From: an uncultured virus (IMG/VR IMGVR_UViG_3300023180_000040)
Taxonomy: Duplodnaviria; Heunggongvirae; Uroviricota; Caudoviricetes
IMG/VR virus record: IMGVR_UViG_3300023180_000040
Location: 57,081 to 77,080 of that record
Direction: 5' to 3' (one strand)
Length of the DNA: 20,000 nt
In this document: positions 1-20,000 of the stretch, one piece after another
How the letters are laid out: the number at the start of each line of letters is the position of its first letter
Position numbering within the stretch: the first letter of the stretch is position 1
Notes under the pieces: generated by a model
Told to the model about the DNA's origin: nothing
Database searches by the model: none
What the model saw: only the letters and a program-made list of their open reading frames with translations
Made by a program: the position numbers and the translations under genes

Positions 1-630
1 GAAGCAACTCAACGTCAATTCCTTGCACAACTCAAGTCTTCTGGTGTTCCAATATCAGATCAAACATTCATGGTTGGCTTGCCCTATACATTCAAAGAAG
101 AACTTGCTAAATTTGAAGAAGAAGCAATTGAAAAGACAGTTGCACAACAAGAAGCCAAAGTTAAGATTTACAGATTACTTAAGGCTAAGAACCTACCTAT
201 CCCTGCGGATCTATTACAAGAAATTATGGCAGCAGGACTTGATCCAAATGCTGGATTAGATCCAAATGAATTCCCCGCAATGGATCAGGGCTTGAATCAA
301 ATGGGAATGGATGCTATGATGGGTGATATGGGTCAGGCTGGTCCTGTCTCTGGTCCTATGGGTATTGAGATGCCTCCAGAGCCGGGTGGATTACCTCCAG
401 CAGCAGCACCTATGTCAACAACTCCGGGTGGAATGCCAGAAATTTCTAATGAAAGAACTCCGATTCAACCTCCCGGTGGTAGATCTAGTATGAGTAAAGT
501 CGTTGAAGAAAAAGAAGGAAGATTGGTAGAGAAGTTAAATCTACCTAAGAATTCTAAGAAAATTTCTTTAATTAGAGAAGATATAAAACCCGAAAAACCT
601 CAAGAAGAAACTAATAACACAAACGAGTAA
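1..630 (+). CDS. Probable portal protein, C-terminal part (5' end lies outside the window)
   Basis: Frame is open from base 1 (EATQRQFLAQLKSSGVPISDQTFMVGLPYTFKEELAKFEEEAIEK...NLPIPADL). From memory this resembles C-termini of large actinophage portal proteins. It is followed by a Pro/Gly/Met-rich low-complexity tail typical of portals. Confidence 0.55.
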   Translation, partial: EATQRQFLAQLKSSGVPISDQTFMVGLPYTFKEELAKFEEEAIEKTVAQQEAKVKIYRLLKAKNLPIPADLLQEIMAAGLDPNAGLDPNEFPAMDQGLNQMGMDAMMGDMGQAGPVSGPMGIEMPPEPGGLPPAAAPMSTTPGGMPEISNERTPIQPPGGRSSMSKVVEEKEGRLVEKLNLPKNSKKISLIREDIKPEKPQEETNNTNE

Positions 631-639
631 GGAGTTTTA

Positions 640-1938
640 ATGGGTACTAATGAACCTTCAGGTGTGTCAGGTTCGCCTCTTGATGATTTCAAAGATATCA
701 TCATAGATGCTCACCTAGCCGGAATGGGAATGACTGCTATTGCGCGGCTTCTTGTTGATCGTTATGGCATTTCAACGTCAGAGCGTTCTGTTCGCAGGGC
801 TATTGATCGTTGGGATAGTGAGATTTATACATTTGATGTAAATAAGTCTCCTATTGCTTCTGCTAATAGGCGTCTTAATAATGAAGATACAGAACAAGAT
901 CGTTTGCGTCGTGAGTTAGTTGAAGCAAACCGTGAACTGCTTAGACAGTCAACTGACATAAAGCGTTCTGTTAAACTTATTAAAGATTATGAATCAGTCT
1001 TAGATGCAGATGATCGTGTCGCTCAAAAGATAATCGGTGCTATGGAAACTAATCCTTATGAACCAATCTTTAGAGCCGGTCCTTCTCCAACAGAAGGTGA
1101 TGACCCACACACGATGGTTGCGCTTATCTCCGATGCTCATTACGGAGAGACTGTAGATATGTATGACATTAGATATAACATGGATGTTTGTGAGCGTCGT
1201 ATAGAGTTTCTTACTCAGAAAATTATACGTTTTCGTCAACTTAACAGTCAAGATCATCCAATCAATAAGATTGTCGCTGTGTTTCTTGGCGATATGATTA
1301 GTGGTAATATTCATGAAGAGTTGGCTGAATCAAATGAGTCTCCTGTTTCAGATCAACTAGTTCGCATGGCGCATCTGATGGTTGATGTTATTGGTTCGCT
1401 TTCTGAGAACTTTCCAGAGGTTGAGGTTATTGTTATGCCCGGTAATCACCCACGCTTAACAAAGAAGCCACGCCATAAGCGAAAGTATGATAACCTAGAA
1501 TATATCATGGGTGAAATGGTTAAGGCCATTGTCCGTGATATTGATAATGTAAAAGTTATCGTACCAAAGGATTTGATTTATGTTCACGACATTGAGGGAC
1601 ACAAGGTTGGGTTCACTCATGGCGATGGATATAAGTCTACAAGTTTCGCAGGCATTCCGTTTTACGGTCTTGCGAGAAAGCGGGCGGCATTCCAAGAAGG
1701 TCTTAAGAGTCTTGGAATGCCTCCCGTAGATATGCTCATGATGGGGCATTTCCACCAATTGCTTTGGTGGCCCGGTCGTGGGTGTGATCTTATTGTCAAT
1801 GGTTCTATTAAGGGGCCAGATGAGTATGCATTCGATACAATGCATGCTGGCGATGAGGCACAACAGGCGCTTATTACTATTAATCGGCGTCATGGTATTA
1901 CATCTTTCGAACGTATTAATCTCGGTTCAATTAGTTAG
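640..1938 (+). CDS. Calcineurin-like metallophosphoesterase with N-terminal HTH and coiled coil
   Basis: All five metallophosphoesterase motifs are present: SDAHYG, GDMISG, GNH, HGD, GHFH. N-terminal GMGMTAIARLL...STSERSVRRAI is HTH-like. AAGGAG RBS. Confidence 0.85.
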   Translation: MGTNEPSGVSGSPLDDFKDIIIDAHLAGMGMTAIARLLVDRYGISTSERSVRRAIDRWDSEIYTFDVNKSPIASANRRLNNEDTEQDRLRRELVEANRELLRQSTDIKRSVKLIKDYESVLDADDRVAQKIIGAMETNPYEPIFRAGPSPTEGDDPHTMVALISDAHYGETVDMYDIRYNMDVCERRIEFLTQKIIRFRQLNSQDHPINKIVAVFLGDMISGNIHEELAESNESPVSDQLVRMAHLMVDVIGSLSENFPEVEVIVMPGNHPRLTKKPRHKRKYDNLEYIMGEMVKAIVRDIDNVKVIVPKDLIYVHDIEGHKVGFTHGDGYKSTSFAGIPFYGLARKRAAFQEGLKSLGMPPVDMLMMGHFHQLLWWPGRGCDLIVNGSIKGPDEYAFDTMHAGDEAQQALITINRRHGITSFERINLGSIS

Positions 1939-1946
1939 GAGTTATA

Positions 1947-2156
1947 GTGAGTAATAATAACAATAATCGTAAGCGTCGTAAGAACGAAGGTTGGACAGCA
2001 TACAAACAGTACCCTCGTTCTGTCTGTATTACAGTTTACGATATGCAAGGGAATCCAATTTCAGATGATATTGTAAAAAAGATTGTTTCCCACGCAGAAG
2101 ATTCAATTAAGTCAGATAATTTTAATAGTCTTGCTATTGCTGTAAACAAAGGATAA
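1947..2156 (+). CDS. Hypothetical protein with basic N-terminus
   Basis: AGGAG RBS before GTG; packed in operon. Confidence 0.7.
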   Translation: MSNNNNNRKRRKNEGWTAYKQYPRSVCITVYDMQGNPISDDIVKKIVSHAEDSIKSDNFNSLAIAVNKG

Positions 2157-2162
2157 GTAAAA

Positions 2163-2435
2163 ATGACAGTTATTAAAGTTAGTGTTGGGTTAACTTCAAA
2201 GGTTACAAATCCTCGTAATCAGTATGAGAATGTTGTTTTTTCAAGGACATTTGGGCACGAAGAGCCTTTGGCTCCTAGACCTGATGATCCAGAGGATCAA
2301 GTAACTTATGATGAGTATGTTCGTGTTCGTCGTGCAGAGATTGAAGAAGAACTTAGGGTTCATGCTGAACAATCTATTCAGAATGAAATTGATGACTTTT
2401 ATGAGAACATGACTGCGGGTGAGAGCGAAGAATGA
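2163..2435 (+). CDS. Hypothetical protein
   Basis: AAAGGA RBS; ATGA overlap with next gene. Confidence 0.75.
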   Translation: MTVIKVSVGLTSKVTNPRNQYENVVFSRTFGHEEPLAPRPDDPEDQVTYDEYVRVRRAEIEEELRVHAEQSIQNEIDDFYENMTAGESEE

Positions 2436-2998
2436 TAATCGGATTGCATGGGGTGCAAAGAGCAGGAAAAGATACTGTGTATAATTTAATACAGTCAGAG
2501 TATCCTGATGCAATTAGATTTGCTTTTGCAGATAAGATTAAAGAAAGTCTAGCGGCTCTGTTTGGAATTTCAGTTAGAGAAATTGATATTCTAAAAAGAG
2601 AAGGCGCAATGTTTAAAGTTGAAAGTGAAAACTACGAACATTCATATACTTGGAGAAGTTTTGCTCAAAGATATGGAACCGAAGCACATAGAGAAATCTT
2701 TGGTGAAGATTTTTGGGTAGATAAAGTTTTGCCTCGCCCTAATAAAAGAGGAATAAAATCTCATAATAATAAATTGTGGATCATTACTGATGTTCGTTTT
2801 TCTAATGAAGCGTTAAGAATTAGAGAACTAGGTGGGAAGATAGTTAGTTTAAAAAGACCTGATCTACAAAATATTGACAATCATGTTTCAGAGAACAGTT
2901 TAAATAACTACTTTGTTGATTATGAATTGGTAAACGATGGTTCTTTGGAGCAGTTAAAAGAAAGGGCAATTAAAATAGTTGAGGATATTATGGATTGA
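2432..2998 (+). CDS. Deoxynucleoside monophosphate kinase (T4 gp1-like)
   Basis: IIGLHGVQRAGKDT P-loop, FAFADKIK, QRYGTE, ITDVRFSNE and HVSE motifs. Confidence 0.92.
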   Translation: MIIGLHGVQRAGKDTVYNLIQSEYPDAIRFAFADKIKESLAALFGISVREIDILKREGAMFKVESENYEHSYTWRSFAQRYGTEAHREIFGEDFWVDKVLPRPNKRGIKSHNNKLWIITDVRFSNEALRIRELGGKIVSLKRPDLQNIDNHVSENSLNNYFVDYELVNDGSLEQLKERAIKIVEDIMD

Positions 2999-3024
2999 TT
3001 CAATTATTTATCTAGGTACTTACA

Positions 3025-3411
3025 ATGTCTATAGATGGAAATGAATTCGATAAAATGTTTGATCCAGAAATGGTTCATGAGTTTAGAAGTCAATTTAATG
3101 AATTACAACTAGAAAGACAAAAAGAGATTTATGAAAACAATCCTGAAGAAAAATGGTTTGTAGATTTTGCTTCTGCACTAGGTACTCAGGGTGTTGTTTT
3201 TCATAGGACAGAAGAACAAGAAGATATTATCTTTGTTCAACTCTTGACAAGAATAAAAGATAAAGAATCAGTAGAACAAATTAGTATAAATGAAATTGAA
3301 GAATATATGTCAATTGGTGTGCCAGCCGAAGCAGTTGCCGCTGCTATTCGCGCTGGCCTTTTAAGTTCGGTATTCCAATTTTGGAGAAATGTTGGAGAGG
3401 ATTATGCGTAG
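3025..3411 (+). CDS. Hypothetical protein
   Basis: 128-aa ORF in co-oriented block. Confidence 0.7.
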   Translation: MSIDGNEFDKMFDPEMVHEFRSQFNELQLERQKEIYENNPEEKWFVDFASALGTQGVVFHRTEEQEDIIFVQLLTRIKDKESVEQISINEIEEYMSIGVPAEAVAAAIRAGLLSSVFQFWRNVGEDYA

Positions 3412-3628
3412 AATAAATATTGTTGTTGATAATCAATTAGATGATGAACTACCTCATCACTTGACTGTAGATGCCACAGACCGTATTGAAGTTATTATAG
3501 ATGAATATGGTGTAAGAGCAAGGTCAGATGGTGAAAAATTTGATACAATAAAAGAAGAGGCTGTTTATCCAGATGTTGTTTTTGACAATCAGTTGGAATT
3601 GTTTTCAAGCAAGCCTTGGCAGATATAA
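3404..3628 (+). CDS. Hypothetical protein
   Basis: GGAGAGG RBS before ATG 3404; overlaps upstream stop. Confidence 0.7.
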   Translation: MRRINIVVDNQLDDELPHHLTVDATDRIEVIIDEYGVRARSDGEKFDTIKEEAVYPDVVFDNQLELFSSKPWQI

Positions 3629-3640
3629 AGAAAGGTAAAT

Positions 3641-3901
3641 ATGTCAGAAGAAGAGAACAAGGAAGAGTTAGGCGGTAAAAACGTTTCCGTAGGCATTACA
3701 GAACATCCTCTGTACGGATTAGGTGTAAGGCTTATGGTTACAGATATAAATAATAATAAGAGCGAAGTATTTCTTACTGTTGATGAAGCAATAAACCTTG
3801 CTGGAAGATTTTCAAGTGTTGCAAATCTTTCATTTGTGTTAAGTCAAATTGCTTCATTGATGCAAGGAGTAGGCGCAGACCCTAAAATTATTTCACCATA
3901 A
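3641..3901 (+). CDS. Hypothetical protein
   Basis: GAAAGG RBS; packed ORF. Confidence 0.7.
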   Translation: MSEEENKEELGGKNVSVGITEHPLYGLGVRLMVTDINNNKSEVFLTVDEAINLAGRFSSVANLSFVLSQIASLMQGVGADPKIISP

Positions 3902-3910
3902 GGAATTAAG

Positions 3911-4183
3911 ATGAGTGATAAAGAGATTAGAGTAAGAGACATAGATCCTGTTAGGGATGGTATTCCAGAAGGAACTACTAATGGTCCTTTGAAATATCTT
4001 GGAACAGATATGCATTCTCGCAAGATTATGGAAGGTAAATTCTTTTCTAATGTTGCTCCCCGTAATTTTGGTAAAGATGCTCTACCTAAAGAAGAATGGT
4101 TTTGTAACAGAGAGGACTGTGCTGGACCACACAGACATTATTTAACTCGTTGTTCTAAATGTGGCGATAGGAGGCCATTTTGA
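3911..4183 (+). CDS. Small protein with C-terminal zinc ribbon (RanBP2-type-like spacing)
   Basis: WFCNREDC...RCSKCG (W-x-C-x4-C-x10-C-x2-C); AAGGA RBS. Confidence 0.65.
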   Translation: MSDKEIRVRDIDPVRDGIPEGTTNGPLKYLGTDMHSRKIMEGKFFSNVAPRNFGKDALPKEEWFCNREDCAGPHRHYLTRCSKCGDRRPF

Positions 4184-5034
4184 TTTGGGATAAGTTCATT
4201 AATAATAAAAAACTGAATTATTCTAAACATATTGAATCAGATATTTATTCAGATACAAGTCCTATAACATATAGAACTGTTATTGAAGGAAAATATTCTA
4301 GAATCTTTATGGGGCATCCTAGAATTGTTCCTATTCAAACTTCAAGACCTTATTGGGATCTAAATGAAATCCCTTCATCTTTTAAACAGTTGTCGGCAGA
4401 GTTTGATCATAGCATTGAATATGATGCCACTCTAGAAGAGCAGGTTCCTGTATTTGCCGGAAGGGTTTGTTATCAATCCTTTGGGGACAAGGCAGGACGC
4501 AAAAGTGCTTCTGAATATCTAGAGCATATTATGGAAGTTGGTCATTACTCTATTCTAGAGCATTCAAGTGTTACATTATATTTTGATCGTGTTCCTAGAT
4601 TTTGGAGCCATGAACAAGTAAGGCATCGTCATTTCAATTATTCTCAGTTGTCTCAAAGGTTTTATGTTCCAGACAAGGTTGAGTTAGTTATCCCTCCTGC
4701 TTTGTGGGAAGAAAAAGATATTGAACAGGAGTTTCATGAATATGGGGAAAGTTTGGGCAAGAAGTATTTTGGTAAACTTAATGATCTTTATAACCTTATT
4801 GGTACGGAGTCTTTTTCTCTCAAAAAGAAGAGTAGAGAAGCAGCCAGAGCAATATTACCAGAATGTACAGAAACTAAAATCGTGGTCACAGGAAACTTCC
4901 GATCATGGTACGAGTATCTACAAAAAAGAAATACACCGGAAGCAGACGCAACCTTCCAAGAAGTCGCAAGAATTGTACAATCGCGCCTCGCAAGAATTGC
5001 GCCTCACATATTTAAGGAGGAAGAACGTGGGTAA
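4180..5034 (+). CDS. thyX: FAD-dependent thymidylate synthase ThyX
   Basis: AGRVCYQS, GHYSILEH, signature RHRHFNYSQLSQR, REAARAILP, TGNFRSW. True start could be the ATG at 4309. Confidence 0.96.
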   Translation: MIWDKFINNKKLNYSKHIESDIYSDTSPITYRTVIEGKYSRIFMGHPRIVPIQTSRPYWDLNEIPSSFKQLSAEFDHSIEYDATLEEQVPVFAGRVCYQSFGDKAGRKSASEYLEHIMEVGHYSILEHSSVTLYFDRVPRFWSHEQVRHRHFNYSQLSQRFYVPDKVELVIPPALWEEKDIEQEFHEYGESLGKKYFGKLNDLYNLIGTESFSLKKKSREAARAILPECTETKIVVTGNFRSWYEYLQKRNTPEADATFQEVARIVQSRLARIAPHIFKEEERG

Positions 5035-5299
5035 TATGATGGAACCTATGGGAGAAGGTAGGAACCCAGAAGAAGAGTTAAAGGGATGGATGAACAGAAG
5101 TGCTTGGCAGGCAGACGAAAGGCATATCCCCGGTAAGTGTCATATCAAGGGAGATAAACTTCATGTAATCGCCAAGACAAAGAAGAAGGGTCTTTCTATT
5201 TGGGCTTCCGAAAAGTCAGATGGTGATTTATATAAACTTGCTTCTCGTTCTGATCAAGAAAAACAACATTGGAATGAGAATAACGAATTCTTAAAGTAA
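5027..5299 (+). CDS. Hypothetical protein
   Basis: AGGAGG 6 nt before GTG 5027; 3' part of ORF 4721..5299. Confidence 0.65.
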   Translation: MGNMMEPMGEGRNPEEELKGWMNRSAWQADERHIPGKCHIKGDKLHVIAKTKKKGLSIWASEKSDGDLYKLASRSDQEKQHWNENNEFLK

Positions 5300-5578
5300 A
5301 TGTCAGAAGATAATCCTTGGCGGTTCTATACTGCTGAACATCTTTGGAATAGATTGATAGAAGTTTCAGAAAAAAAAGAAATTATTGAGAACAAGTTGTT
5401 CATATATTCTCAACTAATCAATCTATTTATCCAAAGGGATGAAGCCATGAGAAGGCTTGCAACAGCAGAAACAGAAAGAATAAAAGAAGTTATACTTGAC
5501 AATGTTGGGATAATAAATCAACAAATAGAAAGTCTAATGGTTAATTTAGAAATAAGTGAGGAACAGAATTATGAATGA
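5300..5578 (+). CDS. Hypothetical protein (helical/coiled-coil)
   Basis: Abuts upstream stop; 92 aa. Confidence 0.65.
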   Translation: MSEDNPWRFYTAEHLWNRLIEVSEKKEIIENKLFIYSQLINLFIQRDEAMRRLATAETERIKEVILDNVGIINQQIESLMVNLEISEEQNYE

Positions 5579-6026
5579 TGATTTTCAAAACGAAGATAGT
5601 GAACCACAAATTGGCCCACTAAATCAAGAACAGTTTATGATGTTTGTCAAGGCTAATTCAGATGAAGCGAAAACTATGTCTATGGAAAAGACAAGTGCTG
5701 TTGTTGCTGAAGGCATCTATCGCCTCTGCATGAGCGTTGGAGAAGAGATAGACTCATTTATTATGCAAGTTGATGCTGAAGAAATGTCTGAAATAGCCAA
5801 GACAAAGCCGGGCAGCGAAATGATGCGCCTTGTTTCTATCTTTGGAGACTCAATAGTAATGATTATTGAATCTATAAATCATCTAAAAGAAAACTTTGAT
5901 GAATTCGATCAGTTCGTTAAAGAGTTCAGAACAAATGTCAAACAAAGACTACATGAACAGGAAGAAAGTTTTATACAAGAATTCGTAGACTCTATTCCTG
6001 ATTCTCCTGATGAATTATTAAGTTAA
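5571..6026 (+). CDS. Hypothetical acidic helical protein
   Basis: GAGG RBS before ATG 5571; last + strand gene, with its stop abutting the convergent gene. Confidence 0.7.
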   Translation: MNDDFQNEDSEPQIGPLNQEQFMMFVKANSDEAKTMSMEKTSAVVAEGIYRLCMSVGEEIDSFIMQVDAEEMSEIAKTKPGSEMMRLVSIFGDSIVMIIESINHLKENFDEFDQFVKEFRTNVKQRLHEQEESFIQEFVDSIPDSPDELLS

Positions 6027-6275
6027 TTATGCTCGTCTAATTACTTGCACGTTGGGAATCATACCATCTGCCACGCAATAAAAGTTATTATATCTATCAA
6101 TTGAATCTTCTTTTAAAGACTTGCAAGCAAGAGTTCCACTTATTTTAACTTCCCGATTTTTTGGGTTAAAAGATTCTGTGGTCTTTTTATTTGTCACAAA
6201 ATACTTTATCTCTTCACTAAAACCCTTATAGATAATTGTATCTCCAGCATTAATGTTTCTAATTGACTCACTCAT
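6027..6275 (-). CDS. Hypothetical protein
   Basis: AAGGAGG RBS before ATG 6275 (MSESIRNINAGD...). Confidence 0.7.
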   Translation of the reverse strand: MSESIRNINAGDTIIYKGFSEEIKYFVTNKKTTESFNPKNREVKISGTLACKSLKEDSIDRYNNFYCVADGMIPNVQVIRRA

Positions 6276-6562
6276 TTCTTTTCCTCCTTTTTGAGTTCTA
6301 TCCATATCTTAAATGCATTATCTCTAGTATTCTCTAGTGTTTTATATCGTGTTTTGTAAAAACGTAGACGCTGATTTAGTTTGCTGTATATCTGATATTG
6401 GACAGCAATAATATTATTATCAACGGTCGGGTCATTGAAAGATGGTTTCTTTACAAGACTAACAATGTCAGATGCAACAACGTAATCAGCATAAGCCGAG
6501 TCTGTTAGTTCTACAAACTTTTCCCATGCTTTATAGAAGTGATTTGCTTTACTTGAATTCAT
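6272..6562 (-). CDS. Hypothetical protein
   Basis: GAAGGA RBS; ATGA overlap with next gene. Confidence 0.7.
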   Translation of the reverse strand: MNSSKANHFYKAWEKFVELTDSAYADYVVASDIVSLVKKPSFNDPTVDNNIIAVQYQIYSKLNQRLRFYKTRYKTLENTRDNAFKIWIELKKEEKK

Positions 6563-6587
6563 ATAAAGTCCTTCTCAATTAAAATGA

Positions 6588-6615
6588 CATAAAAGAGGGG
6601 GATTGCTCCCCCTCT
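6588..6615 (-). terminator. Intrinsic (Rho-independent) terminator, possibly bidirectional
   Basis: - strand AGAGGGGGA-GCAA-TCCCCCTCT-TTTATG: 9-bp stem, GNRA loop and T tract, just after the stop at 6632. Confidence 0.85.
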
Positions 6616-6631
6616 CATTTTATACTTTTAT

Positions 6632-7228
6632 TTACTCGCCGTATGTGCGTCCAGCAACGCGATAATTGGTTCCCCTCTTCTTGCCAGCCTTAATGATCTT
6701 GTGGCCTCCGATAACCTTCTTCATAACAAGAGAATAGGTAGTGGGGTTCATCTTGACAGAATTAACAATATCGTTCTTATACATAGGCTTGTCTGACTTC
6801 TCAATCAGTTCTGTCACGGCCTTGACAAGTTCTGAGACTTCTTGTGCGCGGTTAGGCTCCATGCGGGCCACCTTACCCTTGCCGTTAGAACGCTTCTGAG
6901 AGGCTTCTGCCTTGGCCTCCAATGCGTTCTTCTCGTTCTTTGCTGCCTTAGCAATATACTCATCAAGAAATTGCTGACGGTTCTTTGCAGCATCATCATC
7001 GTTGAGCATTGCGAGAAGTCGCATACGCATATCGTGAGCAACCTTAACATTACTCTTGTTGAATGTCCTAGTCTTATTTTCAGGAGTAAGAAAAGTTACC
7101 TCATCATCTTGTGAGTTCAAGACTACAGCAGAACGCCAATTCAAATCATAATAACGAATAGTGTCTCCACGAACGGGAACATAATCATCGGGATAAATAA
7201 CAGACCAAAGATCAGTTTCACTCATCAT
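6632..7228 (-). CDS. Putative DNA-binding protein: N-terminal SH3/Tudor-like beta domain, C-terminal winged helix
   Basis: C-terminus VTELIEKSDKPMYKNDIVNSVKMNPTTYSLVMKKVIGGHKIIKAGKKRGTNYRV has wHTH helix and wing pattern; N-terminus VRGDTIRYY..WRSAVVL. Confidence 0.6.
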   Translation of the reverse strand: MMSETDLWSVIYPDDYVPVRGDTIRYYDLNWRSAVVLNSQDDEVTFLTPENKTRTFNKSNVKVAHDMRMRLLAMLNDDDAAKNRQQFLDEYIAKAAKNEKNALEAKAEASQKRSNGKGKVARMEPNRAQEVSELVKAVTELIEKSDKPMYKNDIVNSVKMNPTTYSLVMKKVIGGHKIIKAGKKRGTNYRVAGRTYGE

Positions 7229-7394
7229 CAAAGTCTACCCCCTTCAATTCCTTGATCCAAAAGAAATCGTCCTGTGAGTTGTCGTAATCGGAAAAACTAT
7301 CAACATCATCAAAGTCTTTCAACAGTTCAGCAACCCACTCAACAAACTCATCATCAAAATCATCATAAGGATCTGCAAAATTCGTCTTTGTCAT
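7218..7394 (-). CDS. 58-aa hyperacidic protein (not in ORF track)
   Basis: GGAGG RBS; MTKTNFADPYDDFDDEFVEWVAELLKDFDDVDSFSDYDNSQDDFFWIKELKGVDFDDE; fills the gap exactly. Confidence 0.75.
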   Translation of the reverse strand: MTKTNFADPYDDFDDEFVEWVAELLKDFDDVDSFSDYDNSQDDFFWIKELKGVDFDDE

Positions 7395-7612
7395 TTCTGA
7401 CCTCCTTCAAATATAGAATCAATAGAATTAGAAATAATCTCTACTTCTTTCTTTCGACAAGGGAAGCAACGCTTTCTTGGGTTGTATATGCTTACCTTAC
7501 ACCCACAAGTATAGCACCTTGAATTAGATTTTGAGACACTAGATGTAAGAGAATCGTTAGAAACCATGTTTCCCATTGTCATACAGGGGATTGCTTCATC
7601 AAATTTCATCAC
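7391..7612 (-). CDS. Small zinc-finger protein
   Basis: RCYTCGCKVSIYNPRKRCFPC (CxxC...CxxC); AGGAG RBS. Confidence 0.7.
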   Translation of the reverse strand: MMKFDEAIPCMTMGNMVSNDSLTSSVSKSNSRCYTCGCKVSIYNPRKRCFPCRKKEVEIISNSIDSIFEGGQK

Positions 7613-7805
7613 TAACTCCTACAATTGCATCATCACCCTTTCCTTCAACATGATGATTTTCAATAGAAATGATATCAAACTTCTTCTTTGAAAACTTATT
7701 CTTTTTTACATTTCCATAATTAAAAATAACAACATTTACATCTTCTCTTGACTCAACATGAGCAACGCGCCCATCATAGAGAGTGATTGAGATTTGATTG
7801 TTCAT
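7599..7805 (-). CDS. Hypothetical protein
   Basis: AGGAG RBS before ATG 7805 (MNNQISITLYDG). Confidence 0.65.
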   Translation of the reverse strand: MNNQISITLYDGRVAHVESREDVNVVIFNYGNVKKNKFSKKKFDIISIENHHVEGKGDDAIVGVSDEI

Positions 7806-7872
7806 AACTTCTCCTATCTTATTAGAAATAAAAGTGGTGCCAAAACAAACAGGATACAAAAAACAACAAACA

Positions 7873-8385
7873 TTATCTGACCTCTTGGGTATCTTGATTG
7901 TGAATATCAAGTGGCTGACTAACTTCATCGTCTGAATCATTATCTTCAATTAGAGAAAAATAATACTTCCACTCATCATCGTTGAAAGTATTAGTGAACC
8001 GAGGAATGAGGATTTCGCTCATTACTTCCATCAGCCTTTTACAATCCTTGTCTCCGTTGATGAAGTCCTTAGATGCTCGCATAAAAGTATGCTGTAGGGT
8101 GAATATAATAGAATCGCAATCCAAGATATTGATTTCCCACTCTGCATCCCGATCTATCTCCCACCCCCGCTGAGACTTCTCAAAGGTAACGACATACTTA
8201 TAGACTTCCCACTCATGATCGCTCCAAAGATACTTGCAACCATTGAATAGGTCCAAAAGACTCTGATGATAATTGCTTGAAATTTGATAATTCTTATTAT
8301 CCTGATGGATTAGTTCATAGATTGCATTCATGACATAGGAAGTCTCTGCAATATTTAGGGAAACCCTCTTCTTTGGGAAATACAT
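7873..8385 (-). CDS. Hypothetical protein
   Basis: 170-aa ORF with GAGG RBS. Confidence 0.7.
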   Translation of the reverse strand: MYFPKKRVSLNIAETSYVMNAIYELIHQDNKNYQISSNYHQSLLDLFNGCKYLWSDHEWEVYKYVVTFEKSQRGWEIDRDAEWEINILDCDSIIFTLQHTFMRASKDFINGDKDCKRLMEVMSEILIPRFTNTFNDDEWKYYFSLIEDNDSDDEVSQPLDIHNQDTQEVR

Positions 8386-8386
8386 A

Positions 8387-8791
8387 CTACCAACCTCTCA
8401 TTTCCTCTACAAGTTCGCGCTGTCGGCTAGCATTCATCATGCTAATTTCATGCTGCCATTCCTGCGCTTCATGCATTTCAGCATCTTGCTCATCATAAAT
8501 AAAAGTTTCAACCTGATTCCAAAAAGAATCGCTAAGAGAATATGAATCGTCCTCTGGGTGTGTAAACCAAGCGCGAATATCCTCAACGACTTCTGATGCC
8601 CTAACATCAAGCAGGCTGACGTTACTACGATCTATTGCCTCAATAGCCATACTAGCAACGTCATTTGGCGAATTGCTCTTTTCAATTAGATAGATAGGCC
8701 CATATGAGGGGACATTGAAAATGTATGTAGAGATATGTGAGATATCATACTTGAGGCCAATATCACTATAATTCTCAAGAATCTCTGACAT
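8387..8791 (-). CDS. Hypothetical acidic protein
   Basis: TAATG coupling with upstream ORF. Confidence 0.7.
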   Translation of the reverse strand: MSEILENYSDIGLKYDISHISTYIFNVPSYGPIYLIEKSNSPNDVASMAIEAIDRSNVSLLDVRASEVVEDIRAWFTHPEDDSYSLSDSFWNQVETFIYDEQDAEMHEAQEWQHEISMMNASRQRELVEEMRGW

Positions 8792-8922
8792 TATACAAAC
8801 CTCTTTGGGTTGGGAACAGTATTGCCGACCTTGCTTCGTCGCTTCTTTGTCTTTCTGATAGTTACCTTAGCAATTCTCTTTGGAGTTTGGTAGTTAGAAG
8901 TCTTTGTCTTACGCAAGTTCAT
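8791..8922 (-). CDS. Small highly basic protein (~41-43 aa)
   Basis: MNLRKTKTSNYQTPKRIAKVTIRKTKKRRSKVGNTVPNPKRFV; AGGAGG upstream (spacing fits a TTG start at 8916 better). Confidence 0.6.
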   Translation of the reverse strand: MNLRKTKTSNYQTPKRIAKVTIRKTKKRRSKVGNTVPNPKRFV

Positions 8923-8926
8923 CCTC

Positions 8927-9274
8927 CTAGTAGTAATCATCGTAGTCGCAAGGCTGCGACTCTTTCTCTGCATGATACTTGTAATCGTAGTGCGCTTCAA
9001 GGGCATCTTCATACTCACTTTCTGCCATTTCACAGCACGCATCAAAACTTAGTTCGATCACGATATACTTATCAGCAGCCTCTGGCTCATCCTCAACGAT
9101 TGAGTCATACAACTTTGTCATTTCTTCCTTGCTGCCGAATTCATCGGGAATCCTGTCATAGTTTATGATCTTTTCAGCCTCGGCATCATACTCGTAAAGG
9201 CCAAAGAGTCCACGACTATCAATCTCTTCTGCTGCCTTCTGAAATGGGTATTCTGGCGGGTCATACCAACTCAT
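8927..9274 (-). CDS. Hypothetical acidic protein
   Basis: AGGAGG RBS before ATG 9274 (MSWYDPPEYP...). Confidence 0.75.
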   Translation of the reverse strand: MSWYDPPEYPFQKAAEEIDSRGLFGLYEYDAEAEKIINYDRIPDEFGSKEEMTKLYDSIVEDEPEAADKYIVIELSFDACCEMAESEYEDALEAHYDYKYHAEKESQPCDYDDYY

Positions 9275-9281
9275 AGTGTTT

Positions 9282-9431
9282 CTAATCCTCCTTGATTTCA
9301 GGGACGCAGGAACCACAGTAAGGAAGCCCCTCTGTCCAAGTCACAGCCTTAGTTGCTGGATTGACATAAGTAACATCCTTCTCTGGAATGGTGTGTCCAC
9401 ACATGCATTTGATTGTGTCTGTATTGTCCAT
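9282..9431 (-). CDS. 49-aa zinc-ribbon-like protein
   Basis: GAAAGGA RBS; KCMCGH...PYCGSC; first gene after the tRNA-like RNA. Confidence 0.7.
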   Translation of the reverse strand: MDNTDTIKCMCGHTIPEKDVTYVNPATKAVTWTEGLPYCGSCVPEIKED

Positions 9432-9457
9432 ATTATTTCCTTTCTTTGATAAAGCAT

Positions 9458-9555
9458 AGCCCCTAGCGGGAGTCGAACCCGCGATAAACTTCCGCATAAG
9501 CATCACAAGCGTCCTTGTGTGATACCGGCGTCGTTGCCACTAGACCATTAGGGGC
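9458..9555 (-). ncRNA. tRNA-like RNA without a canonical anticodon arm
   Basis: 7-bp acceptor stem GCCCCTA/TAGGGGC; D arm GTC-TAGTGGCAAC-GAC; perfect T arm GCGGG-TTCGACT-CCCGC. The anticodon region is replaced by a long hairpin. No encoded CCA. Confidence 0.8.
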
Positions 9556-9561
9556 ATAAAT

Positions 9562-9589
9562 ATTATAGACGGTTCCACAGTCAAGTCAA
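9562..9589 (-). promoter_or_regulatory. Sigma70/SigA-type promoter of the tRNA-like RNA
   Basis: TTGACT (9589-9584), 16 nt, TATAAT (9567-9562); G9555 is 7 nt downstream. Confidence 0.8.
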
Positions 9590-9679
9590 GTGGTGTCACC
9601 AAATTGGATCTACACCTACCTGCTCACCCGTCACCGACAACCGATTCCTTTAGTTATTATATTTAGTTATATTATGTAG

Positions 9680-9846
9680 CCCGAACAGATCATTATTCGG
9701 GTTGTTATCACATGGGTCGTATTGCAGGTTTATGTCAGGTCTAGATGGACAACCCCCATGCGTGTTGCCCCCTGCTTTCCCCCGTTGCCACGGAGTTCGG
9801 ATTATCTAATTGGTGGCAACCTCTTAGACTCTCCCATAATCCCGCT
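9680..9846 (-). ncRNA. Putative structured RNA downstream of the hammerhead cleavage site
   Basis: ORF-free; stems GTTGCCAC/GTGGCAAC, GCAGG/CCTGC, GGGCAAC/GTTGTCC and CCCGAA/TTCGGG; loop pairing CGCATGGG/CCCATGTG. Confidence 0.5.
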
Positions 9847-9894
9847 GACGCCTCACGGCGTTTCGTCCTCTTTAGGACTCATCAGAGCGGTTAT
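9836..9894 (-). ncRNA. Type I hammerhead ribozyme
   Basis: CCGCT-CTGATGA-GTCCT(AAAG)AGGAC-GAAA-CGCC(GTGA)GGCG-TC^-AGCGG: complete catalytic core and three perfect stems; GUC cleavage between 9847 and 9846. Confidence 0.95.
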
Positions 9895-10063
9895 TGTTTT
9901 CAAGATCATACTGAACCAAGTTAGCAATTTCAAGTGCCCTACGAATCTCACTCTTAAAACCCGGTGTAATAACAATAGTGTCCTCTGGCTGACTGTCCAT
10001 GCAAATAGCATTTAGCCATCCAATAATTTCAGCAAGTTCTTGTGCCTCTTTTAGTGTAATCAT
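9872..10063 (-). CDS. Hypothetical protein whose last codons form the hammerhead core
   Basis: MITLKEAQEL...NNNRSDES*; codons CGC TCT GAT GAG TCC TAA overlap the ribozyme. Confidence 0.6.
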   Translation of the reverse strand: MITLKEAQELAEIIGWLNAICMDSQPEDTIVITPGFKSEIRRALEIANLVQYDLENNNRSDES

Positions 10064-10108
10064 TATATCAACCCACAAACATAGTCGTCTTGATCTGCAT
10101 TATGTTCT

Positions 10109-10525
10109 CTATCCGTAAACGATGTTTCCGAAAGTAGCAACCTGAACAACAACATCAGCAACATCACCATCAGCGTAACCAGAATCGTCGTTAGCAACAG
10201 CCTGACGAAGATACTCAACGAGATAATCCGCAGCCTGAACCTCGTTGTTGAGAATCTTAGAGATTGCCTCTACAACCTTATCTACATTGACCTCATGAAT
10301 AGTGTCTGCCTCGTCAGGCTCACGAAACTTTACTGAATACCAAATCTCATCAAGAATGTCGCTTGCGTTATTACCCTCACGACTAAGATAGTTTGCCCAA
10401 TAGTTTGCGCTGCCGTAATGGGAATCAAAAGCCGTCATAAGAAGATCACTAACCAACTTGTCCGTAACATTTACAGATACAGTTACCTTACCAACAACTG
10501 TCTTATTCATTTCATTCTCTTTCAT
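10109..10525 (-). CDS. Conserved phage hypothetical protein
   Basis: NYWA motif and C-terminal DGDVADVVVQVATFGNIVYG, recognised as a recurrent phage family; start could be 10510. Confidence 0.75.
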   Translation of the reverse strand: MKENEMNKTVVGKVTVSVNVTDKLVSDLLMTAFDSHYGSANYWANYLSREGNNASDILDEIWYSVKFREPDEADTIHEVNVDKVVEAISKILNNEVQAADYLVEYLRQAVANDDSGYADGDVADVVVQVATFGNIVYG

Positions 10526-10538
10526 TAGATTGCTTAGT

Positions 10539-10591
10539 ATTTTACTCGTATACGTTTTGTTGTCAAGACATAAATGTAATGACTTTGTTAG
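10539..10591 (-). promoter_or_regulatory. Boxed early promoter, copy 4
   Basis: CTAAC AAAGTC ATTAC-N9-TTGACA-16 nt (..GAG)-TAAAAT. Confidence 0.8.
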
Positions 10592-10842
10592 TCCTGCGGA
10601 ATGTCCTTAAACCAATCAATCTCAGAAAGAATCTCATGGTTAATAAACCAATCTACAAAAAGAGTTCCGTCCCTATCATTATCATATCCGACATAGCCGT
10701 TATTAACGTATTCCTGCTCGTAGTCGGAGTCATAATATAGTTCCCAGAACTCGTTAGTATCCATATCGTACATCGCGTCTGCTCGCTCCCGAATCCCACA
10801 ACAAATACGCTTGTAATGCTCATCTGAAATAATCTTAGGCAT
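10588..10842 (-). CDS. Hypothetical acidic protein
   Basis: AAGGAGG RBS before ATG 10842 (MPKIISDEHY). Confidence 0.75.
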   Translation of the reverse strand: MPKIISDEHYKRICCGIRERADAMYDMDTNEFWELYYDSDYEQEYVNNGYVGYDNDRDGTLFVDWFINHEILSEIDWFKDIPQD

Positions 10843-11287
10843 TGTCGCCCTCCTTATTACTCTCGTTGTAAACCTTACTAACTGCATCCTCTACTGCATT
10901 CCAAGCGTAAGTTGCTTCGACATAAATACCACCACTCATCAACTGATAAATAATGCCTGTTCCATCAAGGTCATTGTTGTCGCTAAAATAGTAAAAATCG
11001 CTTGTATAATCATCTACATAATCGCTTGCGCGAGGGTTGTTGCTGAACCAATCTAGCACATCTGCACCGTTATTCCAGCCCATATGTTCGCAAAAGTCAA
11101 GCCTTGCATCAAAAAGGTCGTCGTCGGGGTTATTCACAACAGCGTCATGAAGCCAATCACAGGCCATGATGGTAAGCCGACGCTCAAAGCGGTCAAAGTT
11201 GTGCCCATACCATTCCTTACCAACATTATTATCGTCGCTCAACCAGCGGCCAAGTTCATCAGCAATCTCACTCATAGTCTTACTCAC
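10835..11287 (-). CDS. Acidic protein, possible Ocr (T7 gp0.3)-like DNA mimic
   Basis: GGAGG RBS; D-rich and helical; ADVLDWFS and IIYQLMSGGIYVEATYAWNAVEDAV resemble Ocr segments as recalled. Confidence 0.4.
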   Translation of the reverse strand: MSKTMSEIADELGRWLSDDNNVGKEWYGHNFDRFERRLTIMACDWLHDAVVNNPDDDLFDARLDFCEHMGWNNGADVLDWFSNNPRASDYVDDYTSDFYYFSDNNDLDGTGIIYQLMSGGIYVEATYAWNAVEDAVSKVYNESNKEGDNA

Positions 11288-11628
11288 TTGCTGCCTCCAA
11301 AAATCTTAGTGAGGTTGTCGCTGTATGCACAAAGAGGCTCAACCCTATCACGGTCAAAAGTGCCGCCCGTACCAAGAAAAGGGTCGGTGCAAAGGTCAAT
11401 ATACTCATCGTCTGCTTCATCTTCCGGCCATACATACTCAATAGTAGCGGTCTTATCATCACACTCAGTAACAACGTAGTGAGCCTTAGTGTCAGCAACA
11501 ACAATGCTGAAAATCTTACCCGGCCCAAACTCGTTCATGTTGGCTGCATTGTTGAAAAGAACACGCAGGTAATCGTGATAGCGGTCGTATGCTGCATTCG
11601 TCTTTGCAAGGTAATCTTCAATACTCAT
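11284..11628 (-). CDS. Hypothetical acidic protein
   Basis: GGAGG RBS before ATG 11628. Confidence 0.75.
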   Translation of the reverse strand: MSIEDYLAKTNAAYDRYHDYLRVLFNNAANMNEFGPGKIFSIVVADTKAHYVVTECDDKTATIEYVWPEDEADDEYIDLCTDPFLGTGGTFDRDRVEPLCAYSDNLTKIFGGSK

Positions 11629-11629
11629 A

Positions 11630-12115
11630 TTATCCCTCCAAACTCCTACGGATATTGTAAAGGTCAAATCGTGCGGATTCTACTGTCTCAGGGTCGTCGC
11701 TGTCAAGGCTTGACTTGTAAAGATTATTGTAATAGTCCATAATCGTGTCAATGCAAGCAGCCTTTACATCCTCATACCAACCGTGAGCATAGCATCCTGT
11801 CCCATCCCAAATGTGTGGGCCAAAGATGTATTCCTCTGCATCAAAGAACATATCCCTCATGGTGTAAGAGTAATCACACTCAAAATCAAGGATAGCCTTA
11901 CCCAACTTCTGCCCAACATAAATAGCATCATTGTAGTCAGGATAAGCGACGATTCCATAAACCATTCCGTCAATCGGGTCAGTAAAAGGATACCAAGTGA
12001 TACCGGCGTCCCAATGCAGGTAATCATCAAGGTGACTGTAAACCTTTGACATAAAGCGTGCCTTGTCTCCCGGCTTCCACTCCTGACCATAAATGTCAAT
12101 GCCTTCATAAAACAT
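11630..12115 (-). CDS. Hypothetical aromatic/acidic protein
   Basis: 161-aa ORF with GAAGG RBS. Confidence 0.75.
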   Translation of the reverse strand: MFYEGIDIYGQEWKPGDKARFMSKVYSHLDDYLHWDAGITWYPFTDPIDGMVYGIVAYPDYNDAIYVGQKLGKAILDFECDYSYTMRDMFFDAEEYIFGPHIWDGTGCYAHGWYEDVKAACIDTIMDYYNNLYKSSLDSDDPETVESARFDLYNIRRSLEG

Positions 12116-12117
12116 TT

Positions 12118-12348
12118 CTAGACCTTCTTGTTCGACAGGATGTTGTGAACCGCCTCGTCAATAAGCGGGCCAATCTGCTTGTAAAGAGTGTCAATAATTT
12201 TCTGCGCGTTTTCAATATCCTTCTCGTCGTCAGGGTCGTGGATGCCGCTGTCCTCAATCTCGTCAATGCGCCAACGGAGAAGCGTCAGCAGAAAATCATA
12301 CTCGTTCAGCGTAAGAACAACCGCTGCCTTTGAGTTCCAATCAGTCAT
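12118..12348 (-). CDS. Hypothetical protein
   Basis: GGAGG RBS; TAATG coupling (MTDWNSK). Confidence 0.7.
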   Translation of the reverse strand: MTDWNSKAAVVLTLNEYDFLLTLLRWRIDEIEDSGIHDPDDEKDIENAQKIIDTLYKQIGPLIDEAVHNILSNKKV

Positions 12349-12656
12349 TACAGTACCTCCATCATCACAAACTCGTACAGGTTCCAAGCGTTCGGGAGAC
12401 TCTGAACAGGAATACTCTCGTCGTCCTCCGTCCACGCCTTGACCACGTTACCATCAGCATCCGTGATAGTCAAGTCGAAATAGTCCCAAAAGTTATTGAC
12501 GATAGTAAACGTAAGTCCCTTATCAGTCTGGAAGCGAACACCACCACGCTTCTCGTCTACATCTACCATACTGTCCTCGTCAATGCCAAGTGCAGGGCGG
12601 ATAAGAACGGGGATACAGTCAATAATCTGCTTTGCAACGGGTGAAATATTAGACAT
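12348..12656 (-). CDS. Hypothetical protein
   Basis: GAAGGTG RBS (MSNISPVAK). Confidence 0.7.
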   Translation of the reverse strand: MSNISPVAKQIIDCIPVLIRPALGIDEDSMVDVDEKRGGVRFQTDKGLTFTIVNNFWDYFDLTITDADGNVVKAWTEDDESIPVQSLPNAWNLYEFVMMEVL

Positions 12657-12825
12657 TACCAATCACCTTCCAATCCTCGTAGATTCCAACAATCTCGCTG
12701 TAAATATTGAACGGCTCATCGCGCTTATGTCCCTCGTCGTCCCTGTAACCGCAATCATCGTTGCTGCCTACATCACAGGAAAGATAACAAGCGCGTCCAT
12801 CGAAATAATAATCAGGCTCCAACAT
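12649..12825 (-). CDS. Small acidic hypothetical protein
   Basis: GGGAGG RBS (MLEPDYYFDG). Confidence 0.65.
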   Translation of the reverse strand: MLEPDYYFDGRACYLSCDVGSNDDCGYRDDEGHKRDEPFNIYSEIVGIYEDWKVIGNV

Positions 12826-13186
12826 GATTACCTCCCGCTCGTACCCACGACATTTCCTCCAACTCATGCTTGTAAGAGTAGTCGTTGTCGTACTTGGTTG
12901 CAAGGGTAGCAAGGATGTTTGTTCCCAACTTTACCAAATCTTCACGATTGGTAGAAACATCGTTGAGCGTACAATAAGACGCATCCTCTAGTGCAACTTC
13001 ACCATTCTTGTCGTCCACCAAGACAATGGTGAAGCGGAGAAGCGGAGAGTCCTCGTCGTCATTAGGGTCAAAGTCTCCACAATAACCCTCATCCATAAAC
13101 TCCCAATAGAGCCGATAAACATTAGTGGAGGTATCGAAATCCACGATAACATCCTCGTACTGCTCAATAGCCTGAGTCCAATCCAT
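12812..13186 (-). CDS. Hypothetical acidic phage protein
   Basis: TAATG coupling; DEGYCGDFDPNDDEDSPLLRF...DASYCT motif. Confidence 0.75.
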   Translation of the reverse strand: MDWTQAIEQYEDVIVDFDTSTNVYRLYWEFMDEGYCGDFDPNDDEDSPLLRFTIVLVDDKNGEVALEDASYCTLNDVSTNREDLVKLGTNILATLATKYDNDYSYKHELEEMSWVRAGGNHVGA

Positions 13187-13509
13187 TATTCCATCCCCTC
13201 AAACTGAATGGACAGGTAAATCTCATGGCGCGTACCGTTCTCCGTGTCATAAATAGCGACAGGACGCCATTCAGTATCCCACATAGCCTCCTGAATAGCC
13301 CACTCAACGGCGTCAAGAGAGCGATGCATAGACAGGTAAACTTCACGCTCCCCCGGCTTACGCTCTACAAGAAGCCACGGCCTGTCTTGCTGGCACCGGA
13401 GGTCAAGAAGAACATCTGCCTCTGGGTATGAAATGTAATTACCATTGTCCTCAATCTCTTGGAGAACGCCAAGAATAACCTCGTTAGTCAGTTCTGGAAT
13501 AGTAGTCAT
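13186..13509 (-). CDS. Hypothetical acidic protein
   Basis: AAAGGA RBS. Confidence 0.75.
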   Translation of the reverse strand: MTTIPELTNEVILGVLQEIEDNGNYISYPEADVLLDLRCQQDRPWLLVERKPGEREVYLSMHRSLDAVEWAIQEAMWDTEWRPVAIYDTENGTRHEIYLSIQFEGME

Positions 13510-13521
13510 TATTGTTCCTTT

Positions 13522-13728
13522 CTAGCCGAGAGTAACGATGTGTGAATGCTTGTTGAGCCTGACATACTTCATAAGAATCTTATAGACCTCGCGCTCGCTA
13601 GGGTCGTCCTCCAAAATCTCACGGTCCTCGTCAGAAAGCATACCACGCTGGACAATGAGCATACCATCGCTTGCACAACCACCCCAACTACCTGTATCAA
13701 GGTCCATCCAAATAAGGTCAGTATCCAT
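13522..13728 (-). CDS. Hypothetical protein
   Basis: GGGAG RBS before ATG 13728. Confidence 0.7.
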   Translation of the reverse strand: MDTDLIWMDLDTGSWGGCASDGMLIVQRGMLSDEDREILEDDPSEREVYKILMKYVRLNKHSHIVTLG

Positions 13729-13730
13729 GT

Positions 13731-13883
13731 TCACTCCCATCCACTTACACGCGCACGCTGCTTGTCCTTGCGGCGCTTTGTCTTGTTGGACTCTACACCA
13801 TGAATGCGAGAATGCATAACGTCAAACCGCTGACCGTTGGTGCGAGTCTCCTGACGAAACTTCTTGCGCTGCTTGTTAGTCAT
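13731..13883 (-). CDS. 50-aa highly basic protein (not in ORF track)
   Basis: MTNKQRKKFRQETRTNGQRFDVMHSRIHGVESNKTKRRKDKQRARVSGWE; GAGG RBS; fills the gap exactly. Confidence 0.7.
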   Translation of the reverse strand: MTNKQRKKFRQETRTNGQRFDVMHSRIHGVESNKTKRRKDKQRARVSGWE

Positions 13884-13885
13884 TA

Positions 13886-14245
13886 TCAGTCCTCTTCATC
13901 CTCATACCACTCGTCATCCTCGTTGATAAACTCAATGGTAATGCTCTTGACACGGACTCCCCAACTACCACAGTCCTCGTACTCAATATACACAGGGTAC
14001 ATACCGTCCCCGTAGCCGCTGCTGCTGCACACAGCATCATCCATGTTACCACCATGCGTAGAGAAGGGACCGGCCATTTCGCCACCCATGCTAGCAGCGC
14101 AGGCACGGCTGTAAGGGTTATCGCTAGTCACAGTCTTGTTGTCCTCTGCAAAACGAACGTCACCATCAAGGACATAGCAAGGGTCCACAATCATAATCTG
14201 GCCGGAATCAACCGGCACGCGACCGATAAGCGTCTTGGTAATCAT
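13886..14245 (-). CDS. DUF4241-like protein
   Basis: VDSGQIMIVDPCY and SSGYGDGMYPVY motifs; AGGAGG RBS before ATG 14245. Confidence 0.75.
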   Translation of the reverse strand: MITKTLIGRVPVDSGQIMIVDPCYVLDGDVRFAEDNKTVTSDNPYSRACAASMGGEMAGPFSTHGGNMDDAVCSSSGYGDGMYPVYIEYEDCGSWGVRVKSITIEFINEDDEWYEDEED

Positions 14246-14255
14246 TACAATCCTC

Positions 14256-14420
14256 CTAGTCGAACTCGCAAATCTCAAGGATAGTGAAGCCCAAAGCCTC
14301 AAGCGCGGCCTTCACCTTTTCGCCCTGCGCCTCCGCGTCGTCAAGGGCAGCGGAGAAACTGTCAGCCTCTACATCGAAGATATGGTTAGCGGTAATCTCG
14401 AAAGAATAAGTCTCACTCAC
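14256..14420 (-). CDS. Small acidic hypothetical protein
   Basis: AGGAGG 6 nt before GTG 14420. Confidence 0.7.
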   Translation of the reverse strand: MSETYSFEITANHIFDVEADSFSAALDDAEAQGEKVKAALEALGFTILEICEFD

Positions 14421-14430
14421 GGTAATCCTC

Positions 14431-14721
14431 CTAGCGTCCGAGCAGGCGGTCAAGCCAACTCTTGTTCGTCTTTGCGCGATGCTCGTCCTCCAACATCGAA
14501 ACAACATGCATCAGGGACTCAACCTCGCCCTCCAACTCGCAAACCCTCTCGTTCATGGCGGCAATCTCAACGCCCATGTGGTAAGTCTCAGCCTCTACCG
14601 CGCTCTCCACGGTATCACGGATGTAACGCTCCGCGTACTCGCGGCCAATCTCATTAGCCTCCATGATGCGCTCCATAATCGGCTCCACAACCATCTTATA
14701 CATCGGGTCACTCATGTTCAC
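14431..14721 (-). CDS. Hypothetical coiled-coil protein
   Basis: AAGGAG RBS; C-terminal amphipathic KSWLDRLLGR. Confidence 0.75.
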   Translation of the reverse strand: MNMSDPMYKMVVEPIMERIMEANEIGREYAERYIRDTVESAVEAETYHMGVEIAAMNERVCELEGEVESLMHVVSMLEDEHRAKTNKSWLDRLLGR

Positions 14722-14749
14722 GTTGCACTCCTTGTTTGTGTTGTCCTGA

Positions 14750-14803
14750 ACTCTACTCTCTTGTCCACCCTTGTCAAGAGAGTGGATGTAAAGAAAGTGT
14801 TAG
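14750..14803 (-). promoter_or_regulatory. Boxed early promoter, copy 3
   Basis: CTAAC ACTTTC TTTAC-N10-TTGACA-16 nt (..GAG)-TAGAGT. Confidence 0.8.
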
Positions 14804-15360
14804 TAAATCGTGTTGCCCTCGTATTCCTCATACATCTCAACATATCCCTCAAATCCAACCGACTCTGCGGCCTCCGCGAATTCAAGGTCATACAAATCTT
14901 CCATATCGTCAATATAGATGCCGACGCTGGAATCACCGCTTGCCTCTCCAACATACCCCCCGCCAGCCTCACAGTATGCCAGCGTGAATGAAAGACCATC
15001 CATAAGGTCATTGTTATTCATTACCACATGCTCCATCCACTCAACAGGCGGGGACCATGCGGAGTCAAAGCGATAGGTGACAGTCTTGGTTCCATCACTA
15101 ACGCTTTCGTGTGAAATAACATCACACACATCCCACTTAGTACCCCAATGCTTCACATGCCAGCGGTATTCCTCGTCGGACATAGTGGGAATGGACACTC
15201 CATTGTGAGTAAGAACCTCGCCACGCTTCACATCGTCGGGGAGAGGATACAGCGTTGAAAGAGACAGGGGAGAGTCGTCAGTCTTGACAACCTCAATGAA
15301 CTTATCCACAGCCTCCACAGGACCGCTTACAGTAAGAATGTTCTGACACCAATTAGGCAT
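14800..15360 (-). CDS. YubB/DUF1281-like ferredoxin-fold protein
   Basis: MPNWCQN, WHVKHWGTKWD, FDSAWSPP and YCEAG motifs; GGGAGG RBS before ATG 15360. Confidence 0.85.
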   Translation of the reverse strand: MPNWCQNILTVSGPVEAVDKFIEVVKTDDSPLSLSTLYPLPDDVKRGEVLTHNGVSIPTMSDEEYRWHVKHWGTKWDVCDVISHESVSDGTKTVTYRFDSAWSPPVEWMEHVVMNNNDLMDGLSFTLAYCEAGGGYVGEASGDSSVGIYIDDMEDLYDLEFAEAAESVGFEGYVEMYEEYEGNTIY

Positions 15361-15364
15361 TACT

Positions 15365-15583
15365 CTACCTCCCGTACTGAATGTTGCGTGCCTCAAAGCA
15401 CTTGGAACGGAAATCATCCTTGTCAAACTTATTGAGCGGGGACGAGGAACGAATCTCGTCAATAATAGCATCTACAATCTCGTCCACAATCAGGGACGGA
15501 TACTGCTGCTCATCGTCCCACTCAACCGAATAATCCTTATCCACCGCGTTGATTGCCCTTGCAATGATGTTCTCGTCAATCAT
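15365..15583 (-). CDS. Hypothetical protein
   Basis: GAGGAGG RBS. Confidence 0.7.
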   Translation of the reverse strand: MIDENIIARAINAVDKDYSVEWDDEQQYPSLIVDEIVDAIIDEIRSSSPLNKFDKDDFRSKCFEARNIQYGR

Positions 15584-15585
15584 TA

Positions 15586-15780
15586 TTACATGACCTCCTC
15601 AGTAGTCCACTCAAAGCCAGCCCACCCTGCGGCCTCATCGCTATCCAGCAGGCCAGCCACGCCAGCCACGCCGGGGATACGCTCCATCCACTTCTGCGCC
15701 CACTCTACGGCATCCTCATGGAGCAGGAAAGGCCCAATGACGTTGGTGTGAGTGTTGGTAATGGTAACAACTACAAACAT
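15586..15780 (-). CDS. Hypothetical protein
   Basis: GGGAGG RBS before ATG 15780 (MFVVVT). Confidence 0.7.
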   Translation of the reverse strand: MFVVVTITNTHTNVIGPFLLHEDAVEWAQKWMERIPGVAGVAGLLDSDEAAGWAGFEWTTEEVM

Positions 15781-15781
15781 G

Positions 15782-16018
15782 CTAGTCCTCCCAATCGTAG
15801 AACTCAATAGAGTCATTCACAGGCTGCGGGTTGCTTACACGCAGGAAAGAAAGAATCTCCCATGCCTCGCTCTCGTCGTCAGTATAGAACGATACATCAC
15901 GAATACCAAACCCTGCGCCGGAATCGTGTGCCACTCCAAAGGATTCCGTAACTTCCTCAATCACCTTCTGTACGGCCTCCATCTGACCAAGCGGGTACTC
16001 AGCAATAACGTAATACAT
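15782..16018 (-). CDS. Hypothetical acidic protein
   Basis: GAGGGAG RBS (MYYVIAEY; alternative GTG start at 16027). Confidence 0.7.
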   Translation of the reverse strand: MYYVIAEYPLGQMEAVQKVIEEVTESFGVAHDSGAGFGIRDVSFYTDDESEAWEILSFLRVSNPQPVNDSIEFYDWED

Positions 16019-16019
16019 T

Positions 16020-16229
16020 CTAGTCACTCTCCCTCGTTACATGCCCTTGCGGTAAGTCCTTAGTCCAAATCGCGGCATAAACTTCTCCATCCGTGTCAAT
16101 AAGATAATACCACCCGTCCTCGTCTTGCACAAGGAGATTACCGTCCGGGGTCATACCAATCTCATAGACCGGCTCGGCCCCATCAACAGCGTTGAGTCGG
16201 TAAAGTGCCTTCTCCTGATACTCATTCAT
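16020..16229 (-). CDS. Hypothetical acidic protein
   Basis: Start preceded by GGGGAAACGACTG motif. Confidence 0.7.
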   Translation of the reverse strand: MNEYQEKALYRLNAVDGAEPVYEIGMTPDGNLLVQDEDGWYYLIDTDGEVYAAIWTKDLPQGHVTRESD

Positions 16230-16246
16230 CAGTCGTTTCCCCTATC

Positions 16247-16597
16247 CTAAAGAAAGATGCCGGTAGTCTCGCGGAACTGAACCATAGCAGGAAGCATAGG
16301 CTCATACATCCTGTGAGTCACGGTGTTCACGATAGCAATAGGGGTCGCCATGACGAAAGAGTTAGCGCCGTCAAAGGCATTGTCGTAAATGATGGTTGCG
16401 GCCTGCTCGTACAACTCGTCAAGGTCGTCCGAACCCTCGTAGTAAACGGAGTAGCCGTTCCGATTGACCATTCCGACAACCATGTAGAAGTAGTAGAACT
16501 CGTCCTCACACAGCGGAACGTCGCTCACGGTCGTCCCATGACCGAACTCAAAGGTCATGTTCTCCACCACATCGTACTGCTCGTCGTAATTCTTCAT
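16247..16597 (-). CDS. Hypothetical acidic protein
   Basis: TGATG coupling. Confidence 0.7.
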   Translation of the reverse strand: MKNYDEQYDVVENMTFEFGHGTTVSDVPLCEDEFYYFYMVVGMVNRNGYSVYYEGSDDLDELYEQAATIIYDNAFDGANSFVMATPIAIVNTVTHRMYEPMLPAMVQFRETTGIFL

Positions 16598-16827
16598 CAG
16601 TCGTTCCCCCTATCTTTCTCAATCGCGTTCGCGGCGTTCCATGCTGTCTCAGCCGCAACCCGCATGTTGCCGCCAGCCTTCTCAGCGATAAGCATAGCAA
16701 GCAGGGCCGCGTTCTCTGCCATATGCTTGCCACCACTACGGTAAGCGTTACCGGCGATAACCATAGCGTGCGGGATAGTCATGGCCTTCATGCTTTCGAT
16801 AAGCCCTGCGTAAGTCTTGTCGTCCAT
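16597..16827 (-). CDS. Hypothetical Ala-rich protein
   Basis: TGATG coupling at both ends. Confidence 0.7.
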   Translation of the reverse strand: MDDKTYAGLIESMKAMTIPHAMVIAGNAYRSGGKHMAENAALLAMLIAEKAGGNMRVAAETAWNAANAIEKDRGND

Positions 16828-17054
16828 CAGTCGTTCCCCTTCCCATTACGGCGAGACAGCCAAGACTCAAAGCGAGCCTGAACGTCCTCATCCGTTACAT
16901 ACAGCCAATCCACGTTCACCCAACCATCCTCGTCGTACTGCTGAATCTCCATCATACCCAACGGCTTACCCTTGTGAGTGGGGACGATAGCACGAAACTC
17001 ATCACCATCATCAGTCACCGGGGCAATCAGGATGTAAGCGGGAACCTTCTCCAT
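16827..17054 (-). CDS. Hypothetical protein
   Basis: TGATG coupling at both ends. Confidence 0.7.
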   Translation of the reverse strand: MEKVPAYILIAPVTDDGDEFRAIVPTHKGKPLGMMEIQQYDEDGWVNVDWLYVTDEDVQARFESWLSRRNGKGND

Positions 17055-17374
17055 CAGTCAATCTCCTTCATCCGAAACTCTGGCAGGACGTTACGATAGT
17101 GCGTGTCGTCAAACTGCTGATTGTCATGGAAGGTAACGCTAGCGTTTGGCGTACCATCATCGTAAGGGGTGTTCTCCAAGCAAACGGTGTAAGACGCCGT
17201 ACTCTCGTATCCATCAACATCCACAATAGGGAAGTCAATAGTGACATACACTCCGTAGTCATTCTTTGCGATGGTCACTTTCGGGTCTGCAAGGTTGCTC
17301 ATACGATTACCTTCTTCCTCTCCGTAGTAATCTGGGTGTTCGTTTATGTAATCGCTATCCTTGTTCTCAGGCAC
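17054..17374 (-). CDS. Hypothetical acidic protein
   Basis: GGGAGG RBS before GTG 17374. Confidence 0.7.
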   Translation of the reverse strand: MPENKDSDYINEHPDYYGEEEGNRMSNLADPKVTIAKNDYGVYVTIDFPIVDVDGYESTASYTVCLENTPYDDGTPNASVTFHDNQQFDDTHYRNVLPEFRMKEID

Positions 17375-17627
17375 GCTGCGCCTCCCTTGTCATAAGGTAG
17401 GCAACCGCTGAGGCCAGCGTGCCAAAGCCCGGTACGTTCCCGTTCTCCGCGCTGCTGACGTTCCACTTGCTGCCCGCCTTCTCAACAGAGCCAAGGTACT
17501 TCCCCGGCTTGTCGTAGAAGTAGCCATTCACCGGAACGGTCTTGGTGATTTCGTTGATAATCCACTTCCCATCGTTGGTGCGAAGAGCAGTCACCTTGTT
17601 GCTTCCTGAGTAGAACCTGCGAACCAT
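17367..17627 (-). CDS. Hypothetical protein
   Basis: First gene after the promoter at 17662; polypurine leader. Confidence 0.7.
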   Translation of the reverse strand: MVRRFYSGSNKVTALRTNDGKWIINEITKTVPVNGYFYDKPGKYLGSVEKAGSKWNVSSAENGNVPGFGTLASAVAYLMTREAQRA

Positions 17628-17661
17628 AATGTCTCTCTCTTTCTCTCTTTCTCTTGACTAG

Positions 17662-17715
17662 AGCCTACTCCCTTCCCCACAACAATCAAGGGAAGGGAGG
17701 TTAGAACTTTGTTAG
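17662..17715 (-). promoter_or_regulatory. Boxed early promoter, copy 2, with a 10-bp inverted repeat around the -35
   Basis: CTAAC AAAGTT CTAAC-CTCCCTTCCC-TTGATT-GTTGTGGGGAAGGGAG-TAGGCT. Confidence 0.75.
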
Positions 17716-18527
17716 GCTGCGACCAGCGTGCCGGAACGAATCTTCTGCTCAAACTCGTCGCAAGCCTCAGTCATTTCCATAACCTCGTCCTGCAACCTAG
17801 CCGCCCTCCTGCGAGCATCAAGGAACCTAGTGACCGACTGATAAGCCCGCAACGCTGCCTCGTCCTGCCCGGAAGGGAGCAGCATATACAGGCTACGGGC
17901 GGTGTCGCACAGGTAGCCGATTTCCTCGTCCGTCGTAGCGACGAAGGCGTGAGCAAGGTCACGACGCATCTGACCGTTCAGCGAAGTCACCTGCCGACGA
18001 TAATCCTTGTCACGCTTCTCATGCCGCATCTTGATAGTGAGGTTAGTGACCTCACGGACGGCCTGACTGACCTCATCCTTCATCGCATCATAAGACGCCA
18101 TAACTTCCTCGCGCGCCTTGCACGCCGCATCCCGACGGTCTGATACCCGTTCTGCGAACATGATAGCGGCCTGCGGCCCACAGTAGTCGCTGAATGCCGG
18201 AATGTCGTTGAACGTGACCTGCATGTAGTAGTCAATGGCACCATTCGTCTGCCAACGGGTGCGCTTGATTACGTCCTTCACACCGGCAGGCTTATGAGCG
18301 GAAATCCACTCAATCGCTGCCTCCATCGTAGCCACGCGAATCTTGCGGGGGCGACGAATGCTTACAGCGTGGTCGCCGTTGCGGTGTTCTCCGTGGACCT
18401 TTTCGGCCCGCTCAATCTCACCGCGCTGGACATACTGAGTAAGGGTATTGTCAATAGCCTTACGCTGCGACTCAATGGAAGCCACAAGCCGGGTGATGAG
18501 CGTTTCTGTTGCCTTGTTGATACTCAT
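17712..18527 (-). CDS. Hypothetical largely helical/coiled-coil protein, 271 aa
   Basis: Long ORF with AGGAG RBS. Confidence 0.75.
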   Translation of the reverse strand: MSINKATETLITRLVASIESQRKAIDNTLTQYVQRGEIERAEKVHGEHRNGDHAVSIRRPRKIRVATMEAAIEWISAHKPAGVKDVIKRTRWQTNGAIDYYMQVTFNDIPAFSDYCGPQAAIMFAERVSDRRDAACKAREEVMASYDAMKDEVSQAVREVTNLTIKMRHEKRDKDYRRQVTSLNGQMRRDLAHAFVATTDEEIGYLCDTARSLYMLLPSGQDEAALRAYQSVTRFLDARRRAARLQDEVMEMTEACDEFEQKIRSGTLVAA

Positions 18528-18540
18528 TCTCGGTTCTCTC

Positions 18541-18711
18541 CTAACCGATTGTGATTACGTCGTCAGTCTTGCACACGATGGAAGTCTCTGCAAGGACTCC
18601 CGTAAGCGGCTCCACATCAAGGTAGTGGAAACCGTCAGTCCAATCAACCCTAGCCCAAACCTCGCGGTCGTGGACCATAACCAGCACAATGTCGCCGGGG
18701 CGAATCTCCAT
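18541..18711 (-). CDS. 56-aa SH3/KOW-like protein (not in ORF track)
   Basis: MEIRPGDIVLVMVHDREVWARVDWTDGFHYLDVEPLTGVLAETSIVCKTDDVITIG; AAGGAG RBS; TGATG coupling. Confidence 0.75.
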   Translation of the reverse strand: MEIRPGDIVLVMVHDREVWARVDWTDGFHYLDVEPLTGVLAETSIVCKTDDVITIG

Positions 18712-18950
18712 CAGTCGTTCTCCTTCTTGATACGGGTGTCCTTGACTCCTGCGGGGCGGTGGATGTTACCACACCGGGGGCACGAGGAAATCAGGTGCCA
18801 ACTCCGGTGCGACGGGTCATGGAACCAACGGGTGCCGGTGCCGCGAGACTGAACGATAGTCTCGCCACGCTGCGGAGGATTCACCGAACAGGGAACCTCC
18901 ACAAACTTAGTCACACCGGAACGCCGGTCGTTCAGCATGTTTTTATCCAT
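18711..18950 (-). CDS. Small protein with CPRCGNIH metal-binding motif; first gene of the leftward array
   Basis: AAGGAG RBS directly downstream of the promoter at 18990. Confidence 0.65.
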   Translation of the reverse strand: MDKNMLNDRRSGVTKFVEVPCSVNPPQRGETIVQSRGTGTRWFHDPSHRSWHLISSCPRCGNIHRPAGVKDTRIKKEND

Positions 18951-18989
18951 CAGTCATTCTCCTTAGTGGGTCTGCTTGCCACGCCGGGG

Positions 18990-19043
18990 AGACTACTCCT
19001 TTCGATTCTCTGCACAAGGGGTATCGTGTAAAGACTTTGTTAG
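18990..19043 (-). promoter_or_regulatory. Boxed early promoter, copy 1
   Basis: CTAAC AAAGTC TTTAC-N10-TTGTGC-16 nt (..GAG)-TAGTCT. Confidence 0.75.
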
Positions 19044-19049
19044 AGGATT

Positions 19050-20000
19050 GAGCCACAACATATCCGCGCGTACAGGCGCACGCACTCGCGCAAATACTAC
19101 ATCTGAATCTCTATGTCAAATGAAGGTTCAGTAAACCGCTTCCTCAATCTCTTTGTGCGGGATTCGCACAAGCGGCCCCTCAATCACTCTAAGCCAATCT
19201 AAGGGGTGCTTATCCTCTTTACAAAGGTATGAAGAATGCCTGCTCACACCAACATTCTGGAATCTCTAGGTATAAGGACACCTAGAACGCTTGTAACAGG
19301 GCATAGAAGGCTTCCTGTGCGTTCTTACATTGCGATAACATCTAAGCGCCCACAAACCTCCTGCAAATCGCACACTTTCTCTAGCCATGTTGGGAAATGG
19401 ATAAGTTCGCAAATACCGACATTTCACCAAACCCCAACACAGAATCACAATCTCACAAATAGTTCAGCCTTCTCTAATACTTCCATCACATTCTCTCGGC
19501 CTTCATAGAATACTTACAGGTATGATGAAAGTATGAGGGGATACCCACGGCGCGGCCCTAATAAATCCATAAAGAATCCATAACAAATAGAACATATATA
19601 GATATGTCACATACTTACAACATACTGAATACAATCGTCATGGATGCGTCACTACTTACATATAACTCAAATACCTGTATTCCCGCATGAATAGAGGGGA
19701 TAGATGTAATACAAGTGTATGTATGAATGGGGGTTATGTGGGGCAAATGTTGATATAAGTGGGGACTTATGTGTGCGCTACTACATGAATCCCCATATGT
19801 CAAGCACTAATACATACATATATGTAGCCAAGTGTAGTGCCGCATATGTAAGTTGCATCTATATTACTTATGTGATAAGGGCCAAGTAGTTGTGCCGTCA
19901 AGTTGTGCCCCCTATCATACTCTCTGGATATACACAAGGGGCACCCCCCTCCCCCCATATCTCTTTTACATTTAGGGTACCCATCTGGGGGGTAGGAGTC
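19050..20000. other. Long non-coding region upstream of the early array
   Basis: No credible ORF; short inverted repeats, AT-alternating tracts and C/G runs. Confidence 0.6.

Follow-up and report, generated by a model that had tools for sequence, protein, structure and literature searches.

A hammerhead ribozyme, a structured RNA and an anticodon-less tRNA-like RNA in series in an uncultured phage, with a core motif shared with mycobacteriophage tRNA arrays

An uncultured phage carries, in series and in the same orientation, a type I hammerhead ribozyme, a structured RNA of 291 nt (9846-9556; z = -3.2 against shuffles; the middle RNA in the following) and an anticodon-less tRNA-like RNA. All three elements had been claimed in the original prediction and are confirmed by sequence and fold. 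We give about an even chance to the reading that they form a self-processing unit in an early-type array of small genes, releasing two stable non-coding RNAs with a ribozyme-made 5' end. This is an amended version of the maturation model first proposed, amended because the tRNA-like RNA is probably a product in its own right and the middle RNA is bipartite.

Genomic setting and relatives

The window, i.e., the whole stretch of 20,000 nt that was analyzed, forms the final 20 kb of a virus record of 77 kb (G000), which is 48% complete. The best cultured matches of its DnaE, in Rhodococcus and Gordonia phages, reach only 32%; salt-marsh sequencing runs are the best carriers of the window stretch, with 11 of them flagged as possibly its source. 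The cassette belongs to an array of small minus-strand genes that has host-type promoters (Table 1), about 56 kb from the 11 canonical tRNAs of the record. The promoter that had been placed upstream of it is present, and a scan of the window finds no terminator-like site between 10539 and 9458. Elsewhere in the window, a bidirectional terminator-like hairpin (6589-6618) closes a segment of the minus-strand array. The tRNA region of the record (G000:C1 6253-12970) also encodes UDP-galactopyranose mutase, deaminase, SpoU methylase, ribonucleotide reductase, and dUTPase, and some of its tRNA genes have TATAAT shortly upstream of the 5' end.

Table 1. Features of the cassette and its surroundings (window coordinates), and copies of a hairpin motif in mycobacteriophage records
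Feature	Position	Strand	Evidence
Sigma70-type promoter TTGACA-16-TAAAAT, heads operon	10539..10566	-	11/12 match
138-aa ORF, phrog_2355, function not assigned	10109..10525	-	
63-aa ORF through hammerhead core, ends ...RSDES stop, stop codon in loop II	9872..10063	-	homologues with 53-98% identity
Type I hammerhead ribozyme, predicted cut 9847/9846	9842..9890	-	consensus core, fold, Rfam hit; kept in L277 and L300
5' domain of middle RNA	9724..9845	-	z -3.8; kiss test
Window-specific insert: strand 9716-9711 able to pair with P4 loop 9760-9755; hairpin 9701-9680	9680..9720	-	
A/U-rich single-stranded linker, SD-like AAGGA at its end	9646..9677	-	A-rich in three variants
3' core motif	9568..9642	-	invariant in 3/3 cassettes; also in mycobacteriophage tRNA-array spacers
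Internal sigma70-type promoter TTGACT-16-TATAAT, predicted +1 = G9555	9562..9589	-	11/12
Anticodon-less tRNA-like RNA	9458..9555	-	fold, ARAGORN
49-aa Cys-rich ORF downstream	9282..9431	-	79% homologue
Hairpin motif copies	L549 1500-1531; L394 1482-1512; L541 369-402; L550 338-370; L542 575-609		

At least three distinct cassettes carry the middle RNA: that of this phage (several near-identical assemblies), L277 and L300/L523. They come from a metagenome search, and their number is a lower bound. The original prediction expected the three elements to co-occur in relatives, and the order hammerhead, middle RNA, tRNA-like RNA is the same in all three distinct sequences. L277 is syntenic with the window at about 70% identity. 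L300/L523 represents a related phage, in which many core proteins are 70-91% identical and the flanking genes are different. The homologue of the phrog_2355 ORF lies upstream of the cassette in L277 and downstream of it in the L300/L523 type; the 49-aa Cys-rich ORF has a homologue at the same position in L277, where L300 has a different Cys-rich ORF. Halves have been exchanged among the variants, the window and L300 sharing the 3' half, and L277 and L300 the 5' half.

Beyond these, BLASTN of the cassettes against 50,697 GenBank phage records gives only short hammerhead, tRNA-arm, or chance matches. A scan for a hammerhead plus GAAAGCAG (at least 117 stretches) finds this phage only among the matches listed, and a scan for elongated tRNAs (28 stretches) finds this phage only. 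A core scan of species genomes (at least 120 stretches) has, among the matches listed, none to the middle-RNA profile. Full-text searches, with few subscription papers among the texts covered, list no description of the cassette combination or of the core motif; motif catalogues in supplements could bear on this novelty. Likenesses to K-turn, 6S and SRP RNAs, judged by eye against consensus sequences, are not supported by Rfam.

The hammerhead ribozyme

The ribozyme is made of stem I (9890-9886/9846-9842, 5 bp), the core CUGAUGA (9885-9879), stem II (9878-9865), GAAA (9864-9861), stem III (9861-9848) and a GUC cut site. It is the MFE structure (z = -3.4), and the features of type I (core CUGANGA, GAAA, NUH, stems I-III, stem I open) are all found in it and likewise in L277 and L300. 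The cut proposed at 9847/9846, and with it a ribozyme-made 5' end, is well supported by this anatomy. Hammerhead cleavage leaves a 5'-OH end. Pattern scans of G000 match no other such ribozyme. An Rfam comparison had been suggested with the original prediction; it returns the hammerhead (RF00163, 28.5 bits, E 1e-4) but under the gathering score of 34, which nothing in the whole window reaches, and no family for the middle RNA. Over all three variants RF00163 gives 28.0-29.0 bits (E about 1e-4), again under 34, with an Rfam model whose stem III is shorter. The RAGATH-1 hammerhead and other RAGATH motifs are rejected (RF03152 22.2 and 16.1 vs 56.3 bits needed), the middle RNA falling in none of these families.

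About 440 nt had been described as nearly non-coding. This holds for the middle RNA, in which a conserved peptide is rejected (neither strand has a conserved ORF across the three variants), but the 63-aa ORF overlaps the 5' half of the hammerhead and terminates 25 nt ahead of the cut. Its homologues P0004-P0006 end in LSGE, not RSDE(S). In all three cassettes an upstream ORF crosses the hammerhead core in the same frame, and in L300 this ORF is unrelated.

That an upstream ORF ends inside the ribozyme in the same frame each time, once as an unrelated ORF, would suit a cis-acting element. Cleavage, perhaps ribosome-gated in loop II, would then yield a protected structured 5' leader that stabilizes or controls the downstream mRNA, and the tRNA-like fold would be a processing site on that mRNA. 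No terminator stands ahead of the downstream genes, and it has been proposed that the hammerheads of prophages divide long transcripts into mRNAs of gene length (Perreault et al. 2011, PMC3088659). However, RNase P cleavage, or else the internal promoter, would part the middle RNA from the downstream mRNA, the downstream genes differ between variants, and the 3' core is found in tRNA arrays without an adjoining gene. We hold this explanation to be quite improbable.

When 400 nt of downstream RNA are added, the probability of stem I is at most 0.06 in all three variants, and in L277 and L300 the drop has occurred by 130-250 nt. Because stem I is out-competed by downstream RNA, cleavage should be co-transcriptional, and folding calculations thus suggest that the hammerhead probably cuts during transcription.

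Among 91 other phage type I hammerheads surveyed, SD and ATG within 60 nt (37 of 91) are the usual layout, and a filter for P1 plus kiss (see below) is passed, weakly, by one. In two other phages, L519 and L522, a gene comes directly after a hammerhead of this type, without the middle RNA. Further hammerheads were noted in passing. One phage contig (L062-L064) carries several near-identical type I hammerheads, mostly with SD and a gene close behind. Type I hammerheads are found within phage tRNA clusters in L022, L032, L042, L069, L072, L073, L080, and L120, and in L069 and L073 the 3' strand of the ribozyme continues into tRNA-Tyr-like sequence. A recurring element of hammerhead-like make-up, in which GGA/AGA follows GAAAC and stem III is not obvious, possibly a permuted hammerhead, lies just ahead of ATG in L011, L012, L024, L031, L038, L045, L050, L071 and others.

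The 5' domain of the middle RNA

The middle RNA has no Rfam family at E<=10 in the window, and none in the other variants. It has two parts, a 5' domain and a 3' core, and may represent two modules and not a single RNA of 290 nt. In the 5' domain, the first bases after the cut pair with a strand 110-130 nt downstream (P1, 9845-9835 with 9734-9724 in the window) and close a multibranch domain in all three variants, with P1 sequences that are unrelated between the window and L277/L300. Inside lie P2, P3, GAAA and P4. The loops of P2 (9819-9814) and P3 (9790-9785) form a 6-bp loop-loop kiss in all three variants, UUGCCA/UGGCAA in the window and CUACCA/UGGUAG in L277 and L300, with two double-sided changes; only 4, 6 and 1 of 300 shuffles of the three variants reach such a kiss. 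The z values of the domain are -3.8, -4.1 and -5.7.

A descriptor derived from the three cassettes has six distinct matches in 1.45 Mb of loci, i.e., the three cassettes and three others, and shuffled sets give 2 and 1. When L277 is compared with L300, pairing holds in 75 of 76 cells, and 3 of the changes are double-sided. The original prediction looked to covariation for support. Pairing-preserving changes are indeed present, but covariation is not significant (82 of 500 shuffles are as good in the two-sequence comparison of L277 and L300), since in the at least three distinct sequences two 5' halves are alike and two 3' halves are alike. A covariance model of the L277/L300 5' domain does not find that of the window. 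A shared architecture of the 5' domain across the variants is supported, and a possible common ancestry would rest on topology and loop sequence. The window-specific insert has no counterpart seen in L277 or L300.

The 5' end has a rival long-range fold with the 3' block of the core, which is about as stable as P1. The ensemble energies of the P1 and core-block folds in the three variants are -92.6/-93.3, -68.0/-68.5 and -84.3/-88.0 kcal/mol, with the kiss not counted. Both pairings of the 5' end beat shuffles modestly (7-85 of 2000), the targets having been chosen after inspection. In these models a working state with P1 and a separately folded core is favored, because the core folds on itself in mycobacteriophages. 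A bolder and, in our judgment, unlikely idea is that the ribozyme releases a bistable RNA, perhaps gated by translation of the overlapping ORF, whose freed 5' end would either close the kissing-loop domain or invade and switch off the 3' core. The core would then be an unrecognized functional RNA (decoy or catalyst) that cluster C and M mycobacteriophages share in their tRNA arrays.

The 3' core and mycobacteriophage tRNA arrays

The core consists of two invariant blocks (9642-9630 and 9579-9568), paired in a short helix that holds a U-U mismatch and an internal loop rich in purines, and of a variable hairpin (9622-9587) on top. Its sequence, GGUUGUCGGU...GGAACCGUC, is also present in cultured mycobacteriophages, where it lies between tRNA genes. 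Scanning for the second block together with a T arm finds 8 viral loci, and in one the first block also lies just upstream; this locus matches Rey, between tRNA-Pro and an unannotated Ser-type tRNA. The carriers are Rey, Reindeer, LilhomieP, prophi86-1, and Asterius, with variants of the core in Reindeer, prophi86-1, and LilhomieP. The copy of Asterius stands between tRNA-Cys and tRNA-Glu and is identical in Bxz1; among 72 records matching its 61-mer, 67 (Bxz1 included) carry at least 80% of the length. Four of five phage records matched with one copy each, three being carriers known beforehand and Asterius new; Bongo has only a looser hairpin and no core match.

In eight distinct sequences, 18-19 nt are near-invariant. 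The alignment has 95% of its cells paired, and 19 of 500 shuffles are equally high. The distance from the core's 3' end to the tRNA is 3, 3, 3 and 7 nt in Rey, Reindeer, LilhomieP and Asterius, and to the tRNA-like RNA of the cassettes 10-12 nt; no annotated tRNA directly follows the core in prophi86-1.

The chance rate of the two-block pattern is low. Its 11 matches in 401 genomes of one actinobacterial order (roughly 2 Gb, an estimate) are read as chance because all lie in open frames of at least 347 aa and none of the fetched 3-kb stretches holds a tRNA. A covariance model of the core gives 19-27 bits for the cassettes (L300 not listed) vs 14-23 bits for chance matches and adds nothing beyond the blocks. 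The core was not found in two Streptomyces phages or three tRNA-rich IMG/VR records, it is absent from the stable-RNA regions of T4 and T5, and Rfam holds no family for it or for the Rey spacer. In G000 and rRNA, no antisense target stands out for these blocks. A resemblance to a 16S rRNA helix is rejected, as 2733 of 5000 random helices are equally good.

Near-invariance of this extent, more than pairing needs, together with a position 3-12 nt ahead of a tRNA or tRNA-like 5' end in seven of the eight sequences, would agree with a processing device that sets the 3' end of the middle RNA, either a small new self-cleaving RNA or a nuclease or antitermination signal at tRNA leaders. We think this very unlikely, considering that no Rfam ribozyme family matches, that prophi86-1 departs from the position, and that each phage record has one copy even though the array of Rey has many tRNAs, which is odd for a general processing signal. 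Least credible of all is a decaying relic of a tRNA-array fragment beside an ordinary hammerhead, with no present function. The 3' domain alone does fold no better than shuffles (z -1.3, -1.2, +0.3), but the invariant blocks, the pairing-preserving changes and the kiss are kept while the flanks are only about 70% identical (L277) or unrelated (L300).

Several features of these tRNA arrays were noted in passing. An uncatalogued hairpin motif of 31-35 nt occurs in the tRNA-array spacers of cluster C and M mycobacteriophages and is a candidate RNA family. In Rey and many records of clusters C and M, a Ser(CGA)-type tRNA is unannotated or lies under a CDS labelled hypothetical (L539 3043-3126, which is Rey; L540 about 520-603; L544 503-587). 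Long folded-looking non-coding spacers separate cluster M tRNAs (L541 480-630; L543 336-490; L542 610-780; L540 605-770), and two of these spacers open with a similar hairpin.

The tRNA-like RNA and the internal promoter

The tRNA-like RNA has an acceptor of 7 bp (9555-9549/9465-9459), a D stem of 3 bp with a GG loop (9545-9543/9532-9530), an elongated arm with a GACG tetraloop (9528-9492), a canonical T arm (9482-9466), and the discriminator U9458, while CCA is not encoded. The anticodon given by ARAGORN is unstable (Cys in one run, Val in another), and the 5-bp anticodon stem with 7-nt loop of a decoding tRNA is found in no variant. The 7-bp acceptor, the 5-bp T stem, the GG of the D loop and the UUCRA of the T loop are found in all three. 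The elongated arm with its GACG tetraloop is present in the window and L300; the counterpart in L277 scores 43.8 bits on RF00005 and has a truncated anticodon arm of 17 nt. Acceptor bases, discriminator (U, A, U), and length of the anticodon arm vary between variants and the D and T loops are kept; such variation speaks against a decoding role or a constant amino-acid identity. The absence of CCA is not a defect, because none of the 11 phage tRNAs encodes CCA and the phage has a CCA/poly(A)-type nucleotidyltransferase (PolyA_pol/tRNA_NucTran2_2 protein, G000:C1 18552-20534).

The internal promoter, which ends 6 nt ahead of G9555, belongs to the only five sites of the window with an 11/12 match. 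It is kept in L300 and lost in L277, i.e., present in two of three variants. Judging from the sequence, the tRNA-like RNA is probably a product, beyond being an RNase P signal, since it has its own promoter in the window and L300. The original prediction, in which the two flanks may form a maturation system for the RNA between them, missed this promoter; it is partly supported, by the conserved order and the ribozyme-made 5' end. RNase P is reported to recognize the elbow and the shape of the acceptor-T stack (PMC4919913). As the 7/5 acceptor-T stack and the elbow are kept, and L277 lacks the internal promoter, a 3' end of the middle RNA made by RNase P at 9556/9555 is plausible on this model.

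Two known RNAs of similar shape were considered and rejected. tmRNA does not fit (C3-G70 not G3-U70, D stem present; Rfam 18.6 vs 47 bits, anchored on the T arm), nor does Y RNA (YrlA; 14.5 vs 69 bits, T and D arms in tRNA order, no GNCGAA motif seen). A Ro60/TROVE gene is found in none of the three records, whose completeness is 48-70%. The elongated-tRNA scan also brings up further tRNA-like RNAs of phages in which the anticodon arm is abnormal (L132, L137, L143, L153, L154).

RNA contigs and possible separate modules

Four of six RNA runs were examined, all as contigs, which cannot show ends, strand or level. Contigs inside the middle RNA are found in X17 (9630-9802) and X23 (9610-9834) and in neither X14 nor X21. 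No contig crosses the hammerhead cut, joins the middle RNA to the tRNA-like RNA, or covers the latter; RNA libraries can hold DNA, and coverage gaps are not read as absence. A contig in two of four runs is a weak hint that the middle RNA is expressed.

A mosaic of modules offers another reading, in which an ordinary hammerhead of the kind trimming early phage mRNAs and a stand-alone tRNA-like gene flank a 5' domain and a 3' core that are separate small RNAs cut out of the A-rich linker, so that no single 290-nt RNA would accumulate. The internal promoter aimed exactly at G9555 in two variants, the swapped halves, the core alone in mycobacteriophages, and the same hammerhead without middle RNA in L519 and L522 all argue for it. 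On the other side, the order is fixed in all three cassettes, P1 depends on the cut end, L277 does without the internal promoter, and the X23 contig runs over the 5' domain and the linker into the start of the core. The mosaic thus seems to us possible but doubtful. The self-processing unit has difficulties of its own: the contigs of X17 and X23 end at different positions, 54-74 nt short of 9556, two of the four RNA runs have no middle-RNA contig, and in two variants the tRNA-like RNA has no need of RNase P, given the internal promoter.

A proposed model of processing and function

In the self-processing unit, host RNA polymerase would start at the upstream promoter and the hammerhead would cut the transcript, with the upstream mRNA keeping its stop codon. 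Paired 5' ends resist exonucleases. The freed 5'-OH end would be buried in P1, and so stripped from the ribozyme and shielded from exonucleases, while the loops of P2 and P3 kiss. On read-through transcripts RNase P would cut at 9556/9555, giving a middle RNA of about 280-290 nt. The tRNA-like RNA could also be transcribed from a promoter of its own, which two of the three variants have, and its CCA would possibly come from the nucleotidyltransferase of the phage. Circularization of the RtcB type is without support, since RtcB is found in none of three incomplete records and the RNA contigs hold no joints.

If the RNAs are released, their likeliest role, at about even odds, is that of protein-binding decoys or scaffolds early in infection. 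The tRNA-like RNA would present the shape of elbow and acceptor without decoding or amino-acid identity. The 3' core would be a conserved binding element, which mycobacteriophages may release from between two tRNAs.

Comparison with known systems

Close precedents are the stable RNAs of the tRNA regions of T5 and T4 (T5 RNAI, RNAIII, and RNA1 and RNA2, annotated as 'tRNA-like stable RNA with unknown functions'; T4 rnaC and rnaD). Like them, the cassette has a T arm and an elongated arm replacing the anticodon arm beside folded RNAs, i.e., a tRNA frame with a non-decoding arm, and T5 RNA1 and RNA2 and T4 rnaC are precedents of the tRNA-like shape itself. Unlike them, it lies far from the tRNA cluster and begins with a ribozyme, and sequence likeness is limited to the T arm.

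With the type I hammerheads of phages and prophages (RF00163), as described in PMC3088659, the cassette shares the consensus core, the three stems, and a place at a gene end in a phage operon. In contrast to them, it continues not with a gene but with a non-coding unit of 390 nt, whose first helix uses the cut end. The mascRNA and menRNA of MALAT1 and MEN-beta, in the accounts of PMC4919913 and PMC4824109, are anticodon-less tRNA-like folds that act as RNase P sites defining the 3' end of a non-coding RNA, and the cassette may work in the same way. mascRNA, however, is eukaryotic and has no ribozyme and a triple-helix end, and the Rfam score is sub-threshold (18.4 vs 42.5 bits, L277).

The original prediction also drew a conceptual relation to theta ribozymes, which are HDV-like and proposed to process tRNA 3' trailers (PMC10879173). 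What remains is an analogy, in that both place a small ribozyme beside a phage gene of tRNA type; the ribozyme of the cassette is a hammerhead, the RNA 290 nt downstream of it is non-decoding, and no HDV-like Rfam match is found at E<=10. As for bacterial and phage Y RNAs, the YrlA of M. smegmatis has a tRNA-like domain, is cut by RNase P and receives CCA according to PMC4201824. The cassette differs in the tRNA order of its T and D arms, and neither GNCGAA is seen in it nor a Ro60 gene found in the three incomplete records.

The frame and both domains of the middle RNA are uncatalogued, while the parts have precedents in phage hammerheads, T4/T5 stable RNAs, and mascRNA-type processing. The purpose of phage hammerheads and of T4/T5 stable RNAs has been open so far, and the cassette links the two, with a ribozyme and a tRNA fold as a frame around an uncatalogued RNA. 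The core motif is itself a candidate for a new family of RNAs. The best-conserved 30-40 nt of the cassette are found again in cultured mycobacteriophages, among them Bxz1 and Rey (host laboratory M. smegmatis), which makes a finding from an uncultured phage testable by phage genetics and small-RNA sequencing.

Follow-up and report, generated by a model that had tools for sequence, protein, structure and literature searches.

The window, a 20,000-nucleotide stretch of viral DNA analysed here as a whole, carries on its minus strand a true type I hammerhead ribozyme that is part of an uncatalogued RNA cassette, and the last codons of a 63-codon gene are read from its catalytic core. As judged by comparison of related lineages, the overlap with the coding sequence is genuine and recurs without being required, and the ribozyme is inherited with the non-coding cassette downstream, not with the gene upstream. 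The explanation that we hold to be probable is that the downstream RNA receives its 5′ end from the ribozyme and that the gene overlap is tolerated packing.

Table 1. Features around the hammerhead (positions are counted from the first letter of the window)
Feature	Position	Strand	Basis or remark
tRNA-like element	9458..9555	-	ARAGORN; acceptor stem, D and T arms, extended anticodon arm, no encoded CCA
Promoter-like site overlapping motif B	9562..9589	-	11 of 12 consensus matches
Conserved motif B	9568..9642	-	invariant ends GGTTGTCGGTGAC ... GTGGAACCGTC around a variable hairpin
Hairpin, then A/T-rich linker (to ~9645)	9680..9701	-	prediction only
Folded gene-free domain, closing helix 9845-9835 with 9734-9724	9724..9846	-	uses stem I 3′ strand; z -3.66
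Type I hammerhead ribozyme, GUC triplet, predicted cut 9847/9846	9842..9890	-	core pattern, Rfam, fold
63-aa gene (family X)	9872..10063	-	residues 1-55 conserved; tail N-N-N-R-S-D-E-S read from ribozyme and flank
Out-of-frame TAA directly 5′ of stem I	9891..9893	-	TAG at the same place in three relatives
138-aa gene, PHROG 2355 (E 3e-20), function unknown	10109..10525	-	homologue at the same position in L110
Sigma-70-type promoter-like site	10539..10566	-	11 of 12 consensus matches

On the minus strand, the 5′ strand of stem I (CCGCT, 9890-9886) is followed by CTGATGA (9885-9879), stem II (9878-9865), GAAA (9864-9861), stem III (CGCC/GGCG, 9860-9849, with loop GTGA), T9848-C9847 and, beyond the cut, AGCGG (9846-9842). 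The minimum free energy (MFE) structure of 9830-9900 was the hammerhead, as was the centroid (z -2.3; 5 of 200 shuffles as good), and three helices were predicted, stems II and III closed by loops and stem I open. An initial sequence-only reading had proposed an intact type I hammerhead with every core nucleotide present. Indeed, the CUGANGA and GAAA core is complete, the triplet is GUC and the MFE structure is that of a hammerhead. The Rfam covariance-model check called for by that reading gave a divided answer, in that Hammerhead_1 (RF00163) matched 9841-9891 with 28.5 bits (E 2.2e-4) but fell short of the gathering score of 34; nothing was found at the Rfam gathering threshold. The hammerheads of the related lineages described below score 21-29 bits against the same model, and none of 14 control genomes matched it. 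The window forms the end of a 77,080-base virus record, across which this is the only such core. A second ribozyme core was found neither in this record nor in those of the relatives, and a search for a theta/HDV-like fold gave no HDV-type Rfam match up to E 10 in 8800-10800 or 9560-9850.

The core is invariant across the four lineages except at N7 and the 15.2-16.2 pair. In the alignment, 96.9% of cells are paired with three compensatory pairs, a result that 16 of 500 shuffles equalled and that is statistically weak with four sequences. The ribozyme is identical to that of the lineage L110 at 45 of 50 bases, where the flanks are ~70% identical. The extension of stem I through ATAA/TTAT suggested earlier can pair, but it is absent from the MFE structure and not kept in the relatives; their stem I has 6-7 contiguous base pairs, compared with only five in the window. 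Because the fifth pair of stem II is broken in one of the four lineages, stem II is better taken as four base pairs, closed by a loop whose first base is a pyrimidine and whose last is A. The stop codon of the overlapping gene had been placed across the end of stem II and loop II; its position stands, but with a four-pair stem II it falls within the loop. Passages of PMC11875169 describe a tertiary contact of loop II with stem I in which U1.7 touches the last A of loop II, and which is not essential. The last base of loop II is A in all four lineages and U1.7 is present in three of them; the window has A1.7 and U1.8. Since the U1.7 of the three relatives is missing, the rate of the window ribozyme in vivo is uncertain. 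Its stem I was predicted with a probability of 0.8-0.98 in short, co-transcriptional contexts and was predicted to be open in long contexts. From the intact, covarying core we infer that the hammerhead is genuine and functional in cleavage.

Three related lineages (L110, L120 and L125/L145) were reached by three routes, and the hammerhead is kept in all of them. The order hammerhead, folded gene-free domain, motif B and tRNA-like element is found in all four lineages, the window included. Each of the four records searched (21-82% complete) holds one hammerhead, and one of the four holds family X, to which the overlapping gene belongs. L110 is ~70% identical to the window in DNA and has the same gene order. 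The gene upstream of the ribozyme belongs to family X in the window and L110 and to an unrelated family Y in L120 and L145; a search for family Y returned itself alone. The core is read through in a single frame, xCT-GAY-GAG-TCC, in three lineages (window, L110 and L145), by two unrelated proteins and with three different stop codons (TAA, TAG and TGA). In L120 the upstream gene, a homologue of that in L145, stops 5 bases ahead of the stem I flank and outside the ribozyme, its stop starting 15 bases before the core, just beyond the reach of a ribosome. In a DNA contig from a freshwater relative, 9409-9869 and 10034-10094 are matched but 413 other letters take the place of the 164 in between, so that here too the stretch from the start of the gene to the ribozyme is altered. 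In an unrelated phage, L009 (1540-1390, minus strand), ~40 bases separate a type I hammerhead from a downstream tRNA-like element with no assignable anticodon, a layout that resembles a shorter version of the cassette with motif B left out.

Downstream of the cut, the longest open reading frame in 9846-9555 is 20 codons. The three relatives carry a different domain, with a five-way junction, in place of the domain of the window (L110 5217-5331, L120 6423-6549 and L145 2235-2109, minus strand). The downstream domains of all four lineages folded better than shuffles (z -3.66 to -5.28), and none had an Rfam match, up to E 10 in the case of the window; compensatory change was seen at 6 of 44 pairs of the relatives' domain (three sequences). 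The loops CUACCA and UGGUAG of the five-way-junction RNA could kiss; they are invariant in the three sequences and hence show no covariation. Rfam, with no match up to E 10, gave no support to a resemblance of either the domain or motif B to riboswitches or to RNase P RNA, Y RNA, hatchet, pistol or twister.

Motif B is present in the four lineages, and its model finds those four only among 82 sources; its folding signal is weak (z -1.72). Of the patterns used to search for it, the first gave two chance matches among three and the second gave 28 loci, four of them true (three lineages); none was found in genome contigs. A short tandem, ACYUG-ACUUG, occurs in motif B of the window and L110, and either copy could pair with CAGGU upstream. 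Both hexamers of the overlapping promoter-like site are kept in L145, the -10 only in L120 and neither clearly in L110. The tRNA-like element has no 7-base anticodon loop, and ARAGORN assigned it as Cys or Val with an intron, varying with the settings; no Rfam tRNA match was found in the window. An ordinary tRNA gene at 9555-9458 was rejected, since a cloverleaf with a 7-base anticodon loop was not obtained. The same element is found in L120 and L145, and L110 has a different one, also anticodon-less. In a freshwater relative (run X19) the gene-free segment is nearly unchanged and the tRNA-like element (window 9458-9553) is much shorter and diverged, with many deletions among the differences listed. 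RNA libraries from two studies yielded contigs within the gene-free segment (9630-9802 and 9610-9834); with DNA carry-over possible, these bear on its presence only, not on ends or level. Their depths there (11.4 and 7.4, versus 2-4) are not taken as evidence, and their end points differ. No contig spanned the cut in any of three RNA runs, gaps between contigs not being counted as evidence.

The 3′ strand of stem I is also predicted to form the closing helix of the downstream domain, and this holds in all four lineages despite the two unrelated domains. For the window, L110 and L120, the addition of 120-130 bases beyond the cut lowers the predicted probability of stem I from ~0.9 to <=0.2; the prediction of stem I in L145 is poor at most lengths. 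The energy gap between the two folds is 0.6-3.2 kcal/mol, and the prediction for the window flips with flank length.

The frame 10063-9872 ends R-S-D-E-S-TAA, so that the ribozyme core doubles as these codons exactly as the sequence-only reading had stated, and its TAA (9874-9872) is 25 bases ahead of the cut, the distance given there. Five homologous clusters, 21 invariant columns (the last at D53) and the same gene order in L110 indicate that it is a real gene; no Pfam or PHROG family matched the protein. The tail lacks hammerhead-derived residues in 6 of 9 family X lineages. The closest homologue of the window protein (89% over the core) ends I-E-A-E-L-S-G-E, the closest homologue of the L110 protein (86%) also has another tail, and a further member (P0012), known here as a protein alone, ends R-T-D-E-S. 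The tail-less homologues P0002-P0005, P0011 and P0014 are likewise known here from proteins alone. In a tree for which the tails were trimmed beforehand and P0013 and P0015 (long, repeat-type matches) were left out, the tailed members (3 of 9) were rejected as one clade (p-AU 2e-5, three changes needed); the proteins are short and no branch was starred. The spread of the tailed members would mean repeated gain or repeated loss. Family X loci were found neither in viral contigs, beyond the identical record, nor in genome contigs; two candidates, L106 and L107, were 24-residue chance matches with neither a hammerhead nor DNA similarity.

The record encodes DnaE, RecA, primase, ribonucleotide reductase and a tRNA cluster, and its terminase shares 36-37% identity with terminases from large actinobacterial phages. 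Window positions 9300-10600 gave no blastn match to GenBank phages, and most of the sequencing runs containing this DNA are salt-marsh metagenomes. The hammerhead sits within a minus-strand run of small genes, which by gene size and position appears to be of the early-region kind, and the promoter-like site 10539..10566 is likely the start of the transcription unit. A 10-codon mini-frame (10100-10068, minus strand) precedes the 63-aa gene, its TGA ending 4 bases ahead of the ATG at 10063. The Shine-Dalgarno sequence of the 63-aa gene is a plain AGGAG in L110 and weak in the window; as no clear one of its own is present in the window, the gene may depend on coupling to the mini-frame. Another promoter-like site inside the gene (9933-9905, 10 of 12 matches) has no counterpart in L110. 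Genes for UDP-galactopyranose mutase, a cytidine-deaminase-like protein and a SpoU methylase adjoin the tRNA cluster (record G000 C1, 6253-8560, minus strand), and a longer record of the same phage (G001) has a 3236-aa frame with no Pfam family (L118 2907-12614, minus strand) upstream of the early region. A Pfam scan of 42 larger proteins from the incomplete record gave no RNA ligase, Ro60-like or reverse transcriptase family; a circular-RNA reading, with neither such a family nor a second ribozyme core, was unsupported.

For comparison, phage hammerheads were gathered by two exact patterns (49 and 51 loci), which yields a pattern-biased sample. It held 61 distinct strict type I cores, and the 58 with enough upstream DNA formed 49 upstream-protein clusters, reduced to 39 when 10 whose longest frame was <50 aa were dropped; frames were called mechanically, with a PHROG match for 4 of 10 checked. 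The upstream stop lay at most 5 bases from stem I in 13 of the 39 clusters, in stem I in 10, at the core TGA in 4 and farther upstream in 8; four clusters read through the core and none past the cut. In 31 of the 39, therefore, the stop was inside the ribozyme or within 5 bases of it, and a stop abutting stem I was the commonest true position. The four read-through clusters are the two cassette clusters and the unrelated phages L011 and L027, that is, 2 of 37 outside the cassette. The genes in L011 (1290-1514, plus strand, 74 aa) and L027 (2979-1999, minus strand, 326 aa) end T-D-E-S-stop inside type I hammerheads. In 38 of 61 cores the frame xCT-GAY-GAG-TCC runs into a stop ahead of the cut; for the other open frame the count is 14 of 61. 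The frame bias thus has a plain cause, since that frame oftener meets a stop, supplied by loop II, ahead of the cut. Of 37 hammerheads in a less biased set, 22 had a loop II stop at +11 or +14, translated or not.

Of 102 ordinary gene junctions taken as a control, which misses small genes and is biased long, 33-40% were tightly spaced. As this is below 31 of 39, the clustering of stops may, on this crude control, have more behind it than packing. The mRNA channel of the ribosome is given as 11 bases in passages of PMC7282821, which would put a ribosome on stem I from such stops; 31 of the 39 clusters therefore share the feature that the sequence-only reading had singled out in this gene.

On the favoured explanation, the hammerhead would cut the phage early transcript co-transcriptionally at 9847/9846, soon after synthesis, and would create the 5′-OH end of a gene-free folded RNA of ~290 bases. 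The closing helix is then predicted to take up the 3′ strand of stem I, by which the product would be released with its 5′ end tucked and protected, and the tRNA look-alike is probably the next processing site for host RNase P/Z. The upstream message would leave intact, because its stop is 5′ of the cut. The overlap would arise from gene swapping and tight packing at the ends of whichever gene lies upstream, a junction in the last upstream codons being presumably viable if the stop precedes the cut, as it usually does, in loop II, in the frame xCT-GAY-GAG-TCC. Passing ribosomes would unfold the ribozyme for part of each round of translation and would at most delay, not gate, the cut. Tight packing is the more likely account of the overlap than a translation-controlled switch. 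In its favour are the constant order of the cassette with one hammerhead per record, the exchange of the upstream gene, the stop outside the ribozyme in L120, the freshwater contig, the tail-less family X lineages, the stop positions at other phage hammerheads, the folding of the downstream domains and the RNA-library contigs. Against tolerated packing stand read-through in three of four cassette lineages, which is more than the 2 of 37 outside the cassette, the further family X protein ending R-T-D-E-S and the scatter of the tailed members in the tree.

Coupling of the cut to translation of the 63-codon gene had been the central proposal of the sequence-only reading. Its geometry holds: given an mRNA channel of 11 bases (PMC7282821), stem I, the core and stem II would all lie under a terminating ribosome. 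As a device specific to frame 9872..10063, the overlap is opposed by the linkage of the ribozyme to the cassette, by L120, where it is missing, and by the 6 of 9 tails that lack it, as well as by the loop II stop in 22 of 37 hammerheads regardless of genes and by stops within ribosome reach in 31 of 39 clusters. The overlap is kept in three of the four lineages carrying the element, which is not the constancy of an attenuator-like one. We consider translation coupling unlikely.

A ribosome on the stop would by itself slow the cut, and gating would need a kinetic trap. A translation-gated kinetic switch would supply one: during synthesis of the next 120-130 bases, a ribosome trailing the polymerase would keep hold of the core and of the 5′ strand of stem I, whereupon the closing helix would capture the 3′ strand of stem I and trap the uncut form. 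More of the non-coding RNA would in that case be released while the upstream gene is untranslated, for example in host shut-off or stress. In all four lineages the closing helix uses bases of stem I, despite unrelated domains; this fits such a switch, as do the fall in stem I probability at 120-130 bases, the recurrence of read-through in one frame in several independent lineages and the ribosome geometry (PMC7282821). But the shared bases equally fit product release, the energy gap is small and the window prediction flips with flank, and stem I is poor in L145. L120 has no overlap, with its stop just beyond ribosome reach, and neither the peptide tail nor the upstream gene is conserved; no conserved leader or stalling codons were seen. 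The switch is improbable on this balance, and the broader proposal that phages repeatedly recruit upstream gene ends so that terminating ribosomes sit on the hammerhead, which with the competing helix would form a ribosome-gated ribozyme switch, is doubtful as well.

Ordinary operon punctuation, in which the hammerhead separates messages and the gene-free segment is a long leader and not a product RNA, is more doubtful still. The swapping of the downstream domain between lineages would suit it, and hammerheads that flank prophage genes and cleave long transcripts are described by Perreault et al. 2011 (PMC3088659). However, 34 of 37 comparable hammerheads have a gene start <=60 bases from the cut and the window has none, the 290 bases after its cut holding no frame longer than 20 codons; the conservation of motif B and of the tRNA-like element also weighs against it, as does compensatory change at 6 of 44 pairs of the relatives' domain (three sequences). 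That the window lineage holds an inactive, decaying relic trapped by the downstream helix is highly improbable: it would account for the score below the Rfam gathering value, the five contiguous stem I pairs with no U1.7 and the open stem I in long contexts, but every core base is intact, identity to L110 is 45 of 50 against ~70% in the flanks, the relatives likewise score below the cut-off and stem I probability is 0.8-0.98 in short contexts.

A full-text literature search, with subscription journals mostly outside its range, found no paper on phage hammerheads overlapped by coding ends or on this cassette. The terms 'stop codon' and 'overlap' are absent from the main text of PMC3088659, whose supplements may list overlapping cases. 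Phage hammerheads are common and their purpose is mostly unknown. The locus marks an exact predicted 5′ end of a folded phage RNA missing from Rfam, and it offers a natural matched series on ribosome control, with read-through in the window, L110 and L145 and none in L120. If the ribosome-gated switch were true, the translational state of the infected cell would decide whether an uncatalogued non-coding RNA and a tRNA mimic are released; should translation make no difference, the ribozyme would be ordinary and its cassette unusual. For annotators, a protein tail S/T-D-E-S-stop flags an overlapped hammerhead and could serve to find such cases in protein databases.

In ribosome-dependent attenuators, one of two mutually exclusive helices lies within a translated frame. 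The present locus may likewise have a coding frame over one of two helices, predicted with small energy gaps to exclude each other, but it has no terminator and no conserved leader peptide or sensing codons, its output would be a cut, and one relative lacks the overlap. Theta ribozymes lie at the 3′ end of tRNAs. Like the theta ribozymes beside phage tRNA genes (PMC10879173), the cassette joins a small self-cleaving RNA to a tRNA-shaped element; theta ribozymes are HDV-like, whereas here a hammerhead stands ~290 bases 5′ of an element with no normal anticodon. The locus is also close in kind to the phage and prophage type I hammerheads (RF00163) that cut polycistronic RNAs (Perreault et al. 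2011, PMC3088659), with which it shares the core, the three stems, the open stem I, the early-gene setting and a predicted polycistronic cut, and from which it differs in the gene-free folded RNA and tRNA look-alike downstream and in the overlap with the coding sequence upstream.

Follow-up and report, generated by a model that had tools for sequence, protein, structure and literature searches.

An uncultured marsh phage appears to cut an uncatalogued folded RNA out of an early minus-strand transcript

An uncultured marsh phage encodes, directly 3' of a type I hammerhead ribozyme, a structured RNA domain that is real, is conserved and belongs to no catalogued family. We estimate a probability of about 0.6 that positions 9846-9724 of the minus strand are domain I of a stable, hammerhead-released phage non-coding RNA, a reading that comprises the fold as well as the release. 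The fold of domain I, including a kissing-loop interaction, is highly probable when taken by itself, and release by the hammerhead is probable. A first-pass annotation had already proposed a structured non-coding RNA without a known family at this site, and this proposal was borne out by the missing Rfam match, the adjoining hammerhead and the conserved place of the domain in related phages.

Results

Genomic setting and organization of the cassette

The analysed window is the final 20 kb (20,000 nucleotides) of a 77-kb viral record that is estimated to be 48% complete. The record codes for a DnaB helicase, a primase, a DNA polymerase, a UvsX-like recombinase, a large terminase, ThyX and a dNMP kinase, and 11 ordinary tRNAs are found elsewhere in it. 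The best matches of the terminase (36-37%) are those of Rhodococcus phage E3 and large mycobacteriophages, which does not establish the host. We read the small minus-strand ORFs around the RNA element as early genes. A 138-aa ORF at 10525-10109 (minus strand) belongs to phrog_2355, a widespread phage family with 613 representatives at E up to 0.001. At 6627-6589 (minus strand), a GC-rich hairpin followed by a U run lies in a gene-free gap and has a weak Rfam match to the terminator part of RsmZ; it is probably an intrinsic terminator. The end of the record (19000-20000) is gene-poor with short ORFs only and is possibly a terminal or regulatory region.

The RNA element is part of a cassette that consists of a hammerhead, the folded domain I, an AU-rich linker, a conserved hairpin (domain II) and a tRNA look-alike. 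The same order is found in the related loci L179, L182 (identical to L203) and L183. The conserved unit reaches to about 9458, beyond the 9680-9846 delimited in the first-pass annotation, and about 390 nt between the cut and the end of the tRNA-like element are non-coding. The parts outside domain I are the following:

9872-10078, minus strand: upstream small ORF (68 aa from TTG, 63 aa from ATG)
9841-9891, minus strand: type I hammerhead ribozyme (Rfam RF00163, 28.5 bits, E 6e-5)
9643-9723, minus strand: variable linker, made up of a window-specific insert with a hairpin (9701-9680) and an AU-rich stretch with a conserved AACUAA
9568-9642, minus strand: domain II, a variable-length hairpin between the invariant GGUUGUCGGUGAC and UGUGGAACCGUC (in L179 at 4378-4436)
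9458-9555, minus strand: tRNA look-alike detected by ARAGORN, with a 7-bp acceptor stem, a canonical T arm, an aberrant anticodon arm and no encoded CCA

Relatives of the cassette

Three distinct relatives underlie the comparison, namely L179, L182 with its identical twin L203, and L183; L185 is a near-identical sister contig. Alignment of the relatives of the upstream ORF led to three metagenome loci, one of them distinct (L179, a syntenic phage), through which two invariant downstream blocks came to light. The pattern of these domain II blocks retrieved 27 viral loci, including four cassettes (L182, L183, L185 and L203); the other 23 had neither a hammerhead nor a T arm and were dropped. The same pattern gave no match in prokaryote genomes. 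Protein-anchored viral scans recovered the sister contig only, which was also the only real locus among the 3 and 40 found in viral contigs with patterns from the first-pass fold. Four of the five loci matching a T-arm pattern were unrelated tRNA-like genes and were discarded. The blastn searches against an annotated phage collection returned three short matches each, due to the hammerhead, the T arm or chance, and no homolog. The gene downstream of the cassette varies among the relatives.

Neither domain I nor domain II is matched by Rfam, in which no family was found inside 9840-9560 at E up to 10. For the domain of the relatives, Rfam likewise gave no RNA-type match, the single hit being an lncRNA on the opposite strand (L179, E 4.6). 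A description of the motif was not found in the literature searched, subscription papers being outside its scope. It is absent from three of the six supplements of a study of ten thousand candidate viral RNAs (PMC10690425) and could be among the remaining candidates of that study.

Fold of domain I

The minus strand of 9680-9846 has a minimum free energy (MFE) of -58.3 kcal/mol (z -3.33), which was equalled by 1 of 200 shuffles, while the plus strand of the same element does not stand out (z +0.86). The first-pass annotation had noted that G-U pairs mostly favour the minus strand and had proposed folding against shuffled controls as a check. The MFE structure pairs GCGGG-A-UUAUG with CAUAA-A-CCUGC and contains a long hairpin (9834-9799) and a short one (9795-9780). 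It was computed before any homolog was known, and the order of its elements is the same as in the relatives. A homolog-guided nested fold of the window has -52.8 kcal/mol, pseudoknot energies being outside the ViennaRNA model. The features of domain I are:

9724-9845, minus strand: P1, the closing helix (GCGGG/CCUGC, 9845-9841 with 9728-9724; UUAUG/CAUAA, 9839-9835 with 9734-9730)
9799-9834, minus strand: P2, a long hairpin with a 15-nt 5' strand, two 2x2 purine loops and the apical loop UUGCCA (9819-9814)
9780-9795, minus strand: P4, a 5-bp hairpin (CUCCG/CGGGG) with the loop UGGCAA (9790-9785)
9785-9819, minus strand: kissing-loop pairing of UUGCCA (9819-9814) with UGGCAA (9790-9785)
9736-9774, minus strand: P5, CAGG/CCUG stacked on GGGCAAC/GUUGUCC, with the loop ACGCAUGGGG (9763-9754)
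9762-9755 with 9716-9709, minus strand: possible window-specific pseudoknot CGCAUGGG/CCCAUGUG (-11.7 kcal/mol)

The domains of L179, L182 and L183 align well with each other and share a five-way junction that P1 closes at the cut end and that comprises a long P2, a small P3, P4 and P5, with a 6-bp pairing between the loops of P2 and P4. In this fold, 97.7% of 132 cells are paired and seven pairs are changed on both sides, a result reached by 1 of 500 shuffles and resting on a thin sample of three related sequences. P3 is missing from the window domain, and the comparison supports a four-way junction for its product, as opposed to the five-way junction of the relatives with the extra small P3.

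The closing helix P1 is found at the same place in the relatives, and in all four sequences 2 to 4 nt of it come from the 3' strand of hammerhead stem I. Its pair probability in the window is 0.98-1.0 when 9846-9680 is folded, but 0.25 when the folded sequence extends to 9560. This drop is due to a rival long rod (9746-9702 with 9642-9607, minus strand; ACCUGC/GCAGGU and ACGACC/GGUUGU), which competes with both domains and occurs in the window only. P2 is part of the MFE structure (pair probability 0.99) and aligns without gaps to the P2 of the relatives with its loop in register. Its 5' strand has 15 nt in all sequences, and the first loop begins at nt 28 after the cut, compared to nt 30 in the relatives. 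The pair count of the distal P2 stem was not above shuffle level. P4 is flanked by A-rich segments, GAA (9798-9796) and GAAA (9779-9776). All 15 of its cells are paired and three of five pairs are changed on both sides among three distinct rows, with 14 of 500 shuffles as high. P5 has a 7-nt bulge (AUCUAGA, 9746-9740) and its counterpart in the relatives is at the same place; its loop contains (A/G)UGGG in the window, L182 and L183, but not in L179. An 11-codon ORF (MGESKRLPPIR, 9837-9802) inside P1/P2 is absent in the relatives and was dropped as a candidate. The plus strand has ORFs across the element as well.

We regard it as likely, yet not proven, that the window domain is homologous to that of the relatives and shares its fold, because a covariance model of the three relatives misses the window. 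The best local match had 6.2 bits (E 2.4) in a different alignment, and neither of two window-type records (G000 and G001) was matched by this model, which is blind to the kiss. In addition, MAFFT misaligns the full window domain with the relatives, and nearly all P1 and proximal P2 pairs differ in sequence between them.

Kissing loops

The comparison supports that the loops of P2 and P4 kiss via six Watson-Crick pairs. The three distinct relatives have CUACCA/UGGUAG instead of the sequences in the window, which amounts to two compensatory changes: a C-G pair of the relatives is U-A in the window, and an A-U pair is G-C. The kiss is invariant among the three relatives, which leaves two independent sequence states overall. 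Letters common to the window and the relatives are GG-YURCCA-C around the first loop and GAA..UGGYAR..GG-RAAA around the second.

A loose descriptor of two 6-nt hairpin loops complementary to each other is matched, no more than 140 nt from the cut, by all four cassettes and by none of 117 other phage hammerheads (controls among the matches listed). It was defined when the MFE structure of the window was already known, and was loosened after a strict form had missed L179. As for its background, both strands of the 77-kb record (154 kb) contain 15 matches, one of them with A-rich flanks, and 25 of 10000 shuffles are matched, two of 10000 at the same position. Prokaryote genomes gave 17 matches to the kiss pattern, none of which combined the kiss with the 5-bp stem; all were judged to be chance. 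The loops of P4 (UGGYAR) resemble ordinary tRNA D loops. On the minus strand, GTGGCAACG is found both in P4 (9791-9783) and in the D loop of the tRNA look-alike (9540-9532), so that the P2 loop could pair there too, an option absent in the relatives.

Pairings proposed in the first-pass annotation

All complementarities named in the first-pass annotation are present in the DNA, though several play a different part than proposed. Its 8-bp stem GUUGCCAC/GUGGCAAC (9820-9813/9791-9784) persists as a complementarity and not as a nested stem: it is the 6-bp kiss plus one pair on each side, an extension that the relatives cannot form. The hairpin GGGCAAC/GUUGUCC and the last hairpin CCCGAAUA/UGUUCGGG were recovered in the ensemble with pair probabilities of 0.98-0.99. 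The helix GCAGG/CCUGC supposed to enclose the former is equally complementary, but would break the conserved fold and is not conserved in the relatives. For UUAGAU/AUCUAG, we found a pairing worth only -2.4 kcal/mol, which competes with stronger helices, has no equivalent in the relatives and is unsupported.

The proposed loop pseudoknot CGCAUGGG/CCCAUGUG joins strands that are free in the conserved fold and is compatible with it, and it is uncommon by chance: a pairing of at least this energy occurred in 8 of 3000 shuffled linkers and in 4 of 951 genome tiles, before allowing for several testable loops. It lies in the window-specific insert and has no counterpart in the relatives, and a further 8-nt stretch complementary to the CGCAUGGG loop lies within the tRNA-like element. 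A lineage-specific add-on is a plausible reading of this pseudoknot.

A switch between the domain and the ribozyme had been suggested on the basis of GGAUUAU/AUAAUCC. This complementarity exists, but it competes with P1 or P2 and is not conserved in the relatives. A switch via P1 (GCGGG/CCUGC) is structurally possible, as this helix overlaps the 3' strand of stem I in all four cassettes. The computed probability of stem I falls from 0.82-0.94 to 0.05-0.10 in four of four cassettes; values under 0.15 are likewise seen for 55 of the 85 control hammerheads among the matches listed. Since this loss is common among the controls, the calculation is not evidence for a switch.

The multi-pseudoknot topology as drawn was not sustained, as three of its pairings (GCAGG/CCUGC, UUAGAU/AUCUAG and GGAUUAU/AUAAUCC) compete with stronger helices that match the relatives and have no equivalents there. 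Covariation was detected in the domain of the relatives (seven pairs) and in P4. Taken as a whole, the first-pass fold (an 8-bp stem with a 21-nt loop, GCAGG/CCUGC around GGGCAAC, two to three pseudoknots and the GGAUUAU switch) is highly improbable. In its favour, every pairing exists, CGCAUGGG/CCCAUGUG is rarely met by chance and ViennaRNA omits pseudoknot energies; yet its nested part falls short of the MFE structure by 14-22 kcal/mol (-36.2 kcal/mol, or -44.5 kcal/mol when forced and completed, vs -58.3 kcal/mol), and neither the 8-bp extension nor the other pairings have a counterpart in any of the three distinct relatives.

Linker, domain II and tRNA look-alike

The distance from the cut to domain II is 204 nt in the window, 163 nt in L182, 239 nt in L183 and 167 nt in L179. 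At the linker site of the 45-nt insert of the window, L183 has a different structured insert with nested hairpins (1660-1575, minus strand), which indicates that the linker accepts modules. Domain II is the most conserved part of the cassette, its blocks GGUUGUCGGUGAC and UGUGGAACCGUC being invariant in four of four sequences with 25 invariant nucleotides. Its 7-nt bulge UGGAACC recalls the bulge of the T-box antiterminator. In T-boxes, the bulge UGGN pairs with the NCCA end of the tRNA, and a stem I with a specifier loop lies upstream. We rejected a T-box reading, as there was no Rfam T-box match and the bulge is invariably UGGA while the adjacent discriminator is U, A, G and U in the four sequences. 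A sigma-70-like promoter at 9589-9562 was not taken as conserved, its -10 element being absent in L179 and its -35 element in L183.

The tRNA look-alike has a fold z of -2.8 and is conserved in the cassettes; the copy in L179 scores 43.8 bits as a tRNA. Its T arm is tmRNA-like and the discriminator varies. In the window, L182 and L183, a long hairpin with the cap CAAG-GACG-CUUG takes the place of the anticodon arm; the arm of L179 is short. The stretch 9200-10700 contained no terminator-like site.

Hammerhead ribozyme and upstream ORF

The score of the hammerhead (28.5 bits) is below the RF00163 gathering score of 34. The complete core (CUGANGA, GAAA and NUH) and stems I, II and III are present, with the open end at stem I. 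The hammerhead is also found in L179, L182/L203 and L183, where its stems I and III covary, and occurs once per record among the cassette records that could be searched. From the hammerhead consensus, the cut is predicted after GUC, between 9847 and 9846, giving a 5'-OH product that starts with AGCGG. A Shine-Dalgarno sequence plus start codon within 70 nt of the cut is found in none of the four cassettes, compared to 77 of 117 control phage hammerheads among the matches listed. As no cassette hammerhead leads into a ribosome-binding site, a free RNA is favoured over a leader. Some control contigs (L064-L066, L113-L114 and L116-L117) have clusters of two to four type I hammerheads spanning a few kb, mostly with a gene close behind.

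The final codons of the upstream ORF (RSDES-stop) cross the hammerhead core (9890-9872), with the stop inside loop II. An ORF ending in RSDES(L)-stop at the hammerhead is found in three of four cassettes and in 6 of 113 control hammerheads (controls among the matches listed). The stop in or beside loop II in those three cassettes comes from two unrelated ORFs. A ribosome terminating on the upstream ORF could gate hammerhead cleavage.

RNA libraries

Twelve RNA runs share words with 9300-10300, four of which we examined as contigs; the libraries may hold DNA. The predicted product encloses two contigs from different studies, neither of which extends across the cut: one in run X1 (9630-9802) and a single one in run X12 (9632-9831); both are of low depth and reveal neither strand nor ends. 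The X12 contig has three differences, of which the change at 9781 turns a U-G pair of P4 into U-A (one contig, depth 3.5) and the other two are in unpaired positions. Run X2 covers both flanks without the element, and X9 touches the upstream ORF only. The holes and depths of the contigs (11.4 vs 2.5-4 in X1) cannot rank expression. Contigs across 9847/9846 were not seen in the four runs, which proves nothing, nor were back-joints, for which contigs show presence and not absence.

Discussion

The data are consistent with a scheme in which the hammerhead is completed some 115 nt ahead of P1 and cuts after 9847, leaving a 5'-OH according to known hammerhead chemistry. P1 would pair the new 5' end, and the product may then fold as a four-way junction with the P2-P4 kiss, as the comparison with the relatives supports. 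By taking over a strand of stem I, P1 might disfavour re-ligation. In bacteria, 5'-end-dependent decay is carried out by RNase E and RNase J, and a paired 5'-OH end in a compact fold could resist it. RNase P acting at the tRNA look-alike would free an RNA of about 290 nt that comprises domain I, the linker and domain II.

That related phages keep the shape of the domain despite changed letters suggests that the RNA probably has a real job, and a kissing-loop architecture kept across near-total sequence turnover is a mark of selection on three-dimensional shape. Our best guess on this job, which we put forward tentatively, is that of a decoy or scaffold: a stable RNA, made early, would bind a host protein, for example a defence nuclease or a factor of translation or RNA decay, and domain I would be the rigid and protected module at its 5' end. 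A further-reaching and doubtful idea is that the RNA represents a new class in phages, in which a hammerhead matures the 5' end and a tRNA mimic directs maturation of the 3' end. Its kissing domain would self-assemble (in cis, or in trans as oligomers) into a protein-free scaffold and, early in infection, sequester a host factor of translation or of anti-phage defence. Should the decoy or scaffold role hold, the RNA would join the few known RNA-based counter-defences of phages. Most phage hammerheads just precede a gene, while here the hammerhead appears as the maturation enzyme for a separate structured RNA. Domain I is a small (about 120 nt) new fold that carries natural compensatory variants, and a self-releasing, 5'-protected RNA module could help to express stable RNAs in bacteria.

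Several other explanations have to be weighed against this reading. The two loops could pair between molecules, hand in hand, and give rise to dimers, rings or cages as in phi29 pRNA, ROOL and GOLLD, which we consider rather unlikely. P2 (15 steps, about 42 A in an A-form estimate) and P4 (5 bp, about 14 A) are indeed very unequal in length and separated by a 3-nt joint in the window, the P5 bulge contains a self-complementary UCUAGA, and loop pairings in ROOL and GOLLD that had been read from covariation as tertiary later proved to be intermolecular (PMC12286853). However, if the A-rich linkers on both sides of P4 are extended, they could lift it along P2 so that the kiss forms within one molecule. 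The UCUAGA bulge is also not conserved, the Rfam models of pRNA, ROOL and GOLLD were unmatched at E up to 5-10, and the phage has an ordinary large terminase. Of comparable, low probability is a cis-acting stabilising leader, in which cleavage would give the mRNA of the downstream genes (from 9431) a new 5' end, with the folded domains serving to protect or regulate this mRNA. This would fit the close start codons behind most of the listed control hammerheads (77/117), the missing terminator-like site in 9200-10700 and the early transcript of haloviruses HF1/HF2, whose 5' end maps to a hammerhead cut (PMC3088659). It is at odds with the approximately 415 nt, including the conserved domain II and the tRNA look-alike, between the cut and the next start codon and with the exchange of the downstream gene among relatives; the ends of the two RNA contigs at 9630 and 9632 are a weak hint in the same direction.

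The domains of the window and of the relatives might also be unrelated RNAs swapped into the same slot, their likeness being convergent or due to chance. The failure of the covariance model on the window, the differing pairs in P1 and proximal P2 and the missing P3 would be expected from such a swap, and the recurrence of GTGGCAAC in the tRNA-like D loop at 9540 means that P4 could have a local origin. We nevertheless consider a swap unlikely given the shared loop letters, the same loop position and P2 length, and the compensated kiss. Even less probable is that domain I or II is a second self-cleaving ribozyme and that the excised piece is circularised by an RtcB-type ligase, a possibility that the first-pass annotation had proposed to check. 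The 25 invariant nucleotides in two blocks of domain II and the ends of the two RNA contigs within its 5' block could be taken as signs of it, but Rfam matches no ribozyme family except the hammerhead. RtcB was found in none of five records (21-82% complete), although the host might supply one, and the examined contigs, which can show presence and not absence, contain no back-joints. Readings as tmRNA, YrlA or HDV-like, pistol or twister ribozymes had no Rfam support.

Among known systems, the type I hammerheads of phages and prophages (RF00163; Perreault et al. 2011, PMC3088659) include the upstream part of the cassette, which has the full core and lies in an intergenic early region of a phage. 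Most of these lead straight into a gene (77/117, among the matches listed), while here about 390 nt of conserved non-coding structure follow.

GOLLD and ROOL are linked to phage tRNA regions and have a size of 600-800 nt. Both are large non-coding RNAs of phages and prophages in which kissing loops covary (Kretsch et al. 2025, PMC12286853). The RNA described here is similarly structured, having kissing loops that covary and conserved domains set apart by a variable linker, but is far smaller (a domain of about 120 nt, about 290 nt overall) and ribozyme-released. By size (a unit of about 390 nt) and consensus structure (no Rfam match), it does not belong to either family.

The pRNA of phi29 is a domain of about 120 nt that is closed by a helix of its two ends and has two complementary loops and a three-way junction; RNAs of this type form an intermolecular ring on the prohead that is required for packaging. 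The size, the end-closing helix and the two complementary loops are found again in domain I. Its junction, however, is four- or five-way, its kiss has 6 bp, the phage is of the large terminase type, and the Rfam model is unmatched, which places it outside this group. In the lysine riboswitch, a multi-way junction is closed by P1, a 6-bp kiss connects a long hairpin with another, and an expression platform precedes a lysine gene. Domain I has the same P1-closed multi-way junction and 6-bp kiss of a long hairpin with another, yet no loop E or kink-turn was seen, the partner hairpin has only 5 bp, and there is neither an expression platform nor a lysine gene. It is not a lysine riboswitch by Rfam, and the downstream ORFs tested have no Pfam family.

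YrlA Y RNAs are encoded beside a Ro60/TROVE gene and contain a Ro-binding stem. Together with the tmRNA of mycobacteriophages, they are phage non-coding RNAs that mimic tRNA (Chen et al. 2014, PMC4201824). The likeness is to the 3' tRNA look-alike of the cassette, and neither resembles domain I. The YrlA score is 14.5 bits against a cut-off of 69, tmRNA matches the T arm only, and Ro60/TROVE was found in none of five records, all incomplete. Overall, the RNA resembles a ribozyme-matured phage non-coding RNA whose kissing fold is reminiscent of pRNA, ROOL/GOLLD or the lysine aptamer, but it fails membership in each of these wherever this is testable.
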